Positions 1-64,000 of a DNA stretch of 64,000 nucleotides are shown here, piece after piece. Origin of the DNA: a virus; IMG/VR virus record IMGVR_UViG_3300042507_004023; one strand, given 5' to 3'. Both the position numbers and the translations under genes were made by a program. How positions within the stretch are numbered: position 1 is the stretch's first letter; the number at the start of each line of letters is the position of its first letter. A model generated the notes under the pieces. It did not search any database and was not told where the DNA came from. It saw nothing but the letters and a program-made list of their open reading frames with translations.

Positions 1-996
1 TTTATCGTTTGCTTGTGTTAGTGCGTGTCTAGCGGCAACATCACTAACGCCTCTAAGTAAAGAGGCTAAAGATTCGTTTTGGGGAGCACCTTTAATTAAA
101 TTTGATAGTGTTGATGCGGCTACTTTAACTGTTCCGATAGCGGTAACTAGAGGTGTGTAATCTTCTTCCGCGTATTCTGCACCATACGATGCTTTGAGGC
201 TTGACGGCATGTATAGACAAACTGTTTTATTTACCTTTTTATTTGCGGTGGTAAATCCTGTGGTTTCTTGGCTGAAGCCAAATTGTTGTGTTCCATATTG
301 AGGTTCGTAACTAAAATTGTTCCAAACGCTCTGACCAAGTTTTGCTGCCATTCCGCTAGTAACAACCTGAGTTGCGGCACTTCCTATAGTTAAAGCACCA
401 ACAATGTTTGTTGCCGCAATACCAGCGGGAGTGTTTACAGCATTTCTAACTTTTTCTGCTGATGTTCCTAGTTGCTCAGGAAGAGTCCCGAGATTTATTC
501 CGAACACCTGATTATCGTTAGCATCTCTTTGTTGAGATTCAATACCGTAACCACCGTATTCATACATTTCAATCTGAACCCAGTTTAACAATTCGGGATT
601 GGATCCCAAATCTTCTGGATAAACATAAACTTGCTTTGTCAATTCATACAGCAAATCATTAACAAGATTTGTTGCAGACGGCTTAGTTTCTTGTAGTCCA
701 GTTTGATTGCCTCCACCAAACCCGTATTTGGATTGTAATCTGTTTAAATAAGGAGCATTATCCGACGACAAAGGATCAACAGATGGGGGTTCTCCCGCCT
801 GTAGAGAACCTGGTTGCATGGTGAATATGCCATCTTCCATGTATCCTTGTTGTGCTTGCGATATAGTCTGTTGTGTTGGTGTAGTAACCGGAACAGTATT
901 TGCTCCAGGTTGTCCCTTATCAAGAGGTAATACAGTTCTATCTGGCCCACTTAACACATCATCGTAGGCAACAGTTTTTTGGAATCCTCCTGGCAT
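1..996 (-). CDS. gp48: Baseplate tail-tube cap protein, gp48-like (C-terminus runs off the window)
   Basis: Manually translated open frame from ATG at 996 (MPGGFQKTVAYDD...VCLYMPSSLKASYGAEY...) with AGGAG SD; LYMP...SYG..Y motif and position divergent from gp4 match the T4-like layout. Confidence 0.7.
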   Translation of the reverse strand, partial: MPGGFQKTVAYDDVLSGPDRTVLPLDKGQPGANTVPVTTPTQQTISQAQQGYMEDGIFTMQPGSLQAGEPPSVDPLSSDNAPYLNRLQSKYGFGGGNQTGLQETKPSATNLVNDLLYELTKQVYVYPEDLGSNPELLNWVQIEMYEYGGYGIESQQRDANDNQVFGINLGTLPEQLGTSAEKVRNAVNTPAGIAATNIVGALTIGSAATQVVTSGMAAKLGQSVWNNFSYEPQYGTQQFGFSQETTGFTTANKKVNKTVCLYMPSSLKASYGAEYAEEDYTPLVTAIGTVKVAASTLSNLIKGAPQNESLASLLRGVSDVAARHALTQANDK

Positions 997-1027
997 TTAT
1001 AGACTCTCCTTTTGAATTGCTACCCTG

Positions 1028-1052
1028 TATTTAGATAAATTTTACATAAATA
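1028..1052. promoter_or_regulatory. Back-to-back late promoters: CTAAATA (minus, 1034-1028) and CATAAATA (plus, 1045-1052)
   Basis: T4 late-promoter core TAAATA on each strand, upstream of gp48 and gp4. Confidence 0.7.
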
Positions 1053-1073
1053 TAAAAAAGGAAGAGTGTTACC

Positions 1074-1535
1074 ATAGGAACCTACAGAACATATAAAGGG
1101 TTCTACAAACCCCAAAACCCAAGCAAGTATAAAGGCGATCCCACCAACTGCGTATACCGCTCACTTTGGGAACGCAGATTTATGCAATACTGTGATTTAA
1201 CGGAATCGGTTACGGCTTGGGCTTCTGAGGAGGTTGTAGTTCCTTACATCTCTCCTATAGATGAAAAGGTTCACCGCTACTTTGTGGACTTTTGGATTAA
1301 AACTGTGAACTTGGACGGCAAGGAAGAGTGCTTTTTGATAGAAATCAAACCAAAAAAGAGAACAGTTAAGCCCGAACTTCAAGGCAAAAAGATGACTCAA
1401 GGCAGACTAAACGAGGTTAGAGAGTGGATGATAAACACTAGTAAGTGGGAAGCCGCTGAACGATTTTGTGAATCTCGTGGGTGGAAGTTTAAAGTGCTTA
1501 CAGAAAACGAAATATTTGGGCCCAAAACCGCATGA
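1074..1535 (+). CDS. gp4: Head completion nuclease gp4 (TnsA-like PD-(D/E)XK fold); true start is upstream of the track ATG at 1182
   Basis: YKGFYKPQNPSKYKGDPTNCVYRSLWERRFMQYCD ... HRYFVDF ... IEIKP ... KWEAAERFC..RGWKFKVLTE. Confidence 0.92.
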   Translation: MGTYRTYKGFYKPQNPSKYKGDPTNCVYRSLWERRFMQYCDLTESVTAWASEEVVVPYISPIDEKVHRYFVDFWIKTVNLDGKEECFLIEIKPKKRTVKPELQGKKMTQGRLNEVREWMINTSKWEAAERFCESRGWKFKVLTENEIFGPKTA

Positions 1536-2119
1536 GTCAAGAAGAGGTAAGAGCAATACTGCGTAAGTTTCAGTTTGAAGACATTGATATGGCTTCAAGA
1601 GCCGCTACCCATTGGTTGAGCGATCATTTAACTCAAATTGGCCCAATCAACCGACCAAATATACTTTCCGAGGGAGAATCCCCATATTCCATACGACCTG
1701 GAAACATGTATTTCTTTTCATACAACCCGTTAACCAAATCAAAACTCCCGTTTTATGACATGTTTCCTGTAGCCATAGCAATGCAAAAAGCACCTGGCGG
1801 GTTCATAGGATTAAACCTGCACTATCTAAGATTCTACAATCGAGCAGTATTTTTAAACTTTCTTATAGACTCGGCAGATCGTTCCAACTGGTATGAAACG
1901 GATATCGCTAGACTGCTACTAGACTATACCAACATGCAAAGAACGGCAAGCATGGCAAAGCATATTAAGGGAGCAATAAAGCGATACTACTTCCGACAGT
2001 TTTTAAGTCAAGCGGTTATGGTTCAGCCTAAGGATTGGAAAGTGGTTCCATTTCTTCCCCTAGATAGATTTGTAAAAGCCACAAGAGAAGAAGTTTTTAG
2101 ATGGGCATCTCAATTATAA
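1532..2119 (+). CDS. gp2: DNA end protector protein gp2
   Basis: PGNMYFFSYNP..K..LPFYDMFP...GFIGLNLHYL motif; synteny after gp4. Confidence 0.88.
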   Translation: MSQEEVRAILRKFQFEDIDMASRAATHWLSDHLTQIGPINRPNILSEGESPYSIRPGNMYFFSYNPLTKSKLPFYDMFPVAIAMQKAPGGFIGLNLHYLRFYNRAVFLNFLIDSADRSNWYETDIARLLLDYTNMQRTASMAKHIKGAIKRYYFRQFLSQAVMVQPKDWKVVPFLPLDRFVKATREEVFRWASQL

Positions 2120-2133
2120 AGGAACAAACCTAG

Positions 2134-3141
2134 ATGAGTGCTTTAAACAATTTTAATTTCCCTAGTTTTCAAGACTTGTTGGCATCCTCTGTTTCCCGAG
2201 AGGGGGGAGTAACACCAACAAACAGAGGCCCGTCGTTTGTAGAGCAACTTGTTACATTCGGAAGAACGATGGGTTACATGAGAGCCAATCGTTACTGTGT
2301 ATTGCTTGAGAATCCGCCAGCATCAGCAGGCATGTTTCCGTATGATATGACCTTTGCATCCCGCTTATCTTTAAATTGTCTTCAAGCACAAATTCCTGAT
2401 GTTGGATTTGCCTCTACCGAACAGTTCATTGCAGGCCCTAAGAGAGTTATACCTCAAGCATTTTCATATGGTGACAACAACGCGCAGTTTCAATTCAATT
2501 GCGGTGTAGACCTATACGAATATCTGTTCTTCCGAAATTGGCAGAGATCTATTGTTGATCCAATTTACAATTACGCTTCGTATTATAATGACTACGCCAA
2601 AAACTGCTCGTTGACCGTAATACTCCTGCCCAACAATGTTAGAAATTTTGAAGACATGTTGACTAAACTAAACAACAATCAATTATATGGGGTTAGACTT
2701 GATGAAGTGTATCCCCGAACTGTTGGGATAAATGCGGTTCAAAACGCATCAACCAACATAGTTCTAGTTTCTAATATTACATTCGGTTACAGAAAACTCA
2801 CTCCATATCGAGATTTTGGAGACGAGTTGAAGTATGCTCTACATGCCGCTTGGGATTCTACCATGAATCTAGCAGACAATACTCGACATGTGGACGAAAG
2901 TGCTTTGAAGGACGGAATCAAGAAAGAATACACTAAAGCAGAAATTCAAGAACTTAAAGAAAAGTATCTTGCGACAGATCCACTACGAGCAAAGAGAAAA
3001 CCAGGGCCATTCGATTTCCTCAATCCAGAATTACCGTCCAAAGATCCATCAATCACGCCGCCTGAACTCGACGCTAATCCGTTTATCAATAACATATTGA
3101 CCTCAGGCATCAATATAGCCGCCCTATTCCAAGGTATATAA
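2134..3141 (+). CDS. gp54: Baseplate tail-tube initiator, gp54-like
   Basis: Tube-fold motifs (LNCLQAQIP, FFRNWQRSI, L.EVYPRTVG...ITFGYR); position between gp2 and gp26. Confidence 0.7.
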   Translation: MSALNNFNFPSFQDLLASSVSREGGVTPTNRGPSFVEQLVTFGRTMGYMRANRYCVLLENPPASAGMFPYDMTFASRLSLNCLQAQIPDVGFASTEQFIAGPKRVIPQAFSYGDNNAQFQFNCGVDLYEYLFFRNWQRSIVDPIYNYASYYNDYAKNCSLTVILLPNNVRNFEDMLTKLNNNQLYGVRLDEVYPRTVGINAVQNASTNIVLVSNITFGYRKLTPYRDFGDELKYALHAAWDSTMNLADNTRHVDESALKDGIKKEYTKAEIQELKEKYLATDPLRAKRKPGPFDFLNPELPSKDPSITPPELDANPFINNILTSGINIAALFQGI

Positions 3142-3174
3142 ATAAAAAGTAGCGATTGAATCAAGGAGATTATC

Positions 3175-3885
3175 ATGGGTTTACCCACACTAGCGACACC
3201 AAAATATGAATTAACTATTCCATCCACAGGACAAAAAATCGAATATCGTCCATTCTTAGTTAAAGAAGAAAAAATTTTGCTGCTAGCCAGCGAAACAAAG
3301 GATGAGCGAGAGCAAGTTCGAGCAATGAAACAAGTAATTGAAAGTTGCACCTTCGGTAAGGTTGCAATAGATTCTCTCGCTTCATTTGATATTGAATATT
3401 TGTTTCTTAAACTTCGCTCAAAGTCTGTTGGCGAAAGCGTTGAGGTTGGCATCAAGTGTTCGGGCTGTGGTGAAAGTTGTCCAACCTCAGTAAATCTTAA
3501 TGATGTCGAGGTTAAGTTTGATCCAAAGTTTACCAATCGAATAAAACTGTCGGAGAGTGTTGGAGTTTTGATGCGATATCCAAATTACGAAGACATGATT
3601 CGATTGTCTGAAATACAGAAAAGCCAAAACTCAGAAGATGTTATGGGATTTGTGGCTAGTTGCATCGACAAAATTTACGACGACAAACAAACATACAACA
3701 CCTCTGATTTTACCAAAGAAGAGGTTGCGGCATTTATGGATGAACTTTCACAAGTGGGCCTAAAGAAAATTATGGGCTTCTTTGAGAACATGCCAAGTTT
3801 ACAAAAAGAACTGAAGACGAAGTGTTCAAAATGCTCGAAAGAAACTGATATAACTCTAAGGGGGGCACAGAGTTTTTTTCAATAA
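3175..3885 (+). CDS. gp26: Baseplate hub assembly protein gp26
   Basis: MGLPTLATPKYELTIPSTGQKIEYRPFLVKEEKILL; DIEYLFLKLRSKSVGE; two CxxC; TATAAATA promoter at 3137-3144. Confidence 0.92.
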   Translation: MGLPTLATPKYELTIPSTGQKIEYRPFLVKEEKILLLASETKDEREQVRAMKQVIESCTFGKVAIDSLASFDIEYLFLKLRSKSVGESVEVGIKCSGCGESCPTSVNLNDVEVKFDPKFTNRIKLSESVGVLMRYPNYEDMIRLSEIQKSQNSEDVMGFVASCIDKIYDDKQTYNTSDFTKEEVAAFMDELSQVGLKKIMGFFENMPSLQKELKTKCSKCSKETDITLRGAQSFFQ

Positions 3886-3887
3886 GC

Positions 3888-4094
3888 ATGATGCATGATA
3901 CTCTGGCAAATTGGTATCAGAGCAATTTCGCCATGATGCAGCATCATAAGTATTCGTTGGCTGATCTTGAAAATCTGATGCCTTGGGAAAGAAGACTTTA
4001 CATTGATATGCTTGTTCAACATGTTAAAGAGGAGAATGAGAAACACAAAGAAATGAACGGAAATCAATATGATCCGGCACAATTTCAAAGGTAA
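3888..4094 (+). CDS. gp51: Baseplate hub assembly catalyst gp51
   Basis: YQSNFAMMQHHKYSLADLENLMPWERRLYIDML motif typical of T4-like gp51. Confidence 0.88.
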   Translation: MMHDTLANWYQSNFAMMQHHKYSLADLENLMPWERRLYIDMLVQHVKEENEKHKEMNGNQYDPAQFQR

Positions 4095-4104
4095 TAGGGG
4101 ATAA

Positions 4105-6807
4105 ATGGCAGAACAAGGATTTAATGTAGGGCCTAATGCAACACCAGGGGGAGCACCAGAAGATCCTCGTGTGAATAATGCTGCTTTGAATGCTGAACTG
4201 AAACAGGCTCAGTTGTTGCAAGCACAAACTATAAAGTCTCTGACAGAAACAATTGAAGAACTGCAAAAACAGTATGCCGAACTAACTGGCGAAGCCAGAA
4301 CCTTGTCAAACGACGAAAAACTGGTTACTAACAAACTCCGAGAAAAAATTGAAACTCTCACTCAAATTCTTAAGAGCATGCAGGACAGCATGGCTAAAGG
4401 AGAGCCTGTTCGCTCGCTTGCAAGTATCGGTCAAAAGGAAAGAATACAAACCTTTGACAAATTAACTGCGGTAATTTCTCAGTATCAAAAGAGTAACTTG
4501 GAGTTTATGAAATCGTCGCAAGGGCAGTCTCTTGATTTTGATAGTTGGTATGAAGGATTCTTAGAACAACAAAAGGTGGATTTGGCTAATCTTGAAGCCT
4601 CGGAATACAACGGTATTGTATTAGAAGAAATCAAGAAAATACTAAAAGCATCCTCTACAGACCTAGCAAAAGTTTCAGATCCTGAACTTGAAGAACTAGC
4701 AAAACAGTCGCTTAAACTTTCTGTGGATGAGAAGCGTAGAGATTTAGAATTCTATGAACAAAATAGAGACATCATAAAACTAAATCGAGAAGCCAACATT
4801 CAAGAGCAAGAGAATGTAAGAAAACTGGTTGCTTCAAATCAGTTTGATCCATCAAAGCCTATTTTGGAACACGGGTTTAAGAGTGTTTCCAAAGATATGG
4901 ACAAACTGATTCAAAATACTAAGCATCGTTCTCTAATAAAGATAATATCTGATCTTTTAGGGCCATTTGGCCCAATCATTATGGGCTTGGTGAAGTTTGT
5001 AGTTCTGCCTCTGATGTTTGCTTTAGGTTTGTTTGGTGGCGTGTTGGTTGCTCAATACCTGAAACTTCGTGCTTTAGGCAATCTTTTAACTCTAGCCCCA
5101 ATCAAAAACTTTATTGTGGGTATACAAGATATTGGAATACAACTCAAAGCATTTAAAATTGGAATAGAAAGAACGATATTCCACGATTTGCCCGAGGTAT
5201 ACAGATCTATATCTGAATTTGCTAAAAGATTTAAATTTAGACTAAGTAATATTCTTAACATTTTTGCAGACACCGAGTTTGCAAAACGATTTGAGATGGT
5301 TCCCGCATTCATAAAGTATTTGTTTGATACAGGATTGCAGAAAATAACACAGTCTCGAATCGGCACAATATTTTCCGGACTGTTTAAATTCATTGGTCAA
5401 ACAGGTAAAATTCTAGGAAATATAGGCTCAAGAGTTTTGTCGGTAACAAATTCTATAGCCGGTTTTTTCAGTAAAGTATTTGAACCCATCACCACATTCT
5501 TTAAGTCGGGAACAGGCAGACTTGTCGTTGCGGTTGATGGTGCAACCTTGGGAATATTCCGAATGATTAAGTTTGGATTTCAGATAGGAAAAACTCTAGC
5601 AGGAATTGCTGGCCCTATTGCAACTGTGATGAGTATTTTCGAGGGATTGCCTGCCTTGTGGTCAAAATTAACTTCTGGAGATTTACGAACAGCGATAAAA
5701 GGAGCGTTGGCTCTTATAACACAAATTACCGCACAAGCCCTAGCAACTATTTTTGGTGGGCCAGTTGGTGGTATCGCTGCGGCTATGACACTAAACTTTG
5801 AAAGAATTTACCGATGGTTTGAACCGCTATTTGATTTGATTCTCGATGTTGGTGAAGTCATTTTTGGTGTTATTTCTTCAGTATACAAAGATTTTGTTGA
5901 ACCTATAATGGCAACCATAACAAAAGTTCTAGTAACCTTGATGGATAGTGCTTTTAAACTGATAAATCCTGTAATTAAATCGTTGAGAATATTGTTTCTT
6001 GTATTGAGTTATACAATAATACCTCTAATAAAAGCAGCATTCAAAGTTTTAGGATTTGTTTTGGGCAAACTACTAGAAGGAGCATTGTGGCTTTACGATC
6101 ACACTATAGGCCCTGTGATAGACGGCATTTCTGGTATGTTTAACTATCTGTTAGACAATCTTGAAAGTGTTATAAAAGGTATTGTTGGTTTTGCTATTGA
6201 TCTATACAACAAAACTGTTGGTAAGGTTTTTGGAAAAATGGAAAATCCGTTTGAGACATCTAAAGCCAAAACCGCTCCAACTCCAGCACCAACTGCGGAA
6301 AAGCCTCCAACAGAAACACTAATGTCAGATACGGAAAAGAAAGATTGGTTTAATTCGTTAAGCACCTCGGTAACTGAGGGCGTTTCTGATGCGGTAGGAA
6401 AAGGTAAAGAAATGGGAGGAGCCGCTTCAGAATCTATTAAAAGTCTAGTTGATGTGATGAAAGAGCATACCGAAGCGGTTAAACAGCAAACTGAAGCATT
6501 GGCAAACAGTCCGCTTGGTATGAAAATTAGACAGAAGGGATTAGAAGGCCTTGAGTATGCAACCACACCGATAAGTAATCAGCAGATGCAGTATGCAGCA
6601 TCACCACAACTTGCTCAAATGAGTCAGCAAGAAATGATGAATGCGGCTCTTGGCTTTAAAGGAAAAGCCGGAGATACTGTTGTGAACAATGTAGTCACGA
6701 ACAATACCTCCGGCTCGGGTGGAGGCGGATTTATTCCAATGGTGTCGTCAGGTCACATGGATCCTACCAAAGTAGCACTCCAAATTTCCTATCGACCACC
6801 AGGGTAA
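4105..6807 (+). CDS. Tape measure / baseplate hub protein (gp29 position)
   Basis: 900 aa, coiled-coil N-terminus, long amphipathic Gly/Ala/Ile-rich helical middle, VVNNVVTNNTS near C-terminus; follows gp26/gp51. Confidence 0.72.
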   Translation: MAEQGFNVGPNATPGGAPEDPRVNNAALNAELKQAQLLQAQTIKSLTETIEELQKQYAELTGEARTLSNDEKLVTNKLREKIETLTQILKSMQDSMAKGEPVRSLASIGQKERIQTFDKLTAVISQYQKSNLEFMKSSQGQSLDFDSWYEGFLEQQKVDLANLEASEYNGIVLEEIKKILKASSTDLAKVSDPELEELAKQSLKLSVDEKRRDLEFYEQNRDIIKLNREANIQEQENVRKLVASNQFDPSKPILEHGFKSVSKDMDKLIQNTKHRSLIKIISDLLGPFGPIIMGLVKFVVLPLMFALGLFGGVLVAQYLKLRALGNLLTLAPIKNFIVGIQDIGIQLKAFKIGIERTIFHDLPEVYRSISEFAKRFKFRLSNILNIFADTEFAKRFEMVPAFIKYLFDTGLQKITQSRIGTIFSGLFKFIGQTGKILGNIGSRVLSVTNSIAGFFSKVFEPITTFFKSGTGRLVVAVDGATLGIFRMIKFGFQIGKTLAGIAGPIATVMSIFEGLPALWSKLTSGDLRTAIKGALALITQITAQALATIFGGPVGGIAAAMTLNFERIYRWFEPLFDLILDVGEVIFGVISSVYKDFVEPIMATITKVLVTLMDSAFKLINPVIKSLRILFLVLSYTIIPLIKAAFKVLGFVLGKLLEGALWLYDHTIGPVIDGISGMFNYLLDNLESVIKGIVGFAIDLYNKTVGKVFGKMENPFETSKAKTAPTPAPTAEKPPTETLMSDTEKKDWFNSLSTSVTEGVSDAVGKGKEMGGAASESIKSLVDVMKEHTEAVKQQTEALANSPLGMKIRQKGLEGLEYATTPISNQQMQYAASPQLAQMSQQEMMNAALGFKGKAGDTVVNNVVTNNTSGSGGGGFIPMVSSGHMDPTKVALQISYRPPG

Positions 6808-7713
6808 TCAATCCTCTTCAGCCAACTTGCGGAAGTAGGAAAGCGTATCCTCTTCGCCGCCATCGTCCTCTTCAACAACAGGCTTCTTTGCAGCGGCAGT
6901 TTCCTTCTTACGGAACTTCTCGCTCAAACTCTCACGGATGGGTTCTTCATCTTCAGCCTTCTTGGAAGACTTGATTTCAGTCGTGAGAACAGTCTCAAGA
7001 CGCTCCTTCAATTCCTCGTAAGACTTGAACTTGTCTGCACCAGTAAACTCGGCAAGAGCATACTGTGACTTCCACACCTTCTCAAGAAGTTCATCCTTGC
7101 CGTCAAGTAGCGGACTCTTGTTATCAAATTCGCTCTTGTCATAGTTAGCAAAGCCACCAACAGTCTGAATCTTCATCTTGAAGTTTCTGCCGTTCCAAAA
7201 ATCGAACGGATTGATTGGCTCTTCGCCGGGGAACTTCGGCTGCATGGAGTCGGTGATCTTATCAAAAATCTTCTTGCCGTAGCGGAACAGGAACACCTTG
7301 CCCTCGTTCTCACGGTTCGCAGGATCGCTGACAACCATGATGTTTGAGATGTAAGACAGTTTGCGCTTACGAGCACGAGCAATTTCCTTGTCGGCTTCAA
7401 TCCCGCTGTTCCACAACTCGTTGTTGGCTTCGCATACAGGACACTTCTTACCCAAAGTGGTTGGGCAGTTTTCAATATACCAACCGCCCTTGCCTTGGAA
7501 GCCGTGCGAGAAAACTCGTGCCCACGGAACTTCTTCGCCCTCGCAGGCAGGCAGGAACCGAAGCACGGCATAACCGTTTCCGTCCTTACCACGCTCTGGG
7601 CTCCAGAAGCGGTCATCCTTGTATGATTTGGTTTCTGTCGTCTTTTCCAATTCCTTGGCGAGAGCCGAGACAGAGTTCTTGCTCATCTTCTTTAAATCTG
7701 AAAATCCAGCCAT
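6808..7713 (-). CDS. gp32: Single-stranded DNA-binding protein gp32
   Basis: DDRFWSPERGKDGNGYAVLRFLP, HGFQGKGGWYIENCPTTLGKKCPVCEAN, GKVFLFRYGKKIFDKI, acidic tail. Confidence 0.97.
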   Translation of the reverse strand: MAGFSDLKKMSKNSVSALAKELEKTTETKSYKDDRFWSPERGKDGNGYAVLRFLPACEGEEVPWARVFSHGFQGKGGWYIENCPTTLGKKCPVCEANNELWNSGIEADKEIARARKRKLSYISNIMVVSDPANRENEGKVFLFRYGKKIFDKITDSMQPKFPGEEPINPFDFWNGRNFKMKIQTVGGFANYDKSEFDNKSPLLDGKDELLEKVWKSQYALAEFTGADKFKSYEELKERLETVLTTEIKSSKKAEDEEPIRESLSEKFRKKETAAAKKPVVEEDDGGEEDTLSYFRKLAEED

Positions 7714-7764
7714 TGTAGTATCCTTTCGTATTACGGAGTATTAAAGTGTGTTAGTGAGTATGGT

Positions 7765-7793
7765 ATTGTATACTAAGTATTCTTTGTATGCAA
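7765..7793 (-). promoter_or_regulatory. Sigma70-like promoter for gp32 (TTGCAT-N17-TACAAT)
   Basis: Hexamers read on the minus strand just upstream of gp32. Confidence 0.5.
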
Positions 7794-8393
7794 CTTATTT
7801 GTGATGATTTCCGATATGATTCTCTTCAAGTCATCACGCCTAGTATCTAGGTGGAGGAATGGAGCATACCGCAAAATTGGTATACCAACCTCTTCCCATA
7901 TAGGGTCGCCGTCCATACGCCAGCGTTTTGTAAATCCAAGTATGCTGTCCAAAACTAAAAAAGTTTCAGGAGAAATTCGCTTCTCCATTACAGCACGAAA
8001 TATATCAGGATGTGTGCCTTCTTGATGTGTAAACAAACGATTGAAACACTCCGGGTCTTCTTTGCAGCGTTCCCAAAGTGTATTCATTTCAGTTTTAACC
8101 TGATACTGTAAAGCCTGAACCCTGCGTAGTCTAGACAGATGTTCGGCTTCTGCATCTTCTCCAAGCATGTCACCAACCCAAGTTTTATTGGCTAGAATTT
8201 GTGACAAGAAGAACTCCACGATTTCATCTCGGGAGTAACGCTTGGCTAACTTCTCAAAGTAATAGCGATCTTTGCGTCGTTCAAAAGTTTCAGGGGCAAC
8301 TTTAACCTTGCCGAACTTATGATAGTCAAACCCGCTGTTTTTAAAGTGTGCTTTGAGAGTTATGAAAGTTTGATAGGCTTCAAACGGTCGCAT
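7773..8393 (-). CDS. gp59: Helicase loader gp59
   Basis: FEAYQTFITLKAHFKNSGFDYHKFGKV...FERRKDRYYFEKLAKRY; ISPETFLVLDSILGF. Confidence 0.9.
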   Translation of the reverse strand: MRPFEAYQTFITLKAHFKNSGFDYHKFGKVKVAPETFERRKDRYYFEKLAKRYSRDEIVEFFLSQILANKTWVGDMLGEDAEAEHLSRLRRVQALQYQVKTEMNTLWERCKEDPECFNRLFTHQEGTHPDIFRAVMEKRISPETFLVLDSILGFTKRWRMDGDPIWEEVGIPILRYAPFLHLDTRRDDLKRIISEIITNKLHTKNT

Positions 8394-8618
8394 TTAAAAT
8401 AGTTTAGAACTCTTCTTAAGCATGTTGGCTTTCTGTCCTTCCACACGAAGCCGCTCTTTTATGGGCTTGGTTAGGAGTTTAGCCACTGCTTCAGGCTCAA
8501 TCCCATGCTTTTCGCACAAGTCAACAATCACTTCCATGTAGGTAGTATCTTTACGACTTCTATACAATTCTTCTATTTGACGACAGAAATCGTTTTGTAG
8601 ATTGAGTATCGACCCCAT
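8394..8618 (-). CDS. gp33: Late-transcription coactivator gp33
   Basis: YMEVIVDLCEKHGIEPEAVAKLLTKPIKERLRVEGQKANML; synteny with gp59/gp32. Confidence 0.85.
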   Translation of the reverse strand: MGSILNLQNDFCRQIEELYRSRKDTTYMEVIVDLCEKHGIEPEAVAKLLTKPIKERLRVEGQKANMLKKSSKLF

Positions 8619-8845
8619 TATTCTTCACCTATCTCTTCTTCGCGTGGAACCACAGTTAATTGTTCGCCACGAATGAGAGCATTGTTGAACTCTTCTTCTG
8701 TAAGGAACAGAGTCAACTCACGATCTTTATACATGATGTGAACAATGTGCTTACCTTCGCCCAACTTTTCCAAGATAGACTCTTTGATCTTTGCGATATC
8801 TACTGGCTCTTCTTTACGCTTGAATAGTTGTGTTAACCACTTCAT
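8618..8845 (-). CDS. Hypothetical protein (likely start MKWLTQ)
   Basis: ORF tightly packed between the exonuclease and gp33. Confidence 0.55.
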   Translation of the reverse strand: MKWLTQLFKRKEEPVDIAKIKESILEKLGEGKHIVHIMYKDRELTLFLTEEEFNNALIRGEQLTVVPREEEIGEE

Positions 8846-9494
8846 TGATTTTCCTCTGTAATTCTGAGAAATTGTTGTCTGCCCAATATCCCTTAATGGC
8901 TTCACCTAGTTTGGTTTTGTAGTCATCAGGATTCTTTTTGAAAACTTGTGTTACACCGTCTTCCGCCGTAACAAGAATGACAACCTGCGGAATTCTTTCA
9001 CCAAAATTCTCTAGCCACATATACGAGTATGCGGCAGTTTGTTCAAAGTAGTTACCTATCCACTCTTCTTTACGAGCGGTGCGGGCGGTCTTGAAGTCAA
9101 TCACAGAAAGCACTCCATCGTAAACACCTATGCAGTCAAATCTGCCTGCCATACGAAGTGTATCTGAACATAACTGCATTTCCTGTGCTCGCCAACTGCT
9201 GATTTTATTCAAATTTGGAACAAGTTGGTTGAACAACATTTGAGCCGTTGAATCTTCGGTTTTGTATTCAATTCCGTTCAGGTGTTCTTCCACCATGCGA
9301 TGAACCGTCGTGCCACGACTAGTAGCCTGTTCAGAAACTTTTTGATTTTCAGGCTTCTGTCTCCACTTTGCCCAAAAGTCTCGCTTTGCCCAACCTGTAA
9401 CAGTCGTAACAGATGGATACCAGTTTCCTGTTTTTGCAGACTGATAGAATCTGCCCATTCCTGGAATTTCAATTGATTTTAGTTTTGCTTCCAT
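8814..9494 (-). CDS. PD-(D/E)XK exonuclease (T4-like phage exonuclease A / RecB-like)
   Basis: YPSVTTV, RGTTVHRMVEEHL, AGRFDCIG...VIDFKT, YFEQTAAYSYM. Confidence 0.88.
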   Translation of the reverse strand: MEAKLKSIEIPGMGRFYQSAKTGNWYPSVTTVTGWAKRDFWAKWRQKPENQKVSEQATSRGTTVHRMVEEHLNGIEYKTEDSTAQMLFNQLVPNLNKISSWRAQEMQLCSDTLRMAGRFDCIGVYDGVLSVIDFKTARTARKEEWIGNYFEQTAAYSYMWLENFGERIPQVVILVTAEDGVTQVFKKNPDDYKTKLGEAIKGYWADNNFSELQRKINEVVNTTIQA

Positions 9495-9495
9495 T

Positions 9496-9747
9496 TCAAT
9501 AATCTCTCATGGTGTTTCTAGGATGCGCTTTCTTTATTTTTGAAATAACATCCTTGAAACCACCGTCAGGTCTTGTGATACCTAGACGCACAGGATCAAT
9601 CACTTGAATCGCTGCATCTAGTTTGATAACTTTCTTCTTTCCGCACTTCGGGCAAGGCTTCTTGGTAGGCTTGTTTCGATTTGCAATGGTTTGAAAATCG
9701 TCCCACACATGCTCGCATGCGTTGCATTTATAATCGTATAGAGGCAT
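9496..9747 (-). CDS. FmdB-family zinc-ribbon protein
   Basis: MPLYDYKCNACEH...PCPKCGKKKV signature. Confidence 0.85.
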   Translation of the reverse strand: MPLYDYKCNACEHVWDDFQTIANRNKPTKKPCPKCGKKKVIKLDAAIQVIDPVRLGITRPDGGFKDVISKIKKAHPRNTMRDY

Positions 9748-9759
9748 TCGGTATCCTAT

Positions 9760-10683
9760 TTATAACACTTGTCCTATTATACTACGATATTCAAACAATG
9801 CAAGATCTTTTGCTTTGGCTTCAATCATTACATCATAGGGCGTATTGCCCAAGTCTGGTATGCGTTGTTTAATGTAGTCGGAGTGTGCTTGAGGTCGCTT
9901 GCCTTCCGCAGATTCCGAATAGTGAATCTTTGGAATTTCACAAAACCCACCCCATGTGGAAAACGCCATATCAGCCGCTTCTTGCAAAGACTCTTTAGCA
10001 CAAAATCTGTGGTGATGAATATCCAATACTAGTTTCACGGTGCAATACTTTGCAACCTGCTTCAGTAGATCGGTCATACTCCACATGGAAGCCTTGTCGT
10101 CGTTCTCTAAGGTCAATCGTTTTTTAGTATGATCGGGCAATTTAGAAAAGTTTGCTAGAAACCTTTCTGCGGTTTCATGCTTGCCTTCATACACACCACC
10201 CATATGAATGTTTATAGCAAACTCGTCACCGTATCCCAACAGATCGCCAATCAGAGAGTGCATCTCAAGTGAAACGATAGACTTCCTGACAATTTCAAGG
10301 TTAGGACTAGCCAAACAAGTGTATGGGCCAGGATGACACGATAGACGAATGCCTGCGGCTTTAGCAATTCTGCCTGCTTCTGTGAAATTTCTTGTGATAC
10401 TTTCCTGATGATCTTCTCGCAGATGCCGCAAAGCATAGCCAATAGTCATATGATCCATGAACGGAAACATTTCGCTGCTGACACGAAACATCTTGATATT
10501 GTTATCGGCATTCCATTGCATGATCTTGACAAGATCGGCAGCATTCTTTGCTGCCAGATCGCCACAGCGTTCCAAACTAAAGTTGGACATCCGCAAGGTT
10601 CTGCTTGTGGTGATCTGATCTTTCTTTTTCAAGCCTTGATTCATCGTTAGATTTACACAGGCGTATCCGATATTGCGTATCAT
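9760..10683 (-). CDS. uvsE: UV damage endonuclease (UvdE/UvsE family)
   Basis: IGYACVN, MFRVSS, RLSCHPGPYTCLAS, INIHMGG, RLTLENDD, LVLDIHHH, PKIHYSES, HSDY, DVMIEAKAKDLA; GGAGA SD before ATG at 10683. Confidence 0.93.
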   Translation of the reverse strand: MIRNIGYACVNLTMNQGLKKKDQITTSRTLRMSNFSLERCGDLAAKNAADLVKIMQWNADNNIKMFRVSSEMFPFMDHMTIGYALRHLREDHQESITRNFTEAGRIAKAAGIRLSCHPGPYTCLASPNLEIVRKSIVSLEMHSLIGDLLGYGDEFAINIHMGGVYEGKHETAERFLANFSKLPDHTKKRLTLENDDKASMWSMTDLLKQVAKYCTVKLVLDIHHHRFCAKESLQEAADMAFSTWGGFCEIPKIHYSESAEGKRPQAHSDYIKQRIPDLGNTPYDVMIEAKAKDLALFEYRSIIGQVL

Positions 10684-10702
10684 GCTTTCTCCAATATAAC
10701 AC

Positions 10703-10725
10703 AAAAGCCTTGCGTGAGCAAGGCT
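10703..10725 (-). terminator. Rho-independent terminator (minus strand)
   Basis: AGCCTTGC-loop-GCAAGGCT hairpin followed by a T run on the minus strand. Confidence 0.65.
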
Positions 10726-10754
10726 AATGTGGCAAGAATCACACCCGTAAGTTT

Positions 10755-10997
10755 TTAATCATCGTCCCTGTCGGGAGCGGAGCCGTCGTCTTCATCATCG
10801 AAGTAGAAATTTGGATCTTCTTCTTCAATTTCATCCATCTGTTCTGCGTATTCCTGATCCGGCTCGTCAGGATTGTGCTCGCTTCCATATTCATCAGAAT
10901 CCTGATGCTCATCATCATCGTAAGCCCCCTCATCGGGATCCGGCGAACTTGCAAGATAGTAGTTTTCGTAAAAATCGTCAGGGTTGTAGATCGACAT
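10755..10997 (-). CDS. Extremely acidic small protein
   Basis: 80 aa, about 34 Asp/Glu and one Arg; directly after the 11000-11224 ORF. Confidence 0.7.
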   Translation of the reverse strand: MSIYNPDDFYENYYLASSPDPDEGAYDDDEHQDSDEYGSEHNPDEPDQEYAEQMDEIEEEDPNFYFDDEDDGSAPDRDDD

Positions 10998-10999
10998 GA

Positions 11000-11224
11000 T
11001 TACTTGTTCTTTCGATTAGGCTGTGCGGTAACTTCAAGATCACTTGTCTTGACCCAATGTTGAACATACGGATAAGTATCTTCAATAGTCTCGGGATCGT
11101 GAACAGAAACTAGATACTGCGCTCCATAACGAGGATCGCGCTCAACGCGAACAATCATACCTGCTCGCTCCATACTGTGAACCCAAACCTTAGTGCCGGG
11201 AGTGTAAACTTCTTCAGTTGTCAT
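11000..11224 (-). CDS. Small SH3/KOW-like hypothetical protein
   Basis: YTPGTKVWVHSMERAGMIVRVE..YLVSV pattern; downstream of a minus-strand early promoter. Confidence 0.6.
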   Translation of the reverse strand: MTTEEVYTPGTKVWVHSMERAGMIVRVERDPRYGAQYLVSVHDPETIEDTYPYVQHWVKTSDLEVTAQPNRKNK

Positions 11225-11284
11225 TGTGTTTATTAATAAAAATGGTAGGCGACCACAAGCCGCCAAGTAACGCTTGATGCCAAC

Positions 11285-11343
11285 AATATACTACACCAAA
11301 AAGTTTTGTCAAGGGTTGACACAGAAAAAATCCATGTTACTAT
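11285..11343. promoter_or_regulatory. Divergent sigma70-like promoters: TTGACA-N16-TATATT (minus) and TTGACA-N16-TACTAT (plus)
   Basis: Central TGTCAAGGGTTGACA inverted pair of -35 boxes, each with a -10 box. Confidence 0.75.
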
Positions 11344-11352
11344 CGTATCGCC

Positions 11353-12483
11353 ATGAGCAAAAAAATTGAACAACAGTATTGGGGCGAAGAGCCCCCTTGG
11401 GACGATCTTCCTAAAAATCCTGAAGATGTGCGTGTAGCCACTCGTTATTGCAGGGCTATTCAGTGGTATCACAATATGGCTGATGAAGCCGATTATAAAA
11501 AGTGGGTCATGGAGTGGATGACTAAAAATAAATATTCCGCCGCAAACATCAGTTTTGTAAAAAGACTTTCTGATGTGAGCATCTACCCCGACGATGTGGA
11601 GGGTCTTCGTTTGGGTATGACAGTTGGCCCCATTGCTCGTATGCTTACGCTTGGGGCTCCACTATATCCACAACAGATTGCGGATTTGAAAAAGTGCGTG
11701 GCTCACCTTATCTCTAAAGGCAAGCAGGTGCGCGAAGAACTCGCTTCTTCAGGCAGACCTAGTGTTCGTGACCATGTGCGTGAACAAGTGCGTGACATGA
11801 TAGAAGAGATGGAACTAGTGGTAGACAAGATTCTCGCAGGAGAAAAGGTGATTTGGAAGCCCGAAGAGTTTATTAAAGATCATAACATCAAGCCGATGCA
11901 GTCTACCATGATTGCCGAATGGTTTGGTAAGCAGACTAGCGATATTGATTCGATTCTTGAGGGGACTGCTGATGAGCAGTTAAAAGAAGGATATTCTTTG
12001 TTCAAGAAGCCCGTGCTTAGACGGTATCAGGAATGGCTTAAGAGCGTTCTGGATGCGTTCCGTCAGGTAAAGCGGGCTGCACCACCTATTCGCCGTGTAA
12101 AGCGTCGTAAGCCGCCCCTAGAGCGTGTAAAGCGAATGCGTTGGAAGAAGGAAGACCCTGATTTGGGTATCACTTCTATTCATCCTTCACGCATAATTGG
12201 TGCTTCCAAGGTGGTGCTGTTCAATATCAAAGCACGAGTTGTCACCCTTTTGGAGGCGGAAACGGTAGACGGATTAGATGTAGACGGCACTTCTGTTCGT
12301 GGATTTGATCCTAAAAGCAGTAAGAGCAAGAAGGTTCGTAAGCCAAAAGAGTTCTTGAAGGACACTAAAGGCGATATCGGTATTCGTGCGTTCAAAAACG
12401 CCTTTGATGCGTTAAAAACTGAAGAACACGAGGCTAGTGGAAGAACCAACGAAGAAACTATAATTTTAATTGTCTACAAGTAA
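11353..12483 (+). CDS. Conserved hypothetical protein of T4-like phages
   Basis: 376-aa ORF; C-terminal SIHPSRIIGASKVVLFNIKAR...KKVRKPKEFL...GRTNEETIIL resembles a recurrent T4-like family. Confidence 0.7.
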   Translation: MSKKIEQQYWGEEPPWDDLPKNPEDVRVATRYCRAIQWYHNMADEADYKKWVMEWMTKNKYSAANISFVKRLSDVSIYPDDVEGLRLGMTVGPIARMLTLGAPLYPQQIADLKKCVAHLISKGKQVREELASSGRPSVRDHVREQVRDMIEEMELVVDKILAGEKVIWKPEEFIKDHNIKPMQSTMIAEWFGKQTSDIDSILEGTADEQLKEGYSLFKKPVLRRYQEWLKSVLDAFRQVKRAAPPIRRVKRRKPPLERVKRMRWKKEDPDLGITSIHPSRIIGASKVVLFNIKARVVTLLEAETVDGLDVDGTSVRGFDPKSSKSKKVRKPKEFLKDTKGDIGIRAFKNAFDALKTEEHEASGRTNEETIILIVYK

Positions 12484-12528
12484 TTAGCATGCTAAATATT
12501 AGAGTCCTATGAATAGGAGTAAAACACA

Positions 12529-12960
12529 ATGCGATCTTTGATTAGTGAGGTTCTAGAAGAAGTCTCACAGGCTAATACTGAAGAACAAAAAATCAGTATT
12601 CTTAGAAAAAATTATTCTCCCGCTTTGGAAGATGTTTTCCAATGGGCGTATAATCCAAACATACAACTGTTTACAAACAAAATTCCTCCGTATACACCAG
12701 ATCAATCCCCTGATGGGTTGTCTTTAACCACTCTCTACTCCGAACATAAAAGATTTTATATGTTCCTGAAAGAGTCGCGTATAACAGAAGAACGAAAGAC
12801 TATTCTTTTAATTCAAATGCTTGAGGCTTTGGGTGTAAACGAAGCCAAAGTTCTTGAGTATATCGTAACAAAAAATATTCCTAGTGTTAGTAAAGAACTT
12901 GTAGAAAAGGCTTATCCAAATCTTTTCACAAGACCCGTTAAAATTCCTATGGAGGCATAA
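12529..12960 (+). CDS. Conserved hypothetical protein of T4-like phages
   Basis: LISEVLEEVS...KISILRKNYSPAL...PPYTP...FIQMLEAL-like motif; CTAAATA at 12492 and AGGAG SD. Confidence 0.7.
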   Translation: MRSLISEVLEEVSQANTEEQKISILRKNYSPALEDVFQWAYNPNIQLFTNKIPPYTPDQSPDGLSLTTLYSEHKRFYMFLKESRITEERKTILLIQMLEALGVNEAKVLEYIVTKNIPSVSKELVEKAYPNLFTRPVKIPMEA

Positions 12961-12965
12961 TAACA

Positions 12966-13142
12966 ATGGGACGATCTCAAGATTATAATGAGTGGGAAGA
13001 CCGTATTTCCCGAAAGAATCGCAAAGCAGAAACTAGAAAAAATCGTAAGCGTGTCAATTCAAATGAACTGATGGAGCGTTACGGTCGCAACAATGATGAC
13101 GATGATTTGTATAACGAAGGCGAAAAGTTCCACCATCGTTAA
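12966..13142 (+). CDS. Small charged hypothetical protein (58 aa, not in ORF track)
   Basis: MGRSQDYNEWEDRISRKNRK...; GGAGG SD upstream. Confidence 0.6.
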   Translation: MGRSQDYNEWEDRISRKNRKAETRKNRKRVNSNELMERYGRNNDDDDLYNEGEKFHHR

Positions 13143-13184
13143 CTAAATAAACGGCTAACGCCACTTACATAAATGGAGAATAAA

Positions 13185-14345
13185 ATGGCTGATAATGCTA
13201 CTGCTAAGAAAAAGGTTTCGTTATGCATGATTGTAAAGAACGAATCCCGAGTTATCGAAAGATGTTTGGCTTCGGTTCTTCCGGTGATTGATTATTGGGT
13301 TATTGTTGATACTGGCTCAACCGATGGAACTCAAGAGAAGATCAAGAAGTTTTTTGATAATGTGGGAATTCCTGGAGAACTCCATGAGCGTCCGTGGAAG
13401 AACTTTGGACACAATCGTTCCGAGGCTCTTGAACTTGCTCACAAGAACAATGATATTGATTACTGCTTGATGATCGACTCGGATGAAGTTCTTCAATTTG
13501 ATCCAGGCTTTGATCCAGATAAGTTCAAGGAAGGGTTGACCGCAGATCTTTATAATGTGTTTGCTTTCTACGGCAATACTCGTTACCATCGTCCACAATT
13601 GACCAGCAATAAGTTGCGGTATTATTACCGTGGTGTTCTTCACGAGTATGTGGATTGCCATGATGAAGTAAAGACTCGTGATTTTGCCAAGGGATTCACA
13701 AACACTCCTATTCAAGACGGTGCTCGTTCTCAGAATCCAACCAAGTATGCGGACGATGCCAAGATGTTTGAAGAAGCCTTGAAGGGCGAGGTTGATCCTA
13801 AGGATTTCAATCGTTACCACTTCTACCTAGCACAGTCATACCGTGACTCGCAGCAATGGGAAAAGTCTCTTGAAGCATACCTCAAGAGAGCAAATCTTGG
13901 CGGATGGAACGAGGAAGTGTTTTATAGCCTGTTCCAAGTTGGCAGAATTCGTGAAATTCTAAAGCACTCAATTGATGATATTGTGGCTTCATACTGGCAA
14001 GCCTATCAGATTGCTCCGTGGAGAGCGGAAAGTCTTTGGGCTGCTGCACGAGTTTGTCGTATCGCAGGCAGATTCGATCAGGCTTACCGCTTCTCCAAGC
14101 AGGCGGTAAAGATCAAATATCCTGAAGGTGCTCTGTTTGTGGCACAGCCTGTATACGATTGGATGATTCTAGACGAATACGCTATTGCCGCTTATTGGAC
14201 AGAAAACTATCGTGAGGCACGAAATGCTTCCATGAAACTCCTTCAGGAGGGTAAGTTCCCGCCAGATCAGAAGGAAAGACTAGAAGCAAATCTTAAATTT
14301 TCTACCGAGGCTATCGTCAATCAAAGCGAAACCGTCACGGCTTGA
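13185..14345 (+). CDS. GT2-family glycosyltransferase with C-terminal TPR repeats
   Basis: VSLCMIVKNESRVIERCLASV, IVDTGSTDGT, W.NFGHNRSEAL, DSDE (DxD), YRGVLHEY, FYLAQSYRD TPR; late promoter at 13143. Confidence 0.9.
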   Translation: MADNATAKKKVSLCMIVKNESRVIERCLASVLPVIDYWVIVDTGSTDGTQEKIKKFFDNVGIPGELHERPWKNFGHNRSEALELAHKNNDIDYCLMIDSDEVLQFDPGFDPDKFKEGLTADLYNVFAFYGNTRYHRPQLTSNKLRYYYRGVLHEYVDCHDEVKTRDFAKGFTNTPIQDGARSQNPTKYADDAKMFEEALKGEVDPKDFNRYHFYLAQSYRDSQQWEKSLEAYLKRANLGGWNEEVFYSLFQVGRIREILKHSIDDIVASYWQAYQIAPWRAESLWAAARVCRIAGRFDQAYRFSKQAVKIKYPEGALFVAQPVYDWMILDEYAIAAYWTENYREARNASMKLLQEGKFPPDQKERLEANLKFSTEAIVNQSETVTA

Positions 14346-14367
14346 TTTAAATCTAAAATCAGTAAAG

Positions 14368-14393
14368 AAGCGACTCTTCCGGGTCGCTTTTTT
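14368..14393 (+). terminator. Rho-independent terminator
   Basis: AAGCGACTC-TTCC-GGGTCGCTT followed by T run. Confidence 0.8.
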
Positions 14394-14454
14394 ATTTTGC
14401 CACTTATGAATCGTGCTAAATAGCATGTAGCAAGCAGAAGAGGATGCCTCAAAT

Positions 14455-17400
14455 ATGCCAAATTTTAGATCAAATCGTTATTACAACACGATCTATATTC
14501 AGCCCACTCCCAACGAAGTCGGCTTAAGTGATATCTACACCCAACCTGGTCACGGGCTAGAGCCTGGAACCGCTGTATATCTTGACTCTGCTAGCGGCAA
14601 TCTGTTGCCCGCTATCGCATCCTCTTTGACAAGATCCACAGTTTTAGGCATTGTTCAATCTGTTAACGGCAATGATGTAACAGTCGTTTACCAAGGGGAA
14701 GTTACATTTCCGGCAGGAGCAACCTCTAATGTAACCAGTTTCCCTCTGTTAACAGGCAACACCTACTATCTGTCTGCCTCTGTAACAGGCGGTATTACTG
14801 CGGGATACAACACCACAGTTTCAAGCATTATTAAACCGTTACTGATTCCTGTTTCAGGATATCAGGGTGTAATTGTAAATTCACTACCTCTGTCATCAGC
14901 ACCATTGGTTTCTCTGTTTACCCCAGTTGGTAGCATTGTTCCCTACACAGGTGGTGGTTCAAATCTGCCAGAAGGTTGGTTGTTGTGTGCAGGTGATGCA
15001 TTATCTAAAGCGTCACAAGATCCACCGTATTCCACACTTTACGATATTATCGGTGAGAAGTATGGAGTTCTAGGCGTTTCTGTATCTTCAACCACAGGAA
15101 ATACTGCCTACATTCGATTTGATGGCTCGGTTGATGATCCGCCAGCATCAGGCCCCGGATCTACAAAAAATCACAGCATTGAAAACAACGATGTTTTCAA
15201 GATGATTTGGGGTTCCAATGAAACTGTTGTTCAGGCTTATTCTGCAACAGGCACAACTCATAATGTAACCTTTAAATACCTTGCAGCGGTTACTGGTAGC
15301 ACATCATTCAATTCGCTAGGTGACGGCACAGAGATTACCCTAAAGGCATTGGTGAATGGAGAAGCCGCAGGATACACATCCGATAAATTCTTCATCCCCG
15401 ATTTGAGAGGTCGTGTTGCTATAGGAGCAGGCAAGGGTCGTGGATTGTCGAGCCGTAATGTGGGCGTGTTTGGTGGTGAAGAAACTCACACATTGACCAA
15501 TGCGGAACTTCCTTCCCACTCTCACAACATACAACTTTTGAATTCAGAAGGAATTTCTGGAACGGCTTCATACCTGTTAAGCATAACGGGTGGTGTTGGA
15601 ACAGTGCAAGCCACTCTATCTTCTTTCCCGCAAGGTCAGCCTGTGGTCAGCAGTGCTACAGGTGGAGCAGAAGATCACGAGAACATGTCTCCATTCTTGA
15701 CCACGAATTGGATTATTCGGTATCGCTCTAGCGCAGGTCAAGCAGGTATTGAAGTTGGGCCTCAAGGCAAAGCAGGTGTAACTGGTGCTCAAGGCATTCA
15801 AGGTGTAACTGGCTCTAGGGGTGCTACCGGTGGAACTGGCTACGCTTTAGGTGCAATGCACTACACTTACACAACTGTTACTAATGTGCCACCAGGATAT
15901 TTTAACCCGTTTGTAACCACGGGTGTTGTGGACACTTCATCTGGAACTCCCGTAGTCACTTTTACTCCAAACATTGTGATTAGTGCAAACGAATACTACG
16001 GAGCGGAAGTTGGCAACTATATTGTAGCCTCGATGAGTAACAACAATTCGCAACGACAAGCACTTGCAATTGTTCGTTCCATGAGAGATCCAAGCGGCTT
16101 CTTTGGTGTTTACGCTCTCAAGAATCCGTATACAGTTGTAAGTCTTACAGGGCCCGATGCTGTTCCCGCCCCGTCAACAGATACTCCTCCTCCAGCGGCA
16201 CAATACGATCCTGCCGCAGGAATCAGTTACTATCGTTTACCAATCAAGGCAACTCTTGCGGCAAGTGGAAATTATGTGGCAGGAGAAATGTATTCCATAA
16301 TTCTTGTTCCTAGTGCAAGTGATGGCTCGCCAGGAGCAAAAGGTGCAACTGGAGCCAGAGGCGCAACAGGCGAAAGTGTTAATGCCGGACTTTTAACTTA
16401 TTATTATGCTGGAGACCAACTTTTAGACTTGGGCGCAAGTGGACAACCTGGAGATAAAGGCATTCTTTCATATTATACTAATGGATCTTGGTTCTTTACT
16501 AATAAAGACTACTTTGGAAATGATGCTTCTTCATTGTTTGAAACAATTGGTCAAGCAAATCTTTATCAAACTTCTTCGGGTATAACTGGAACAAGGCAGA
16601 GAAACGGTGTTCAGATGACTATTCGCTCATTGAGCGAAACTGGATCTCGATATCTACAAACTTTCTACCTTAGTGGAAATTATGTTAAAAACACCACTAG
16701 TCCTGGAGGAACTGCTTACTACATGTTGGAAGGAAATCCAGGCTCAACCGCTTCAGGTAGTGCTGGTGGATTGCTTCCAGGAACTTTGTATGGTATTTCT
16801 CTTAATCCAATGGCGATTAAAGATGGAACAGGATACAAACAAGACGGAAGTGAAACTACGATTGTAATTACAGACGATACTGGAGTTGATGTGGATTCTG
16901 CTGTGGCAGATGATGATAGCACTGTTATATCTGAACTCGCAGCATCTGATCCGCTAACATATCAGTATCCGTATGGAGCATCTAAAGATATTGCAGAACC
17001 TACAAGTGGCCCAAGTCTGTTTAACGCGATGGAAGGATCATATTCTTCTCGCAGATTTAACAGTTTAAGCACATCTCCAGTTTGGGCTCAGTTGTCTGTT
17101 AAAAATTCATTCAACTATAATCTATCCTTGACTTCTCAGCCGTGTGGTGGCAATTGCCAAGGTGGAAGTGGTTACATTGCTCTTTGTGATATTGTTCGTG
17201 ATCCTGATGTGGGAAATTACTACACTGCACCCCGAGCAACAAACATTCTTTTGGCTAAAACTTCAGCAAACACGGTTATAGATTCAAATGTAACTCAAGT
17301 TGTTGACGGTTGCTCGGTAAACATCTACGGAGGAACTGGCGCGTATTTCTCCAAAGTTCCTGTCGGAATTTCTGCAAATTATATGAATACAGGCGGAGAA

Positions 17401-18561
17401 ACTGGCAGAAACACCTTGGTGGTTGATGTTTACATGAACACCAACAATGTTGTGGCTGGAAACTACATTGGTATTCGTCCAGAATACTTTAATCTTGCTC
17501 TAACAGCAGATGCAACCGGACATCAATCTCTTGCTGGAATTTACAAAGTAGACTCTGTTTCTACCGATAAAGTTCGTGTCCACACTAGTGTTCCGTTTGG
17601 AGCAAGTGGTTCGTCTGTTTTCACAGGATACATTACTGGTGGAATTAGTGGCGATTTTAATCGAGTAGATGTGTATACCGTATCAGTAAATTTCAAAGAC
17701 TGTTCGGGATACATTGTAAATTCTGGTGAACTTACACTAGGATTATCTTCTTACGGATTGCCTTTCGTAGTCTCGTTCGAGGGAACCACTTCTGATTCTC
17801 AAACAGCAAAGGCAATAAGTGTTATTAACTCTGGATTTGTAGAAGTTGGAGAAAATGTGGCATTCTACGGATGGCCCGCATATGGAGCCGCACTCTATGC
17901 GGCATCATCAGGAAATTTAAAGGCAGATAATCCAATCGTATCAAAATGCGGGCATGCCGTTGTTGCGAAAGATGGTGGAGTTATTGATATTGCCAACCCA
18001 ATATTAACAGCAAACACATACGGAATGTATTCAAGAAGTGGTGGGTCAATACATGTTATGAATTTTGGTAACAGTCCATCTTTTACAACAGTAGTAAACA
18101 ATGCTGTTATGGGAGTTCTTGATAGTGGTATAATTGAAATCGAAGACAGTAGAGCAAATCTAATGTCCAACAGATTCCAATCTGGATTCTACTTCGGAGG
18201 AAACTCTAGTTTCTTTGCAGGCGCAGGCCCAGAGTCAGCGGGATTGACTGGAGCAACTGGATTGAGTTCAATCTTTACTAGTTCTACAGGTGGAGCAACA
18301 GGCACAAGTGGAAACACTGGTGGATCTAGTTTCTTTATACCATCTCCTGATTCCGCTGGAGAAGCAGAACTAACTTATGGATTTGGTGTTGTTGGAGTTA
18401 GTCAAACAGGCAACTCTTCACTTCGTGCTTCCACAAAAAACACAACTTCAGGAGTGAATCGTCAAATATACACAAGTCCAATAGTTGCTGGCGCTAAAGC
18501 CCCAAATTTTGGATTCCCAAGAATAGGTGTAGTAAATCCACCAATAGAAGGCAATTATTGA
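14455..18561 (+). CDS. Large fibre protein with tail-collar domain, collagen-like repeats and probable beta-helix C-terminus
   Basis: PVGSIVPYTG..LPEGWLLCAG, FFIPDLRGRVAIGAG, GGEETHTLTNAELPSHSH (collar); GXY triplets; Ser/Thr/Gly-rich; CTAAATA at 14416. Confidence 0.82.
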   Translation: MPNFRSNRYYNTIYIQPTPNEVGLSDIYTQPGHGLEPGTAVYLDSASGNLLPAIASSLTRSTVLGIVQSVNGNDVTVVYQGEVTFPAGATSNVTSFPLLTGNTYYLSASVTGGITAGYNTTVSSIIKPLLIPVSGYQGVIVNSLPLSSAPLVSLFTPVGSIVPYTGGGSNLPEGWLLCAGDALSKASQDPPYSTLYDIIGEKYGVLGVSVSSTTGNTAYIRFDGSVDDPPASGPGSTKNHSIENNDVFKMIWGSNETVVQAYSATGTTHNVTFKYLAAVTGSTSFNSLGDGTEITLKALVNGEAAGYTSDKFFIPDLRGRVAIGAGKGRGLSSRNVGVFGGEETHTLTNAELPSHSHNIQLLNSEGISGTASYLLSITGGVGTVQATLSSFPQGQPVVSSATGGAEDHENMSPFLTTNWIIRYRSSAGQAGIEVGPQGKAGVTGAQGIQGVTGSRGATGGTGYALGAMHYTYTTVTNVPPGYFNPFVTTGVVDTSSGTPVVTFTPNIVISANEYYGAEVGNYIVASMSNNNSQRQALAIVRSMRDPSGFFGVYALKNPYTVVSLTGPDAVPAPSTDTPPPAAQYDPAAGISYYRLPIKATLAASGNYVAGEMYSIILVPSASDGSPGAKGATGARGATGESVNAGLLTYYYAGDQLLDLGASGQPGDKGILSYYTNGSWFFTNKDYFGNDASSLFETIGQANLYQTSSGITGTRQRNGVQMTIRSLSETGSRYLQTFYLSGNYVKNTTSPGGTAYYMLEGNPGSTASGSAGGLLPGTLYGISLNPMAIKDGTGYKQDGSETTIVITDDTGVDVDSAVADDDSTVISELAASDPLTYQYPYGASKDIAEPTSGPSLFNAMEGSYSSRRFNSLSTSPVWAQLSVKNSFNYNLSLTSQPCGGNCQGGSGYIALCDIVRDPDVGNYYTAPRATNILLAKTSANTVIDSNVTQVVDGCSVNIYGGTGAYFSKVPVGISANYMNTGGETGRNTLVVDVYMNTNNVVAGNYIGIRPEYFNLALTADATGHQSLAGIYKVDSVSTDKVRVHTSVPFGASGSSVFTGYITGGISGDFNRVDVYTVSVNFKDCSGYIVNSGELTLGLSSYGLPFVVSFEGTTSDSQTAKAISVINSGFVEVGENVAFYGWPAYGAALYAASSGNLKADNPIVSKCGHAVVAKDGGVIDIANPILTANTYGMYSRSGGSIHVMNFGNSPSFTTVVNNAVMGVLDSGIIEIEDSRANLMSNRFQSGFYFGGNSSFFAGAGPESAGLTGATGLSSIFTSSTGGATGTSGNTGGSSFFIPSPDSAGEAELTYGFGVVGVSQTGNSSLRASTKNTTSGVNRQIYTSPIVAGAKAPNFGFPRIGVVNPPIEGNY

Positions 18562-18564
18562 TCC

Positions 18565-19071
18565 ATGAAATTTGAACGATTAGAATCGGGCGACTTTATG
18601 ATTGATGGAGTTCTTGTTAGACGACAAGTATTTTTTATGCTTGAACCGCACTATTCTGAACCCATGAATACGATACACATGAAATATGAACAAGGTGTTG
18701 GTAGAATTATAACCACCACAGAAAAACAGTATCGTATTGATGGAGTATGGGAAGAAGGAGATCGTTATTTCCGTCGCCTATACGATTTCAAGAAGGCTAG
18801 CGGAATTGTGGAAACACAAATAAATCAAGAACTAGCAGAAACTAACGCTTTAATGAAGTCGGTTGAAGAAAAATCGTATAGAGATTCCCGTCGAGACGAA
18901 TACCCACCCCTAACAGACTTGGTTGTTGCTTTATGGGAAAATTTAGTGGAAAAGAAGTCTAAAAAAGACTCAGGTGTTGAAGCAATTCAAAAACTGAGGA
19001 AAGCCATAAAGTCTAAATATCCTACGGAGAATGCCGATGCCCTCAGTGAGGACGAGACAGAAACTGATTGA
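18565..19071 (+). CDS. Hypothetical fibre-associated protein
   Basis: YRDSRRDEYPPLTDLVVALWE...IKSKYP resembles small proteins adjacent to phage fibre genes. Confidence 0.55.
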   Translation: MKFERLESGDFMIDGVLVRRQVFFMLEPHYSEPMNTIHMKYEQGVGRIITTTEKQYRIDGVWEEGDRYFRRLYDFKKASGIVETQINQELAETNALMKSVEEKSYRDSRRDEYPPLTDLVVALWENLVEKKSKKDSGVEAIQKLRKAIKSKYPTENADALSEDETETD

Positions 19072-19852
19072 TTACGCTCTACGGGCTTTAGGTTCGCCTG
19101 TAGTGGAAATAAATGTTGATGACGATCAGGTTCAAGATCGCGTCGATGATGCTATTCGTTTTTTCTCGGAATACCACTTTGACGGTGTTGAGCAGGTATA
19201 TTTAAAATATCAGATTCAACCCCAAGACATTGCAAACAAATACATCACAATTAAAGCGGACAATCCAGGATTTCAATCCTCGGATACAACCTTTAATAAC
19301 GAGGAAGATCCAACAGCAGCAGACATTCTGCTTGAAGACTTGATGACCAGCGTAACTAAAATATTTCACATCACAGCACAGTCTGTAGGAATGTTTGATG
19401 TTCGTTACCAATACGCACTAAACGATCTTTACACCTTTGGAACCATTGATCTAGTGCAATATGATCTCACCCAACAGTATTTGTCTCTTTTGCGCCAATA
19501 CCTATCACCAGAAAAAATGGTGAACTTTAGCAGAGTCACAAATAAACTATACATCAATATGGATTGGAAGTTTGTTCAGCCTGGACAATACTTTATCATT
19601 GATGCATATCGAATTCTTGATCCTAGAATTTATACCGAAGTATACGAGGATCGTATGTTGAAAAAATATGTTACCGCTCTAATCAAAAAGCAGTGGGGCA
19701 TAAATTTAAGCAAATACAGTGGCATCAAGTTACCAGGTGACATTACTTTTAATGGCGATAAAATTTTATCTGAAGCAAAAACAGAAGTGGATGAGATAGA
19801 AAAAGAAATCATTGCCAAGTATGAGTTGCCAACCGATTTTATGATGGGATAA
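19031..19852 (+). CDS. gp13: Neck protein gp13
   Basis: RQKLIDYALRALGSPVVEINVDDDQVQDRVDDAIRFFSEYHFDG; KKYVTALIKKQWGINLSKYSGIKLPG. Confidence 0.95.
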   Translation: MPMPSVRTRQKLIDYALRALGSPVVEINVDDDQVQDRVDDAIRFFSEYHFDGVEQVYLKYQIQPQDIANKYITIKADNPGFQSSDTTFNNEEDPTAADILLEDLMTSVTKIFHITAQSVGMFDVRYQYALNDLYTFGTIDLVQYDLTQQYLSLLRQYLSPEKMVNFSRVTNKLYINMDWKFVQPGQYFIIDAYRILDPRIYTEVYEDRMLKKYVTALIKKQWGINLSKYSGIKLPGDITFNGDKILSEAKTEVDEIEKEIIAKYELPTDFMMG

Positions 19853-19855
19853 CCC

Positions 19856-20737
19856 GTGGCACTCAATCCGTATTTCAATAAGTTTAAGAATCAGCCTGAA
19901 CAGAATTTAATTGAAGCCTTAACTATCGAGGCAATTAAAATTCACGGAATGGAGATGTATTATCTTCCCCGTTCTATGGTGCATCGTGATGACTTTTTTG
20001 GTGAAGCACCGTATTCACGATTTTCTACTTTTAAGATGATTGAAATGTATATGGATACAACCACCGCATTTGAAGGTGGTGACACTTTCACTAAGTTTGG
20101 CTTCGAAATTAGGGACAATGTGAAATTTACAGTTTCAAGAAAACGATTCAAGCGAGAAACTGGAATGGATAGACCAATGGAAGGAGATTTACTGTTTCTT
20201 CCATTAAACAACGGCTTGTTTGAAATTAAGTTTGTGGAGCACGAAAATCCTTTCTACAGTTTAGGCAAATTACTTTCTTTCCAACTAACATGTGAACTGT
20301 TCCAATACAGCGAGGAAAAGATGGAAACCGGAGTCCCAGAAATAGATGTTGTGGAGGACATAAACGGTTACAGTATTACCCTCTCTCTAGGAGCAACCAG
20401 TGGAACAGGAACTTTTGGAAAAGGCGATCTCGTATACCAGTATTCGAGTGGATCAATCACGGGAGGCGTTTCGGGCGCAGATGCTAAAGCGACCGTTCTT
20501 TCCTATGACCCGAGCAGTCCAAACACTATTATTCTCACTGATGTATATGGTAAGTGGCTCGCGTCCTCGGGCGGAACGACTCGATATGTAACTACGAGTA
20601 GCAACTCTCTTTATCGAACTGTATCTGGCATCAACGATTCGTTTGGGGAATTTGTTGATGATACAAACACCAAGATACAAGAAGAAGCAAATCAGTATTT
20701 AAACTTTACTGAAAAACATCCGTTTGGAGATCCGTGA
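19856..20737 (+). CDS. gp14: Neck protein gp14
   Basis: MALNPYF, EQNLIEAL..EAIKIHG.EMYYLPR, RPMEGDLLFLP, FEIKFVEHENPFY.LGK, NFTEKHPFGD. Confidence 0.95.
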   Translation: MALNPYFNKFKNQPEQNLIEALTIEAIKIHGMEMYYLPRSMVHRDDFFGEAPYSRFSTFKMIEMYMDTTTAFEGGDTFTKFGFEIRDNVKFTVSRKRFKRETGMDRPMEGDLLFLPLNNGLFEIKFVEHENPFYSLGKLLSFQLTCELFQYSEEKMETGVPEIDVVEDINGYSITLSLGATSGTGTFGKGDLVYQYSSGSITGGVSGADAKATVLSYDPSSPNTIILTDVYGKWLASSGGTTRYVTTSSNSLYRTVSGINDSFGEFVDDTNTKIQEEANQYLNFTEKHPFGDP

Positions 20738-20740
20738 TAA

Positions 20741-21574
20741 ATGCTAGAACACTTTTACCATCAAACGATTCGTAAAGTTGTAGTAGCATTCGGTGCGTTA
20801 TTTAACGATATCTACATCTCTAGACTTGACGATAATAACGCTGAAGTGGAACGAATTAAAGTTCCTATTGGTTACGGCCCACAGCAAAAGTTTATTCGTC
20901 GTCTTGCTAGAATTGGGACAGATTTTGATGCAAATAAGGTTCGCATTGAAAACTATTTGCCTCGTTTATCCTTTGAAATTGCAAACATCTCTTACGATCC
21001 TAATCGTAAATTAAATCCATTAAATCGAACTGTTTTGTATAAAAATGCTTCAACTGTAAAAAGCAGATACGAAAAGGTTCCGTATAACATGGATATAAAT
21101 CTTGGAATTATGACCAAGAATACTGAAGATGCTCTACAGATCATGGAACAGATTCTGCCGTATTTCCAACCAGAATACACGGTTTCTATTCGCATGAATG
21201 ATATAGATCAAAATGTAAACATTCCAATTGTGTTTAAGAGTTGCAACATAGGCGAAGGCGATGATGGTTCTTATGGTGGATACGATCTTCGTAAACTGAC
21301 TTACGCATCCATGATCTTTACGGCTAAACTATACTTGTATGGCCCAATCAGCGATGTGGGAGTCATCACAGATACCGGTGGCGTAAGTCTTGGTGCAGGG
21401 CCATCATCAGTTTCAGGATCTTTGAGTGGAATAAACATTATGATTGGCATACCAAATGGCCCAACTGCTGCAAACATTCGAGTGTATCCAAACACAGGAG
21501 TTACTGCGGGTTCGTATGTTCCTGAAGGCCCAACAGCACAACACCAAATTACAGAATTCCCCGGCAACGGGTGA
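20741..21574 (+). CDS. gp15: Tail sheath stabilizer / terminator gp15
   Basis: HFYHQTIRKVVVAFGALFNDI, KVPIGYGPQQKF, LPRLSFEI, VPYNM..L, QIMEQILPYFQP. Confidence 0.95.
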   Translation: MLEHFYHQTIRKVVVAFGALFNDIYISRLDDNNAEVERIKVPIGYGPQQKFIRRLARIGTDFDANKVRIENYLPRLSFEIANISYDPNRKLNPLNRTVLYKNASTVKSRYEKVPYNMDINLGIMTKNTEDALQIMEQILPYFQPEYTVSIRMNDIDQNVNIPIVFKSCNIGEGDDGSYGGYDLRKLTYASMIFTAKLYLYGPISDVGVITDTGGVSLGAGPSSVSGSLSGINIMIGIPNGPTAANIRVYPNTGVTAGSYVPEGPTAQHQITEFPGNG

Positions 21575-21589
21575 TTGATAGGAGTTTAT

Positions 21590-22087
21590 ATGAATGGTGA
21601 ATCTAAAGTTGATATGAATTTGGATAATGCAATTTTTGGGCAACCTTTGCCTGAACATCAAATAACAAAGACTACCTCTTCTCTTCCTGTCAAAATAGAC
21701 TCTTCCGTAACAGGAAATACTGACACAGATCGAGACTACCGAGAAGTCCGAGATAATCTTAAGCGTGTTATTGTTCAGTCTGAAGATGCAATTCAAGGTG
21801 TTCTTCAGGTGGCTCAGGAAACTCAAAGTGCCAGAGCCTATGAAGTTGCTGCACAATTAATACAAGCCACACTAGAGGCTAATAATAAACTAATGCACCT
21901 TCATAAGCAGTTAAAGGATATCAAACGCGAAGATCCATTGAAAGCAGGTGGTAATGTAACCACCACAAATAACAATATTTTTGTGGGTAATACCTCTGAA
22001 CTTTCTAAGTTCTTGCGGGCTCGTAAAGATTTAGAAACCGCAACCAAAGAACTTCCGTCTGGTGGAGATATCATAGATGCCCGCTAA
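21590..22087 (+). CDS. gp16: Terminase small subunit gp16
   Basis: DRDYREVRDNL, ARAYEVAAQLI, NVTTTNNNIFVGNTSELSKFL; GGAG SD. Confidence 0.92.
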   Translation: MNGESKVDMNLDNAIFGQPLPEHQITKTTSSLPVKIDSSVTGNTDTDRDYREVRDNLKRVIVQSEDAIQGVLQVAQETQSARAYEVAAQLIQATLEANNKLMHLHKQLKDIKREDPLKAGGNVTTTNNNIFVGNTSELSKFLRARKDLETATKELPSGGDIIDAR

Positions 22088-23753
22088 ACAAGGAATTGCT
22101 TATCTTGGCAACGCTCTGCTCAAAGGGCCTGGAGTCAAGATTGAATACTCCAAAGAACAAATGGAGGAGTATGTAAAATGCTCGGAAGATTTACAATACT
22201 TTCTAACCAACTATTTCTACATTCGTTCTCTTGATAAAGGCCCAATTCTTTTTGATCTTTACGACTATCAAAAAAGGTTTCTAAAAGAAGTTAGAAACAA
22301 TCGTTTTACAATCTGCAAGTTTCCTCGTCAGACAGGCAAAACCTCATGCGTCACTGGCGATATTCTACACATGACGCAATTTACTCCCGACTACAAAGTA
22401 GCCGTTCTAGCCAACAAGCAGAAGACCGCAACAGAAATTCTTGATCGTATCAAATTGGCGTATGAACGACTTCCTATGTGGCTGAAGCAGGGTGTGGTGG
22501 AATGGAACAAAACCTCGATTAAATTTGAAAACGGCTCCAAAATTATTGCTTCGTCAACATCTGCAACAGCCGTTCGTGGTGACTCTTTTAACTACATCAT
22601 GTTGGACGAGTTCGCATTCGTTCCCAACAATATTGCCGACGAGTTCTTTGCCTCCGTATATCCAACAATTTCATCAGGTAAAACTTCTAAAGTTGTAATC
22701 GTGTCAACCCCAAAGGGCATGAACATGTATTACAAAATTTGGAAAGATGCTTTAGCCGGAAGGAATCCATACAAAGCGATTGAGGTTAAATGGTGGGAAG
22801 TGCCTGGTCGTGATGAAGCATGGAAAGAAACCACAAAGAAGGCGTTAGGTTCAGATCGTTTATGGCTAGCAGAGTATGAGTGTGAATTCTTGGGTTCAGA
22901 AGATACTCTGATACGACCAACCAAACTTTCAACTCTAGTTTATGATGATGTTAAACTAGCAACTAGTGATGGACTTAACATCTACAAAGAACCAGAAAAA
23001 GATCACATATACGCCATGACAGTAGACACCTCTAGGGCTCTAGGACTAGACTATCATGCGTTCGTGGTTATAGATGTAACCAAAATGCCGTATCAAATTG
23101 TGGCAAGATTCAGAAACAACATCATGCCCGTAATGCTTGTTCCAAACATGGTTGCTTCTGTGGGGGCTAGGTATAACGATGCCTACATTTTGGTGGAAAT
23201 GAATGACACAGGACAGCAGGTGTCCGACATTTTGCACGAAGAGATGGAATATGAGAATTTAGTTACCACCACGATTAAAGGTAAAAAGGGTCAGCGAGCA
23301 ACAGGGTTCGGAGTTGGGCGAGTTCAATATGGTGTAAAGATGTCGAATCAAATTAAAAAAACCGGCTGTCTTGTTCTGAAAGAACTAGTGGAAAACGATA
23401 AGATAATTTTAACCGATTTTGATGTGATATCCGAGTTGTCCACCTTTGTGAGCGAGAAAGCCTCCTACGCGGCTTCTGAGGGCTATAACGACGATCTGGT
23501 GTCCTGCTTGGTGATGTTTGGTTGGCTAACCACCCAATCATATTTCCGAGACTTGGTTAATACGAACATCCGAAGAAAACTCATGGAAGAAAAAATTAAG
23601 AAAATGGAAGAAGATCTGCTTCCGTTTGGTTTTTTAAGTTCTGAAATGGACAACTCCGATCAGGACGCAATAGATTTGGGCAGAGAGTCTAAACCTAAAA
23701 ATACTCCACAATATGGCGATTTTAATGATAGTGGCACATACGGGGGTTGGTAA
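22077..23753 (+). CDS. gp17: Terminase large subunit gp17
   Basis: KFPRQTGKTS Walker A, LDEFAFVP Walker B, STPKGMN, VDTSRALG, GYNDDLVSCL; no intein-length insertion. Confidence 0.98.
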   Translation: MPAKQGIAYLGNALLKGPGVKIEYSKEQMEEYVKCSEDLQYFLTNYFYIRSLDKGPILFDLYDYQKRFLKEVRNNRFTICKFPRQTGKTSCVTGDILHMTQFTPDYKVAVLANKQKTATEILDRIKLAYERLPMWLKQGVVEWNKTSIKFENGSKIIASSTSATAVRGDSFNYIMLDEFAFVPNNIADEFFASVYPTISSGKTSKVVIVSTPKGMNMYYKIWKDALAGRNPYKAIEVKWWEVPGRDEAWKETTKKALGSDRLWLAEYECEFLGSEDTLIRPTKLSTLVYDDVKLATSDGLNIYKEPEKDHIYAMTVDTSRALGLDYHAFVVIDVTKMPYQIVARFRNNIMPVMLVPNMVASVGARYNDAYILVEMNDTGQQVSDILHEEMEYENLVTTTIKGKKGQRATGFGVGRVQYGVKMSNQIKKTGCLVLKELVENDKIILTDFDVISELSTFVSEKASYAASEGYNDDLVSCLVMFGWLTTQSYFRDLVNTNIRRKLMEEKIKKMEEDLLPFGFLSSEMDNSDQDAIDLGRESKPKNTPQYGDFNDSGTYGGW

Positions 23754-23837
23754 TTTACAGATTATCCCTAAGTAACCGATTTGCTAAATACACATCGAAA
23801 CCCAAAAGTTCTTCATCCTTAACAAGGAGACCGATAG

Positions 23838-25580
23838 ATGGCATTCCAATTAAGTCCTGGCGTAAATGTAACTGAAAAAGATCTAACCACAATCGTTCCT
23901 GCTGTAGCAACAACCTCGGCAGGTATGGCTGGCTTGTTTGAGTGGGGCCCTGTAGGGCTTCCCGTTCTTGTCAGCACCGTTCAAGAACTAGGTGCTCTTT
24001 ACGGCTTACCTAGAGAATCAAACTATGAGTGGTGGTTTACTGCTTATAACTATCTCGGATACGGTAATAATCTTAAAGTTGTTCGCTGTGTTGACGAAGG
24101 CGCAACAGGTGCTAAGAACGCAACCCCAAGTGGTCTAACCGCAGCACTAGTAAAAGTTCCTTCAGATGCAGAAAGCATTGTTCCAGGCACAAACGGTTCA
24201 TTCATGGCTCGTTATGCTGGTGAACTAGGAAACTCGCTATGGGTTGATCTTTGCGGTGGAGCAACCAGTGGTGGCGCAGGTGCAACATTCGGTTCTTGGA
24301 CATTCAAGAGCCTGTTCGGTGTTACGCCAACCCAAACCTCTTACGCAGATCGTCTAGGTCTAAGCGGATCAAACGATGCATTCCACCTTGTTGTGGTGGA
24401 TAAAGACGGTAAGTTTAGCGGAGCCCCTGGAACTGTTCTAGAGCGTTACGAAAATGTTTCAATCATTCCTGGTGCAGTAAACTCGGATGGAACTTCTTTG
24501 TTCTACAAGAGCAAGATTAATGCCGAATCGCGTTACATTGTAACCACAGGTAGTTTGGCTGCATTTGACGGAACCACATTTGCCACAGGATTCACCGCAG
24601 GTGGAACAAGCGTAGTTGCCTTCACCAAGTCTGGTGATAACTACACCTCGGGCGGTGCATATTACGCCAAGATGAACGGCGGAACCGGTCAATTCTCGGG
24701 CGCAAGTGATATTGTAGGAAAGATTGACAACGGATTCGAGGCTTTCTCTGATCCTGACAAGGTTGATGTTGCTCTGCTTCTTGGTGGCCCACTAAGCGGC
24801 AATCAAGCACAGCAATTGTGCGATATCGCCAAGGCTCGTAAGGATTGCGTAGCCTTTGTTTCTACTCCAAATAAGAATTCCGCAGACAGTTCTTCAACCA
24901 AGTTGGCAAACTGCTCAACTCTAAGAACTGCTGTTGGTAACAACAACTACGCATTCATCGACAGCGGTTACAAATACATGTATGATCCGTTCAACGATGT
25001 GTATCGCTATGTTCCGCTGAACGGTGATACCGCAGGGTTGTGCGTCAGAACCGACATCACAAACGATCCTTGGTGGTCGCCAGCAGGCTTCAACCGTGGT
25101 CAAGTTCGTAATGTTGTAAAGTTGGCATTCAATCCAAGCAAGGCTGAACGCGACACAATTTATTCAAACGGAGTTAACCCTGTTGTTACCTTCTCGGGCG
25201 AAGGAACTGTGTTGTTCGGTGACAAGACTGCACAAACAAGACCATCGGCTTTCGACCGTATCAATGTTCGTCGTCTGTTCATCGTGCTTGAGAAGGCGAT
25301 TGCAACCGCTGCCAAGTATAGCCTGTTCGAATTCAATGATGCATTCACCCGAGCCCAATTCAAGTCGCTAGTAGAACCATTCCTACGCGATGTTCAGGCT
25401 CGTCGTGGCATCACCGATTTCAAGGTTGTATGCGATGAGAAGAATAACACACCACAAGTTATCGACAGCAACAACTTTGTTGCCGACATCTATGTGAAGC
25501 CAAATCGTAGCATCAACTTCATTCAGTTGAACTTTGTTGCTACCAAGACAGGCGTTTCGTTCGAAGAAGTAGGAGCCTAA
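23838..25580 (+). CDS. gp18: Tail sheath protein gp18
   Basis: MAFQLSPGVNVTEKDLT, PWWSPAGFNRG, FDRINVRRLFI, IYVKPNRSINFIQLNFVAT. Confidence 0.98.
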   Translation: MAFQLSPGVNVTEKDLTTIVPAVATTSAGMAGLFEWGPVGLPVLVSTVQELGALYGLPRESNYEWWFTAYNYLGYGNNLKVVRCVDEGATGAKNATPSGLTAALVKVPSDAESIVPGTNGSFMARYAGELGNSLWVDLCGGATSGGAGATFGSWTFKSLFGVTPTQTSYADRLGLSGSNDAFHLVVVDKDGKFSGAPGTVLERYENVSIIPGAVNSDGTSLFYKSKINAESRYIVTTGSLAAFDGTTFATGFTAGGTSVVAFTKSGDNYTSGGAYYAKMNGGTGQFSGASDIVGKIDNGFEAFSDPDKVDVALLLGGPLSGNQAQQLCDIAKARKDCVAFVSTPNKNSADSSSTKLANCSTLRTAVGNNNYAFIDSGYKYMYDPFNDVYRYVPLNGDTAGLCVRTDITNDPWWSPAGFNRGQVRNVVKLAFNPSKAERDTIYSNGVNPVVTFSGEGTVLFGDKTAQTRPSAFDRINVRRLFIVLEKAIATAAKYSLFEFNDAFTRAQFKSLVEPFLRDVQARRGITDFKVVCDEKNNTPQVIDSNNFVADIYVKPNRSINFIQLNFVATKTGVSFEEVGA

Positions 25581-25617
25581 ATAAATTAGGCTAACCGTAA
25601 AGATACAGGAGATCTAA

Positions 25618-26250
25618 ATGGCATACAGTCAGTTTAGCATAGATGCGTTCAGAGCAAATCTGATAAATGGTGGTGCAAGAGACAACCTCTACCTAGTCTC
25701 AGGTGTATTTCCCGGAAATGCCACAGGCGTTATTAACGCTGCTGCTGGCGTAGCCGGTGCTCTCTTTGGTGGAGCCGTGGCAGGAGCAATCACAAATGTG
25801 GCTGCTGCTGTAGGACTAAGCAATCCTGGTGCTCAAGTTTCCTTCCTTTGCCGTTCAGCAGGCATTCCTGCTGCAACCTTGGGTCAAGTGGAAGTAAACT
25901 ACATGGGAAGAAAATTAAAGTATGGCGGCGACCGCGAATTTGCCGACTGGTCAATCAAGTGCTACAACGATGGTAACTATACTCTTCGTAAGGCGTTTGA
26001 ATCGTGGTCGAACCTTATTAACTCGTATCAAGGTAATGTTGGCCCAAATAACATGGCTTCATACCTTTGCGACTGGTATATTCAGCCTCTCACTCGTGAA
26101 GGCAATCCTATCTGCACATACAAGATGGTGGGTGTATGGCCGAAGGATATTCAAGGCTACGAAATGAACTTCGATTCCAAGACCAACATCTCGGAATTCG
26201 GCGTAGTCATGTCATACCAGTATCACGAGTTGCAAGGCGTAACTACCTGA
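25618..26250 (+). CDS. gp19: Tail tube protein gp19
   Basis: GGARDNLY, FLCRSAGIPA.TLG.VEV.YMGRK.KYGGDREFADW, GVWP.DI. Confidence 0.93.
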   Translation: MAYSQFSIDAFRANLINGGARDNLYLVSGVFPGNATGVINAAAGVAGALFGGAVAGAITNVAAAVGLSNPGAQVSFLCRSAGIPAATLGQVEVNYMGRKLKYGGDREFADWSIKCYNDGNYTLRKAFESWSNLINSYQGNVGPNNMASYLCDWYIQPLTREGNPICTYKMVGVWPKDIQGYEMNFDSKTNISEFGVVMSYQYHELQGVTT

Positions 26251-26275
26251 TACAATTTAAAGGAGTATTTACATA

Positions 26276-27781
26276 ATGGAACTCTTCGGCTTAAAAATTG
26301 AGCGGTCGAAGAAGCAGCAAAGCGACTTCAAGGCACTAAAGTCTTTCGTAGTTCCAACTACGGACGACGGTGCTATTCCAGTCGAAGCAGGCGGCTTCTA
26401 CGGTCAATACATTGATCTTGACGGATCGGTTCGTAACGATTACGAACTGGTTGCGAAGTATCGTGAAATGTCAATGGATCCGATCTGCGAAACCGCAGTA
26501 GATGATGTGGTCAACGAATCTATTGTTTGTGAAGGAAAGCGATCTCCTGTTAAAATCTTTTTTACAAGTGATCTAAAACTTGGCGAACCAATCAAAGACA
26601 AGATTCAAGAGGAGTTTAAAAACATCCTCAGAATCATGCAGTTTGAAACCAAGGGTTATGAAATATTTCGTCGTTGGTATGTGGACGGTAAAATCTACTT
26701 TCATATCATCAATGATGAGAAGAAGCCAGAAAAGGGCATTCTCGAACTTCGGTTTGTTGATCCACTAAACATTCAAAAGATCAGAGAGTTTGAAAAAGAA
26801 ACTCGCAAAGACGGCACGAAAATTATCACGGGTTATCGTGACTTTTACATCTACAACAAGGACAACCCTCGTGCTGGCGGCAACGCTTCTGGCATCAAGA
26901 TTAACGATGATGCCATTGCATTCTGTTCTTCGGGTCTATTCGACAGCCGATACCGCAGAACTGTTGGTTTCATGCACAAGGCTATCAAGCCGCTAAACCA
27001 ACTCAGAATGATGGAAGATGCTGTAGTCATCTATCGTATTTCTCGTGCTCCTGAACGCCGCATCTTTTACATAGATGTTGGTTCGCTGCCCAAGACCAAG
27101 GCAGAGCAGTATGTGAAAGACATCATGGGTAAGTATCGTAACAAACTAGTTTACGATGCCAATACTGGCGAAATTCGTGATGATCGTAAGTTTATGAGCA
27201 TGTTGGAAGACTACTGGCTACCTCGTCGTGAAGGCAGCAAGGGAACTGAAATCAGCACTCTGAGTGGTGCTCAGAACCTTGGAGAACTGACCGATGTGGT
27301 GTATTTCCAAAAGAAACTGTATAAGGCTCTAAATGTTCCTGTGTCTCGTTTGGAGCAGGACAAGGGATTCCAACTAGGCAGAGCCGCAGAAATTAGTCGA
27401 GATGAACTGAAATTTAATAAATTTGTGATTCGTCTACGCAACAAGTTCAGCGAAATATTCTATGATCTGCTACGCAAGCAACTCTTGATGAAAGGTATCA
27501 TCAAGCAGGACGATTGGGCAGGATTGAAAGAATGCGTATTCTTTGACTTCCTGAAGGATAGTCACTTTGTAGAACTTAAAAATCAAGAACTTCGTAAGGG
27601 AATGTATGAGGAACTGAGTCAAGTTGAAAAATACATAGGTAAGTATTATTCACACTATTGGATTAGAACTCAGGTGCTTGGTATGAGTGAAGCACAAATT
27701 AAAGAAATGGACAAACAAATCTCGACGGAACGCAACGCAGGTTTGTATGCTCCCGACAATTCAGTGTTCGGTTTACAGTAA
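26276..27781 (+). CDS. gp20: Portal protein gp20
   Basis: MELFG, FRRWYVDGKIYFH, KAIKPLNQLRMMEDAVVIYRISRAPERRIFYIDVG, EDYWLPRREG. Confidence 0.98.
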   Translation: MELFGLKIERSKKQQSDFKALKSFVVPTTDDGAIPVEAGGFYGQYIDLDGSVRNDYELVAKYREMSMDPICETAVDDVVNESIVCEGKRSPVKIFFTSDLKLGEPIKDKIQEEFKNILRIMQFETKGYEIFRRWYVDGKIYFHIINDEKKPEKGILELRFVDPLNIQKIREFEKETRKDGTKIITGYRDFYIYNKDNPRAGGNASGIKINDDAIAFCSSGLFDSRYRRTVGFMHKAIKPLNQLRMMEDAVVIYRISRAPERRIFYIDVGSLPKTKAEQYVKDIMGKYRNKLVYDANTGEIRDDRKFMSMLEDYWLPRREGSKGTEISTLSGAQNLGELTDVVYFQKKLYKALNVPVSRLEQDKGFQLGRAAEISRDELKFNKFVIRLRNKFSEIFYDLLRKQLLMKGIIKQDDWAGLKECVFFDFLKDSHFVELKNQELRKGMYEELSQVEKYIGKYYSHYWIRTQVLGMSEAQIKEMDKQISTERNAGLYAPDNSVFGLQ

Positions 27782-27793
27782 CGGAGAAATTAA

Positions 27794-28720
27794 ATGGAAA
27801 ATTTGCAAAAAGCAATCGAGGCTACACGAGAAAAAGACGCAATTGGTTTCAAGGATGCTATTGCCACAGAGTTGGCTAGTCGTTTATACGCATCAATCAA
27901 CACCAAGAAGGAATCAATTTCAAAGAGTGTAACTGATTCAAACGATTCCGCAGAAGTTGCCGAAGAGCAACCAGAAGAAACTGCTGTGACTGAAGCCAAT
28001 GTTATTGCTCCTTCTGCTCCTGCAACAGGAGCCAAAGCGGGTATTCCAGGATCCGAGCGAGGTAATGCCGGAGTTGGAGAGGTGCAAGACCCTTTAGCCG
28101 ACGAACTGAAGGCAGAAGTAGAAACCGCCTTCGGTCTAAAAGGAGAAACTGATAAGTTGACGGCTAAGGATGATGATATCTCACTAGATCCCAACTTTGA
28201 AAAAGAATTCTACATCAAAGAAATGGATTACAACGGACACAAAATCACATTGAAGCAAATCGGGTTGGGTTTGTCTAAGCCTGTTCGTGTTTATGTTGAC
28301 GACAAGCGTTGGGAATTCTTTCCAGGCCCCGAAGCCGCAATGAAGGCTTCAAAGTCTTATATTGATGGCATGAGCCAAAAAGAAGAATTTATTCCTGTAA
28401 ATGAGCGAGTAGAAATTGATGCAAGAACACGCTTGTTCAAAGATACCATGACTCGCATAGAAAACGCCAGAAGAATTCGTGAAACAAAAATTGTTAGAGC
28501 CGAATCTGACATGTTGACAAATCAACAAATAATGGATGCTGTTAACATGAAAAACGGCAAGTATGTAATGGATGAAAGTGAATTAAACGAAAAGCAAAAT
28601 GAATATCGTAAATTCTTTGCTGGTGCTTTAAAGAAGCACGGCATTTCTTCTCCAAGCGAATTGACTGGCGAGAAGAAAAAGCAATTCTTTAACTATATCA
28701 AGAAAAATTGGAAGGGATAA
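27794..28720 (+). CDS. Prohead core protein (gp67/gp68-like, modular)
   Basis: Between gp20 and gp21; acidic linkers with L/I/V-x-E sites; C-terminal YRKFFAGALKKHGISSPSEL module. Confidence 0.6.
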   Translation: MENLQKAIEATREKDAIGFKDAIATELASRLYASINTKKESISKSVTDSNDSAEVAEEQPEETAVTEANVIAPSAPATGAKAGIPGSERGNAGVGEVQDPLADELKAEVETAFGLKGETDKLTAKDDDISLDPNFEKEFYIKEMDYNGHKITLKQIGLGLSKPVRVYVDDKRWEFFPGPEAAMKASKSYIDGMSQKEEFIPVNERVEIDARTRLFKDTMTRIENARRIRETKIVRAESDMLTNQQIMDAVNMKNGKYVMDESELNEKQNEYRKFFAGALKKHGISSPSELTGEKKKQFFNYIKKNWKG

Positions 28721-28983
28721 TGACTGATAGATCAACACATCTGAATGAATTGGTTTCACGCAGAATAATTCAATGCGTGACAGAATGTGTTTCCACAGGA
28801 AAAGGAAAAACCCTTGAACTGATGGATGGTTCTATTGTTCGTTTAACTCCAATGCAAGCAAAAAAGTTTATTGAAATACACGATAAACTTAGCGAGTCTA
28901 GTCAGGCTTCTTTTAGATTGATGCTTGTAGAAACAAAAAAAACATTTGATGGCGTTAACGCCTTCTGTAAGGAGAAGAACTAA
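28720..28983 (+). CDS. Hypothetical head-region protein
   Basis: ORF coupled between prohead core and the next gene; start chosen at the overlapping ATG. Confidence 0.55.
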   Translation: MTDRSTHLNELVSRRIIQCVTECVSTGKGKTLELMDGSIVRLTPMQAKKFIEIHDKLSESSQASFRLMLVETKKTFDGVNAFCKEKN

Positions 28984-29399
28984 TGGCTGCTAGATTAGAC
29001 TATCTTGTAAAGAGCAAAAACCGTTGTGTGGTGGCGTATTCCTCGGATGGAGGAGGCGGAAATGTCAATTTTGATATTGGGCCTTCAGCCTTTTGTTCGA
29101 ACATTACGGAATTTACCGGAGAATTTGCCACCAAAGGATTGACCTTTACTTCTGCTTGCTTGTCTAGAGTTATAGGTTCTGCTGGTGGTAATGCAGGAAC
29201 TATTGAAATTGCGTTTGCTGGATCCGCTCCATATCAAGCATTTCAAGTTCCTTTTGCTAGTGTTGTTGATGCCAACTTCGAAAGATTCACTATACAAAAT
29301 TTATCAACAGGATCAACAGGAATGGCAACCATCACAAATCGTTTAGGTAGCGGTGCTACCGCTTCAATTATCATGGAATTTGTGACTCGTCATGTCTAA
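28983..29399 (+). CDS. Hypothetical beta-rich virion protein
   Basis: 138-aa ORF directly upstream of gp21. Confidence 0.6.
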   Translation: MAARLDYLVKSKNRCVVAYSSDGGGGNVNFDIGPSAFCSNITEFTGEFATKGLTFTSACLSRVIGSAGGNAGTIEIAFAGSAPYQAFQVPFASVVDANFERFTIQNLSTGSTGMATITNRLGSGATASIIMEFVTRHV

Positions 29400-29424
29400 T
29401 CAAATTTAAAGGGAGAAACCATAA

Positions 29425-30072
29425 ATGAAACTATTCTGCGACATTAACGAGGAAATTCAAGTTCTAACTGAAGAGAACGAGCCAGGTAAGAAAAACTACT
29501 TTATTGAAGGCATCTTCCTGATGTGCGATCAAAAGAATCGCAACGGTCGTGTCTATACCTTTGAAATGATGAACAAGAAGGTTAACGAGTATAACAACAG
29601 TTTTGTAAAGCAAAAGAGAGCGTTCGGTGAATTGGGACACCCCGAGGGCCCAACCATTAACCTAGAGCGTGTCTCACATATGATTACTGACCTTTACTCC
29701 GATAAGAAGAACTTCATAGGTAGAGCCAAAATTATGGACACCCCATACGGTAAAATTGTTAAAAATTTGATTGATGAGGGTGCAAAACTAGGCGTTTCAA
29801 GCCGTGGTATTGGTTCTTTGGAAGAAAAGAACGGCGTAAACTATGTGAAAGACGATTATCAGTTAGCCACGGCTGCGGATATTGTAGCCGATCCATCGGC
29901 TCCAGAAGCCTTTGTAAGAGGTATTATGGAAGGAAAAGAATGGATTTGGGAAAGTGGCAGATTGGTAGAAAGAGATCTAGAAGAAATTAAAAAGAGCATT
30001 CAAAAAGCCTCTTCCCGAAAACTAGAAGAAACAAAAATTCAAGCATTTGAAAGGTTCTTACGGAATCTTTAA
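29425..30072 (+). CDS. gp21: Prohead protease gp21
   Basis: IEGIFL..DQKNRNGRVY, GELGHPEGPTINLERVSH, LGVSSRGIGSL, ADIVADPSAPEAFVRGIMEGKEW. Confidence 0.97.
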   Translation: MKLFCDINEEIQVLTEENEPGKKNYFIEGIFLMCDQKNRNGRVYTFEMMNKKVNEYNNSFVKQKRAFGELGHPEGPTINLERVSHMITDLYSDKKNFIGRAKIMDTPYGKIVKNLIDEGAKLGVSSRGIGSLEEKNGVNYVKDDYQLATAADIVADPSAPEAFVRGIMEGKEWIWESGRLVERDLEEIKKSIQKASSRKLEETKIQAFERFLRNL

Positions 30073-30122
30073 GAACACTAAATACAGTTTGACACCTTCA
30101 TAAATTCACAAGGAGCGAGTTC

Positions 30123-31229
30123 ATGGACTCATTTAAGAACGAAGAAGTAGAAGAAATCCTCGAAGAAGAGGAAACCACAACCGAAGCAGCACAAACTGAT
30201 TCGGAAGAAGTAGTCGTAACAGACGAAGAAACCATCGAAGAGGATTCGGCTGCTACTTTGAAGGCTAATGTTGCCGCAAAGCAAGCCAAGGGAGATAAGA
30301 CTAATCTTAAGTCTGCTCCTGCCGCTGCTGGATCATCAAAGTATGCGGGTCTTTACAAGGATGGAACAGGTAAGGGAGTTGTAATTCCTGAACCAGTTGC
30401 CACCGATGGATCTGCTTCTGCCGACAAGCAAATGAAGTTGGTGGACGCAAAGCGTTCTGGTAAGACTGAAGGAGTTCAAGTTCATATGGACGCTATGTTC
30501 AATGGAGAAGAACTAAGTGAAGACTTCAAGAACAAGGCTTCTACCATTTTTGAAACCGCTCTCAACGAGCGTGTTCAAGTTATTGAAGCCGAAATTAAGG
30601 CTGAATACGAGAATCGTCTCATCGAACAAACTGAAACGATGAAGACTGAACTCACTCAGCAACTTGATTCATACCTCTCATATGTTGTAGAGGAATGGAT
30701 GGAAGAAAATAAACTTGCTGTAGAGAAGGGTCTACGCACTGAAATCGCTGAAGAATTTATTGAAGGTCTTCGCGGTCTCTTCTTGCAGCATAACATTGAA
30801 GTCCCACAAGGCAAGACTGATCTGCTAGATCAAATGGCAGAGAAGGTTGAAACTTTGACCGCTTCCTTGAATGAAGAAATTAATAAGACTCTCGACATGA
30901 AGAACAAAATTGCTGAACTTGAAAGACAACAACTAGTTGCTTCAATGAGTGAAGGTCTTGTTGATACCGACAAGGAGCGTTTCTTAAAGTTGGCGGAAGG
31001 CGTTGGGTTTGAAACCAATAACGAGTTCCGTTCCAAGTTGGAAACAATCCGCGAATCATACTTCGGAGACTCAGGCAAGACCGTATTGAATGAGAATGTC
31101 GAAGATGATATGACGGTTGCAGAAAATGCCCCCGCGAACGAACAAGAAACCTTGTCCGAATCAATGGAAGCATACTCACAGATGTTGTCTCGCTTGAGCC
31201 GCACAAAGGCTCCAAGCAAGAAGAACTAA
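30123..31229 (+). CDS. gp22: Prohead scaffolding protein gp22
   Basis: LSEDFKNKASTIFETA, VDSYL.YVVEEWMEENKLAVEKGLRTEIAEEFIEGL-type motif, KLETIRESYF. Confidence 0.95.
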   Translation: MDSFKNEEVEEILEEEETTTEAAQTDSEEVVVTDEETIEEDSAATLKANVAAKQAKGDKTNLKSAPAAAGSSKYAGLYKDGTGKGVVIPEPVATDGSASADKQMKLVDAKRSGKTEGVQVHMDAMFNGEELSEDFKNKASTIFETALNERVQVIEAEIKAEYENRLIEQTETMKTELTQQLDSYLSYVVEEWMEENKLAVEKGLRTEIAEEFIEGLRGLFLQHNIEVPQGKTDLLDQMAEKVETLTASLNEEINKTLDMKNKIAELERQQLVASMSEGLVDTDKERFLKLAEGVGFETNNEFRSKLETIRESYFGDSGKTVLNENVEDDMTVAENAPANEQETLSESMEAYSQMLSRLSRTKAPSKKN

Positions 31230-31276
31230 TTTATAAATAACTTTAACCTTTAAACTACCACAGGAGTATAAAACCA

Positions 31277-32689
31277 ATGGAACTCACTATCTCAGAAGCC
31301 CTACAGAGCAAGTGGAAGCCAGTGCTTGAGCACCCAGAACTTCCCGACATCTCTGATCCATACCGCAAGGCGGTAACAACGATTCTCTTGGAGAATCAGC
31401 AGCAATATCTACGCGAAGATGGCCCATCAAACATCGGCTCGAACCTTGACGGTGGCGTAGCCGGTGGCAACTCAAATGTTGCTCGTTGGGATCCAATCCT
31501 CATTTCGCTCGTTCGTCGTGCAATGCCAAATCTCATTGCTTACGATGTATGCGGCGTTCAACCAATGAGTGGCCCAACCGGTCTTATCTTTGCTCTACGC
31601 AGCCGTTACAACAACCAGTTCGGTGACGAAGCCCTATTCCAAGAAGCCAACAGCCGCTTCTCAGGTAAGGCTGCTACCGGTCTAACTGGCGCAGGTCTCG
31701 GTCAAACCGCAAACTTCGGTGGCGTAACCGCAACTGATACTGATCCGTTCTATAACGGTGTCAACGCTGGTTTCACCGCAGGTAACTTCGGTCTAGATCC
31801 AAACGGCGACCCATTCTTGGGCACAGCAATGTCAACCAACACAGGCGAAGCCCTTGGTTATCCAAACGGTTCACAAGCCTCAGGCTCACAGTTTGCACAA
31901 ATGGCATTCTCAATCGAGAAGACCACTGTGACTGCTCAGACCCGTGCGTTGAAGGCAGAATACACAATGGAATTGGCACAAGATCTTAAGGCTATCCACG
32001 GTCTTGACGCTGAAACCGAACTCGCCAACATCTTGTCGAGTGAAATTCTTGCCGAAATCAACCGCGAAGTCGTTCGTCGCATCTATGTGTCAGCCAAGTT
32101 GGGTGCTCGCTCAGGTCTAACTCAGACCACAGGCGTGTTCGACTTGAATGTTGACTCGAACGGTCGTTGGTCAGTCGAGAAGTTCAAGGGTCTGCTCTTC
32201 CAAATGGAGCGCGAGTGCAATCAAATTGCCAAGGAAACCCGTCGTGGTAAGGGTAACTTCGTCCTCTGCTCGGCAGATGTGGCAAGTGCTCTAAGCATGG
32301 CAGGCGTTCTTGACTACGCTCCAGCCCTCTCAACCAACCTCAATGTTGACGATACAGGCAACACCTTCGCTGGTGTTCTCAACGGTCGTCTCCGCGTCTA
32401 CATCGACCCATACGCTTCACAGACAGCAACTCACGAGTTCTTCTGCGTTGGCTATAAGGGTTCGAGTCCATACGATGCTGGTCTCTTCTACTGCCCATAT
32501 GTTCCTCTACAAATGGTTCGTGCAGTTGGCGAGAACTCGTTCCAGCCAAAGATCGGATTCAAGACTCGTTACGGTCTAATCCACAATCCATTCGTATTGA
32601 ACTCAAGCGGTCAGGTAACAAGCGATCTCGATGCTACAGTTCGTCGCAACATGTATTATCGTATCGTCAAGGTCACAAACCTCTTCTGA
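31277..32689 (+). CDS. gp23: Major capsid protein gp23
   Basis: DPILISLVRRAMPNLIAYDVCGVQPMSGPTGLIFA, RALKAEYTMELAQDLKAIHGLDAE, FQPKIGFKTRYG; TATAAATA at 31232. Confidence 0.99.
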   Translation: MELTISEALQSKWKPVLEHPELPDISDPYRKAVTTILLENQQQYLREDGPSNIGSNLDGGVAGGNSNVARWDPILISLVRRAMPNLIAYDVCGVQPMSGPTGLIFALRSRYNNQFGDEALFQEANSRFSGKAATGLTGAGLGQTANFGGVTATDTDPFYNGVNAGFTAGNFGLDPNGDPFLGTAMSTNTGEALGYPNGSQASGSQFAQMAFSIEKTTVTAQTRALKAEYTMELAQDLKAIHGLDAETELANILSSEILAEINREVVRRIYVSAKLGARSGLTQTTGVFDLNVDSNGRWSVEKFKGLLFQMERECNQIAKETRRGKGNFVLCSADVASALSMAGVLDYAPALSTNLNVDDTGNTFAGVLNGRLRVYIDPYASQTATHEFFCVGYKGSSPYDAGLFYCPYVPLQMVRAVGENSFQPKIGFKTRYGLIHNPFVLNSSGQVTSDLDATVRRNMYYRIVKVTNLF

Positions 32690-32714
32690 TCTTTCAGAAG
32701 TCTCTCTACTCGGA

Positions 32715-32746
32715 CAGCCCCCTCGAAAGAGGGGGTTGTTCTTTTT
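32715..32746 (+). terminator. Rho-independent terminator after gp23
   Basis: CAGCCCCCTC-GAAA-GAGGGGGTTG plus T run. Confidence 0.85.
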
Positions 32747-32844
32747 ATACCGTGCGAACTACTTTGCACAATTTTGCGTATACCTAAATAGGGGTAACAG
32801 AAATTTAAAATATACACGCAAGCCATAACCAAAAGGGGAAATAC

Positions 32845-34473
32845 ATGGCAGTCTATTATTGGAAGGGATCAACAGGCGGAACTGCAAGCAATTATGCTTG
32901 GAATGTTCCTCAAAACTGGGTTAAAGTCGTAAAACCAAATCCATATTCATCGTTTTCTTACTTTGTTGGAGCAACCAATTCTGTTCCATCAGGTGGCGAT
33001 GATGTGTATATTGGTGGATTTATTACGGGCCCAACCTGTGTGTCGCCGCTAGTTTACGGTGGATACTCAGGTTCTGGTAACACGGGTTCTTGGATTTCAA
33101 ATATCGGAGGAACCGGCGCAACAACTGCACAAGGTCAACTCAATTCGCTTGTTGTTGGTTGGCAAACTGGTGCTACAGGCAAATATCCATTTACAACTAT
33201 TGGTGGTGGTAAGACCATAGTTTGGGATATGACTGGCTCAAATTTCAGCATAGGTGTGGTTGGCACAATGACTCCTGGACTAACACCAGACAGTCTTGTG
33301 GGAACTTACTATGATACCTTGACTGTTTTGGCTAAAAACACTTACGAAACTTCTTCAAGTGTTGGTGATACCATTAACAGTGTGGACGCAAACCCATACA
33401 CAATCAAATTAAATTACGCTCTAGGTTCTACTGCATTTTCATCAAATTTGTTTACAAACACAGTAATCAAAGGAGCAAGATCTTTAATTGGTCTTCCAAT
33501 TCAGGCTTGTGGTTGGGAAGACGGAGGATCATCTAGCAAATCCAAGATGATTCTTTCTGGTTATTTGAATAAAGTTCAAGACTTGTCTGCTCCATGCCAA
33601 ACCTATTGGATGTCTGGACAAACTAATTTTGGTTCTCCAATGGTTTACTTCCAAGGTTGCACATTCGCAGAGTATCAAGGCAATAATCATTGCACTCTAG
33701 TGCTTGATGAAAATTCAACTGCGGCACTGATTTCAATTAATTCTTGGTTTAATTATCCAAGTAATGTTTTGGGTAAGTATCCATATCACTACATTAAAGG
33801 AGAAATTAACGCATCTAAAGCGTTAGCAGTATTTGGTTTAACTGGTGGTGTAACTGGCGCAGGAAAAGGAACTTTGTCCGTTAATGCAGATTGGTATTCA
33901 AATATTGGATGGCAATATGAAGGTGTGTGGGAAAACAGTCCTTTAAATAACAGCACTAGACAAGAGTGCGGGTTTATTATCCTTAGTGGTGACGATTGGA
34001 GTGGTGTTACAGGCAACACTCGTATAGGTGAAATATTAGTTAGAGGTGGCAATCCAGTTGATGGTGACGGCGGAACTCCTTGGAATTTTGCATCACAATC
34101 AAACAAGCCTATCTTGATGGTTAAGCGAGGAACTGTTATAGGTTCTGCAAATATGGAATATGGCGAAATGTTTGGGCATGATGCTCCAAATTCTCCAGCG
34201 TCTGTTGGTCAGTTGGTTATGTCTAGAGACTCTACACTTTGGACAAATTCAATGGCTTGGCAGTTTGGCGTTACCGCAGGAGCAACAGGAGCCACCGCAA
34301 TCGTTGGTGGTATATTCGGTGATACCACTACTTGGATTCGTATGAGTGACGGCGTTCAATTGTTCAACAAGAATCTTGCTAGAACATTCAAGAACACTAC
34401 TTATAGTGCAGTCAACTTTAGCATCAACGATGTCACTCTTGAACCTGATACCATGAGAAAAGAAGCACTATAA
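32845..34473 (+). CDS. Late Gly/Thr/Ser-rich beta-structured virion/adhesin-like protein (paralog of 37674-39416)
   Basis: N-terminal YYWKG...W...NW...VPSGGDDVYIG; CTAAATA at 32784 and AAAGGGG SD. Confidence 0.6.
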   Translation: MAVYYWKGSTGGTASNYAWNVPQNWVKVVKPNPYSSFSYFVGATNSVPSGGDDVYIGGFITGPTCVSPLVYGGYSGSGNTGSWISNIGGTGATTAQGQLNSLVVGWQTGATGKYPFTTIGGGKTIVWDMTGSNFSIGVVGTMTPGLTPDSLVGTYYDTLTVLAKNTYETSSSVGDTINSVDANPYTIKLNYALGSTAFSSNLFTNTVIKGARSLIGLPIQACGWEDGGSSSKSKMILSGYLNKVQDLSAPCQTYWMSGQTNFGSPMVYFQGCTFAEYQGNNHCTLVLDENSTAALISINSWFNYPSNVLGKYPYHYIKGEINASKALAVFGLTGGVTGAGKGTLSVNADWYSNIGWQYEGVWENSPLNNSTRQECGFIILSGDDWSGVTGNTRIGEILVRGGNPVDGDGGTPWNFASQSNKPILMVKRGTVIGSANMEYGEMFGHDAPNSPASVGQLVMSRDSTLWTNSMAWQFGVTAGATGATAIVGGIFGDTTTWIRMSDGVQLFNKNLARTFKNTTYSAVNFSINDVTLEPDTMRKEAL

Positions 34474-34501
34474 TATAATTTTACTATCTTATTCACGAAA
34501 G

Positions 34502-34528
34502 GACGACTCCGAAAGGGGTCGTCTTTTT
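34502..34528 (+). terminator. Rho-independent terminator (20-nt core identical to 39442-39461)
   Basis: GACGACTCC-GAAA-GGGGTCGTC plus TTTTT. Confidence 0.85.
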
Positions 34529-34544
34529 ATTTCTAAATACTCTT

Positions 34545-35090
34545 ATGGAAAAAGATTACGGAATACCAAAGTATCTTGAAGGAGGAAGGCTGTCTATACA
34601 GCCTGAAAATACTAATCCAGCATTAACCACAAACTTTGTGTTCCTGCTTCCTAAAATACCGAATGTGGTATTCTTTTGCACTAGCGTTTCTTTGCCTGGC
34701 ATGACCTGTAACGAACTTGCTTACAAAACAGGCAGAGGAATATCGTATAAAGTTCCTGGCTCAGAAATATCTCACGGCGAACTAACCTTCACCTATCTTG
34801 TAGACGAAAAAATGAACAACTTTAAAGAACTGCAACAATGGTTTAGAACTATGACAGCCTTCCGAGATTTTTCTAATGTTTCAGAAATGCGTAATTGGTT
34901 GAGCGAAGAAGGACAACTAATAGTTTTGTCTGCTAGAAAAACAGCAAAGTATAGAATAGTTTTCCGAGGATTGTTTCCTTCAAAAATGTCAGGCGTTACT
35001 TTCAATAGTGCGGATACTGAAGCAAACAATTTAGCAGCAACCTGCAACATGAATTTCACCTATTATAATTGGGAGCCAATGAATGGCTAA
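34545..35090 (+). CDS. gp3: Tail completion / sheath stabilizer gp3, copy 1
   Basis: NPALTTNFVFLLPKIPNVVFFCTSVSLPG, LTFTYLVDEKMNNFKELQQW, FRGLFPSKMSGVTFN. Confidence 0.85.
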   Translation: MEKDYGIPKYLEGGRLSIQPENTNPALTTNFVFLLPKIPNVVFFCTSVSLPGMTCNELAYKTGRGISYKVPGSEISHGELTFTYLVDEKMNNFKELQQWFRTMTAFRDFSNVSEMRNWLSEEGQLIVLSARKTAKYRIVFRGLFPSKMSGVTFNSADTEANNLAATCNMNFTYYNWEPMNG

Positions 35091-35604
35091 AGAATACGAT
35101 CTTCCTGATCGTCCTAGACGAGCAGAACAAAGTGTAAATCTTTCAATACCTCAAAACTTTCAGTTGGGTGTAAAGAAAATGCCTGCGTTCACCTATTCGG
35201 TTCAAACTGTAGCATTGAACGAAATGGGTGGAGATCCGATGGATGTCTCGTTTGCTTTAGGCCCAAATCTTAAACTACCGGCTGCTGCACCAAGAATTTC
35301 CGCCTTTACTGTAACATTCGTGGTTAACGAAGACCTTTCAAATTACTACGAGATTTTACGGTGGATGCGTGAGGCTACACCATACAAAGATTTTGATGAA
35401 ATACAACCTCTGAAAGAAGTTTGGCAAGAAGCGTTTCTGTTGTATCTAACCAATAAAAAGAATCCGTATCGCAAAATTACTTTCCGAGGAATATTTCCCA
35501 CAGAATTATCAGGCTTGGAATTCAATTACGCAGACACGGAAGCAAAGCCGCTAATCGCCACAGTTAAATTTACAATTAACGACTATATTATTGAAGATTT
35601 ATAA
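35083..35604 (+). CDS. gp3: Tail completion / sheath stabilizer gp3, copy 2
   Basis: FTVTFVVNEDLSNYYEILRWM, FRGIFPTELSGLEFN, ATVKFTINDY. Confidence 0.8.
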   Translation: MAKEYDLPDRPRRAEQSVNLSIPQNFQLGVKKMPAFTYSVQTVALNEMGGDPMDVSFALGPNLKLPAAAPRISAFTVTFVVNEDLSNYYEILRWMREATPYKDFDEIQPLKEVWQEAFLLYLTNKKNPYRKITFRGIFPTELSGLEFNYADTEAKPLIATVKFTINDYIIEDL

Positions 35605-35605
35605 T

Positions 35606-35633
35606 TTGACTTCCTTGAAATTTCTGCTAAACT
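35606..35633 (+). promoter_or_regulatory. Sigma70-like promoter TTGACT-N16-TAAACT, 6 nt before the uvsY ATG
   Basis: Hexamer match and position. Confidence 0.65.
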
Positions 35634-35639
35634 TACCGT

Positions 35640-36077
35640 ATGCGTCTAGAACAAATTCGTGAAATGGTGGAACGAGATATTCCTATCGACAAGACGGAAC
35701 TTGGTGACGAGTCGGCTAGAATCCCGCAGTTGCACAACAAGTATCTGAACCTGTTTCACGACGAGCGGTTGGTCTTAAGCAAGATGAACGCGGATTTCAA
35801 TGTGTTGCGTAAAAACAAATGGGAGTGGATGACCGGTAAACTTAGTCAAGAGCAGTTGGCTGCTTTGGGTTGGGAGCCGTTTCAAATTCGCATCATGCGT
35901 CAAGACCTTGAACTGTATATGGATGCGGATGCTGATCTCAACGAAGCACAGGCTAAGATTGCTTTGCAAAAGGAAAAGACCGAGTATCTTGAGTCCCTGC
36001 TAAAGGCTATCAATCAGCGTCATTGGGTTATACGCAACGCAATTGAATGGCGAAAGTTCACCCAAGGCGTTGTATAA
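35640..36077 (+). CDS. uvsY: Recombination mediator UvsY
   Basis: DKTELGDESARIPQLHNKYL, KWEWMTGK, YMDADADL, RHWVIRNAIEWRKFTQG. Confidence 0.93.
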   Translation: MRLEQIREMVERDIPIDKTELGDESARIPQLHNKYLNLFHDERLVLSKMNADFNVLRKNKWEWMTGKLSQEQLAALGWEPFQIRIMRQDLELYMDADADLNEAQAKIALQKEKTEYLESLLKAINQRHWVIRNAIEWRKFTQGVV

Positions 36078-36109
36078 CGCTTCCGCAGACACCCCTAAAT
36101 ATAGGGGAT

Positions 36110-37624
36110 ATGTCTGTGATTTCTGCAACATGCTTTAATACGGTTCATGCTCGCATTTACGCCGAGCCTGGTGTTGCTCGTGAGATACAAGAGTATTTCA
36201 CTTTCGATGTGCCTAACGCAAAATTTACACCTGCTTACAAAAATCGTTATTGGGACGGTAAGATTCGGTTGTTCTCTCCGTTCAACGGATTACTGTATAT
36301 CGGCTTGTTGGACTATCTGGCTGCGTTTGCAAAAGAACGCGGCTACACTCTAGAACTTGATAAAGGCTTTACACAAAAGCCGCCACAAGTCACTCCTGAA
36401 CAAATAGTCGAATTTCTAGACACCTTAAAACTTGCTGCAAACGGCAAACCTATCAAGCCGCATCCTCATCAGTTAGATGCTATCGGTGCTGCGGTAAACC
36501 GTGAGCGGGCTTTGCTGTTGTCTCCCACCGCAAGCGGCAAATCGCTTATCATTTACTCGCTGCTTAGATGGTATCAAAATATTATACCACCTGACCGAAA
36601 AATCTTGATTGTGGTTCCCACCATATCACTGGTGTCTCAAATGAAATCCGATTTTGCAGACTATTCCAAGACTACAGATTGGGATGCGGAAGAAAATTGT
36701 CACACCATCTTTGGTGGGCAGCAGAAAATGGACTCACGACAAATAGTAATCTCCACATGGCAATCTATTTACGAACTGCCTAAGGCTTATTTCGATCAGT
36801 TTGAAGTTGTAATTGGTGATGAGGCTCACCTGTTTAAAGCGCAATCTTTAACTTCCATAATGACAAAACTCACCAAGTGTCCGTATCGTATTGCACTAAC
36901 AGGAACCTTGGATGGAACTAAAACCAATAAACTGGCTATTGAAGGCTTGTTTGGGCCAACCTTGCAAGTAACAACAACACGAGATCTGATTGACAGCAAT
37001 CTGTTGTCCACTATCAGCATTGACTGCATTGTATTGAACTATCCTGCTGAAGTTTGTCAAACCATGCGAGAAGCATCGTATCAAGACGAACTTGAATTTT
37101 TAGTTACAAACACGCTTCGTAACAAGTTTATAACTAATCTTGCTTTAAGCACCAAAGGCAATACCCTAGTTTTATTTCAATTCGTAGAAAAGCACGGCAA
37201 GCCGTTACACGAATTAATTCGTAAAAAAGCGAAAGGCAGACCTGTCTTCTTTGTTCACGGTGAAACTGAAGCCGACTATCGTGAGTCTGTTCGTCACATC
37301 ACTGAAAGTGAAGACAACGCGATTATTGTAGCCTCGTATGGAACCTTTTCTACAGGCATTAACATTAGAAGTTTAAAAAATATCATCTTTGCCTCGCCGT
37401 CCAAGAGCAGAATTCGAGTTTTACAGTCTATAGGCAGACAACTACGAAAAAGCGAGAAGAAGGATAAGGCTCATCTTTACGATATTTCTGATGATCTGCG
37501 ATGGAAAGCCCGCAAAAATCATACCTTAAAGCATTTCGTGGAGCGTGTAAAGATATATTCAGAAGAAGGTTTCCCGTATAAACTTATAAAATTGCCGGTG
37601 GTCTCAAAAAATACTTCAACCTAA
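36110..37624 (+). CDS. uvsW: DNA helicase UvsW (SF2)
   Basis: FTFDVPNAKFTPAYKNRYWDGKIRLF, SPTASGKSLIIY, DEAH, GLTGT-like ALTGT, ASYGTFSTGINI, LQSIGR; start refined to ATG 36110. Confidence 0.96.
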   Translation: MSVISATCFNTVHARIYAEPGVAREIQEYFTFDVPNAKFTPAYKNRYWDGKIRLFSPFNGLLYIGLLDYLAAFAKERGYTLELDKGFTQKPPQVTPEQIVEFLDTLKLAANGKPIKPHPHQLDAIGAAVNRERALLLSPTASGKSLIIYSLLRWYQNIIPPDRKILIVVPTISLVSQMKSDFADYSKTTDWDAEENCHTIFGGQQKMDSRQIVISTWQSIYELPKAYFDQFEVVIGDEAHLFKAQSLTSIMTKLTKCPYRIALTGTLDGTKTNKLAIEGLFGPTLQVTTTRDLIDSNLLSTISIDCIVLNYPAEVCQTMREASYQDELEFLVTNTLRNKFITNLALSTKGNTLVLFQFVEKHGKPLHELIRKKAKGRPVFFVHGETEADYRESVRHITESEDNAIIVASYGTFSTGINIRSLKNIIFASPSKSRIRVLQSIGRQLRKSEKKDKAHLYDISDDLRWKARKNHTLKHFVERVKIYSEEGFPYKLIKLPVVSKNTST

Positions 37625-37673
37625 ATAGAGGTAGTTTTAAAACCACTCATTCTCTTTAAAGGGGTAATAACAC

Positions 37674-39416
37674 ATGTCATTAGAATACCACTGGATTGGT
37701 GCTACCGGCAATTCAATCAACAAATACGACTGGAACAGTTTAAACAACTGGCTCGTATACGATTCCACAAAAGTAAACACAATCGTTGGGCCTTGGAGCC
37801 GTGCAACTCGCGTTCCTGAGGCTCTTGATACGGTTAAGATTGGTGAAAAATTCCACTGCTTTAGCCCGCTTCTGTTCGGTGGTTACACCGGTGGTTTAAC
37901 CCACAGCAGCGGTTCTTGGGGTGTTGCAGGTGGCGTAACAAGCGCAACCGCAGGTGTTACTGACGGTGGTGTAATGTTTGTGTATGTTACCGACAAACCG
38001 GCTTCAGATTACGGCCCATCAGTTTCTGGTGCTCTCATCTACGGTGTTGCAGGTCTTAACTCAAGATCTCCTTCGGGAATTTGGGCATCTTTCGACGGCG
38101 GTGCTCAAGATCTTGTTGAAGCATTAGAGTTGATTAACCCACACATTTCTGATCTGTCGGCAACTGGATCAGCATCTTACGATTATAACGATTCGTTGTA
38201 TCCGTTCCCATACCTTGGCGGTGGGTTGACTGGTGAAATCTTGGATTGGGTTTACACTCAACACAAGACCTCTTACGAGGCTCACGCTGCTGTAGGAAAT
38301 TCCGCCTATGCCGCAGCAAACGCATGGGTTGGTGGCGGTGCAACCGGCGCACTTGAACCAAGAACACAGGAACTAAGAATTCGTGCAAAGCGAGTTGATA
38401 TGAATCCTGGTGTAGGCAACACATCTCTACAGAACACAAGAATTGTTAACATTAAAGTCAATCCAGACCGTGAAAAGAATGGTGGAACAATTCAAACTGT
38501 GGTAAATGTGAACCAATACGAAAACCCATTCCACTACTACACCATCAAGAATGTGGTGGCAAGAACTGTTAATGTTATGGGTGATGCTAGCGTTGAACTG
38601 CTTGGTGTAACCGCAGCACAAGTCAACTCTGATATGCACAGCACACTAAAGACGGATCGTAATTGCAGTCTAGGTGGTCTTCGTGTTCAAAGTGGACAAA
38701 ACACGGCTCGCTACAATGTGTGGCCTCTATACTTTGCAGGTCAAATCACTGCTGGTGCTGTTAGCGCAGTATGGGGTAACGCAGCACAAACCATTCCTGT
38801 AGGCACTTACGCAAACGCAATCGTAGTTGACCCTGCACCAGCAAATTTCGCCGGAACTGGTTTAACTTCAGTAGTTCAAACCAGCAATCTAAGCCCATAC
38901 ATCGGTATTGGAGAGTATCAAGGCGGAACATCACACTTCGCCACAATTCCATCACTAATCTTGAACTCAGCAAGCGAAGGTGGAGGCCCCAAGCACAGCC
39001 TACAGTTTATAGGTTCCGCAAAGATTGCTGAAGTTGAACTAAACGGTGGCGAGTTTGTTCCTTCACTGTTGTTGACTAATGGCGATCCTTGCGAAGTTTA
39101 TGTTGGTAGTCTAAACATCTCCAACAATGCAATCGTAAGAATGAATGTCAATCCGGCGTTCGATTCGCTGTTCATGGGTGGTATCACAGGAACCAATCCA
39201 AGCAACTTCCGTTTAATCGGCGGAATCAATGCGTTGGATGACACTTGTGTGATTTATCCAGACACAGGAATTCGTCTAGTAAACACCAAGATTCTAGAAG
39301 GTGGTCAGGACGCTTCGGGCAAGAAGAACAATACATTCTTCACCGTAAGCAGAAACGATATCACAGCCCTACAAGGCTCGTTGGGTATCGAACAACCGAA
39401 GATTGCTCTCGACTGA
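37674..39416 (+). CDS. Late Gly/Thr/Ser-rich beta-structured virion/adhesin-like protein (paralog of 32845-34473)
   Basis: N-terminal YHWIG...W...NW...VPEALDTVKIG; CTAAATA at 37621 and AAAGGGG SD. Confidence 0.6.
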   Translation: MSLEYHWIGATGNSINKYDWNSLNNWLVYDSTKVNTIVGPWSRATRVPEALDTVKIGEKFHCFSPLLFGGYTGGLTHSSGSWGVAGGVTSATAGVTDGGVMFVYVTDKPASDYGPSVSGALIYGVAGLNSRSPSGIWASFDGGAQDLVEALELINPHISDLSATGSASYDYNDSLYPFPYLGGGLTGEILDWVYTQHKTSYEAHAAVGNSAYAAANAWVGGGATGALEPRTQELRIRAKRVDMNPGVGNTSLQNTRIVNIKVNPDREKNGGTIQTVVNVNQYENPFHYYTIKNVVARTVNVMGDASVELLGVTAAQVNSDMHSTLKTDRNCSLGGLRVQSGQNTARYNVWPLYFAGQITAGAVSAVWGNAAQTIPVGTYANAIVVDPAPANFAGTGLTSVVQTSNLSPYIGIGEYQGGTSHFATIPSLILNSASEGGGPKHSLQFIGSAKIAEVELNGGEFVPSLLLTNGDPCEVYVGSLNISNNAIVRMNVNPAFDSLFMGGITGTNPSNFRLIGGINALDDTCVIYPDTGIRLVNTKILEGGQDASGKKNNTFFTVSRNDITALQGSLGIEQPKIALD

Positions 39417-39440
39417 TCCGCAGTATAAATCCTTACAAAG

Positions 39441-39466
39441 AACGACTCCGAAAGGGGTCGTTTTTT
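39441..39466 (+). terminator. Rho-independent terminator
   Basis: AACGACTCC-GAAA-GGGGTCGTT plus T run. Confidence 0.85.
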
Positions 39467-39524
39467 GTTTTTCGTCGAAATGCTATAAGTTGTGGTGTTT
39501 AGTCACCTAAATACTATTAGTCTT

Positions 39525-39986
39525 ATGCTTAGAAGTTCAGTTAAAATTCTTCGCTTCAAGATCGGTGACACGATAATCTGTGGGCTAACTCATAATTCAG
39601 ATACCAACGAGTATCTTATTGAAAAGCCTATGCAAATTTCCATGCTTCCCATTGTAGGCAAAAAAGGTGTTCAATCCATGAGCATCTACATGCAAGAATG
39701 GCTTGAATACGCAAAAGAAACCGTATTCAAAATTCCTGCTGATGTGGTAATGCTGATTGCCACACCTGAAGATGAAATGGCGGAAGAGTATATGGATGCT
39801 TTAGAAAAGAATGAATTACACCGCATTCAAAGAGATTTCGAAAAAATATCGAAAAATTACGGCGAAGAAGACTCGGAAATAGATGACAACCCTTCAAATA
39901 TGGGTTATAATAACGAGCAGTATGATACTGAGTATGAAGAAGAGGACTACGACGAAGACGACTTCGAAGAAGAGAAACCCGACTAA
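39525..39986 (+). CDS. Conserved hypothetical T4-like protein (Sm-like N-terminus, acidic tail)
   Basis: ILRFKIGDTIIC...YLIEKPM...MQEWL; typical occupant of the uvsW-gp55 interval; CTAAATA at 39507. Confidence 0.6.
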   Translation: MLRSSVKILRFKIGDTIICGLTHNSDTNEYLIEKPMQISMLPIVGKKGVQSMSIYMQEWLEYAKETVFKIPADVVMLIATPEDEMAEEYMDALEKNELHRIQRDFEKISKNYGEEDSEIDDNPSNMGYNNEQYDTEYEEEDYDEDDFEEEKPD

Positions 39987-40101
39987 CGGGTATCTGGTCC
40001 TTACCTATAGATTATTTCATTCAAACCGGACACTGATATTTAGTGGGTGTGTTTGAGTGCCCCCGAAAAATTCTAGAAGATTTACACAGAAAGTTTACAC
40101 C

Positions 40102-40683
40102 ATGTCAAAAAACTCTCACTACATTGATAATCAAAAATTCTTGAAAGAAATTCTTCAATACAAAAAGTCGGTTAGACTTGCTGAAAAAGAAGGATCTCCA
40201 AAACCAGGAGTTAGCAACTATATCGGACAATGCTTTATAGACATTGCTGAAAATCTAGCCAAAAAGCCAAACTTTGCAAACTATCATTTCAAGGATGAGA
40301 TGATTAGCGATGCGGTGGAAAACTGCATCATGTATACCAATAATTTTAATCCAAAGAAGTCCAAGAACCCATTCGCGTTTTTCACACAGATAATCTTCTA
40401 TGCTTTTCTTCGTCGCATACAGAAAGAGAAAAAGCAGTTGTATATCAAGATGAAGCAATTCGAAGAGTTCGATCCATCAGGCAAATTTAGGAATTGGCTG
40501 AAGGATAAGTTTGAGCCAGATCAAAACCCATTCTCGGATATTTTAGAAATAACTCCCGAAGACATGCAAGTTTTTGAAACTAAAATGAAGGGTAAAAAGA
40601 AGGTTGTAGTCAAGAAGAAGAAGAAAGTTAAAAAAACTTCTGTGAAAACTACATCATCTCGCCTTGACAATTTTATCAAGTAA
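40102..40683 (+). CDS. gp55: Late-transcription sigma factor gp55
   Basis: HYIDNQKFL, YIGQCFIDIAENLAKKPNFANY, EMISDAVENCIMY..NFNPKKSKNPFAFFTQIIFYAFLRRIQKEKKQ. Confidence 0.96.
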   Translation: MSKNSHYIDNQKFLKEILQYKKSVRLAEKEGSPKPGVSNYIGQCFIDIAENLAKKPNFANYHFKDEMISDAVENCIMYTNNFNPKKSKNPFAFFTQIIFYAFLRRIQKEKKQLYIKMKQFEEFDPSGKFRNWLKDKFEPDQNPFSDILEITPEDMQVFETKMKGKKKVVVKKKKKVKKTSVKTTSSRLDNFIK

Positions 40684-40691
40684 GGTATACT
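40664..40691 (+). promoter_or_regulatory. Sigma70-like promoter TTGACA-N16-TATACT, 7 nt before the gp47 ATG
   Basis: Near-consensus hexamers. Confidence 0.8.
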
Positions 40692-40698
40692 TGAGCGT

Positions 40699-41751
40699 AT
40701 GAAGATTGCTGTGCTGTGTGATACCCATTTTGGGGCGCGAAACGATTCTCCAATCTTTCTGCACTACTTCTTTCGTTTTTTGGATGAGGTTTTCTTTCCT
40801 CATCTAGAACGAGAAGGTATTACAGAGGTGCTGCATCTTGGCGACCTGATGGATAGGCGTAAGTTTGTCAACTTTGCCACGCTTCACGAAACACGAGAGC
40901 GTTTTATTCAACGCTTGATTCAAAAGGGTATTCGTGCAAACATTCTTTTGGGTAATCACGACACTTACTTTCGCAACACTAGCAGCATCAATTCTATTGA
41001 AGAATTGTTTGGTGGTATGGAAAAGCAAGGTATCACAGTTCACAAAGATCCAACTGAACTGACACTTGGTGGAACCAAGTTTTTGTTGCTACCGTGGATT
41101 AATCGCAGCAACGAAGAAGTAAGCCGAGATTTAATTGCCAAAACAAATGCACCAATTGTTGTGGGACATCTTGAACTAACAGGTTTTGAGGTTCTTCGTG
41201 GAACCAAGTTTGAAAACGGCATGGATCCTGCTCCTCTGAAGAGATTTCAAGCAGTGTATAGTGGTCACTTTCACTGCAAACACTCCAAGGATAATGTTCA
41301 CTACTTGGGAACTCCGTATCAGATTACCTTTGGCGATCTGAATGAACCAAAAGGATTTCATGTGTTTGATACGGATGATCGTTCCATGCAATATGTGGAA
41401 AATCCACTTCGTATTTTTGGTGAAATTGGTTACGATGATGCTACAATTGACTACACCAAGAATATGCCGGACATGACTAGGTTCAAAGAAACTTTTGTTC
41501 GTGTCCGAGTTCAGCGTAAGCGTAGTCCGGCTATGTTTGACTTGTTCATGGACGCAATAAACATGGCAGGAGCACACGGTGTTACCGTATTGGAAGATAA
41601 GTGCAGTGAAACTGAACTATCAGATACCGTGGATGTCAGCAAAGATACTTTGTCACTGATTAATCAAGAAATAGACAATTTGGAAGTCACGAATCCAGTA
41701 AAACTAAAGAGTATTGTTCGTGACTTGTATATGGAATCACTTTTCATCTAA
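40699..41751 (+). CDS. gp47: Recombination endonuclease subunit gp47 (Mre11/SbcD-like)
   Basis: DTHFGAR, HLGDLMDRRK, GNHD, GHLELTGF, SGHFH, YLGTPYQITFGD. Confidence 0.96.
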   Translation: MKIAVLCDTHFGARNDSPIFLHYFFRFLDEVFFPHLEREGITEVLHLGDLMDRRKFVNFATLHETRERFIQRLIQKGIRANILLGNHDTYFRNTSSINSIEELFGGMEKQGITVHKDPTELTLGGTKFLLLPWINRSNEEVSRDLIAKTNAPIVVGHLELTGFEVLRGTKFENGMDPAPLKRFQAVYSGHFHCKHSKDNVHYLGTPYQITFGDLNEPKGFHVFDTDDRSMQYVENPLRIFGEIGYDDATIDYTKNMPDMTRFKETFVRVRVQRKRSPAMFDLFMDAINMAGAHGVTVLEDKCSETELSDTVDVSKDTLSLINQEIDNLEVTNPVKLKSIVRDLYMESLFI

Positions 41752-41763
41752 TAGGAGAACACA

Positions 41764-42078
41764 ATGGAACCCGAGATTTTGATTGTTAGAATGCGTAGCG
41801 GCGAGGATGTTATCTCACAGGTCGTAGATAATGGAGACTCTTACACACTCACCAAGCCTGCTATGCTTGTGCCTGCTGGTAAGGGCAACCTTGGCATGCT
41901 GCCGTGGTTGATGTATGGCGACATTGAGGGTGGTATTATCGTCCCAAAGGATGCCACTTTCTTTACTTTCAAGCCACTCAAGGATTTGGGCGAAGAGTAT
42001 CGTTCAGGTTTTGTCAGCAATCTTGTTACCCCAAGCAAGAAGATTGCTACGCCAGGACTAAAGTTGGTGACGGATTAA
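41764..42078 (+). CDS. Conserved hypothetical T4-like protein
   Basis: ILIVRMRSGEDVISQV...LTKPAMLVP...LPW; AGGAG SD. Confidence 0.65.
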   Translation: MEPEILIVRMRSGEDVISQVVDNGDSYTLTKPAMLVPAGKGNLGMLPWLMYGDIEGGIIVPKDATFFTFKPLKDLGEEYRSGFVSNLVTPSKKIATPGLKLVTD

Positions 42079-42530
42079 ACTTGTCGCCACTTCTTCCGTA
42101 AGACTTCAATAAAGTCCATTACGGTTTGTTTGGGCTTGTCTACACACACTTCATTGTAGACATCTTCCGCAAGATCTCTTTCTCGACGCAATTCAACTTC
42201 GAGATTTTTCAAGTCATTCTTGTCGGGAGCAAACTCAAGCAGGTTTTTTAAAGAAAGGTTTTCGGGGCGGAGGTATTCTTGTATCTCCGCCTCGTATCCC
42301 TTTTTGTCTATCAGTTCAAAATCTAGGATAGGCTTGGTGAACGCATCCAAGAACATGCTCATCTCAATCATTAGTTCTGAGATGTTCTCGCCGTATGGGG
42401 CTACTGCATCTTCGGTTATAGAAGCCACTTTACCATGCTCGTTATAATAAACCTCATGGATTTCGTAAAAAACGAATGTTTTGCCACCCGCTCGTTCGTA
42501 TTTCCGCAATACTCGGTAATCCCACGACAT
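42075..42530 (-). CDS. Conserved phage hypothetical protein on the opposite strand
   Basis: WDYRV...YEIHEVYY...PYGENISEL pattern; own late promoter ATAAATA (42553-42547) and AGGAG SD. Confidence 0.65.
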   Translation of the reverse strand: MSWDYRVLRKYERAGGKTFVFYEIHEVYYNEHGKVASITEDAVAPYGENISELMIEMSMFLDAFTKPILDFELIDKKGYEAEIQEYLRPENLSLKNLLEFAPDKNDLKNLEVELRRERDLAEDVYNEVCVDKPKQTVMDFIEVLRKKWRQV

Positions 42531-42571
42531 AGGCGTTCCTCCTGTTTATTTATGAAAACCTAAATACCAAG

Positions 42572-43453
42572 GTGAAAACATTTAAACACTATCTTGAAGA
42601 AAAACTCGTTATACCAGGTCAAGGAAAGCGATACGGTCAAGTTGTCTTTTTGGCTGGCGGTGCAGGTTCGGGTAAGGATTTTGCTGTAGCCAATTTTATA
42701 GACTCCACAGACTATAAAATCCTTGATCCAGACGCGGTAAAAGGACCGTATTTAAAGTGGAACGAACTACAAAAAAAATATCCTGAACTTAGAGGCAGAG
42801 ATCAAAGAAATCCTGAGGATGCCGACTTTGTTCATAGGTTTTTGGGAAATCAAGTTAAACTAGACGATAAAATATTGAGTAGTTTCTTTTTTGGTTTGAT
42901 GCATAAAACAGATAAAACCACGCTTCCCAACATTTTGTTTAACAGAACTTTCAAAACAAAAGCAGACTTTGAGCGATTGTTGCCAAGTCTAATTTCGGTG
43001 GGTTACAAAAAAGAAGACATGCACTTAATTTGGGTGCTAACAAACTACAGAGTTGCAATTCAAGCAAATCTTGAAAGAACTAGAACGGTTCCAACAACCG
43101 TATTAGTTCAAACGCATGGTGGCGCAGCACAAACCATGAAGAGTTTTTTGTTTGATAACTATCCATCTAATCTGATAAATGGAGATGCGTATGTGATTCT
43201 TGGCGGTAAAGAAAATACCATATTTTTCAAACCACCACAAGGCGCATCAACCACAAGACAGGTGGTTGCTGGCGGTGAAATAATTCCAAAACCTAGAGTG
43301 GTTTCAAAATTTCAGTATGTTAAAGTCAAAGACGCAAGCCATCCGTTTAAACCCGCTGTGGCTTTATCGAACACTGTTCTCAGATGGATACTTCAAAATT
43401 CTCCCGATCAAGAAGCGATAGAAAAATATCTGAGTCAACAAAACTCCAACTAA
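42572..43453 (+). CDS. P-loop kinase (zeta-toxin/AAA_33-like) with capsid-targeting-like leader
   Basis: VFLAGGAGSGKDF Walker A, ILDPDAVK; N-terminus MKTFKHYLEE; CTAAATA 5 nt upstream. Confidence 0.7.
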   Translation: MKTFKHYLEEKLVIPGQGKRYGQVVFLAGGAGSGKDFAVANFIDSTDYKILDPDAVKGPYLKWNELQKKYPELRGRDQRNPEDADFVHRFLGNQVKLDDKILSSFFFGLMHKTDKTTLPNILFNRTFKTKADFERLLPSLISVGYKKEDMHLIWVLTNYRVAIQANLERTRTVPTTVLVQTHGGAAQTMKSFLFDNYPSNLINGDAYVILGGKENTIFFKPPQGASTTRQVVAGGEIIPKPRVVSKFQYVKVKDASHPFKPAVALSNTVLRWILQNSPDQEAIEKYLSQQNSN

Positions 43454-43474
43454 ATAGAAATGGAGATCTATACA

Positions 43475-43846
43475 ATGAACACACTTGCCGCCATTTCTTG
43501 GGTAGCCGGATCGCTGTTTGTTCTTTTTAAAACAACAGCGGTTTACGAATATTTTAAAGTATTGCCTCTACCCGAGCGAATAACAAAATTTAAAGAATAT
43601 GAAGCAGAAAGAGCCCGAGACTTCACTCTTTCTTATAAAATGTTTTGGATGACCACCCATGACTCCTTTTTTACAAGATTAGTTACCTGCCCGTATTGTT
43701 TGGCTGCATGGCTTTCTTTGGGATTTTCTGCTATTTTTTCTTGCATAGAGTGGGTTCCGGCGGTATATTTGGGTAGTCTATCTACATACTTTGGAGTGTC
43801 CGCAATGATTAACTGGCTAGAAAAACTGGAGGACGACAATGGGTGA
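43475..43846 (+). CDS. Membrane protein, DUF1360-like
   Basis: LVTCPYCLAAWLS motif and hydrophobic helices. Confidence 0.55.
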   Translation: MNTLAAISWVAGSLFVLFKTTAVYEYFKVLPLPERITKFKEYEAERARDFTLSYKMFWMTTHDSFFTRLVTCPYCLAAWLSLGFSAIFSCIEWVPAVYLGSLSTYFGVSAMINWLEKLEDDNG

Positions 43847-44150
43847 GGCAAATTTGGTTGTTAACTCTCCGCAAGAATTGGTTCAGTATCTCATCAATCG
43901 CCACGGAAACGGAACTGATGAGTTAAAGAATAATCAGGGAGCATTCACACAATGGTATATCAGAACGCGAATTTGGTATGATCCAAATGTGTGCAAGTGC
44001 AAGAAGAAGAATATGTCTGACGAGACAGTTTTGGCAGAATACAGAGCATTACCACAAATGAGTGTAGAGGACAAGGAAAAGGCGTATCGCATCATTGGTT
44101 CCTCTGTTACATTAAATTATAATGGAGAACTACTAGGCAACTTACCATAA
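43839..44150 (+). CDS. Hypothetical protein
   Basis: Coupled ORF with CKC motif. Confidence 0.6.
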   Translation: MGEANLVVNSPQELVQYLINRHGNGTDELKNNQGAFTQWYIRTRIWYDPNVCKCKKKNMSDETVLAEYRALPQMSVEDKEKAYRIIGSSVTLNYNGELLGNLP

Positions 44151-44164
44151 ACAAAGGAGCAAAC

Positions 44165-44776
44165 ATGGACAAAAACGCAAAGTTGTTTTTAAAGCATGTC
44201 CGTGAGCATTTAAAAGAATATGGTGGCAAATTAGTTTTCGGCAGGGGGAATAGAGTTAATTGTGGAGATGGGTGTCGTTCTATTGGTTATTTTTCAGATA
44301 GACCATTAGAGATTCGTGTTGCTGTAAACTCAAGAGATCCTATATCAACCGTAGCACACGAATACGCACACTTTCTACAATGGATTGACACACCACAAAA
44401 CATAATGCAGGCAGACGACCGAGCCAGTCTTTTGGTGTTTGATTGGTTGGGGGGAAAAGAGTTTGAAAATCGTGATGTAGAAAAGGCGTTCTGTCGAGTT
44501 ATGGTTATGGAGAGAGATGCAGAACGCCGTGCTGTCGAAATAATGAAAAAGTTTGGTTTAGATATCAATTACGATAAGTATATCCGCCAAGCAAATTGTT
44601 ATATTTACATGCATTGGATTATGAAAGAACGACGATCATGGAGATACAAGCCTGGTTCAAGGGATCCTATGGGATGTCGTAGCCTAATTTCACAAATGCC
44701 AAACACTTTTAAAGCACAGCCTGATAAAAAAATTCCTCAACATATTCGAAAGAAATTGCTTGCGTTTTTTCCTTGA
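44165..44776 (+). CDS. Putative zincin-like metallopeptidase
   Basis: VAHEYAHFLQW (HExxH) with downstream MERDAE; AAGGAG SD. Confidence 0.65.
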   Translation: MDKNAKLFLKHVREHLKEYGGKLVFGRGNRVNCGDGCRSIGYFSDRPLEIRVAVNSRDPISTVAHEYAHFLQWIDTPQNIMQADDRASLLVFDWLGGKEFENRDVEKAFCRVMVMERDAERRAVEIMKKFGLDINYDKYIRQANCYIYMHWIMKERRSWRYKPGSRDPMGCRSLISQMPNTFKAQPDKKIPQHIRKKLLAFFP

Positions 44777-44806
44777 CCTAAATAGAATAGGAAAGGAGAA
44801 ACACAC

Positions 44807-44920
44807 ATGAGCGAATTTCTAGGAACAGCATGGTGGTCGGTATTGATGTTTGTTGCTGGTGCTCTTATCGGTGCTCCACTTTGGAAGTGGGTTGCCGCAA
44901 AGATGCCTTGGAACAAGTGA
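44807..44920 (+). CDS. 37-aa single-pass membrane peptide (not in ORF track)
   Basis: MSEFLGTAWWSVLMFVAGALIGAPLWKWVAAKMPWNK; CTAAATA at 44778 and AAGGAG SD. Confidence 0.7.
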   Translation: MSEFLGTAWWSVLMFVAGALIGAPLWKWVAAKMPWNK

Positions 44921-44949
44921 TACCGCTACTCTAAATTGAAGTTTATAAG

Positions 44950-46668
44950 ATGATTAAATTCAAGCAGATACGCTGGTCTAATTTTTTGTCCACAGGACAA
45001 TATGCTACAACAGTAGACTTGTGTGCTGCAACAACAACACTAATATCAGGTGAAAACGGGGCAGGTAAGAGCACTCTTTTGGATGCTCTTACTTTTGCCC
45101 TGTTTGGTAAACCGTATCGTAATATTAACAAGCCTCAACTTGTAAATTCCGTAAACGAGAAAGCATGTCTTGTTGAACTCGATTTGGAAATTGGGCCAGA
45201 CAAATATAACATTCGTCGTGGACTTGAGCCTGCATTATTTGAAATCTATAAGAACAGCAAACTTGTAGATCAAGACGCAAAGAGTAAAGACTATCAGAAA
45301 ATGTTTGAAGAACAGGTCTTGAAGATGTCTTACAAGGCGTTCTGTCAAGTTGTGATTTTAGGCTCCGCCAATTATGTTCCGTTCATGCGGTTAACCGCAG
45401 CCGAGCGTCGAGCAGTTGTGGAAGCCATTCTTGATATTAATATCTTCTCTACCATGAATACTCTGCTCAAAGGCAAACTATCCAAACTGAAAGAAGAGTT
45501 GGCTATCACTGAAGCAGACACAAATGTGGAGCGTGAGAAGGTTCGGTTGAATCTAAAGTATCTTGAAAACAAGGACAAGGATTCAACCGTAGCGGCTGAC
45601 CAGTGTCGTGCTGATATCGGTAAATGCACGGAAGATGAAGAAGTTCTTATCGCTGCGATTGCCAGACTCGACAAGCAGATTTCTGAGCGACACGAACAGA
45701 TTACGGATTCGGATACGGTAAGCAAAAGTATTAATGATCTTGGTGCAATTCACAGGCAACTAAAGGGTAAGATTAAAACCATAACGAACGAAATCGAGTT
45801 CTATCAAAAGAACGATTCGTGTCCAACTTGCTCGCAGCACATCGACCCAATATTCAAGTCTAATGTGGTAGATACGAAAACCAAGAAGAGCAAAGAAATT
45901 GGTGAAGCCGTGGAAGATATCCAAGATTCCATGTCCAAAGCAAACGAACGCCTTACGGAAATCAACACCGTATTGAGTGATATTCGGTCATTAGAAACCA
46001 AGCGGTCACAGGCTTCTGCTTCACTACAGGCTACCGTTTCTAATCGTAAGAAACTTGAGGCTCGTCTAACTGAACTTGAAACAACCAAGCGAGCGCAAGG
46101 AGATGCCGACGAGAAAGAGTTGGCTAAACTGCAAGAAGGCTTGCGTGAACTTGAAGACACCCGTAAAGAGATGGTGGACGATCAATACTATTACGGTATT
46201 GCTTCAGCACTCCTGAAAGATAGCGGTATTAAGAGTAGAATTATCAAGCACTACATCCCTGTCATCAATCAAATCATCAACCGATACTTGAATCAAATGG
46301 GGCTGTTTGTTTCTTTCAACTTGGATGAAGAGTTTAATGAAACAATCAAGAGCAGGCATCGTGACATTTTTACCTACTCTTCGTTCAGCGAAGGAGAGAA
46401 GCGTAAGATTGATCTAGCCCTGCTGTTTGCATGGCGAACTATTGCTAGCCTGAAAAACAGTCTAGACACCAACCTCTTGATTATGGATGAAGTATTGGAC
46501 GGCAGTTTGGATGATGCTTCCGTGGAATCGTTCCTTGAAATCCTGCGTGGTATTGGTGGCGGAACGAATGCGTTTGTGATTTCTCACAAGCCCAAGGAAC
46601 TGCTAGAAAGCAAGTTTACTAGCCATATTACCTTCATCAAGAAGAACAACTTCAGTCAGATTGCTTGA
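44950..46668 (+). CDS. gp46: Recombination exonuclease ATPase subunit gp46 (Rad50/SbcC-like)
   Basis: WSNFLSTG, GENGAGKSTLLDAL, CPTC zinc hook, FSEGEKRKIDLALLF, MDEVLDGSLD, ISHK. Confidence 0.97.
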   Translation: MIKFKQIRWSNFLSTGQYATTVDLCAATTTLISGENGAGKSTLLDALTFALFGKPYRNINKPQLVNSVNEKACLVELDLEIGPDKYNIRRGLEPALFEIYKNSKLVDQDAKSKDYQKMFEEQVLKMSYKAFCQVVILGSANYVPFMRLTAAERRAVVEAILDINIFSTMNTLLKGKLSKLKEELAITEADTNVEREKVRLNLKYLENKDKDSTVAADQCRADIGKCTEDEEVLIAAIARLDKQISERHEQITDSDTVSKSINDLGAIHRQLKGKIKTITNEIEFYQKNDSCPTCSQHIDPIFKSNVVDTKTKKSKEIGEAVEDIQDSMSKANERLTEINTVLSDIRSLETKRSQASASLQATVSNRKKLEARLTELETTKRAQGDADEKELAKLQEGLRELEDTRKEMVDDQYYYGIASALLKDSGIKSRIIKHYIPVINQIINRYLNQMGLFVSFNLDEEFNETIKSRHRDIFTYSSFSEGEKRKIDLALLFAWRTIASLKNSLDTNLLIMDEVLDGSLDDASVESFLEILRGIGGGTNAFVISHKPKELLESKFTSHITFIKKNNFSQIA

Positions 46669-46792
46669 CTTCGAGTTTGCTCTTCAAGAAGTTTTCAATT
46701 TCCCGAATACGCATCAGGCTAGCCGCTATGTTAGCCCTGTAGTTGGCTAATTCTTGAAGCAAGGCTTGGAGTTCTTGTTCTGATATACTCAT
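46652..46792 (-). CDS. Small coiled-coil protein (46 aa, not in ORF track)
   Basis: MSISEQELQALLQELANYRANIAASLMRIREIENFLKSKLEVKQSD; TAAATA 5 nt upstream on the minus strand. Confidence 0.45.
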   Translation of the reverse strand: MSISEQELQALLQELANYRANIAASLMRIREIENFLKSKLEVKQSD

Positions 46793-46832
46793 AAATCTAT
46801 TTAACATAAATAAAAGAGTATAGGGGAAAAAT

Positions 46833-47339
46833 ATGAATCAACTTTTTAAATTTACAAACCTAGCCTCTGCCAAATTCGTGGTGGAACGCCTTCTCAGCAT
46901 GGGCATTAAAGCCGAGGGTTTGCCCTCTGGCTACATTCGTGTCTTTGACTTGACCGAAGGGGCTAAAAAGGTGATAAAAGACAGTTTAGGCACTCATGTT
47001 GCCGCTACTGGTGTGGAAGATTTAAGTCTAGCAAAGCATGCTGGCACAGGACAAGGCAAAAAGAAACTTGCTCCCAAAGTTGAAAAACCAAAGTCTCCTC
47101 CAACCGCCAACAGTAAAACTTTACCCAAGACGGGCAAAACTGTTAAAGCACAAACCGGCAAAGATGTGGAAGAAGCCACAGCACCCACAAAATCTAATGA
47201 GCCTAAGGTTTCTCCTGAATCTCAAAAGATGTCTAATTTGCAAAAGATGGCTTACGAGACTTTAAAGAAACTAGTGGAAAAGAATCCAAAAGGGTTTCCT
47301 CGTCTTGCCAAAATGATGGGGATTAAAGTTAAGGCTTAA
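46833..47339 (+). CDS. Basic Lys/Pro-rich late protein
   Basis: CATAAATA at 46805, GGGG SD; low-complexity K/P/T/A middle. Confidence 0.6.
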   Translation: MNQLFKFTNLASAKFVVERLLSMGIKAEGLPSGYIRVFDLTEGAKKVIKDSLGTHVAATGVEDLSLAKHAGTGQGKKKLAPKVEKPKSPPTANSKTLPKTGKTVKAQTGKDVEEATAPTKSNEPKVSPESQKMSNLQKMAYETLKKLVEKNPKGFPRLAKMMGIKVKA

Positions 47340-48018
47340 GAAGTTTGATTACTTCGCTAGCCGTATCCACAAGGCAATCTGTTCGTTTAGATATGGTGTA
47401 AGAACCATCTGCCGGTGTTTCTAACTGTATGGCAGTTTTTACGCCATGTGAAACTAGATGTTCAGCAAACATTCCGTTTGGAGCGGTATGTTTTGCTCCC
47501 TCTGTGAGCGGAAAGTGTTGTTTCAGTTTGATTTCAATACGCTCTTCTAATTCTAGAGATGCTTTCCAACCGTAAAAATAGCAGATAAATCTTTTCGGAT
47601 CTTCTTGTAGAGAAATGTATCCTTCTCGACTAAGATTAATCAAAGTTTCAAGATTATCATTTAACACAATTCCCTCAGGGGTTTGTGTGTTGGGCCAACC
47701 ACGATCAACATTTTTGCCGTAATCGTTTCTATGCTGTCGAGATTTAAAACATGCAGGAGAAGCATAAGGTAAAAATGATACTTGACTGAAAGTTTTGCAC
47801 AGCACTTTTGATGCCGCCCATCCAGCAGGCTCATCTCCTTGCCAGCCAGAAGACACCAAAATTCTGTTTGGCGATTTCGATTCAAACAAATAAATTGGAT
47901 TACCGTCCACTACCCCAAGTTCTCTCATTTCGTGAGTCTGTTTGGTTAGATAAGAAAATTCTGAAATTTCTTGCTCGTATTGCCGAGTCTGATCTAAGTG
48001 ATCGCCAAAGGTTTTCAT
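47329..48018 (-). CDS. M14-family (carboxypeptidase/desuccinylase-like) fold protein with His-to-Gln substitutions
   Basis: ILVSSGWQGDEPAG, NVDRGW, ISLQED, IQLETP; N-terminus MKTFGDHLDQ. Confidence 0.6.
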   Translation of the reverse strand: MKTFGDHLDQTRQYEQEISEFSYLTKQTHEMRELGVVDGNPIYLFESKSPNRILVSSGWQGDEPAGWAASKVLCKTFSQVSFLPYASPACFKSRQHRNDYGKNVDRGWPNTQTPEGIVLNDNLETLINLSREGYISLQEDPKRFICYFYGWKASLELEERIEIKLKQHFPLTEGAKHTAPNGMFAEHLVSHGVKTAIQLETPADGSYTISKRTDCLVDTASEVIKLLKP

Positions 48019-48212
48019 TTTTGTTTTCTCGATTGTATTAGTGCTCGGGTTAAAACACTTAGTTCGGATTCGTTAGAGAATGCGGATAGCATGTAATCTT
48101 CAGCGGATTTGTCGCCGCGAAGTATACCGTTAGCCATGCTTGCAAGAATAGCAGAAATTTTTTCTCTGCATTCTTTTGGGGACAGTTTACCCATTCCCTT
48201 CACAGATATCAT
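48015..48212 (-). CDS. Hypothetical protein
   Basis: Coupled ORF in a minus-strand operon. Confidence 0.55.
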   Translation of the reverse strand: MISVKGMGKLSPKECREKISAILASMANGILRGDKSAEDYMLSAFSNESELSVLTRALIQSRKQK

Positions 48213-48392
48213 TTACGGTAAAGCGTCTTTAATGAAAGCAGAAATTTTTGCCCAAACCTTAGCGAGTTTTTGCTTTATGGAATCTACAGGTTCGACCAAA
48301 ACATAATCCATTTCGTATGGAGTGTTTTTGTTAAACTTGATTTTCTTTGCCGCCTTCTTGGAAGACGCTTTCTTTTTACTTTTCTTTGCCAT
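48213..48392 (-). CDS. Small basic protein (MAKKSKKKASSKK)
   Basis: AAGGA SD, packed in operon. Confidence 0.6.
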   Translation of the reverse strand: MAKKSKKKASSKKAAKKIKFNKNTPYEMDYVLVEPVDSIKQKLAKVWAKISAFIKDALP

Positions 48393-48417
48393 GTGAGTAT
48401 TCCTTTCAAACAAGTAG

Positions 48418-48630
48418 TTATGCTTCTTCTCTTGCCCGCTTATACGAGGTCATGCGACGAAGATTCTTCTTTAGCCAATCGTAAAGCCTGCCTGCTTGGT
48501 CATGGTCAAGATACACATAGTTCTGACCCCATAGGCACAGATGGTTGCTGTCTTCATCGTGCTTAATTTCAAATACAGCACCACTCTCTCGGGCTTCGAA
48601 ACGCCCCTTTGATTCTTTAATTCTAGACAT
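48418..48630 (-). CDS. Hypothetical protein
   Basis: AGGAG SD, packed in operon. Confidence 0.6.
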   Translation of the reverse strand: MSRIKESKGRFEARESGAVFEIKHDEDSNHLCLWGQNYVYLDHDQAGRLYDWLKKNLRRMTSYKRAREEA

Positions 48631-48641
48631 ACAGACTCCTT

Positions 48642-48983
48642 TTAAACGGTTTTGTAGCCAGCCGCAGTAAGATTAGCCCAAACTTTTCGAGCAAAATCTG
48701 TGCTTGTGACAAACGAGCCAGTAGTTTCAACCGGATACAGGCTGATTTTATCGCCATCTACTTGCATCTCAACAGAAGTTGAACCTATGTTGCTGATGTA
48801 AATGGTATTGGTGTATGGGTCTTTTGCGAATTGTAGAATTCGTTTAATTGCCTGCGGAGTTTCAGGAGAAACCATTGTCCAAGTTTCTGCTCCTTTTGGC
48901 GGCAATACTTTTTTAGGAACGGGTTGCATATTATGAGTGCCTTTCTTCCAATTATGATACATGTCCACAAACGAATCTCTCAT
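48642..48983 (-). CDS. Hypothetical protein, R-x-x-W-x-x-L-x-x-x-G(W/Y) family
   Basis: C-terminal ARKVWANLTAAGY; start refined to ATG just after the upstream stop. Confidence 0.6.
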   Translation of the reverse strand: MRDSFVDMYHNWKKGTHNMQPVPKKVLPPKGAETWTMVSPETPQAIKRILQFAKDPYTNTIYISNIGSTSVEMQVDGDKISLYPVETTGSFVTSTDFARKVWANLTAAGYKTV

Positions 48984-48987
48984 GTAT

Positions 48988-49485
48988 TTATCCCACATAT
49001 CTGGTTTCTCCTTGAGCCACAAGAGTCCATCCTCGCGTTTCCATCTCATGCCATATAGTTCTAGAAACTTGAGCGGGGTATGCAATTGGAGCAAGATGTT
49101 TAATTACAATACCTGTAGTGTTTGTTGGAATAACTTGCAAGTTATCTCCCGCTTTAGGATAATTAGAACGGCGCAAGGTTCTGTAAAATCTTTCCCAAAT
49201 ACCCCACTTAAAAGGTTTTGGAGACCATCCCACCATAGTGGTGTTGTATTGTGATAACTGAGGACGATCAATATTGATGTTTATGAACATCACATAAGTC
49301 TCTGGAGTGAAAGCACCGTGAGAATAGTCACGCATAATCCACCACTTGTGTGTGCCCATTTCTTGCATTGCTCGGGCAGAAGGACACCGCCTAGACTGCA
49401 ATGCTTTTTTGATTGTCCACAAACAGAACTCATCTACATTTGATTGTTTTGGAGGAAGAGGTATAGTGAATTGTGCTTCTATCAT
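48988..49485 (-). CDS. Hypothetical protein, same C-terminal motif family
   Basis: SRTIWHEMETRGW; leaderless promoter upstream. Confidence 0.6.
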   Translation of the reverse strand: MIEAQFTIPLPPKQSNVDEFCLWTIKKALQSRRCPSARAMQEMGTHKWWIMRDYSHGAFTPETYVMFININIDRPQLSQYNTTMVGWSPKPFKWGIWERFYRTLRRSNYPKAGDNLQVIPTNTTGIVIKHLAPIAYPAQVSRTIWHEMETRGWTLVAQGETRYVG

Positions 49486-49492
49486 AACCTAA

Positions 49493-49520
49493 ATTATATC
49501 GCAACTACTTAAAGTATCAA
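49493..49520 (-). promoter_or_regulatory. Sigma70-like promoter TTGATA-N16-TATAAT, 7 nt before ATG 49485
   Basis: Hexamers on the minus strand. Confidence 0.7.
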
Positions 49521-49550
49521 TAAAATAAATACTATATTAGGAGATATCAC

Positions 49551-50348
49551 ATGACTTTAGACCCCGTAGAAGAACAACCTGAAGATTTAGGATTAGTCGA
49601 GCAAGAGGTTTCTTGTGGAGAAGAATCGGAAGTTGTATACGCATCTTTTTTAAATCTAATTGCTCCTATTGGTGACAAACAACCTGTAGAAGAAGTTCCG
49701 TGCAGAACTATAAGAGATGGTGTTGCAGAAGAGTTCAAAAAATTTTTAAAGCAAGGTGCTGATGATGAATCTTTAGGAGAATTGTGGTTTCAATGGTGGC
49801 TTAAAATAGTTTGTGCAATAGAATCTAATGGAAGTGTTATTGGCAGTTGTGTTGGTTGTGAAAAAGCATTTAATTCGTCAGGAGCAGGTGGCGGGGCATT
49901 AGGTTGCTATCAAGTAACAAAAGGTATGGCAGATGGAATTGCTAACGAACTTTGTGCTGCATATAGAAATCCAGGTTTAAGAGAACAATGGGGTATAACT
50001 AGGCAAGAGACTAAAGCCTGGTGCAAGGCTTTAAGAGAAATAATTTCAAAATCTTGGAATGGAAAGCCTAGAAGTATTTCTAAAGCAGATGCAGAACTAA
50101 TTATTAAATTATGGATACTTCGTTATCGAACGGTTGGCCCAAATTTTCAAAGACAAGAAGGAGAATCTTTTGAAAATTGGTGGAAAAGAATTTATGTTGG
50201 AGACCCACGATATGTTGGAGATCCACAGGGACGAGGAATAGGATACGGAGATCCGGCAAATAGAGAAAAAAAATGGAAAGAAGTTAATCCAAAACCTGCA
50301 TTTCCTGTTTGGCCTCCAAATCCACCACCACCCACTCCTCCTAAATGA
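49551..50348 (+). CDS. Lysozyme-like / lytic transglycosylase (SLT) domain protein
   Basis: IVCAIESNG ... GALGCYQVT matches the SLT ES..GA.GL.Q motif; late promoter and AGGAG SD; Pro-rich tail. Confidence 0.65.
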   Translation: MTLDPVEEQPEDLGLVEQEVSCGEESEVVYASFLNLIAPIGDKQPVEEVPCRTIRDGVAEEFKKFLKQGADDESLGELWFQWWLKIVCAIESNGSVIGSCVGCEKAFNSSGAGGGALGCYQVTKGMADGIANELCAAYRNPGLREQWGITRQETKAWCKALREIISKSWNGKPRSISKADAELIIKLWILRYRTVGPNFQRQEGESFENWWKRIYVGDPRYVGDPQGRGIGYGDPANREKKWKEVNPKPAFPVWPPNPPPPTPPK

Positions 50349-50385
50349 TTGATTTAATTAAAGTTTATCTTTAAATTTATAAAAC

Positions 50386-50409
50386 AATCCCGAGAAATCG
50401 GGATTTTTT
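50386..50409 (+). terminator. Rho-independent terminator
   Basis: AATCCCGA-GAAA-TCGGGATT plus T run. Confidence 0.85.
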
Positions 50410-50422
50410 ATTTCCAATTAGA

Positions 50423-50450
50423 TTGACACTCGTAAGCCATAGGGTATACT
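50423..50450 (+). promoter_or_regulatory. Sigma70-like promoter TTGACA-N16-TATACT, 6 nt before ATG 50457
   Basis: Near-consensus hexamers. Confidence 0.8.
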
Positions 50451-50456
50451 GTAGTA

Positions 50457-50678
50457 ATGCCTAAGCGATGCCTTGATCGTTTCGATATGGAAGCCGAGCG
50501 TGAGTCTGCTGCTATTCGCAGGCTTGCGCCTCACATCTGCAAGCCGTTCGGTTGGAATCGTGGTATCCTGAAGCAGCGTCGTATGCACAAAGACGGTGAA
50601 ACCCGTGTTGAGTGCCGAACCATCAAGCAAACTTTTACCCGAGGTTACAATGCGCCCGTGTATCAAGTGCGGGATTGA
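50457..50678 (+). CDS. Small basic early protein
   Basis: First ORF after the promoter. Confidence 0.55.
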   Translation: MPKRCLDRFDMEAERESAAIRRLAPHICKPFGWNRGILKQRRMHKDGETRVECRTIKQTFTRGYNAPVYQVRD

Positions 50679-50862
50679 AATTCCCGTGATTCGTTTGGAA
50701 GCACTTCCGCTTACGGAAACTTGCGTGAAGTGTTCTAGCGTTCGTGCCTACAAGGGTTTTATGGATTGGCAGCACAAGACTGCACCCGACCTTGTAATGG
50801 TCAATCCTGATGACAGAGAGAATCTGCGTCGGGCTCAAGCAATTTCTGACCGAAGGAGATAA
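50650..50862 (+). CDS. DksA/TraR-type C4 zinc-finger protein
   Basis: CIKCGIEIPVIRLEALPLTETCVKC matches CxxCG..IP..RL.A.P....C..C. Confidence 0.8.
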   Translation: MRPCIKCGIEIPVIRLEALPLTETCVKCSSVRAYKGFMDWQHKTAPDLVMVNPDDRENLRRAQAISDRRR

Positions 50863-50864
50863 CT

Positions 50865-51326
50865 ATGTCATTTGTATCAATGTTATATGGTGAAGGCAAT
50901 AAACCGTATTCCATTTCTTATAGTGGTGGGTCAACCTACACTACACAAACTTACTGTGAACCGCCGCAATGGAAACTTGCAAACACCATGACTACGGAGT
51001 TTGCTCCAAGCATTAATGGTGCTACACATACACAACCACTTGCCGAATTCAACGGTGGCGTGTTCAACGGATTCGCAGAAGGACTTTGGATTTATCGAGT
51101 GTTCCTGAACGGGGAACTTGTAGCCACCTATCAATTTCAAGATCAAGCATTTTGCATTCCTATTGAGTTTGACCGTGTGGAAGGTGTGTGTATGAGTGTT
51201 TCTCTTTCTCCCTCATTCGCGTTTGCTAACGACGAACCACCACCGCCAATTCCATCACCCGCGTCTATTGTTATTCTGATTTGTTCCGCCCTTTTTTCTC
51301 TACGAAAGACCTCTCGCAATGCGTAA
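50865..51326 (+). CDS. Protein with PEP-CTERM-like C-terminal sorting motif
   Basis: IPSPASIVILICSALFSLRKTSRNA; AGGAG SD. Confidence 0.65.
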   Translation: MSFVSMLYGEGNKPYSISYSGGSTYTTQTYCEPPQWKLANTMTTEFAPSINGATHTQPLAEFNGGVFNGFAEGLWIYRVFLNGELVATYQFQDQAFCIPIEFDRVEGVCMSVSLSPSFAFANDEPPPPIPSPASIVILICSALFSLRKTSRNA

Positions 51327-51879
51327 TTCACTACTCGCCTCTACCGTGTCCTCTACCGTGTTTGTTCTCGCAGCAACGAATGTCTCTGAAGCCACTTTGA
51401 TTTCTTTCTCGCAGGTTATTACAAACAATACTGCAAGCACTCAAAGTTATGAAATCATTCAGTCCACACCCACTTCAATCAATTCGGCTACAGCAGGTAT
51501 GCGTGGCTCGTTGAGCATTGTGCTTACCGATTTCAATCGAAATGGTGCTACCTTTCAGTCGGATGGTAGCAATCTTTACACCGCATTTGCAAATTCCACA
51601 CTAGTTCGGTCTGCGTTCGTTCCTGCTGGTGGTTTTTTGCTAACCGCACTTCCTCGTGAAATGGCTTCATCCGACAACTATTTCGGCACACCTGTTTGGG
51701 AGCCGTTGTCGCCTTCGCTTGGAACCATTAACAGCATTGAAATGCGATGGAACTTCCGTCTGTCTGCGGGCGACCAAGTTGCCATTTCGGGAACTTTTGA
51801 AGTTGCTAGTATTCCCGCTCCTGCTTCTGCCGCCATTTTGATTTGTTCGGCAATCTCAGCCCGACGAAGAAGGAGATAA
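51319..51879 (+). CDS. Secreted protein with signal peptide and PEP-CTERM-like sorting motif
   Basis: N-terminal MRNSLLASTVSSTVFVLAATNVSEA; C-terminal IPAPASAAILICSAISARRRRR. Confidence 0.75.
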   Translation: MRNSLLASTVSSTVFVLAATNVSEATLISFSQVITNNTASTQSYEIIQSTPTSINSATAGMRGSLSIVLTDFNRNGATFQSDGSNLYTAFANSTLVRSAFVPAGGFLLTALPREMASSDNYFGTPVWEPLSPSLGTINSIEMRWNFRLSAGDQVAISGTFEVASIPAPASAAILICSAISARRRRR

Positions 51880-51880
51880 C

Positions 51881-52138
51881 ATGCCTGATGACTTCAACCC
51901 AATAGATTACTTTAAAAATCTTCGCACAGACGGAGCATCAGAGGATAACACTCAAGATGCATTTGACCGCAACGGTATGACAGTTGAAAGATACGATGAG
52001 TTGATGAACAATCCTGAACTTCGTTTAACAGAAGGCGAACTTCGTGTGGGGTGGTATTGGAGTCCTTCGTGGGACGGTCTGCTTGTTCACAGGAGTTGGC
52101 CCGAAGCAAAGTTTGATTATCCGGATGAAACACCATGA
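51881..52138 (+). CDS. Hypothetical protein
   Basis: AAGGAG SD, packed ORF. Confidence 0.6.
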   Translation: MPDDFNPIDYFKNLRTDGASEDNTQDAFDRNGMTVERYDELMNNPELRLTEGELRVGWYWSPSWDGLLVHRSWPEAKFDYPDETP

Positions 52139-52305
52139 GCCTGCTTGAACGGATGGTTGCAGAATGGGGCACACAATGCCCCGACTATCACAACACCTGT
52201 GCTTTGTGTGTTGCGTGGCGATTGTTTCGCAACTTGAATCGTGTTCCCACTTTGTATGAAGTGGAAGATGAACTAGACAGAATACGAGAGAGTGACGAGG
52301 AGTGA
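52135..52305 (+). CDS. Small Cys-containing protein (56 aa, not in ORF track)
   Basis: MSLLERMVAEWGTQCPDYHNTCALCVAW...; ATGA overlaps on both sides. Confidence 0.55.
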   Translation: MSLLERMVAEWGTQCPDYHNTCALCVAWRLFRNLNRVPTLYEVEDELDRIRESDEE

Positions 52306-52589
52306 TTTCTACCCTCTTGATTTCCGTTTTCTGCTCTCTGCTTACTGCGGTAGGTGTAAACTACGGCATACAGAAACTACACTTTCGTAAACTGAAAACG
52401 CAGATGCGAACCCGCGAGGCGTATAGATTAGACAAAATCGAACAAGCCGCCCTAAACCGTGATTCTCCCTCATGGTTTAGACACAAGCGACAATACAAGA
52501 TTTTAAAGTCTTGTTTCACACCAACCGTGCTTCCTCCTCCGATTATTACTAGTCCTCAAGAAAGAAACAGAAAGATGCATCAACCATGA
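52302..52589 (+). CDS. Small membrane-anchored basic protein
   Basis: N-terminal hydrophobic helix; GAGGAG SD. Confidence 0.55.
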   Translation: MISTLLISVFCSLLTAVGVNYGIQKLHFRKLKTQMRTREAYRLDKIEQAALNRDSPSWFRHKRQYKILKSCFTPTVLPPPIITSPQERNRKMHQP

Positions 52590-52858
52590 TTAAAGCAAAG
52601 TTTAAGTCTCGTTACGGCGACCTCCGAACAGTTACTGAAATCGCAACAAACACCTATCGGATTGAAGGCAAGTCTGGATTCACTCGTGGTGGGGGTGATG
52701 CAGGCTATCAGATGTTTGATTTTGAGGGCGGGCCGTTCATTGAAACAGGTATGCCGCTCTCGCTCTTGATTGACAACGCGAATGGAACTGTTGAACAGAT
52801 TACTCCGATGCCGACCGGCAAAGAAGGTTACGCTGCGGTGGAAATCGTAGTCAAGTAA
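52586..52858 (+). CDS. Hypothetical protein
   Basis: ATGA-coupled ORF ending before a terminator. Confidence 0.6.
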   Translation: MIKAKFKSRYGDLRTVTEIATNTYRIEGKSGFTRGGGDAGYQMFDFEGGPFIETGMPLSLLIDNANGTVEQITPMPTGKEGYAAVEIVVK

Positions 52859-52883
52859 ACTAAAATTTAAAGTTTTACCTGCG

Positions 52884-52915
52884 AACAACCCTCATTCACG
52901 AGGGTTGTTTCTTTT
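52884..52915 (+). terminator. Rho-independent terminator
   Basis: AACAACCCTC-ATTCAC-GAGGGTTGTT plus T-rich tail. Confidence 0.8.
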
Positions 52916-52941
52916 CCTAAATATTCGAATAGGAGGTTGTC

Positions 52942-53289
52942 ATGTATACTGAAGAGCGTCCTTGGGGCAATTTTACAATTTTATACGAAGACCAGAACAT
53001 GAAGGTGAAGCAAATTATTGTTCATGCAGGTCAAAGATTGAGTTACCAATATCATAAGCACCGCCAAGAGCGATGGACAATTGTGGAAGGTGAAGGAGTA
53101 TTCACCTTGAATGGCGTAGACCGTGCGGTGCGTTCTGGTGATGTTTTAAGCATTGCGGTTGGTGACGCGCATCGCATCAGAAATACAGGCAAAGGCAACT
53201 TGATTTTTGTGGAAGTGCAGTTGGGCGAATCTTTTGCTGAAGACGACATCTACCGTATAGAGGACGATTATAACCGCGCTAGCACATGA
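52942..53289 (+). CDS. Cupin, mannose-6-phosphate isomerase type II C-terminal domain-like
   Basis: ERPWGNFTIL, KVKQIIVHAGQRLSYQYHKHRQERWTIVEGEG, HRIRNTG..LIFVEVQLG....EDDIYRIEDDYNR; CTAAATA at 52917. Confidence 0.9.
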   Translation: MYTEERPWGNFTILYEDQNMKVKQIIVHAGQRLSYQYHKHRQERWTIVEGEGVFTLNGVDRAVRSGDVLSIAVGDAHRIRNTGKGNLIFVEVQLGESFAEDDIYRIEDDYNRAST

Positions 53290-53699
53290 AATCATTCAAG
53301 CACCATCTCTCAGAACAGGATGCAACTCCAAAACCTCGTGGCGAGTATTTCGTCAGTCGCTTTAACATTAGCGGAACTGTTGTGAGTGCTGTCGCTGTAT
53401 ACGAAAGACCCATCAAGAACTACAAGTATAAAACTAAAGTTTGGAGATGGCGGGTTCGTATAAAGACAAGTGAGGGGTGGATGCTGATGGGCTTTATCGG
53501 AAATGGACAACGACAGGAAGAACTGCCTCCGCTTCGTGTTGGAGATGTTGTGGAGATTAGAGACCTTGTTTTGTCTAGAGTCACGGGTGGAGATTGGGCA
53601 CAACAAAACAAGGTAATCGGCAAACCTCTTGATTACCGTTCCAACCTGTTCTCTCGTCAACTACACGGCAAGATTAAAAGAGGTGCAACCTCTGTATGA
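53286..53699 (+). CDS. Putative capsid-internal protein (CTS leader), possible OB fold
   Basis: MKSFKHHLSE leader; PLRVGDVVEIRDL. Confidence 0.6.
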   Translation: MKSFKHHLSEQDATPKPRGEYFVSRFNISGTVVSAVAVYERPIKNYKYKTKVWRWRVRIKTSEGWMLMGFIGNGQRQEELPPLRVGDVVEIRDLVLSRVTGGDWAQQNKVIGKPLDYRSNLFSRQLHGKIKRGATSV

Positions 53700-54469
53700 A
53701 ATCATTCAAGCACCATCTTGCAGAAGCAATCGCAAATCCAACTATCTGTGATTTGCTTAAACTGCCTACCGCTAAAGCGTTTATTGAGCGACTTGAAATA
53801 TCCAAAGACCTGAAAGCGTATTGGAATGCGTTAAACCTGTGGTTTGACCAAAGTGGCGACACAAAACGGTTCATGGGCAAGATTGTTGAGATGGGTATGT
53901 GCCCAAACAAAGCGAAATGGGCTTCTTGGTCTGGCAAAGGATATCGCGGATTAACCAAACCAAAAGAGTGGGCAAAAAAGTTACAGTATACTGGCGAAAC
54001 TGTGGTTAAAGAGAAATATCTTTTTTTGGTAGCAAACGCAACCTATCAAAGCCGATATACAGCCCAATCTTGGACAAACGATTTTGCTGTTGCTATGTCG
54101 TTTGCTAACAGCGATCTAGACATTCCTGTAATAATGGAAATTGAACTAACTCGTGAAAATACTTTATTCTCTCCTGAATCAAGCGTAACGCTTAGTGGTT
54201 TTGGAGAAGCGGAAATTATACGAGTAGGCAATAGACCCACAAAAGTTAAGGTGTATGTGAATATACAATTTATGATTGAATTCTTTTGCTACAGGATATT
54301 GGGAAACGGAGGAACTAAAGGAGTTCCTAAAGCAGAACAAACCTCTTGGTGGACGAAACAATTTGAAGGATTATTTTCTCAACTTGGTGATGAAAAGTTT
54401 GTGAAAGACCTTATGTCTAATCCTAAAATCAAAGCAATAATTAAACGAGAAGCAAAGGTTAGCATATGA
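53696..54469 (+). CDS. Putative capsid-internal ADP-ribosyltransferase-like protein A
   Basis: MKSFKHHLAE leader; YRG ... QSWT ... A..FA ... GEAE (R-S-ExE). Confidence 0.65.
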   Translation: MKSFKHHLAEAIANPTICDLLKLPTAKAFIERLEISKDLKAYWNALNLWFDQSGDTKRFMGKIVEMGMCPNKAKWASWSGKGYRGLTKPKEWAKKLQYTGETVVKEKYLFLVANATYQSRYTAQSWTNDFAVAMSFANSDLDIPVIMEIELTRENTLFSPESSVTLSGFGEAEIIRVGNRPTKVKVYVNIQFMIEFFCYRILGNGGTKGVPKAEQTSWWTKQFEGLFSQLGDEKFVKDLMSNPKIKAIIKREAKVSI

Positions 54470-54936
54470 AATCATTCAAGCATCATCTCACCGAACTATT
54501 TGACCAACCGTTTCCGTTTGCGTCTTCTTCAATTATAAATGGCGATGTGGTGAAGTATGTGTATAGAAACGATGCTACCTTTGTGGTTATAATGTTTTTT
54601 GACCTTGGTAACGGAGGTTGGGATGTGATATTCTCACGAAACGGTAAGGTTGCTGTAACAGGACAAGGTGATGCTGGTCGTGTGTTTGCTTCCGTGTTAG
54701 ACGCATTTCAACGATTCTTGCGGGACTATAAGGATAAAGCAGACACCATTAGTTTCACGGCTGAAAAGCAGGAACTAAATCCTGCAACAAGCAAGTATAC
54801 TACAGATTCTCGTGTTACGCTGTATAAGGCTATGATTAAACGATATGCGGAAGCAAACGGATATCGGATGCGAAGCAACATTCCGATATCAGGAATGGGC
54901 AAAGGTAAACAACTGTTCGTGTTGGAGAAAATATGA
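54466..54936 (+). CDS. Putative capsid-internal protein (CTS leader)
   Basis: MKSFKHHLTELFD leader; TGQGDAGRVFASV...ISFTAEK...SRVTLY. Confidence 0.6.
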   Translation: MKSFKHHLTELFDQPFPFASSSIINGDVVKYVYRNDATFVVIMFFDLGNGGWDVIFSRNGKVAVTGQGDAGRVFASVLDAFQRFLRDYKDKADTISFTAEKQELNPATSKYTTDSRVTLYKAMIKRYAEANGYRMRSNIPISGMGKGKQLFVLEKI

Positions 54937-55742
54937 AGTCTTTTTTCTCATTCATTAACGAAGCGGTGGAAAGCGGATTGCGAGATTCCGACTATAATCC
55001 CGATTGGCATGAACCTGAGTGGGTTAAAACTCATAAGCCTAGTGTATGTGATTTGTTGTCGGAACCCACACCAGCAATGATGGTGATTGGAACAAAACTT
55101 GTGCAAAAAACAGGAGATCCTTGGTTTCAATACGCACCTAGCGAAACCGTAAAATTTTTGCAAGCGTTGCAGTTGCATTTAACTCAAGTTGGTGGAGATA
55201 AGGGTATGGGGTCAGTAGGTATAGGATTGGTAAGAGCAGCCGCGAATTGTTCTCGCCGCGCTTCTTGGAGCATGACTTCTGAGAAACGCTTGTGGCGCGG
55301 TAAAGGAATCACACTTTCCGAAGCAGTCAGATTACTTAGAGGCAAAAAACATCACACCTCAACAATTTCTGGTGTTGGCTATTGTGTTGGAGTGGATGAA
55401 ATTTACACTTCCAAGTATCCTATACAATCGTGGAGCACAAATTCGCAAGAGGCAGTAGAGTTCGCATCAGGTGCTAGAAAGAATGCTGGAACTTGGTATC
55501 TTCCTCGCGTAACAGACGGCATGCTTAAGAAAGATAACCCTAGCGTTTGGTGTGTAATGGAGTTGACTGATTTCAAACCACAGGAAACCTTGTTTGGAGA
55601 ATTCCGAGGATATCCTGTCAGTAAATCTGTATCTCGTCTAGAAGAAGATGAAACAATCAGAATTACCAATCGTCCAGTTAAGGTTCGTTATTGGTTTTTA
55701 CAAGAACAGTTTGAAGACATGTTGCTTGCAGGACTATTATAA
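54933..55742 (+). CDS. Putative capsid-internal ADP-ribosyltransferase-like protein B
   Basis: MKSFFSFINE leader; WRG ... QSWS ... A..FA ... EEDE. Confidence 0.62.
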   Translation: MKSFFSFINEAVESGLRDSDYNPDWHEPEWVKTHKPSVCDLLSEPTPAMMVIGTKLVQKTGDPWFQYAPSETVKFLQALQLHLTQVGGDKGMGSVGIGLVRAAANCSRRASWSMTSEKRLWRGKGITLSEAVRLLRGKKHHTSTISGVGYCVGVDEIYTSKYPIQSWSTNSQEAVEFASGARKNAGTWYLPRVTDGMLKKDNPSVWCVMELTDFKPQETLFGEFRGYPVSKSVSRLEEDETIRITNRPVKVRYWFLQEQFEDMLLAGLL

Positions 55743-55746
55743 TCTT

Positions 55747-55878
55747 ATGAAATCTTTTAAACAACACATTTCTGAAAAGTGGACGCAATCGTATAAGCGT
55801 AGCATTGATTGTAGCCGACCAAAAGGCTTTTCGCAGCGAGCACATTGTCAAGGCAAAAAGAAGCGAGCAGGCAAATGA
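55747..55878 (+). CDS. 43-aa capsid-internal microprotein with Cys pair
   Basis: MKSFKQHISEKWTQSYKRSIDCSRPKGFSQRAHCQGKKKRAGK. Confidence 0.7.
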   Translation: MKSFKQHISEKWTQSYKRSIDCSRPKGFSQRAHCQGKKKRAGK

Positions 55879-56810
55879 AAGACTTTGAAGTGTTCTCGGA
55901 GGAAACCAACAATGCTCGCACCGAGCGGATTGTAAAGAATCTGTTGCCTGCCATTAGAAACGGTGACATGAACGCGCAAATATGTGCGATTGCATCACTT
56001 GAATTTGGAGACTTCATGCACTTCCTACGAGCACTCGGTGGAAACATAGGCCCATCAGGAACTGTGATAAATCTTGGTTCAACTGGCGCACACATCTACA
56101 CGCTTATAAATGAAAAAGAATCAAAGGATATAATGTATTTTTGTGCTTATCTGCGTAATCATCTGTCTGCTTTTTTTGGTGATTTAGCAACCACAGCGTC
56201 GGTAAACTTGAAAAATCGCTACTATCCTACATTTAAATCCATGTTGGATTGTTCATCTCGTAAATCTTGGACAAAACCAGAATCAGGGTTTGTGTATCGT
56301 GGAAAGGCTACAGGCATTTCATATCTTGCAAAAATGGGTGAGTGGCGCACCGAAGGCGAGTATTCGGTATGCAAAGGCAGTTACACAAGTCAGTATCCCA
56401 TGCAATCTTGGTCGTATAGCAGAACAAAAGCGGAACTGTTTGCTGATACGCGAATTGGTGATATATCGTTATGGATAGACCGTCTTGGTGAGATTGGTGG
56501 AATAGGCAAAGAAGCAGGCGGCGATTGGGAGAAACAGGTATTGAAACAAACTCAACCGCTAGGCATACAACGAGGCGATTTGGCTGTGCCTGTGGTGATT
56601 CGGTGTCCTGTGAATCCACGAGAATTCTTGTTCTCTGCTGACTCAAGCGATAAAATTAAAGTAGCCTTGAAATTGTTTACTAAAAACACGAAAGAACGAG
56701 AAACGGTGCGAGTTTCTAGTCAACCTGTTGCTGTGGAATACATGGTTAAAAATGTTAAGGGTGTTGACATGAAAACAGCGATTGCACAATGGCGAGAAGC
56801 CAACGGATAA
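55875..56810 (+). CDS. Putative capsid-internal ADP-ribosyltransferase-like protein C
   Basis: MKDFEVFSEE leader; YRG ... QSWS ... A..FA ... KERE. Confidence 0.62.
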   Translation: MKDFEVFSEETNNARTERIVKNLLPAIRNGDMNAQICAIASLEFGDFMHFLRALGGNIGPSGTVINLGSTGAHIYTLINEKESKDIMYFCAYLRNHLSAFFGDLATTASVNLKNRYYPTFKSMLDCSSRKSWTKPESGFVYRGKATGISYLAKMGEWRTEGEYSVCKGSYTSQYPMQSWSYSRTKAELFADTRIGDISLWIDRLGEIGGIGKEAGGDWEKQVLKQTQPLGIQRGDLAVPVVIRCPVNPREFLFSADSSDKIKVALKLFTKNTKERETVRVSSQPVAVEYMVKNVKGVDMKTAIAQWREANG

Positions 56811-56871
56811 TATTTAAAAATTAACACAGTCTAGGTAAAACCCTAAATACCATACCAACAGGAGAATTGCC

Positions 56872-57516
56872 ATGTCAGGAAACGCACGAAGACTAGCCGA
56901 AGCCGCAAATCAGATTATTAACTCACAGCCTATTAATGAAGCCTATAAAGCCGGAGACAAGGTAAAGGTTCCACACAAGGGCAAGATGGTAAAAGGCAAG
57001 ATTGTTCGCTACGATGATGGCGGAACAGACAAGGCAAGACAGTCGGGTGGAGGATATGTGGTGGATGTTGGTGAGCCTGCAAGCATCCTAGTTCCTGCAA
57101 ACAAGGTGGTTAAAGAAGCCGCAAATCAGATTGATGAAATAAGTAAAGCAACCAAGGATGCGTATGTCGCCAAGCGTGGCTCACAACTCTCATCCATGTT
57201 GAGCGGACATACTAAGGGCAAGCAACTCACAGGCAAGCAGCAAGCCAATGCCGTGAAGGGCATCAAGCAGGCTATGGGTGTGAAGGAAGAAACTGCTGAG
57301 ATTACTGAAGCACCATACACTCCTGCTAACGATTACGAAGGTGAAATGGCAATGACTCAACTAAAGTCGGTTATTGAAAAGGCAACCGAGACTCTTGCAA
57401 TGCTGAAGCCAGAAGCCAAAATGGAAGCATGGGTGCAAAGCAAGATTACCTTGTGCGACGAGCATATCTCGTGCGTTCGTGATTATTTAAAGCACACACC
57501 AGGTGCGGTGAGTTAA
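56872..57516 (+). CDS. Modular late head protein with repeated (L/I/V)-x-E cleavage-type sites
   Basis: LAE, INE, VKE, IDE, ITE linkers; C-terminal DYEGEMA..QL...EAWVQSKIT module; CTAAATA at 56843 and AGGAG SD. Confidence 0.65.
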   Translation: MSGNARRLAEAANQIINSQPINEAYKAGDKVKVPHKGKMVKGKIVRYDDGGTDKARQSGGGYVVDVGEPASILVPANKVVKEAANQIDEISKATKDAYVAKRGSQLSSMLSGHTKGKQLTGKQQANAVKGIKQAMGVKEETAEITEAPYTPANDYEGEMAMTQLKSVIEKATETLAMLKPEAKMEAWVQSKITLCDEHISCVRDYLKHTPGAVS

Positions 57517-57813
57517 ATGAACAAAAACTACGAACAAATCTTGGAGTCGGCTGATGCGGCTTTAGCCCGCTTAAACGAACTATACTATCGTAAAGCACAT
57601 CCAACCAATCCGATTCTCATTCCTGCAAAGCGAGTATACGACGAGTTTTTCAAGTATGTGAAGAATAGCGGGATCATGTTCAACCAACTCAAAGCGGAAC
57701 AGGCGGTTGAAGAGGTGTTTCGTGTTCGTCAATCAACGAGGTCGTCAGGCAGCACAGGAGAACTAGTGATGACTGCTTTTTTGGTTTACAAGCGATATAT
57801 GGGAATTAGTTAA
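57517..57813 (+). CDS. Hypothetical late protein (possible internal protein)
   Basis: MNKNYEQILE...RLNE; abuts the previous stop. Confidence 0.55.
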   Translation: MNKNYEQILESADAALARLNELYYRKAHPTNPILIPAKRVYDEFFKYVKNSGIMFNQLKAEQAVEEVFRVRQSTRSSGSTGELVMTAFLVYKRYMGIS

Positions 57814-57828
57814 GTTAACTTTTAATTT

Positions 57829-57909
57829 TTAAAATCCCATCGCTCTGGCTAGCAAAATCCCTACCAGAAACGAACTCACACAAACCAAGAATTTTTGAAA
57901 TCGGGTCAT
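57829..57909 (-). CDS. 26-aa hydrophobic peptide (not in ORF track)
   Basis: MTRFQKFLVCVSSFLVGILLARAMGF; AAGGAGG SD; TTCACA-N16-TAGTAT upstream. Confidence 0.55.
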   Translation of the reverse strand: MTRFQKFLVCVSSFLVGILLARAMGF

Positions 57910-57964
57910 ACGAAACCTCCTTGTATGATTCCTATACTATCTATTTTAATTTTTGTGTGAACCC

Positions 57965-57992
57965 TTGACAAAACTGTAAAATCGGGTATAAT
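57965..57992 (+). promoter_or_regulatory. Consensus sigma70-like promoter TTGACA-N16-TATAAT, 7 nt before ATG 58000
   Basis: Perfect hexamers. Confidence 0.85.
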
Positions 57993-57999
57993 TGAGGAT

Positions 58000-58410
58000 A
58001 TGGCTACTCATCCTCTCAGCGTTCTTGTTCTTGACGATGATTCGCAGCGACACGCTGCTTTCGTGGCAAACAATCCGAATTGTCAGGTTCATTCGGTTTA
58101 CACCTGCAAGGAGGCGGTGGCTGCGATATACGATCAGCATTTTGATGTGATTTGCTTCGATCACGACTTGGGATGGAACACCGAGCAGAACACCTACGAG
58201 ACCTCTATTCCGTTCGCACAAACGGTGCGTCGGTTGATTGATGAGGGCGGCATTCTTGATTCCGTAATCATGTTGGTGCATTCCGCAAATCCTGTGGGGG
58301 CTCAAGACATTCTGAGTTACTTTGCGAGAACCATGAATCACTCATTCAAGGTTCCGTGGGCTTGGCGAATGCCGAATCTGTTTCACACCATTTGTGCTGA
58401 TGGAACTTGA
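58000..58410 (+). CDS. Cyclic-phosphate-processing receiver (cREC)-like domain protein
   Basis: VLVLDDD, FDVICFDHDLG, HSANPVGAQDI. Confidence 0.75.
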   Translation: MATHPLSVLVLDDDSQRHAAFVANNPNCQVHSVYTCKEAVAAIYDQHFDVICFDHDLGWNTEQNTYETSIPFAQTVRRLIDEGGILDSVIMLVHSANPVGAQDILSYFARTMNHSFKVPWAWRMPNLFHTICADGT

Positions 58411-58849
58411 TCGCGTCTACACTTTTGAGTGTGCCGCCTCGTTCGGCACTCTGCCACAATCCGTGGTGAACACCTTGTTCACGGACGGTCGCCATGCCGC
58501 AGGCTTTTTAGAGCGACAATTGGAAATATGGTTTCCAAACTTAAAGTTCATGGACGGTCGCGGCTTCGATCATCAGGACGAGCAGGGAACACGCTATGAA
58601 GCGAAATGCTTCACTCCACGCGGAGCCGACTATTCTGCATCGAAATTTAAAGGTGCAGGCAGGCGAATCAATCTGACAGAACACGCTGAAACCGCGAAAC
58701 AATTAATTTACATTATGTGTGATGTTGTGGATTTTCCTGTGGTTCATGTGCTGTTTAAGCGTGGCGAAACCTTGTTGGCTAGATATCCGAACGGCAAGAT
58801 TCCGTTCAATCAACGATCACAACTTTTTATCGCAGGAGATACTTGTTAA
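58394..58849 (+). CDS. Putative PD-(D/E)XK restriction-endonuclease-fold protein
   Basis: GFDHQDEQGTRYEAKCFT (D...ExK). Confidence 0.5.
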   Translation: MLMELDRVYTFECAASFGTLPQSVVNTLFTDGRHAAGFLERQLEIWFPNLKFMDGRGFDHQDEQGTRYEAKCFTPRGADYSASKFKGAGRRINLTEHAETAKQLIYIMCDVVDFPVVHVLFKRGETLLARYPNGKIPFNQRSQLFIAGDTC

Positions 58850-58850
58850 C

Positions 58851-59009
58851 ATGGAGTCTGCTTGGATTGAGACGGCAGCAGTGGTGACGCTGATTGTGAT
58901 TCTTACGGTTCGCCGTTGGATGAGACTTGTTAAATGGATGCTTGTTCCGATTGCGATATGGATACTAATACGAGCCCTTGATCGTGCTAGGAAAAGGAGT
59001 TACCCGTGA
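58851..59009 (+). CDS. Small membrane protein (52 aa)
   Basis: Two hydrophobic stretches and a basic tail. Confidence 0.5.
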   Translation: MESAWIETAAVVTLIVILTVRRWMRLVKWMLVPIAIWILIRALDRARKRSYP

Positions 59010-59110
59010 ATTTTTGGGCAGGAATGGCTAGCGGATTTGCTGTTGTAGCCGTCACCTTCGGGGTGGGTTATGCGGCATGGAGCATTTTCTTTGCGGAGAA
59101 GAACCGATGA
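59006..59110 (+). CDS. 34-aa membrane peptide (GTG start, not in ORF track)
   Basis: AAGGAG SD; NFWAGMASGFAVVAVTFGVGYAAWSIFF; GTGA/ATGA overlaps. Confidence 0.5.
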   Translation: MNFWAGMASGFAVVAVTFGVGYAAWSIFFAEKNR

Positions 59111-59265
59111 AGCGAAAAAGTAAAAAATTGAAAATGCCGCCTCGTGGCGCACAACATCAACGCCCAAAAAGTTGGAGCAAGCGGGAAGAGCAGCAGGATC
59201 CGCGTCGGCAGCGTAAGCGCAGACGGCTCACCATATTTCTTGAAGACTACTGTATGCCCGTGTGA
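59107..59265 (+). CDS. Small very basic protein (52 aa)
   Basis: MKRKSKKLKMPPRG...; ATGA overlap. Confidence 0.5.
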   Translation: MKRKSKKLKMPPRGAQHQRPKSWSKREEQQDPRRQRKRRRLTIFLEDYCMPV

Positions 59266-59279
59266 TCCACGGGTTTTTT
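59257..59279 (+). terminator. Rho-independent terminator
   Basis: CCCGTG-TGATC-CACGGG plus T run. Confidence 0.7.
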
Positions 59280-59320
59280 ATTTAACTGCTGCTGCGAAAA
59301 GCAGTTAACACATAAATAAA

Positions 59321-59451
59321 GGTGATCGGGCTGAGTTGGTTGTAGGATAGTGTAACAGCGAACTACGCCATTCATGCTTTAAAAGGGAACTTCGCTACCT
59401 TTAGATCGTCGTAGTAACCTCAGTCCCGAGCAGTCTGGACTGAGGTTTTTT
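59321..59451 (+). ncRNA. Candidate late-transcribed structured RNA (about 130 nt)
   Basis: Bounded by CATAAATA (59311) and a terminator (59417-59451); no ORF; several complementary segments. Confidence 0.45.
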
Positions 59452-59464
59452 ACTGCGATTACAC

Positions 59465-59492
59465 TTGCATTTCTCACGAGTTCAAGTATACT
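59465..59492 (+). promoter_or_regulatory. Sigma70-like promoter TTGCAT-N16-TATACT, 6 nt before ATG 59499
   Basis: Hexamer match. Confidence 0.75.
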
Positions 59493-59498
59493 ACACCT

Positions 59499-59834
59499 AT
59501 GGAAACCAGCATCGCATACTGTCTATGGCGACCGCCTGCGCGTGGCGGGGATGGGGCTATATTAGAGTTTCATCCCACCGCAACCGCAACCACGGAGAAA
59601 CACGGATGGGTTGAACTCAGAAATCACGGCAACAGTTTGGTGCGAGTTTGGGGTGGCGGTGGCGAAGATGAATGGCTTCAAACGGGCGATGCCACATTGC
59701 TGAGATTGCCGGTAGCCAGAACCGTATGGGATAATCTTGTTAGAGCAGGATGGGAGCCGCTATCACCCAACACGCCACGAAAATGGTTTATCAAGGATCT
59801 TCCCCCATCACGAGATTGGATGGGAGATTGTTAA
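59499..59834 (+). CDS. Hypothetical protein, R-x-x-W-x-x-L-x-x-x-GW family
   Basis: ARTVWDNLVRAGW. Confidence 0.6.
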   Translation: METSIAYCLWRPPARGGDGAILEFHPTATATTEKHGWVELRNHGNSLVRVWGGGGEDEWLQTGDATLLRLPVARTVWDNLVRAGWEPLSPNTPRKWFIKDLPPSRDWMGDC

Positions 59835-59838
59835 CTAA

Positions 59839-60046
59839 CAGGGGTTAGTGCAACGAAAGTTGCCAAGCGAGACAGGTTCACCTTACTCTCGTTTCCCCTG
59901 ATACGGGTGATCGTATTCCCGGGTTCCGGAGCCCTAACGATCTGCGTTGTCACCGTGTAAGAGTCAACGGGTCTGGGTCAGAAGCCTCCTATTCCGAACG
60001 GCTTCCGCTTCTCCTCCTGAGCGATATCAGGAGGATTTTTTATTTT
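59839..60046 (+). ncRNA. Candidate multi-domain structured RNA (about 200 nt) ending in a terminator
   Basis: Nested helices, GAAA tetraloop hairpin, no ORF, terminal CTCCTGA/TCAGGAG stem plus T run; strand assignment tentative. Confidence 0.5.
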
Positions 60047-60050
60047 AACT

Positions 60051-60902
60051 TTACAGGGCCACCGTGGCTGTGTCTGTTTCAGGCGGATACCAGCGTTTCT
60101 TTGGAAGACACACACAGTAACCCTTACCTAACGGATTTGGATTTGAAAGCACTAAGGGAATATGAGTGTCATTGCTATTAATCCATTCGGTTCCCCACAA
60201 CGACGCTAAACAATCACTCCATGATTCGTTTTTTATTGTGAATTGTATTTGACCTGCAACATGCGTAGGATTTCCGCCAACCGCCTTTTGAGCAAAAATT
60301 TTAACTTGCAACTCTAATTCTCTGCACTCTTCAGAATCAGAAGTGTTTCTGAATACACACGAACAGTTGCGTTTGGTTTTGTTTTTGATTATGTTGTTTA
60401 TTAACTCTGAAGAGTTTGGCAACTCTTTCAACTTAAATTTGCCGTGTATTTCTGTAGGATTACCCGAGGGAGAGATATTGTTAAAATCAAAGTCTGACAC
60501 AAAAACATCGTTAATGTAAAGTTTAAAACTAGAATCACCGCAACCGTGTCCAATTGCACAGTAACCAAAATAGTAGTCCCATTTGAATTCAATATCACCA
60601 ATTTCTTCTTCAGTTATAGTTCGCATATTTGGAGTTCGGTGTCCAATACAACCTCCTCGGACTAAAATAGGAGTTGTAGGCAAGTCTGGATTGTTGTTAC
60701 AGCCAGCACAACCCATAGGGCCTCCGCCGCCTTTTTTAAAGTTGTTAGAACCCATAGGGCCTCCGCCGCCTTTTTTAAAGTTGTTAGAAGGTATGGATAG
60801 AGAATCTGTGCGTGTGTTGTCTGTATTCTTTTTTTCTACAGACGCTACAGACGCAGTTAAAATGTTAATAATATCATTGTAGTTGTTAACAGGTAACGAC
60901 AT
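60051..60902 (-). CDS. Cys-rich late hypothetical protein
   Basis: 283 aa, many Cys, AT-rich; TAAATA (60929-60924) and AAAGGGG SD. Confidence 0.6.
   Translation of the reverse strand: MSLPVNNYNDIINILTASVASVEKKNTDNTRTDSLSIPSNNFKKGGGGPMGSNNFKKGGGGPMGCAGCNNNPDLPTTPILVRGGCIGHRTPNMRTITEEEIGDIEFKWDYYFGYCAIGHGCGDSSFKLYINDVFVSDFDFNNISPSGNPTEIHGKFKLKELPNSSELINNIIKNKTKRNCSCVFRNTSDSEECRELELQVKIFAQKAVGGNPTHVAGQIQFTIKNESWSDCLASLWGTEWINSNDTHIPLVLSNPNPLGKGYCVCLPKKRWYPPETDTATVAL
60711..60788. repeat. Perfect 39-bp tandem duplication (SNNFKKGGGGPMG x2)
   Basis: ACCCATAGGGCCTCCGCCGCCTTTTTTAAAGTTGTTAGA twice. Confidence 0.95.
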
Positions 60903-60980
60903 GGCGCATTTCCCCTTTATCGGTATTTATTGGTATCTAAAATTGTAATTTAATAATAGAAACTACACAACGCCCCTCAC

Positions 60981-61009
60981 TTGCGTTTTTTTCTGATTCC
61001 GTGTATACT
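60981..61009 (+). promoter_or_regulatory. Sigma70-like promoter TTGCGT-N17-TATACT, 6 nt before ATG 61016
   Basis: Hexamer match. Confidence 0.7.
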
Positions 61010-61015
61010 ACCCGT

Positions 61016-61627
61016 ATGAGCAAACCACGCCTAGTTTACGGGTTTGGAGTAAACGATGCGAACTATCCTGTAACCAGTCGAGTTAACGGTCGGCAGGTGT
61101 GCTGTCCGTATTATCAAACTTGGCGCAGCATGTTGCATCGTTGCTACGGTAAGAAATCCTTGAAATACAATCAGGCTTACATTGGATGCTCGGTGACGGA
61201 AGAGTGGAAATTCTTTTCTAAATTTAAAAGTTGGATGGAACGGCAATCATGGCAAGGCTATGAACTAGACAAAGATTTAAAATGTCTGGGCAACCGAGTG
61301 TATTCTCCTGAGTGTTGTCTGTTTGTGCCGAAAGTGGTAAACAACTTTTGGATTGGTCAAGAAGAAGTTGACCGAGGAGTAACTTACGATGCTACACGAA
61401 AGAAAACTCCGTGGCGGGCTAGGTGCGGATCAGGCACACGCAAGGGAAGATGGACAGCATACTTTCCTACCAAGCAAGACGCTAGAATCGGTTATCTGAA
61501 ATATAAAATTCAATTAGGAGAACAGATTCTTGCAGGCTTACAGTCGCCTGAAGTGGCGGTTGCATTCAAGGCACGGCTAGTCGTATTGCAAGTCGTATTG
61601 CAGGAAGAATTAAACAGGGGTAGTTAA
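61016..61627 (+). CDS. HNH-like endonuclease with AP2-like C-terminal DNA-binding domain (free-standing homing-endonuclease type)
   Basis: YQTWRSMLHRCY, YIGCSVTEEW..FSKFKSWM, ELDKD...GNRVYSPECCLFVP..VN, GVTY...WRARC. Confidence 0.7.
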   Translation: MSKPRLVYGFGVNDANYPVTSRVNGRQVCCPYYQTWRSMLHRCYGKKSLKYNQAYIGCSVTEEWKFFSKFKSWMERQSWQGYELDKDLKCLGNRVYSPECCLFVPKVVNNFWIGQEEVDRGVTYDATRKKTPWRARCGSGTRKGRWTAYFPTKQDARIGYLKYKIQLGEQILAGLQSPEVAVAFKARLVVLQVVLQEELNRGS

Positions 61628-61628
61628 A

Positions 61629-61653
61629 CACTTCCCCCCACTTCCCCCCACTT
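61629..61653. repeat. Short direct repeat CACTTCCCCC x2 plus CACTT
   Basis: Visible 10-bp tandem unit right after the HNH gene. Confidence 0.8.
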
Positions 61654-61852
61654 GCGGACCGGCGGGGAATGAGTGTTTTCGTGTTCACCTTAGCGGTCGG
61701 TGTATCGCGTCTTTTTAAATTCACCGCTGAATATTTTTGCATAACTATTCAACTTTATTCATCGCAAAAATTATCGGACGCACCCCCCGTTTTTCAGCGG
61801 AAAACCGCCATGTCCGATAATAAAAATCTTTCCCGATTTCCGTCCAACCCTC

Positions 61853-61881
61853 TTGCGCCGGCCCCGATTCTAGGCTATAAT
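61853..61881 (+). promoter_or_regulatory. Sigma70-like promoter TTGCGC-N17-TATAAT, 7 nt before ATG 61889
   Basis: Hexamer match. Confidence 0.7.
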
Positions 61882-61888
61882 TAAGGAT

Positions 61889-63166
61889 ATGACCACCGTT
61901 TCTACTCTTGGCAATCGTGCGGCCGCTCAGGTCGCTTTCATTCACGCCGCTCTCGCTCTCACGAACGGCTCGCCCGTTGTGACCCGCGAGCAAGTTCTGC
62001 ATGCCGCTCGCAAGGCGGGTCTGCCGAATCCGGCGTGGCTCACCAACAATCCAGAATTCCGTGCGGGTCGCGGCAAGTATCGCATTCCCGCCGACAAGAT
62101 TGCGCTGGCTTCCGCTAGTGCGATGCCGAAGTCGCGTCCTGCGGCTACGGCTACCCTGAACACTCCCGTCAAGTCTGCTGCACCGGTGGTCGCTTCGGCG
62201 GCTTCGACGGGTTCTCCTCTCGTGGACTCCACTCTCTCGCTCGCGGCGATTGCAGAGTGCGGTAACGCGATTCCTGAAAAGGATTCCCTCTTCGTGGCTT
62301 ACGGCCACTACGATACGGTGAAGCGTATCATCGGCTCGACCCGATGGGCTCCCTCGTATGTGGTTGGCCCCTCGGGCTGCGGCAAGACCTACGCTTACCA
62401 GCAGGCCTGTGCGGATTTGAAGCGTGAATACTTTGAGGTGCAGATCACCACGGAAACCACCGAAGACGATCTGCTCGGCGGCTTCCGTCTTGTGAACGGG
62501 GAAACCAAGTTCATCTACGGCCCTGTTACCCTCGCCATGATGCGTGGCGGCTTCCTGGTGCTCGACGAGATCGACCAGGCCACGAGCAAGGTGATGTGCC
62601 TTCAGCAGGTTCTCAACGGCAAGCCGGTGTTTCTGAAGAAGATCAATCAGTGGGTGAAGCCTGCTGCGGGCTTCAATGTGGGAGCAACCGCGAATACCAA
62701 GGGCAACGGCGATGATACGGGTCGCTTCGTGGGTGCGAATCCCTTGAATGTGGCATTCCGTGATCGTCTGAGCGGCATGTGCTTCGTGGCGGATTATCCC
62801 ACGCCGACCGTCGAGAAGAAGATTCTGAACAAGGCCATGTCCGCCGCAGGTGTGGACGACAGCGAATTCGCGGGTCTGCTCGTGGATTGGGCGGGCATGA
62901 TTCGCAAGACGAACCGCGAGGGCGGCCTGGACGAAACCATGACCACGCGACGGTTGGTGCAGATCGCTCAGAATCTCAGCATTCTCGGTGAGCGCACCCT
63001 TGCGGTGGAACTCGGCATCAACATCTACGACGAGATCACCCGCGAGGCGATGCTGTCTCTGTTCCAGAAGATTGATCCCGCGAACGCTCCGAAGAGCGAT
63101 ACCCTCGGTCAGGCTCCGCAGGAAGCGACCGCAGCGAACACGCCTAGCACCAAGTGCCCGTTCTGA
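61889..63166 (+). CDS. MoxR/CbbQ/CobS-like AAA+ ATPase
   Basis: VGPSGCGKT Walker A, EDDLLGGFRL, LVLDEID Walker B, ATANTKG.GD..GRFVG.N.LN.AFRDR, MTTRRL. Confidence 0.88.
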   Translation: MTTVSTLGNRAAAQVAFIHAALALTNGSPVVTREQVLHAARKAGLPNPAWLTNNPEFRAGRGKYRIPADKIALASASAMPKSRPAATATLNTPVKSAAPVVASAASTGSPLVDSTLSLAAIAECGNAIPEKDSLFVAYGHYDTVKRIIGSTRWAPSYVVGPSGCGKTYAYQQACADLKREYFEVQITTETTEDDLLGGFRLVNGETKFIYGPVTLAMMRGGFLVLDEIDQATSKVMCLQQVLNGKPVFLKKINQWVKPAAGFNVGATANTKGNGDDTGRFVGANPLNVAFRDRLSGMCFVADYPTPTVEKKILNKAMSAAGVDDSEFAGLLVDWAGMIRKTNREGGLDETMTTRRLVQIAQNLSILGERTLAVELGINIYDEITREAMLSLFQKIDPANAPKSDTLGQAPQEATAANTPSTKCPF

Positions 63167-63169
63167 TCT

Positions 63170-63200
63170 TTGGAGGTGTGTGCCTCCAAGTTTTCACTTT
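63170..63200 (+). terminator. Hairpin with T-rich tail (possible terminator/attenuator)
   Basis: TTGGAGG-TGTGTG-CCTCCAA then GTTTTCACTTTT. Confidence 0.55.
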
Positions 63201-63235
63201 TACTTCAACTCGTTTCTTGAAAGGAAACTCTCACT

Positions 63236-63490
63236 ATGCGTAACAACAACAAGTATTTCGTGACCGTGACCGTGGATCTGTTCGATGGCAGCACTGAGAC
63301 CAAGTTTGACGGTTTCAGCAAGCGTCTGTGCGGCACGAACATCAAGCCTGCTGGCATCGACTACATCGGTGATTCGGTGGCTTACACCTACAAGACCACG
63401 GATGCGGGTCTTCCCATCGTGCTGAAGCGTTGGAATGATCGTCTGGGCAGCGGCATGGACGCGGCTCAGGTCACGGTTGATCTCGCCTAA
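63236..63490 (+). CDS. Hypothetical protein
   Basis: AAGGA SD; GC-rich codon usage. Confidence 0.65.
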   Translation: MRNNNKYFVTVTVDLFDGSTETKFDGFSKRLCGTNIKPAGIDYIGDSVAYTYKTTDAGLPIVLKRWNDRLGSGMDAAQVTVDLA

Positions 63491-63560
63491 TCAGATTGGG
63501 GGTCAGCGGTTCGCCGCTAGGATGGGGCTTCGACCCCATCCCCCCCAAGGGCCCATCTGA
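63491..63560 (+). other. Intergenic three-way-junction RNA structure
   Basis: TCAGAT-TGGGGG pairs with CCCCCA...ATCTGA and encloses GCGG-TTCG-CCGC and GGATGGGG-CTTCGA-CCCCATCC hairpins. Confidence 0.65.
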
Positions 63561-63569
63561 AAGGACACC

Positions 63570-63941
63570 ATGAAATCTCTTCCTGAACAGCCTCATATCG
63601 CACACAGCGTGGAACGCATGAATGCGTCTACCACCGGCAAACCGGTTCGCACCGTTTATCGCAATCGGCTTCGATTTCCGAACGGTTGGTCGGTTTCATG
63701 GGTTGCAGGAGTAACGAACCTTGACGCGCCAGCAGGCGTTTACTGCGAGCCGCTTGCACAGGAAAAGGAAAGTTACGGCAGTGGGGATATGCACCGCGCC
63801 GTGTTCGCCAAGGTGGAAGTGGCGATTCTGAATCCGCAAGACGATCTTGTGGAATTTAAATCAGGCGATACCGTGAAGGGATACTGTAGCCCCACGGAAC
63901 TGCTTGAAATCTTGAATTGGGCCTCGGCTCAGAAAGGTTGA
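63570..63941 (+). CDS. Hypothetical protein
   Basis: AAGGA SD; RLRFPNGWSVSWV...EVAIL pattern seen in phage hypotheticals. Confidence 0.65.
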   Translation: MKSLPEQPHIAHSVERMNASTTGKPVRTVYRNRLRFPNGWSVSWVAGVTNLDAPAGVYCEPLAQEKESYGSGDMHRAVFAKVEVAILNPQDDLVEFKSGDTVKGYCSPTELLEILNWASAQKG

Positions 63942-63944
63942 ACC

Positions 63945-64000
63945 ATGACGGAAGCAGAACTTAAAACGCGAATCCGGGACGCACAGCAGGAGTTGAAGTC
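63945..64000 (+). CDS. Start of an ORF truncated by the window edge
   Basis: AAGG SD then MTEAELKTRIRDAQQELK. Confidence 0.45.
   Translation, partial: MTEAELKTRIRDAQQELK

Follow-up and report, generated by a model that had tools for sequence, protein, structure and literature searches.

A gene cassette of a divergent T4-like phage that probably encodes late, capsid-targeted proteins for injection with the phage DNA

The stretch of DNA that was analysed (64,000 nucleotides, here called the window) belongs to an uncultured, divergent T4-like myovirus, whose gp46 shares 45% identity with that of cyanomyophages and whose gp23 shares 61% with that of a pelagiphage. The genes under study lie distant from the head-gene cluster, behind a terminator-like hairpin (52883..52910, + strand; a stem of 11 bp with a run of T behind it) that closes the preceding transcription unit. 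They comprise a cupin gene (52942..53289) followed by eight genes in a row, numbered g1 to g8, all on the + strand. The late-promoter-like motif CTAAATA is present at the operon front, upstream of the cupin gene (52917..52923, + strand), and again before g7 (56843..56849, + strand), where it would serve g7 and g8. The motif occurs 19 times in the window versus an expectation of 9.1 +/- 2.9. Seventeen copies are on the + strand, most of them just upstream of gene starts, including those of the sheath, tube and scaffold genes. Judged by this motif, which is common to structural genes, the cassette genes look late. ATGA stop/start overlaps are found at five junctions (53286, 53696, 54466, 54933 and 55875), whereas g4 and g5 are 4 nt apart and do not overlap. 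A preliminary description of this DNA had proposed six mostly ATGA-joined genes downstream of a late promoter, followed by two further late genes. That layout stands, except that the cupin gene comes first behind the promoter-like motif and that g7 and g8 have a CTAAATA motif of their own.

The cupin gene, whose end overlaps the start of g1 in an ATGA, encodes a relative of the C-terminal mannose-6-phosphate isomerase domain (Pfam PF01050, 5e-25) and occupies the same position in the relatives L001 and L002. Its product, which lacks a leader and has an acidic pI of 5.5, is unlikely to be cargo; the predicted mature products of the cassette are all basic (pI 8.3-10.8).

The N-termini quoted earlier for six consecutive genes are all present (at 53286, 53696, 54466, 54933, 55747 and 55875). 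They read MKSFKHHLSE in g1 (53286..53699), MKSFKHHLAE in g2 (53696..54469), MKSFKHHLTE in g3 (54466..54936), MKSFFSFINE in g4 (54933..55742), MKSFKQHISE in g5 (55747..55878) and MKDFEVFSE(E) in g6 (55875..56810). The true start of g6 is the ATG at 55875 and not the TTG at 55845, considering the ATGA overlap with g5 and the database gene call P0059, which begins with MKDFEVFSEE. The consensus of this N-terminal leader is M-K-S/T-F/Y-x-x-H/F/Y-L/I-x-E, with a length of 9-10 residues. The capsid targeting sequence (CTS) of T4 is MKTYQEFIAE (PMC8442874), and mutagenesis in T4 has connected its positions 4 and 7 to targeting and its positions 8 and 10 to processing and cleavage (PMC9026906). The leader agrees with the CTS at all these positions, and the leaders of T4 ipII and ipIII were recovered with the same DNA pattern as those of the window. 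The earlier assignment of the leader to the T4 CTS type is supported by this agreement and by the presence of genes for a gp21-type protease and a gp22-type scaffold.

The full CTS fit (aromatic at 4, hydrophobic at 7/8, Glu at 10) is found in g1 to g5 and in a gene elsewhere in the window at 42572. The site in g6 is F-S-E at residues 7-9, with F in place of L/I at P3, and not [L/I]xE at residues 8-10. The [L/I]xE sites reported for two more genes are present in g7 (56872..57516; MSGNARRLAE|AANQI) and g8 (57517..57813; MNKNYEQILE|SADAA). Both have the site at residues 8-10 and match the CTS at these positions only; they are devoid of the MKSF-type segment, to which targeting has been traced in T4 (PMC9026906). 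In total, 8 of the 75 called genes carry [LI]xE at residues 8-10 and 7 of these 8 are consecutive. Considering a per-position background of 1.2% (binomial P = 4e-6), this excess is not due to chance. After removal of the leader, relatedness between the cassette bodies was found only among g2, g4 and g6, every other pair having E > 0.1, which agrees with the earlier view of unrelated or paralogous bodies.

Two more genes with related leaders had been pointed out outside the cassette. The one at 42572..43453 (+ strand) is real: it has a GTG start, the leader MKTFKHYLEE and a CTAAATA motif at 42560. It encodes a Zeta-toxin-like P-loop kinase (PHROG 5268) with the Walker A motif GGAGSGKD and a match to PF06414 that covers residues 21-71 only (E 3e-5, 24.0 bits vs a cut-off of 22.3). 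Its homologue KP15_200 of Klebsiella phage KP15 has the N-terminus MKSFKQFTE. A kinase had been listed among the cargo of the operon, and this gene supplies one, but outside the cassette. The other gene (47329..48018, - strand, start at 48018) begins with the leader-like MKTFGDHLDQ, in which Gln at position 10 replaces the cleavage Glu; the status of this gene is uncertain. It has a homologue with 55% identity in L001, and no late-promoter motif was found near it.

The proposed ADP-ribosyltransferases (ARTs) in the cassette were confirmed at the level of the predicted fold and the invariant residues. The paralogue g4 matches g2 with E 4e-10 and is absent from L001; g6 is a paralogue of both and has a longer N-terminal region. 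Within 15 family sequences R84 (YRG), S125 (QSW-S/T) and E171-x-E173 (g2 numbering) are invariant; in g2 each of them falls within a predicted strand or immediately ahead of one (strands 80-88, 123-127 and 174-177). In a VIA-align comparison of the AF2 model of g2 (pLDDT 88.5) nearly all of the top 50 matches were ARTs. The best match was Vis (4xzj_A; Z 7.0, rmsd 3.5 A, 140 aligned residues; Foldseek probability 0.98), followed by Tre1 (6DRH; Z 6.6) and then HopU1, C3, iota and VIP2. These R-S-E toxins (Z 5.4-7.0 over 130-142 residues) have the same catalytic order of Arg, Ser and ExE. They differ from g2 in sequence (11-16% identity) and in that g2 lacks secretion or translocation domains, the phage head being the would-be means of delivery. 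On the basis of the g2 model, its middling structural matches (Z ~7) and the invariant residues, we assign g2, g4 and g6 to an R-S-ExE ART family that has no existing annotation. By likeness to other ExE enzymes, they are predicted to be arginine-specific.

Sequence searches gave little for this family. None of the three proteins matched a Pfam family at the gathering score, the sole match with E <= 0.1 being a sub-threshold one of g2 to Tad6 (E 0.078). No ART-family Pfam match was found in 10 family members, and the family had no match in PHROG. Comparison of the family profile with the T4 enzymes by hhalign gave probabilities of 1.5% for Alt, 0.1% for ModA and 2.6% for ModB, i.e. no detectable homology. 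The family itself is large, with 379 clusters at E <= 0.001. The N-termini of 148 of the 150 representatives listed were examined, and 73 of these begin with MK. Among the latter, F/Y is found at position 4 in 75%, L/I at position 8 in 59% and E at position 10 in 49%; N-termini such as MKTYSQLIEA and MKTYFQLIEA occur as well.

The other bodies of the cassette are diverse. The leader of g1 precedes a basic body of 127 aa (pI 10.4) that has 23 metagenomic homologues and no match in Pfam, PHROG or PDB. The body occurs without the leader in P0048 and is fused to an HNH domain in P0049, and the Glu has been lost from the leader in some orthologues (P0044, P0045). For g3 (AF2 model, pLDDT 68.6) nearly all Foldseek matches were GNAT acetyltransferases (best 3shp_B, 4.8e-4). 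VIA-align gave Z 7.0-7.9 over ~110 residues against GNATs, with an RNase E domain tying at Z 7.9. The model, of moderate confidence, and its middling structural matches thus point to a GNAT-like fold and not to a kinase fold. Of the acetyl-CoA pyrophosphate-binding motif Q/R-x-x-G-x-G/A, which GNATs have ahead of helix 3, g3 shows a nearly invariant G68 and an invariant A70 directly in front of the predicted helix 70-88, but Thr at the Q/R position. It is possible that g3 is an acetyltransferase. The single Pfam hint for g3 was DUF6934 (E 0.0046, below the cut-off). A weak homologue (E 1e-3 at 30% identity), gp135 of Pseudomonas phage PA5oct, carries the annotation 'structural protein, ESI-MS/MS'.

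The shortest gene, g5 (43 aa in total), encodes behind the leader a very basic peptide of 33 aa (pI 10.8, two Cys) and is conserved in L001, L002, L006 and L009. The basic protein g7 repeats its E|AANQI sequence at residues 82/83, has the same N-terminus in its L002 homologue and gave only weak SH3-like hints in Pfam; it may be a cleaved cargo or core protein. The equally basic g8 (98 aa) had no match to known families in Pfam or PHROG.

The window encodes the proteins that such leaders would need, together with a gp23 capsid gene. An intact gp21-type prohead protease (29425..30072, + strand; PHROG 207, 2.5e-78) is the predicted processing enzyme. Its GELxHP and GVSSRG motifs, with the catalytic-type His and Ser motifs in alignment, are common to T4 gp21. 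Its own N-terminus reads MKLFCDINE|E, in parallel with T4 gp21, which has LIE at residues 7-9. The gp22-type scaffolding core protein (30123..31229, + strand; PHROG 237, 1.7e-74), the predicted docking structure of the leader, contains many [LI]xE sites. In gp23 the residues opposite the maturation site of T4 (FLTE65|A) read NLDG, and the closest [L]xE (YLRE47|D) lies ten residues further upstream. With the T4 site not conserved there, gp23 gives no independent confirmation of the protease specificity.

A modular cargo, as envisaged in the preliminary description, is supported: the leader precedes largely unrelated bodies in the window, and the arrays in relatives are variable. Related IMG/VR contigs contain arrays of 2 to ~10 leader genes, and these vary between close relatives. 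A strict DNA pattern of the leader gave 2-6 matches per related contig and none when reversed as a control; no excess of the leader pattern was found in Pelagibacter phage HTVC008M, which by its capsid protein is the closest relative in culture. Between the window and the near-identical L001, g4 is an indel with both ends inside leader codons ATGAARTCTTTT. The leader appears to double as a recombination joint, through which cargo genes would be acquired or dropped as cassettes.

What the sequence itself shows comprises the leaders and their arrangement in an operon, the genes for protease and scaffold, the ART fold with its catalytic motif, the GNAT-like fold and the differing arrays of relatives. 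Combined with the analogy to T4 these findings suggest, with a probability of about 0.7, that 52917-57813 constitutes two late transcription units for CTS-tagged head-internal proteins that are injected with the DNA. From what is established for T4 we infer the following course. During head assembly the leader would dock the cargo protein onto the gp22 scaffolding core, after which the gp21-type prohead protease would cut the leader behind the Glu. The mature proteins, basic as noted above, would stay in the DNA-filled head, exit together with the DNA when the next cell is infected and act on host targets. The anti-defence role suggested earlier for the cargo gained no support from these findings. 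The cargo would then consist of the three ARTs, the GNAT-like g3, the 33-residue peptide of g5 and g1, g7 and g8, with the Zeta-toxin-like kinase as a further cargo encoded elsewhere in the window.

It is also conceivable, although we consider it unlikely, that the leader proteins enter the prohead solely as assembly or core parts, like gp67, gp68 and the internal peptides of T4, and are not effectors. They would then be degraded, expelled or retained as DNA counter-ions, and this may apply to part of the set (g5, g7, g8). Indeed, g5 would mature to a very small basic peptide, g7 has its second internal site as in scaffold-type proteins, neither g7 nor g8 has an enzyme signature, and core proteins of T4 are likewise cut at [LI]xE (PMC9026906). 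However, it is hard to see what ARTs, a kinase or a GNAT-like protein would do inside a capsid, and T4 Alt and the internal proteins, which are loaded in the same manner, enter the host by ejection (PMC9026906, PMC9503650). Moreover, the location of the cassette far from the head genes and its variation in close relatives are unlike what is seen for essential core proteins.

The similarity of the N-termini might also have arisen without any role in targeting, as a by-product of tandem duplication and gene conversion or as an mRNA element for translational restart at the ATGA junctions. In line with this, g1, g2 and g3 share 23 of their first 24 nucleotides, and at most junctions the downstream start lies within the ATGA coupling region. 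Yet the peptide is kept with different codons in g4, g5 and distant relatives, and it is present on the 42572 gene and KP15_200, neither of which sits in an ATGA array. The conserved positions are those that T4 needs for targeting and cleavage, the bodies are unrelated, and the protease itself bears an N-terminus of the same type; we regard this origin as very improbable. Least credible of all is a leader that sends the proteins to another site, such as membrane, periplasm or tail/baseplate, or that tags them for a different protease. The pairing of leader and protease is deduced from their co-occurrence only, which would leave room for another destination, but the leader, a short charged stretch that is modelled as a helix, has no hydrophobic core or signal-peptidase site and matches the T4 CTS and not a secretion signal.

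The cassette had been put forward as a new system. In fact, the CTS of T4-type phages has already been described as a loader of diverse, fast-evolving head proteins (PMC3012670, PMC9026906), and head-packaged ARTs have been described as common in myoviruses (PMC9503650). The cassette is thus a larger instance of a known T4-type delivery system with new cargo. As in T4 IPI-III, a leader of ~10 residues (Lys 2, Ser/Thr 3, an aromatic residue at 4, a hydrophobic or aromatic one at 7, L/I 8, Glu 10) is combined with genes that look late, (predicted) basic mature proteins, a gp22 scaffold and a protease of the gp21 type, and the cargo changes between related phages while the leader is constant. Unlike in T4, the array is extended, with eight consecutive genes here and ~ten in one relative, none of the bodies here resembles IPI, IPII or IPIII, and several are enzymes instead of small DNA-associated or inhibitor proteins. 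In addition, the phage is from a distant host lineage, as judged by the gp46 and gp23 identities.

With T4 Alt, the proteins g2, g4 and g6 have in common that they are R-S-ExE ARTs of a T4-like phage for which head loading, trimming by the protease and delivery with the DNA are predicted, and the cut-site context of g3 (LTE|LFDQ) resembles that of Alt (ITE|LFDE). They differ in that no sequence relation to the T4 enzymes Alt, ModA and ModB was detectable (hhalign probabilities < 3%), in their mature size (247-301 residues vs 682 for Alt), and in that they bear an IP-type leader and are three paralogues in one operon. Capsid-loaded host-conflict enzymes, often ARTs, are also known as MuF/portal-fused effectors and as myovirus polyvalent proteins (Iyer et al. 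2022, PMC9503650). In those cases a covalent fusion joins the cargo to a structural protein, whereas here it is encoded by separate small genes, each with a tag that is predicted to be cleavable.

The eight tagged genes at 53286-57813 (g1 to g8) are best explained as late T4-like units for head-internal cargo, which would be addressed by a leader resembling the capsid targeting sequence (CTS) of the T4 internal proteins and be delivered with the DNA; we put the probability of this reading at roughly 0.7. The window is that of a divergent T4-like myovirus. It encodes the large terminase, tail sheath and tail tube, the portal (26276-27781), a gp21-type head maturation protease (29425-30072), a gp22-type scaffold (30123-31229) and the major head protein gp23 (31277-32689), together with a gp41-type helicase, the gp55 late sigma factor and gp46/gp47. 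The nearest deposited phages are distant: Synechococcus myophages have 45% identity to the gp46 of the window and Pelagibacter phage HTVC008M has 61% identity to its gp23, and among 50,697 phage records there was neither a megablast match to the cassette DNA nor a tblastn match to g2.

The six N-termini quoted in the preliminary description are exact in the sequence. An [LI]xE triplet at residues 8-10 is present in 8 of the 75 called genes, the background being 1.2% per position (P = 4e-6), and seven of these eight genes are consecutive. After removal of the first ten residues, related pairs were found only within g2 (53696), g4 (54933) and g6 (55875), with E values of 4e-10, 6e-4 and 4e-8, and all other pairs had E > 0.1. 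Thus, the leader is carried by at least five unrelated bodies. The CTS of T4 reads MKTYQEFIAE (PMC8442874), and a degenerate DNA pattern of the window leader recovered T4 ipII and ipIII, both of which start with precisely these residues; the reversed-pattern control had no matches. The former pattern also matches T4 gp61.1 (NC_000866, 18966-19130), a hypothetical protein of 54 residues that is encoded beside the primase gene and has MKTFKEFIKE as its N-terminus.

The correspondence extends to the individual residues. In T4 the first ten residues of IPIII are enough for head loading; residues 4 and 7 matter most for targeting, residues 8 and 10 for processing, and the N-terminus of the protease gp21 contains LIE with its Glu at residue 9 (PMC9026906). 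The window leaders keep Lys 2, Ser/Thr 3, Phe 4, His/Phe 7, Leu/Ile 8 and Glu 10 and vary at residues 5, 6 and 9. Changing Glu 10 to Asp in T4 prevents cleavage and leaves head loading intact. The window protease has GELxHP and GVSSRG motifs in common with T4 gp21, and its N-terminus reads MKLFCDINE/E. The predicted mature products are all basic (pI 8.3-10.8), as are the internal proteins of T4, and the leaderless cupin has a pI of 5.5. In gp23 the position aligned with the T4 maturation site FLTE/A reads NLDG, the nearest fitting site being YLRE/D at residue 47; because the aligned T4 site is not conserved, gp23 is unusable as an internal control of protease specificity. Related leaders had also been described at 42572 and 47329. 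The first is present (MKTFKHYLEE), and the second is leader-like (MKTFGDHLDQ) but with Gln instead of Glu at residue 10. The latter gene (47329-48018) lies on the opposite strand, has ISE at residues 18-20 and a 55%-identical homologue in the related IMG/VR locus L001, and the late motif was not found nearby.

ATGA overlaps connect cupin/g1, g1/g2, g2/g3, g3/g4 and g5/g6, and g4 and g5 are separated by four bases. The CTAAATA at 52917 comes after a terminator-like hairpin (52883-52910), and the first gene behind this putative promoter encodes an acidic cupin (52942-53289; PF01050) that lacks the leader. A second CTAAATA at 56843 precedes g7 (56872) and g8 (57517), which have LAE and ILE, respectively, at residues 8-10. 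The window contains 19 copies of CTAAATA, where 9.1 +/- 2.9 are expected; 17 of the 19 are on the plus strand, most of them just 5' of gene starts, including those of the sheath, tube and scaffold genes. On basis of this distribution the motif is read as the putative late promoter of the phage. For TATAAATA, the late-promoter consensus of T4, there is no enrichment in the window (3 found versus 2.05 expected).

Three of the cargo proteins, g2, g4 and g6, are paralogues (26-32% identical). In these three proteins and 12 metagenomic homologues R84 (of YRG), Y117, S119, Q124-S125-W126 and E171-x-E173 are invariant. An AlphaFold2 model of g2 (pLDDT 88.5) matched almost exclusively ADP-ribosyltransferases (ARTs). 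The Vis toxin (4XZJ) scored best, with Z 7.0 and an rmsd of 3.5 A over 140 residues, and Tre1 (6DRH; Z 6.6) was next, ahead of HopU1, C3, iota, VIP2 and others. The three g2 motifs are located on or just before the strands that hold R, S-x-S and ExE in the matched enzymes. ExE ARTs usually modify arginine. The family has no detectable sequence homology to Alt, ModA or ModB and is not represented by a Pfam or PHROG model: scans of g4 and g6 against both collections gave nothing, and g2 matched Pfam only below the gathering score and PHROG not at all. Phmmer/hmmsearch searches with g4 against PDB sequences gave nothing meaningful.

When 1.84 billion cluster representatives were searched with the family profile, 379 clusters (50% identity) were found at E <= 0.001. 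An MK start is found in 73 of the 148 representatives examined (150 listed), with F/Y at residue 4 in 75%, L/I at 8 in 59% and E at 10 in 49% of these 73; 53 of them have a hydrophobic-x-E triplet ending at residues 9-12. Some members start with MKTYSQLIEA or MKTYFQLIEA, very near the T4 CTS. The family alignment also contains an invariant C18 (within TICDLL, just past the leader) and C69. One database protein of 204 residues (P0004, from NCBI) shares 96% identity with g2 over the C-terminal two thirds of the latter and has an unrelated N-terminus, in which both the leader and the catalytic Arg are missing; recombination or decay of a copy may explain this protein.

The proposal that the cargo comprises ARTs and a kinase holds for the former, considering the modelled fold and the motifs, which argue for ARTs in g2, g4 and g6; the kinase-like gene was found at 42572, outside the cassette. 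There the leader precedes a Zeta-toxin-like P-loop kinase, a homologue of which in Klebsiella phage KP15 starts with MKSFKQFTE. At 42560-42574 CTAAATA ends only five bases 5' of the GTG start of this gene, so that either its mRNA has hardly any 5' untranslated region or transcription starts at a promoter further upstream. For g3 (54466) the model suggests a GNAT-like fold at moderate confidence (pLDDT 68.6), and a kinase reading was rejected on the structural matches, which favour this fold. A weak homologue, gp135 of Pseudomonas phage PA5oct, has the N-terminus MHLFE/LFDQ and is annotated as a structural protein by ESI-MS/MS. We do not regard g3 as homologous to the N-terminal part of T4 Alt, since the two resemble each other only over 7 residues round the cut (LTELFDQ versus ITELFDE, E 0.81).

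The predicted mature product of g5 (55747) is a basic peptide of 33 residues that is conserved in relatives. No recognisable family was found for g1 (53286), g7 and g8. Pfam and PHROG scans of g1, g5 and g8 gave nothing, g7 had Pfam matches only below gathering scores and none in PHROG, and searches of PDB sequences (phmmer/hmmsearch) with the g1 and g3 families and g7 gave nothing meaningful. An ESM Atlas search with g1 yielded scores that were all <= 0.87, with an OB-fold family at 0.78, so that the OB-fold reading of g1 is a lead only. The body of g1 also occurs without leader, in P0048, and as the part following an HNH_3 domain in the fusion protein P0049, and the orthologues P0044 and P0045 have kept MKSF..HL and lost Glu10. 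In g7 (56872-57516) E/AANQI is present twice, at residues 10/11 and 82/83, which suggests that the protease has two sites in this protein and that cleavage at both would free an SH3-like segment of some 70 residues.

Relatives of the ARTs are encoded by nine IMG/VR loci, and all except L007 contain leader genes by the pattern used. The near-identical L001 has cupin, g1, g2, g3, g5 and g6 and lacks g4, g7 and g8, and L002 has the order cupin, g1, g5, g2, g3, g6, g7. Four consecutive ART paralogues are present in L008, which shares its contig with L002, and about ten consecutive leader genes in L006. The strict leader DNA pattern gave 2-6 matches per contig and the control none. At the position of g4, L001 reads ATGAAGTCTTTT, a g4-type start that continues directly with g5 codons; therefore, both ends of the indel fall within the twelve leader bases common to g4 and g5. 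In addition, g1, g2 and g3 are identical at 23 of their first 24 bases. This single indel case would fit recombination within the leader codons, as was proposed long ago for the T-even IP loci, and suggests a route of cargo exchange between phages.

CTS-based loading is textbook T4 biology, and what is gained therefore concerns the scope and the cargo rather than the mechanism. The internal proteins of T-even phages form a diverse set in which only the CTS is conserved (PMC3012670), the CTS may serve T4-like phages as an evolutionary device to load various proteins (PMC9026906), and the packaging of ARTs into the head is regarded as common among myoviruses (PMC9503650). The claim of a new system does not hold in the light of these reviews; since they already describe diverse CTS cargo and head-packaged ARTs, the cassette is a new, larger instance of a known system, which differs from that of the T-evens in the size of the array, its new cargo families and the distant lineage. 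What survives of the earlier interpretation is the CTS-like leader and the ART and kinase-like cargo; its novelty as a system does not. Injection, the targets and any anti-defence role are what we infer. More tentatively, and with slightly less than even odds, the leader in this freshwater T4-like clade could be a portable, recombinogenic address tag that defines a large, sequence-readable injected proteome. A first-strike enzyme kit would then consist of three ARTs that differ in their targets, together with an acetyltransferase and a kinase; phages would swap the cargo by crossovers in the leader codons, and g2, g4 and g6 would represent a large unannotated ART family that is found nearly exclusively as cargo with a capsid tag. 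Should the leader function as it does in T4, the DNA-delivered protein set of uncultured phages would be predictable from sequence alone, and candidate enzymes of host takeover and counter-defence could be listed directly from such a prediction. Moreover, the cassette points to an ART family of considerable size, which Pfam, PHROGs and the deposited phage genomes lack.

A perfect sigma-70 promoter (TTGACA-16-TATAAT, 57965-57992) opens the next, presumably early, unit. Behind it, and directly after the cassette, a cREC_REC-domain protein is encoded (58000-58410; PF20274, 3e-11); cRec domains have been listed among the components of phage NAD/ADPr conflicts (Iyer et al. 2022, PMC9503650). A MoxR/CbbQ-like AAA_5 ATPase is found a few kb from the cassette (61889-63166), and homologues that are 44-48% identical adjoin leader arrays in L003 (42-1313), L004 (3839-5191) and L006 (982-2280). 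The GC content increases to 57% at the end of the window.

Follow-up and report, generated by a model that had tools for sequence, protein, structure and literature searches.

The question raised by this locus is what three related open reading frames (ORFs), which lie within positions 53696-56810 of a stretch from the virus record IMGVR_UViG_3300042507_004023, encode, and where their products would act. A sequence-only reading of the window, that is, of the whole stretch of 64,000 nucleotides that was analysed, had taken them for three diverged paralogs of ADP-ribosyltransferases (ARTs) with an R-S-ExE triad. All three ORFs are on the + strand, and pairwise BLASTP gave E values of 7e-11 (paralogs 1 and 2), 1e-8 (2 and 3) and 9e-5 (1 and 3) at ~23% identity, which therefore indicates true paralogy. 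The motifs C-x-x-(K/R)-x-x-W, (Y/W)RG, Y(Q/T)SxYxxQSW(T/S) and AxxFA are common to the three proteins, as had been claimed, and so is ExE followed by (I/T)(I/V)R(V/I)...P, found as GEAE, EEDE and KERE; the E.LF motif is matched exactly by two of them only, paralog 1 having ENTLF at this place. Our preferred reading, to which we give a probability of about 0.63, is that the three genes encode diverged R-S-ExE ART paralogs, which a T4-like freshwater myophage carries in its head as internal proteins and injects, and which ADP-ribosylate different host targets.

The features that bear on this reading are listed below. Two unrelated genes, at 54466-54936 and 55747-55878, also lie in the interval and carry the same type of leader as the paralogs. 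Paralog 3 most likely starts at the ATG at 55875 (MKDFEVF...) and not at the TTG at 55845, because the former gives an ATGA overlap with the stop of the 43-aa gene and the database homologues begin there. The paralogs differ in the insertions after the Ser-motif helix, where paralog 3 has ~45 aa, and before ExE, and only paralog 1 has the C-terminal helical extension.

Features of the window that bear on the three paralogs (leaders, mature products and promoter function are predictions)
Feature	Position	Strand	Remarks
gp21-like prohead maturation protease	29425..30072	+	phrog_207, E 2.5e-78; enzyme expected to cut off leaders
gp22-type scaffold	30123-31229		phrog_237, E 1.7e-74
Terminator-like hairpin	52883..52910	+	11-bp stem, T-rich tail; closes upstream unit
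CTAAATA, late-promoter-like motif	52917..52923	+	19 nt upstream of first gene of unit; putative function
Cupin (mannose-6-phosphate isomerase C-terminal type)	52942..53289	+	PF01050, E 5e-25; acidic, leaderless
137-aa gene	53286..53699	+	leader MKSFKHHLSE; predicted mature pI 10.4; no known family
ART paralog 1 (P0001), 257 aa	53696..54469	+	leader MKSFKHHLAE; R84, S125, E171-x-E173; C-terminal helical extension 190-257
156-aa gene	54466..54936	+	leader MKSFKHHLTE; weak match to phrog_16075 (unknown function)
ART paralog 2 (P0002), 269 aa	54933..55742	+	leader MKSFFSFINE; Arg in LWRG (R122), S166, E238-x-E240
43-aa gene	55747..55878	+	leader MKSFKQHISE; very basic predicted mature peptide, 33 aa, pI 10.8
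ART paralog 3 (P0029), 311 aa from ATG 55875	55875..56810	+	leader MKDFEVFSE(E); VYRG, QSWS, ERE

The three proteins belong to a family found in metagenomes only. Clustered at 50% identity, it counts at least 380 clusters, this being the number of representatives matched at E≤1e-3; 119 are matched at E≤1e-10. The motifs are not chance resemblances, because their columns are near-fixed across 163 family representatives. The catalytic Arg is present in 158/158, Ser in 159/161, and the two Glu of Glu-x-Glu in 156/159 and 159/159; other columns are conserved to a similar degree (G 157/158, Y 159/162, Q 153/161, W 157/161, F 154/161), and the final position of the Ser motif, Q-S-W-(T/S), is T or S in 158/161 members. 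Arg, Ser and both Glu are retained together in 150 of the 155 full-length members, which are mutually <50% identical. The members are 200-460 aa long and share no Pfam domain that is common to more than one of 143, and related viral contigs show two to six paralogs per phage.

When the three proteins were scanned against Pfam, PHROGs and NCBIfam, no usable family model came up, and neither the Pfam ART models nor the ModB model PF26816 matched them at E≤1. Three members were searched by tblastn against 50,697 GenBank phages, and the family profile against HTVC008M, Melnitz-3, Mosig, S-BM3 and S-SRM01, in each case without a match; as a positive control, the same profile search matched 5/5 viral contigs. 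The family is previously unnamed, and is a sizeable ART family missed by the current Pfam, PHROG and NCBIfam models. A Pfam match to Tad6, a ThsB-binding Thoeris inhibitor, was rejected as chance (E 0.078; 13.5 vs 27 bits), as it recurs in only 1/143 other members. Sequence-profile matches to the PDB were likewise set aside, being Tako8, a repeat-protein artefact, and chance matches; one weak line, 2kxi_A (E 0.47), which we take to be the Neisseria ART NarE, aligns YRG.

Structure prediction carried the assignment further. An alignment-based AlphaFold model (pLDDT 93.5, pTM 0.89) was compared with 48,161 chains by VIA-align, and the 16 best matches were all R-S-E ARTs (Z 8.4-5.2), covering model residues 23-190. 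The ART fold consists of a split beta-sheet core and a helical part at the N-terminus. The highest were Vis (4xzj; Z 8.4, 137 aa, 3.5 A) and Tre1 (6drh_B; Z 7.6), with CPILE-a, XopAI, Certhrax, C2-I, C3, HopU1, VIP2, ART2.2, ExoS and SpvB among the further top matches. VIP2 had been named beforehand as a protein to compare in a fold search. Foldseek also returned Vis as the best PDB match (prob 0.91), and among the fold matches in BFVD are proteins annotated as phage ARTs and fusions to head proteins. In the sequence comparison, the catalytic Arg aligns with the (W/Y)RG of ModA/ModB. In the model, R84 lies in the predicted strand 80-88, QSW(T/S) lies in strand 123-127 and is followed by helix 130-137, and E171-x-E173 immediately precedes strand 174-177. 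This order (Arg strand, Ser strand and helix, ExE) is that of the R-S-E ARTs, in which the catalytic Arg is on the first core strand, a Ser-x-Ser/Thr motif ends a strand that leads into a helix, and (Q/E)-x-E opens the strand behind the substrate-recognition loop. The classic Ser motif of the clade is S-T-S, of which Q-S-W-(S/T) in this family is a variant. Since Z values of 5-8 are by themselves middling, it is the agreement of all 16 top matches on ARTs, together with the conservation of the motif positions, that carries the case for the fold. By fold and motif positions, the three ORFs are predicted to be ARTs of the R-S-E (cholera-toxin-like) clade, in agreement with the sequence-only reading, whose proposed R-S-ExE fold is borne out by the model, by its 16 best solved-structure matches and by the near-fixed catalytic columns.

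Vis of Vibrio splendidus and Tre1 of Serratia, the best structural matches of the model, are small single-domain R-S-E ARTs directed at Arg. They differ from the phage family in sequence (15-16% identity, with no sequence-level match), in the QSW(S/T) motif, in the two conserved cysteines of the N-terminal helical region of the phage family (Cys18 and Cys69), and in being secreted or type VI toxins as opposed to proteins in a phage-head context. The helical region that contains these cysteines follows the leader. It had been thought that the paralogs carry different N-terminal targeting domains, which the comparison does not support: all three have the same N-terminal leader, and the post-leader helical region is part of the conserved core of the family and falls within the span (23-190) over which the model matches solved ARTs.

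The acceptor of the ADP-ribose is a separate matter. The ART superfamily has NADases and nucleic-acid-modifying members (review PMC9503650), and basic mature proteins would contact DNA; packaged ART-fold enzymes might accordingly leave host proteins unmodified and instead work as NAD+ glycohydrolases, or use nucleic acids or small molecules as acceptors of the ADP-ribose, for instance to blunt NAD+-derived defence signalling or to mark DNA or RNA. We consider this rather unlikely, because the best fold matches are all protein-modifying R-S-E toxins or effectors, entries of the DarT, RES and KptA types being absent from the top rows. The first Glu of ExE, near-invariant in the family (156/159), is the residue by which, in the R-S-E clade, protein transferases directed at arginine are recognised. 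Protein-directed ARTs of the kind we favour would most likely modify arginine, because the motif is ExE, not QxE.

Six consecutive genes, the three paralogs among them, open with an MK(S/D)F...(L/I/F)xE leader. This leader of 9-10 residues, of the MKSFKHHLxE type, resembles the capsid-targeting sequence (CTS) of T4 together with the L/I-x-E site of the prohead protease. The T4 CTS is MKTYQEFIAE (PMC8442874); gp21 cleaves after L/I-x-E, and CTS residues 4 and 7 are required for targeting and residues 8 and 10 for processing (PMC9026906). All three paralogs have an aromatic residue at position 4 (MKSFKHHLAE, MKSFFSFINE, MKDFEVFSEE). The L/I-x-E site is L-A-E in paralog 1 and I-N-E in paralog 2; in paralog 3 it is F-S-E or S-E-E, so that the presumed P3 is Phe or Ser instead of Leu/Ile; F-N-E is found in the relatives of this paralog. 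The leader pattern is present in about half of the family (81/163 representatives by regular expression). The leader is also found on the unrelated array proteins of 137, 156 and 43 aa and on a kinase elsewhere (42572-43453), and because unrelated proteins carry it, we regard it as a portable module and not as a sign of whole-gene common descent. A gp21-like prohead protease, whose own N-terminus is similar to the leader, is encoded in the window, as are a gp22-type scaffold and homologues of capsid and portal. The mature ART products are predicted to be basic (28-34 kDa, pI 8.3-9.3). The earlier proposal of a diversified, probably injected set thus gains from the T4-type leader on every copy, the gp21-like protease in the window and the arrays in related phages.

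It is the resemblance to the T4 leader that points to packaging. The cupin, the first gene of the unit, is without a leader, and T4 ModA and ModB are, by annotation, ARTs that are not packaged. The products here could likewise be active ARTs that stay unpackaged and work in the producing cell itself at a late stage, with phage or host proteins as targets, their similar N-termini reflecting common descent or the translation-initiation region. This is distinctly unlikely, given that the leader is common to the unrelated proteins of 137, 156 and 43 aa and the kinase, that it retains the aromatic position 4 and the L/I-x-E at 8-10 defined by T4 genetics (PMC9026906), and that the prohead protease has a similar N-terminus. 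Catalytically inert internal proteins with an ART-like fold, which might, for example, be fillers that condense DNA or act as scaffolding, or might inhibit a host defence protein stoichiometrically, are highly improbable: T4 IPI* does work by binding, not catalysis (PMC3012670), and there is the sub-threshold match to Tad6, but the latter is far under threshold and recurs in a single other member, and the retention of Arg, Ser and both Glu at <50% identity is hard to explain without catalysis.

If the paralogs are injected, host-directed ARTs, as we propose, their course may be pictured in four steps. The genes of the translationally coupled unit (52942-56810) would be transcribed together at a late stage. 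The N-terminal leader would then take each protein into the scaffolding core of the prohead, as the T4 CTS does, and the gp21-like protease would cut after the Glu of (L/I)-x-E, its specificity being assumed from T4. The basic mature proteins would stay beside the DNA inside the head and be injected at infection. In the host cytoplasm, each ART would use NAD+ to ADP-ribosylate a different host target, with specificity set by the variable insertions adjoining the ExE loop.

The closest precedent is T4 Alt, an Arg-specific ART that is packaged in the head, undergoes processing by the prohead protease and enters the host along with the DNA (PMC9026906, PMC9503650). The paralogs share with it an R-S-ExE ART in a T4-type phage, and their processing and delivery would be similar. 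The alignment with ModA/ModB, which takes in YRG as well as the Ser motif and the helix after it, is weak (hhalign E 1.2e-4, prob 55%, 56 columns), and the family profile gave no match to the T4 genome at E≤10. The suggested link to Alt, ModA and ModB holds at the superfamily level, therefore, but not as a family-level sequence relationship. The paralogs also differ from these T4 proteins in being small (~250-310 aa) and multi-copy, with a leader of the internal-protein type. T4 internal proteins resemble them in the 10-residue leader up to L/I-x-E (MKSFKHHLAE vs MKTYQEFIAE), in basic, diverse and unrelated mature products that share the leader only, and in a variable locus (PMC3012670, PMC8442874). 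The T4 proteins, however, are not enzymes of the ART fold, IPI* being a restriction-enzyme inhibitor, whereas half of the array here consists of ART-fold enzymes. The source phage itself, an uncultured lake virus, differs from T4 in being a freshwater relative of Kyanoviridae-type phages, with a capsid protein 61% identical to that of Pelagibacter phage HTVC008M.

ART domains fused to MuF, portal or polyvalent head proteins have been described by Iyer, Burroughs, Aravind and colleagues, and the idea that myoviruses carry ARTs in their heads is common to that work and to the present reading (PMC9503650, PMC5512222). In contrast, the ARTs here have no head-morphogenesis fusion, and a cleavable 10-residue leader would do the targeting instead. 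Head-packaged ARTs are known from T4 Alt and have been predicted for many myoviruses; the present family is tied to the T4 internal-protein delivery tag and occurs in multi-copy, cassette-like arrays in abundant freshwater phages. If active, these enzymes would supply a collection of natural effectors, delivered by injection and diversified in their targets, and their substrates could indicate host functions or defences important in lake bacteria.

The arrangement of the array is consistent with joint expression. The cupin gene overlaps the next gene as ATGA; overlaps within the unit take this form, and the six leader-bearing genes form a translationally coupled run. The CTAAATA motif upstream of the cupin occurs 19 times in the window against 9 expected, a number reached in none of 100 shuffles; 17 of the copies are on the + strand, and many lie just 5' of ORF starts, for example those of the sheath, scaffold and tail-tube-position genes. 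The exact T4 late promoter motif, TATAAATA, was not enriched (3 found vs 2 expected). In one lake metatranscriptome, contigs cover pieces of the unit, although contigs cannot prove transcription.

The locus varies among relatives. In related viral contigs, family members are placed in runs of leader-bearing genes, and a 97% identical relative (L002) is without the entire paralog 2 gene, exactly from leader to leader. This indel is a concrete example of how a payload locus evolves. We tentatively suggest, as a scenario that may well prove wrong, that the leader-coding 5' ends (ATGAAATC(A/T)TT...) are recombination joints and that this is a cassette locus at which freshwater phages of the T4-like kind acquire, discard and rearrange genes for injected effectors; the ART family, of which one genome has up to six paralogs, would be the main payload, and each paralog would disable a separate target, whether of host defence or of host takeover, at injection. 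The contigs of three DNA runs (0.70-0.95 word share) contained no joint across 54933-55745 that would mark the cassette-less form, and the same three lake runs carry the paralog 2 cassette.

The three ORFs encoding ADP-ribosyltransferase (ART)-like proteins are paralogs (BLASTP E 7e-11, 1e-8 and 9e-5; ~23% identity), as the sequence-only reading had proposed. Every motif that it listed was found, except that its 'E.LF' reads ENTLF in copy 1. Its placement of the catalytic-type Arg of copy 2 in LWRG agreed with the profile alignment, which overruled a later LLRG chosen by MAFFT as the Arg site. Judged from the sequence, copy 3 almost certainly starts at ATG 55875, because this codon forms an ATGA overlap with the stop of the preceding 43-aa ORF and because database homologues begin with the same MKDF... 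as the protein read from there (P0029). The copies had been thought to carry different N-terminal targeting domains. Instead, copies 2 and 3 have insertions of ~25 and ~45 aa, respectively, after the Ser-motif helix; copy 2 also has a longer loop ahead of ExE, and copy 1 is extended by a C-terminal helical region. All of these are plausible specificity determinants.

Features of the window, with predicted products and signals
Feature	Position	Strand	Remark
gp21-type prohead protease	29425-30072
P-loop kinase	42572-43453	+	293 aa, GTG start
DksA/TraR-type protein	50596-50862	+	small
Two ORFs with PEP-CTERM-like tails	50865-51879	+	adjoining
Terminator-like hairpin	52883-52910		strong
CTAAATA	52917-52923		19 nt ahead of cupin gene
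Cupin	52942-53289	+	leaderless, acidic
ART copy 1 (P0001)	53696-54469	+	257 aa
ART copy 2 (P0002)	54933-55742	+	269 aa
ART copy 3	55845/55875-56810	+	311 aa from ATG 55875
Following unit	56843-57813	+	basic proteins, 214 aa and 98 aa
cREC_REC gene with promoter	57965-58849	+	TTGACA, 16 nt, TATAAT

Scans of the three ARTs against Pfam, PHROGs and NCBIfam gave no significant match. An AlphaFold2 model of copy 1 built with a 143-sequence alignment reached pLDDT 93.5 and pTM 0.89, as against a pLDDT of only 41.7 for the single-sequence version. In the model, the Arg lies in strand 80-88, followed by a beta hairpin, Q-S-W-T in strand 123-127, helix 130-137, strand 143-151, a loop, E-x-E directly ahead of strand 174-177, and strand 182-189. 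This predicted order agrees with the R-S-E clade and favors the ART fold claimed earlier. When the model was compared by VIA-align with 48,161 representative chains, ranks 1-16 were ARTs only, all spanning model residues about 23-190: Vis (4xzj; Z 8.4, 137 aa, 3.5 A), Tre1 (6drh_B; Z 7.6) and a Listeria ART-ARH toxin (Z 7.2), then CPILE-a, XopAI, Certhrax, C2-I, C3bot2, HopU1 and VIP2 (Z 5.9), and lower still ART2.2, C3stau2, ExoS and SpvB (Z 5.2). The individual Z scores are middling, and the case for the modeled fold lies in the uniform list of ARTs and the agreeing motif positions. Foldseek also placed Vis first among PDB entries (probability 0.91, E 0.019) and ranked cholera toxin A1 and C2-I further down; among viral models its hits were annotated ARTs of phages and giant viruses, together with fusions to head proteins. 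When the family profile was matched to one from a small ModA/ModB alignment (E 1.2e-4, 55% probability, 56 columns), (Y/W)RG came into register, as did the Ser motif and its helix. A protein-language-model search returned chiefly viral hypothetical clusters; a DRAT cluster at 0.90 is a lead only.

A word-indexed search found 15 relatives. When 1.84 billion cluster representatives were searched exhaustively with a profile, 380 matched at E<=1e-3, 119 at <=1e-10 and 39 at <=1e-30. Among 163 representatives (P0001 numbering), the catalytic columns were R84 (R in 158/158), S125 (S in 159/161), E171 (E in 156/159) and E173 (E in 159/159); all four were retained in 150 of 155 full-length members, and G85, Y117, Q124, W126 and F136 were likewise near-invariant. 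C18 and C69, encoded at about 53747 and 53900 of the window, belong to the N-terminal helical part; they have equivalents in the other two paralogs, were kept in ~90% of the family (128/141 and 133/155) and could form a disulfide or metal site. Cholera toxin, iota, C2, VIP2 and Alt combine ExE with an arginine acceptor, whereas C3 combines QxE with asparagine. Since the first Glu of ExE is near-invariant, analogy points to arginine as the acceptor residue. The closest proteins by structure, Vis and Tre1, are small Arg-directed ARTs, and it is unlikely that the array ARTs act instead as NADases or nucleic-acid modifiers.

From 53286 to 56810, six successive genes have N-termini of one kind: MKSFKHHLSE, MKSFKHHLAE, MKSFKHHLTE, MKSFFSFINE, MKSFKQHISE and MKDFEVFSEE. 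Counting the cupin gene in front, five of six junctions are ATGA overlaps and the other is a 4-nt gap. The T4 capsid-targeting sequence is MKTYQEFIAE, and T4 internal proteins are basic (PMC8442874). T4 gp21 cleaves after L/I-x-E; residues 4 and 7 of the T4 leader serve targeting, and 8 and 10 processing (PMC9026906). The array leaders retain M1, K2, an aromatic at 4, L/I at 8 and E at 10, except in ART copy 3, which reads F-S-E or S-E-E at the presumed site. The three non-ART members (137, 156 and 43 aa) have no relationship with the ARTs or with one another, so the leader is a portable module. The N-terminus of the prohead protease resembles it. The predicted mature products are all basic (pI 8.3-10.8), and the leader pattern stands at residue 1 in 81 of 163 family representatives, with close variants in many others; that the array ARTs are late enzymes that stay out of the head is quite unlikely. 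The P-loop kinase (Zeta_toxin PF06414, E 3e-5), preceded by CTAAATA at 42560, begins with this same leader, as (M)KTFKHYLEE, and may be a further enzyme packaged in the head, though encoded outside the main array.

The window has 19 copies of CTAAATA where 9 are expected (0/100 shuffles reach 19); 17 copies are on the + strand, many directly upstream of ORF starts, including the sheath and scaffold genes. The hairpin, the CTAAATA that follows it and the next CTAAATA at 56843, ahead of the following gene, suggest that 52942-56810 is one late transcription unit. Lake metatranscriptome contigs overlap pieces of it, although such contigs are no proof of transcription. This unit opens with the gene for the cupin (E 5e-25 to the mannose-6-phosphate isomerase C-terminal type), which overlaps the first leader gene by ATGA. 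In the following unit, the 214-aa protein begins MSGNARRLAE-A, with an L-A-E site as in the array leaders but without the MKSF start. Beyond it, the gene for a cREC_REC receiver-domain protein (PF20274, E 3e-11) lies behind a perfect sigma-70-type promoter (12/12) and is followed by an overlapping 151-aa ORF that matches no known family; the two look like an early gene pair directly after the late unit.

In the mechanism we propose, the array genes would be expressed late, the leader would direct the proteins to the prohead core, and a gp21-like protease would remove it. The mature proteins would remain in the DNA-filled head, be injected, and ADP-ribosylate host targets with NAD+. With catalytic columns so conserved, inert binders are most improbable. 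The closest analogue by function is T4 Alt, and by delivery logic T4 internal proteins IPI-III; by sequence the three proteins fall outside the Alt/ModA/ModB family, and they lack fusion to MuF/portal domains. That myoviruses package ARTs in their heads has been predicted in general terms (PMC9503650). In our literature searches we found no description of this family, or of ARTs with an internal-protein leader.

A tblastn search of 50,697 GenBank phage records with three members gave 0 matches, and the family profile matched neither five cultured relatives nor T4; as a positive control, it matched 5/5 IMG/VR contigs. Eight IMG/VR loci encode members. One (L001) has four in a row behind three other leader-bearing genes, and a second array (L003) on its 119-kb contig brings that contig to six; one of these (69652-70491, -) has an in-frame TGA inside the match, which could mean that the copy is broken, that the sequence has an error or that recoding occurs. 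A 177-kb contig (98% complete) encodes two members, and its capsid protein shares 76% identity with that of the window. Another locus, L002, matches the window at 97-98% identity across 52553-54944 and 55746-56839 but lacks 54933-55745, precisely ART copy 2 from its own ATG up to the ATG of the following gene. The two alignment blocks have 13 nt in common, within the shared leader codons; by sequence, the difference is a clean leader-to-leader cassette gain or loss. At window 54464, a lake-metagenome contig (run X8) fuses 23 nt resembling the 3' end of the 156-aa gene to its own leader start, which could reflect a gene order that is rearranged or duplicated in some strain, or else faulty assembly at the repeated leader.

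The phage behind the window is an uncultured T4-like myophage, of which the window is a part; encoded there are homologues of the large terminase, portal, tail sheath, major capsid protein (gp23-type), scaffold (gp22-type) and prohead protease (gp21-type). Its capsid protein shares 61% identity with the one from Pelagibacter phage HTVC008M and about 58-60% with the counterparts in Methylophilales and Synechococcus phages (Kyanoviridae). The phage is assigned to freshwater because the stretch is near-complete in at least 14 lake/freshwater metagenome runs (2018-2025). Unusually for a phage, two adjacent ORFs end in PEP-CTERM-like tails (IPSPAS... and IPAPAS..., each with a hydrophobic stretch and then a basic end), which may hint at the host. 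Just before them lies the DksA/TraR-type C4 zinc-finger protein (PF01258, E 3.5e-5, slightly below the Pfam cut-off).
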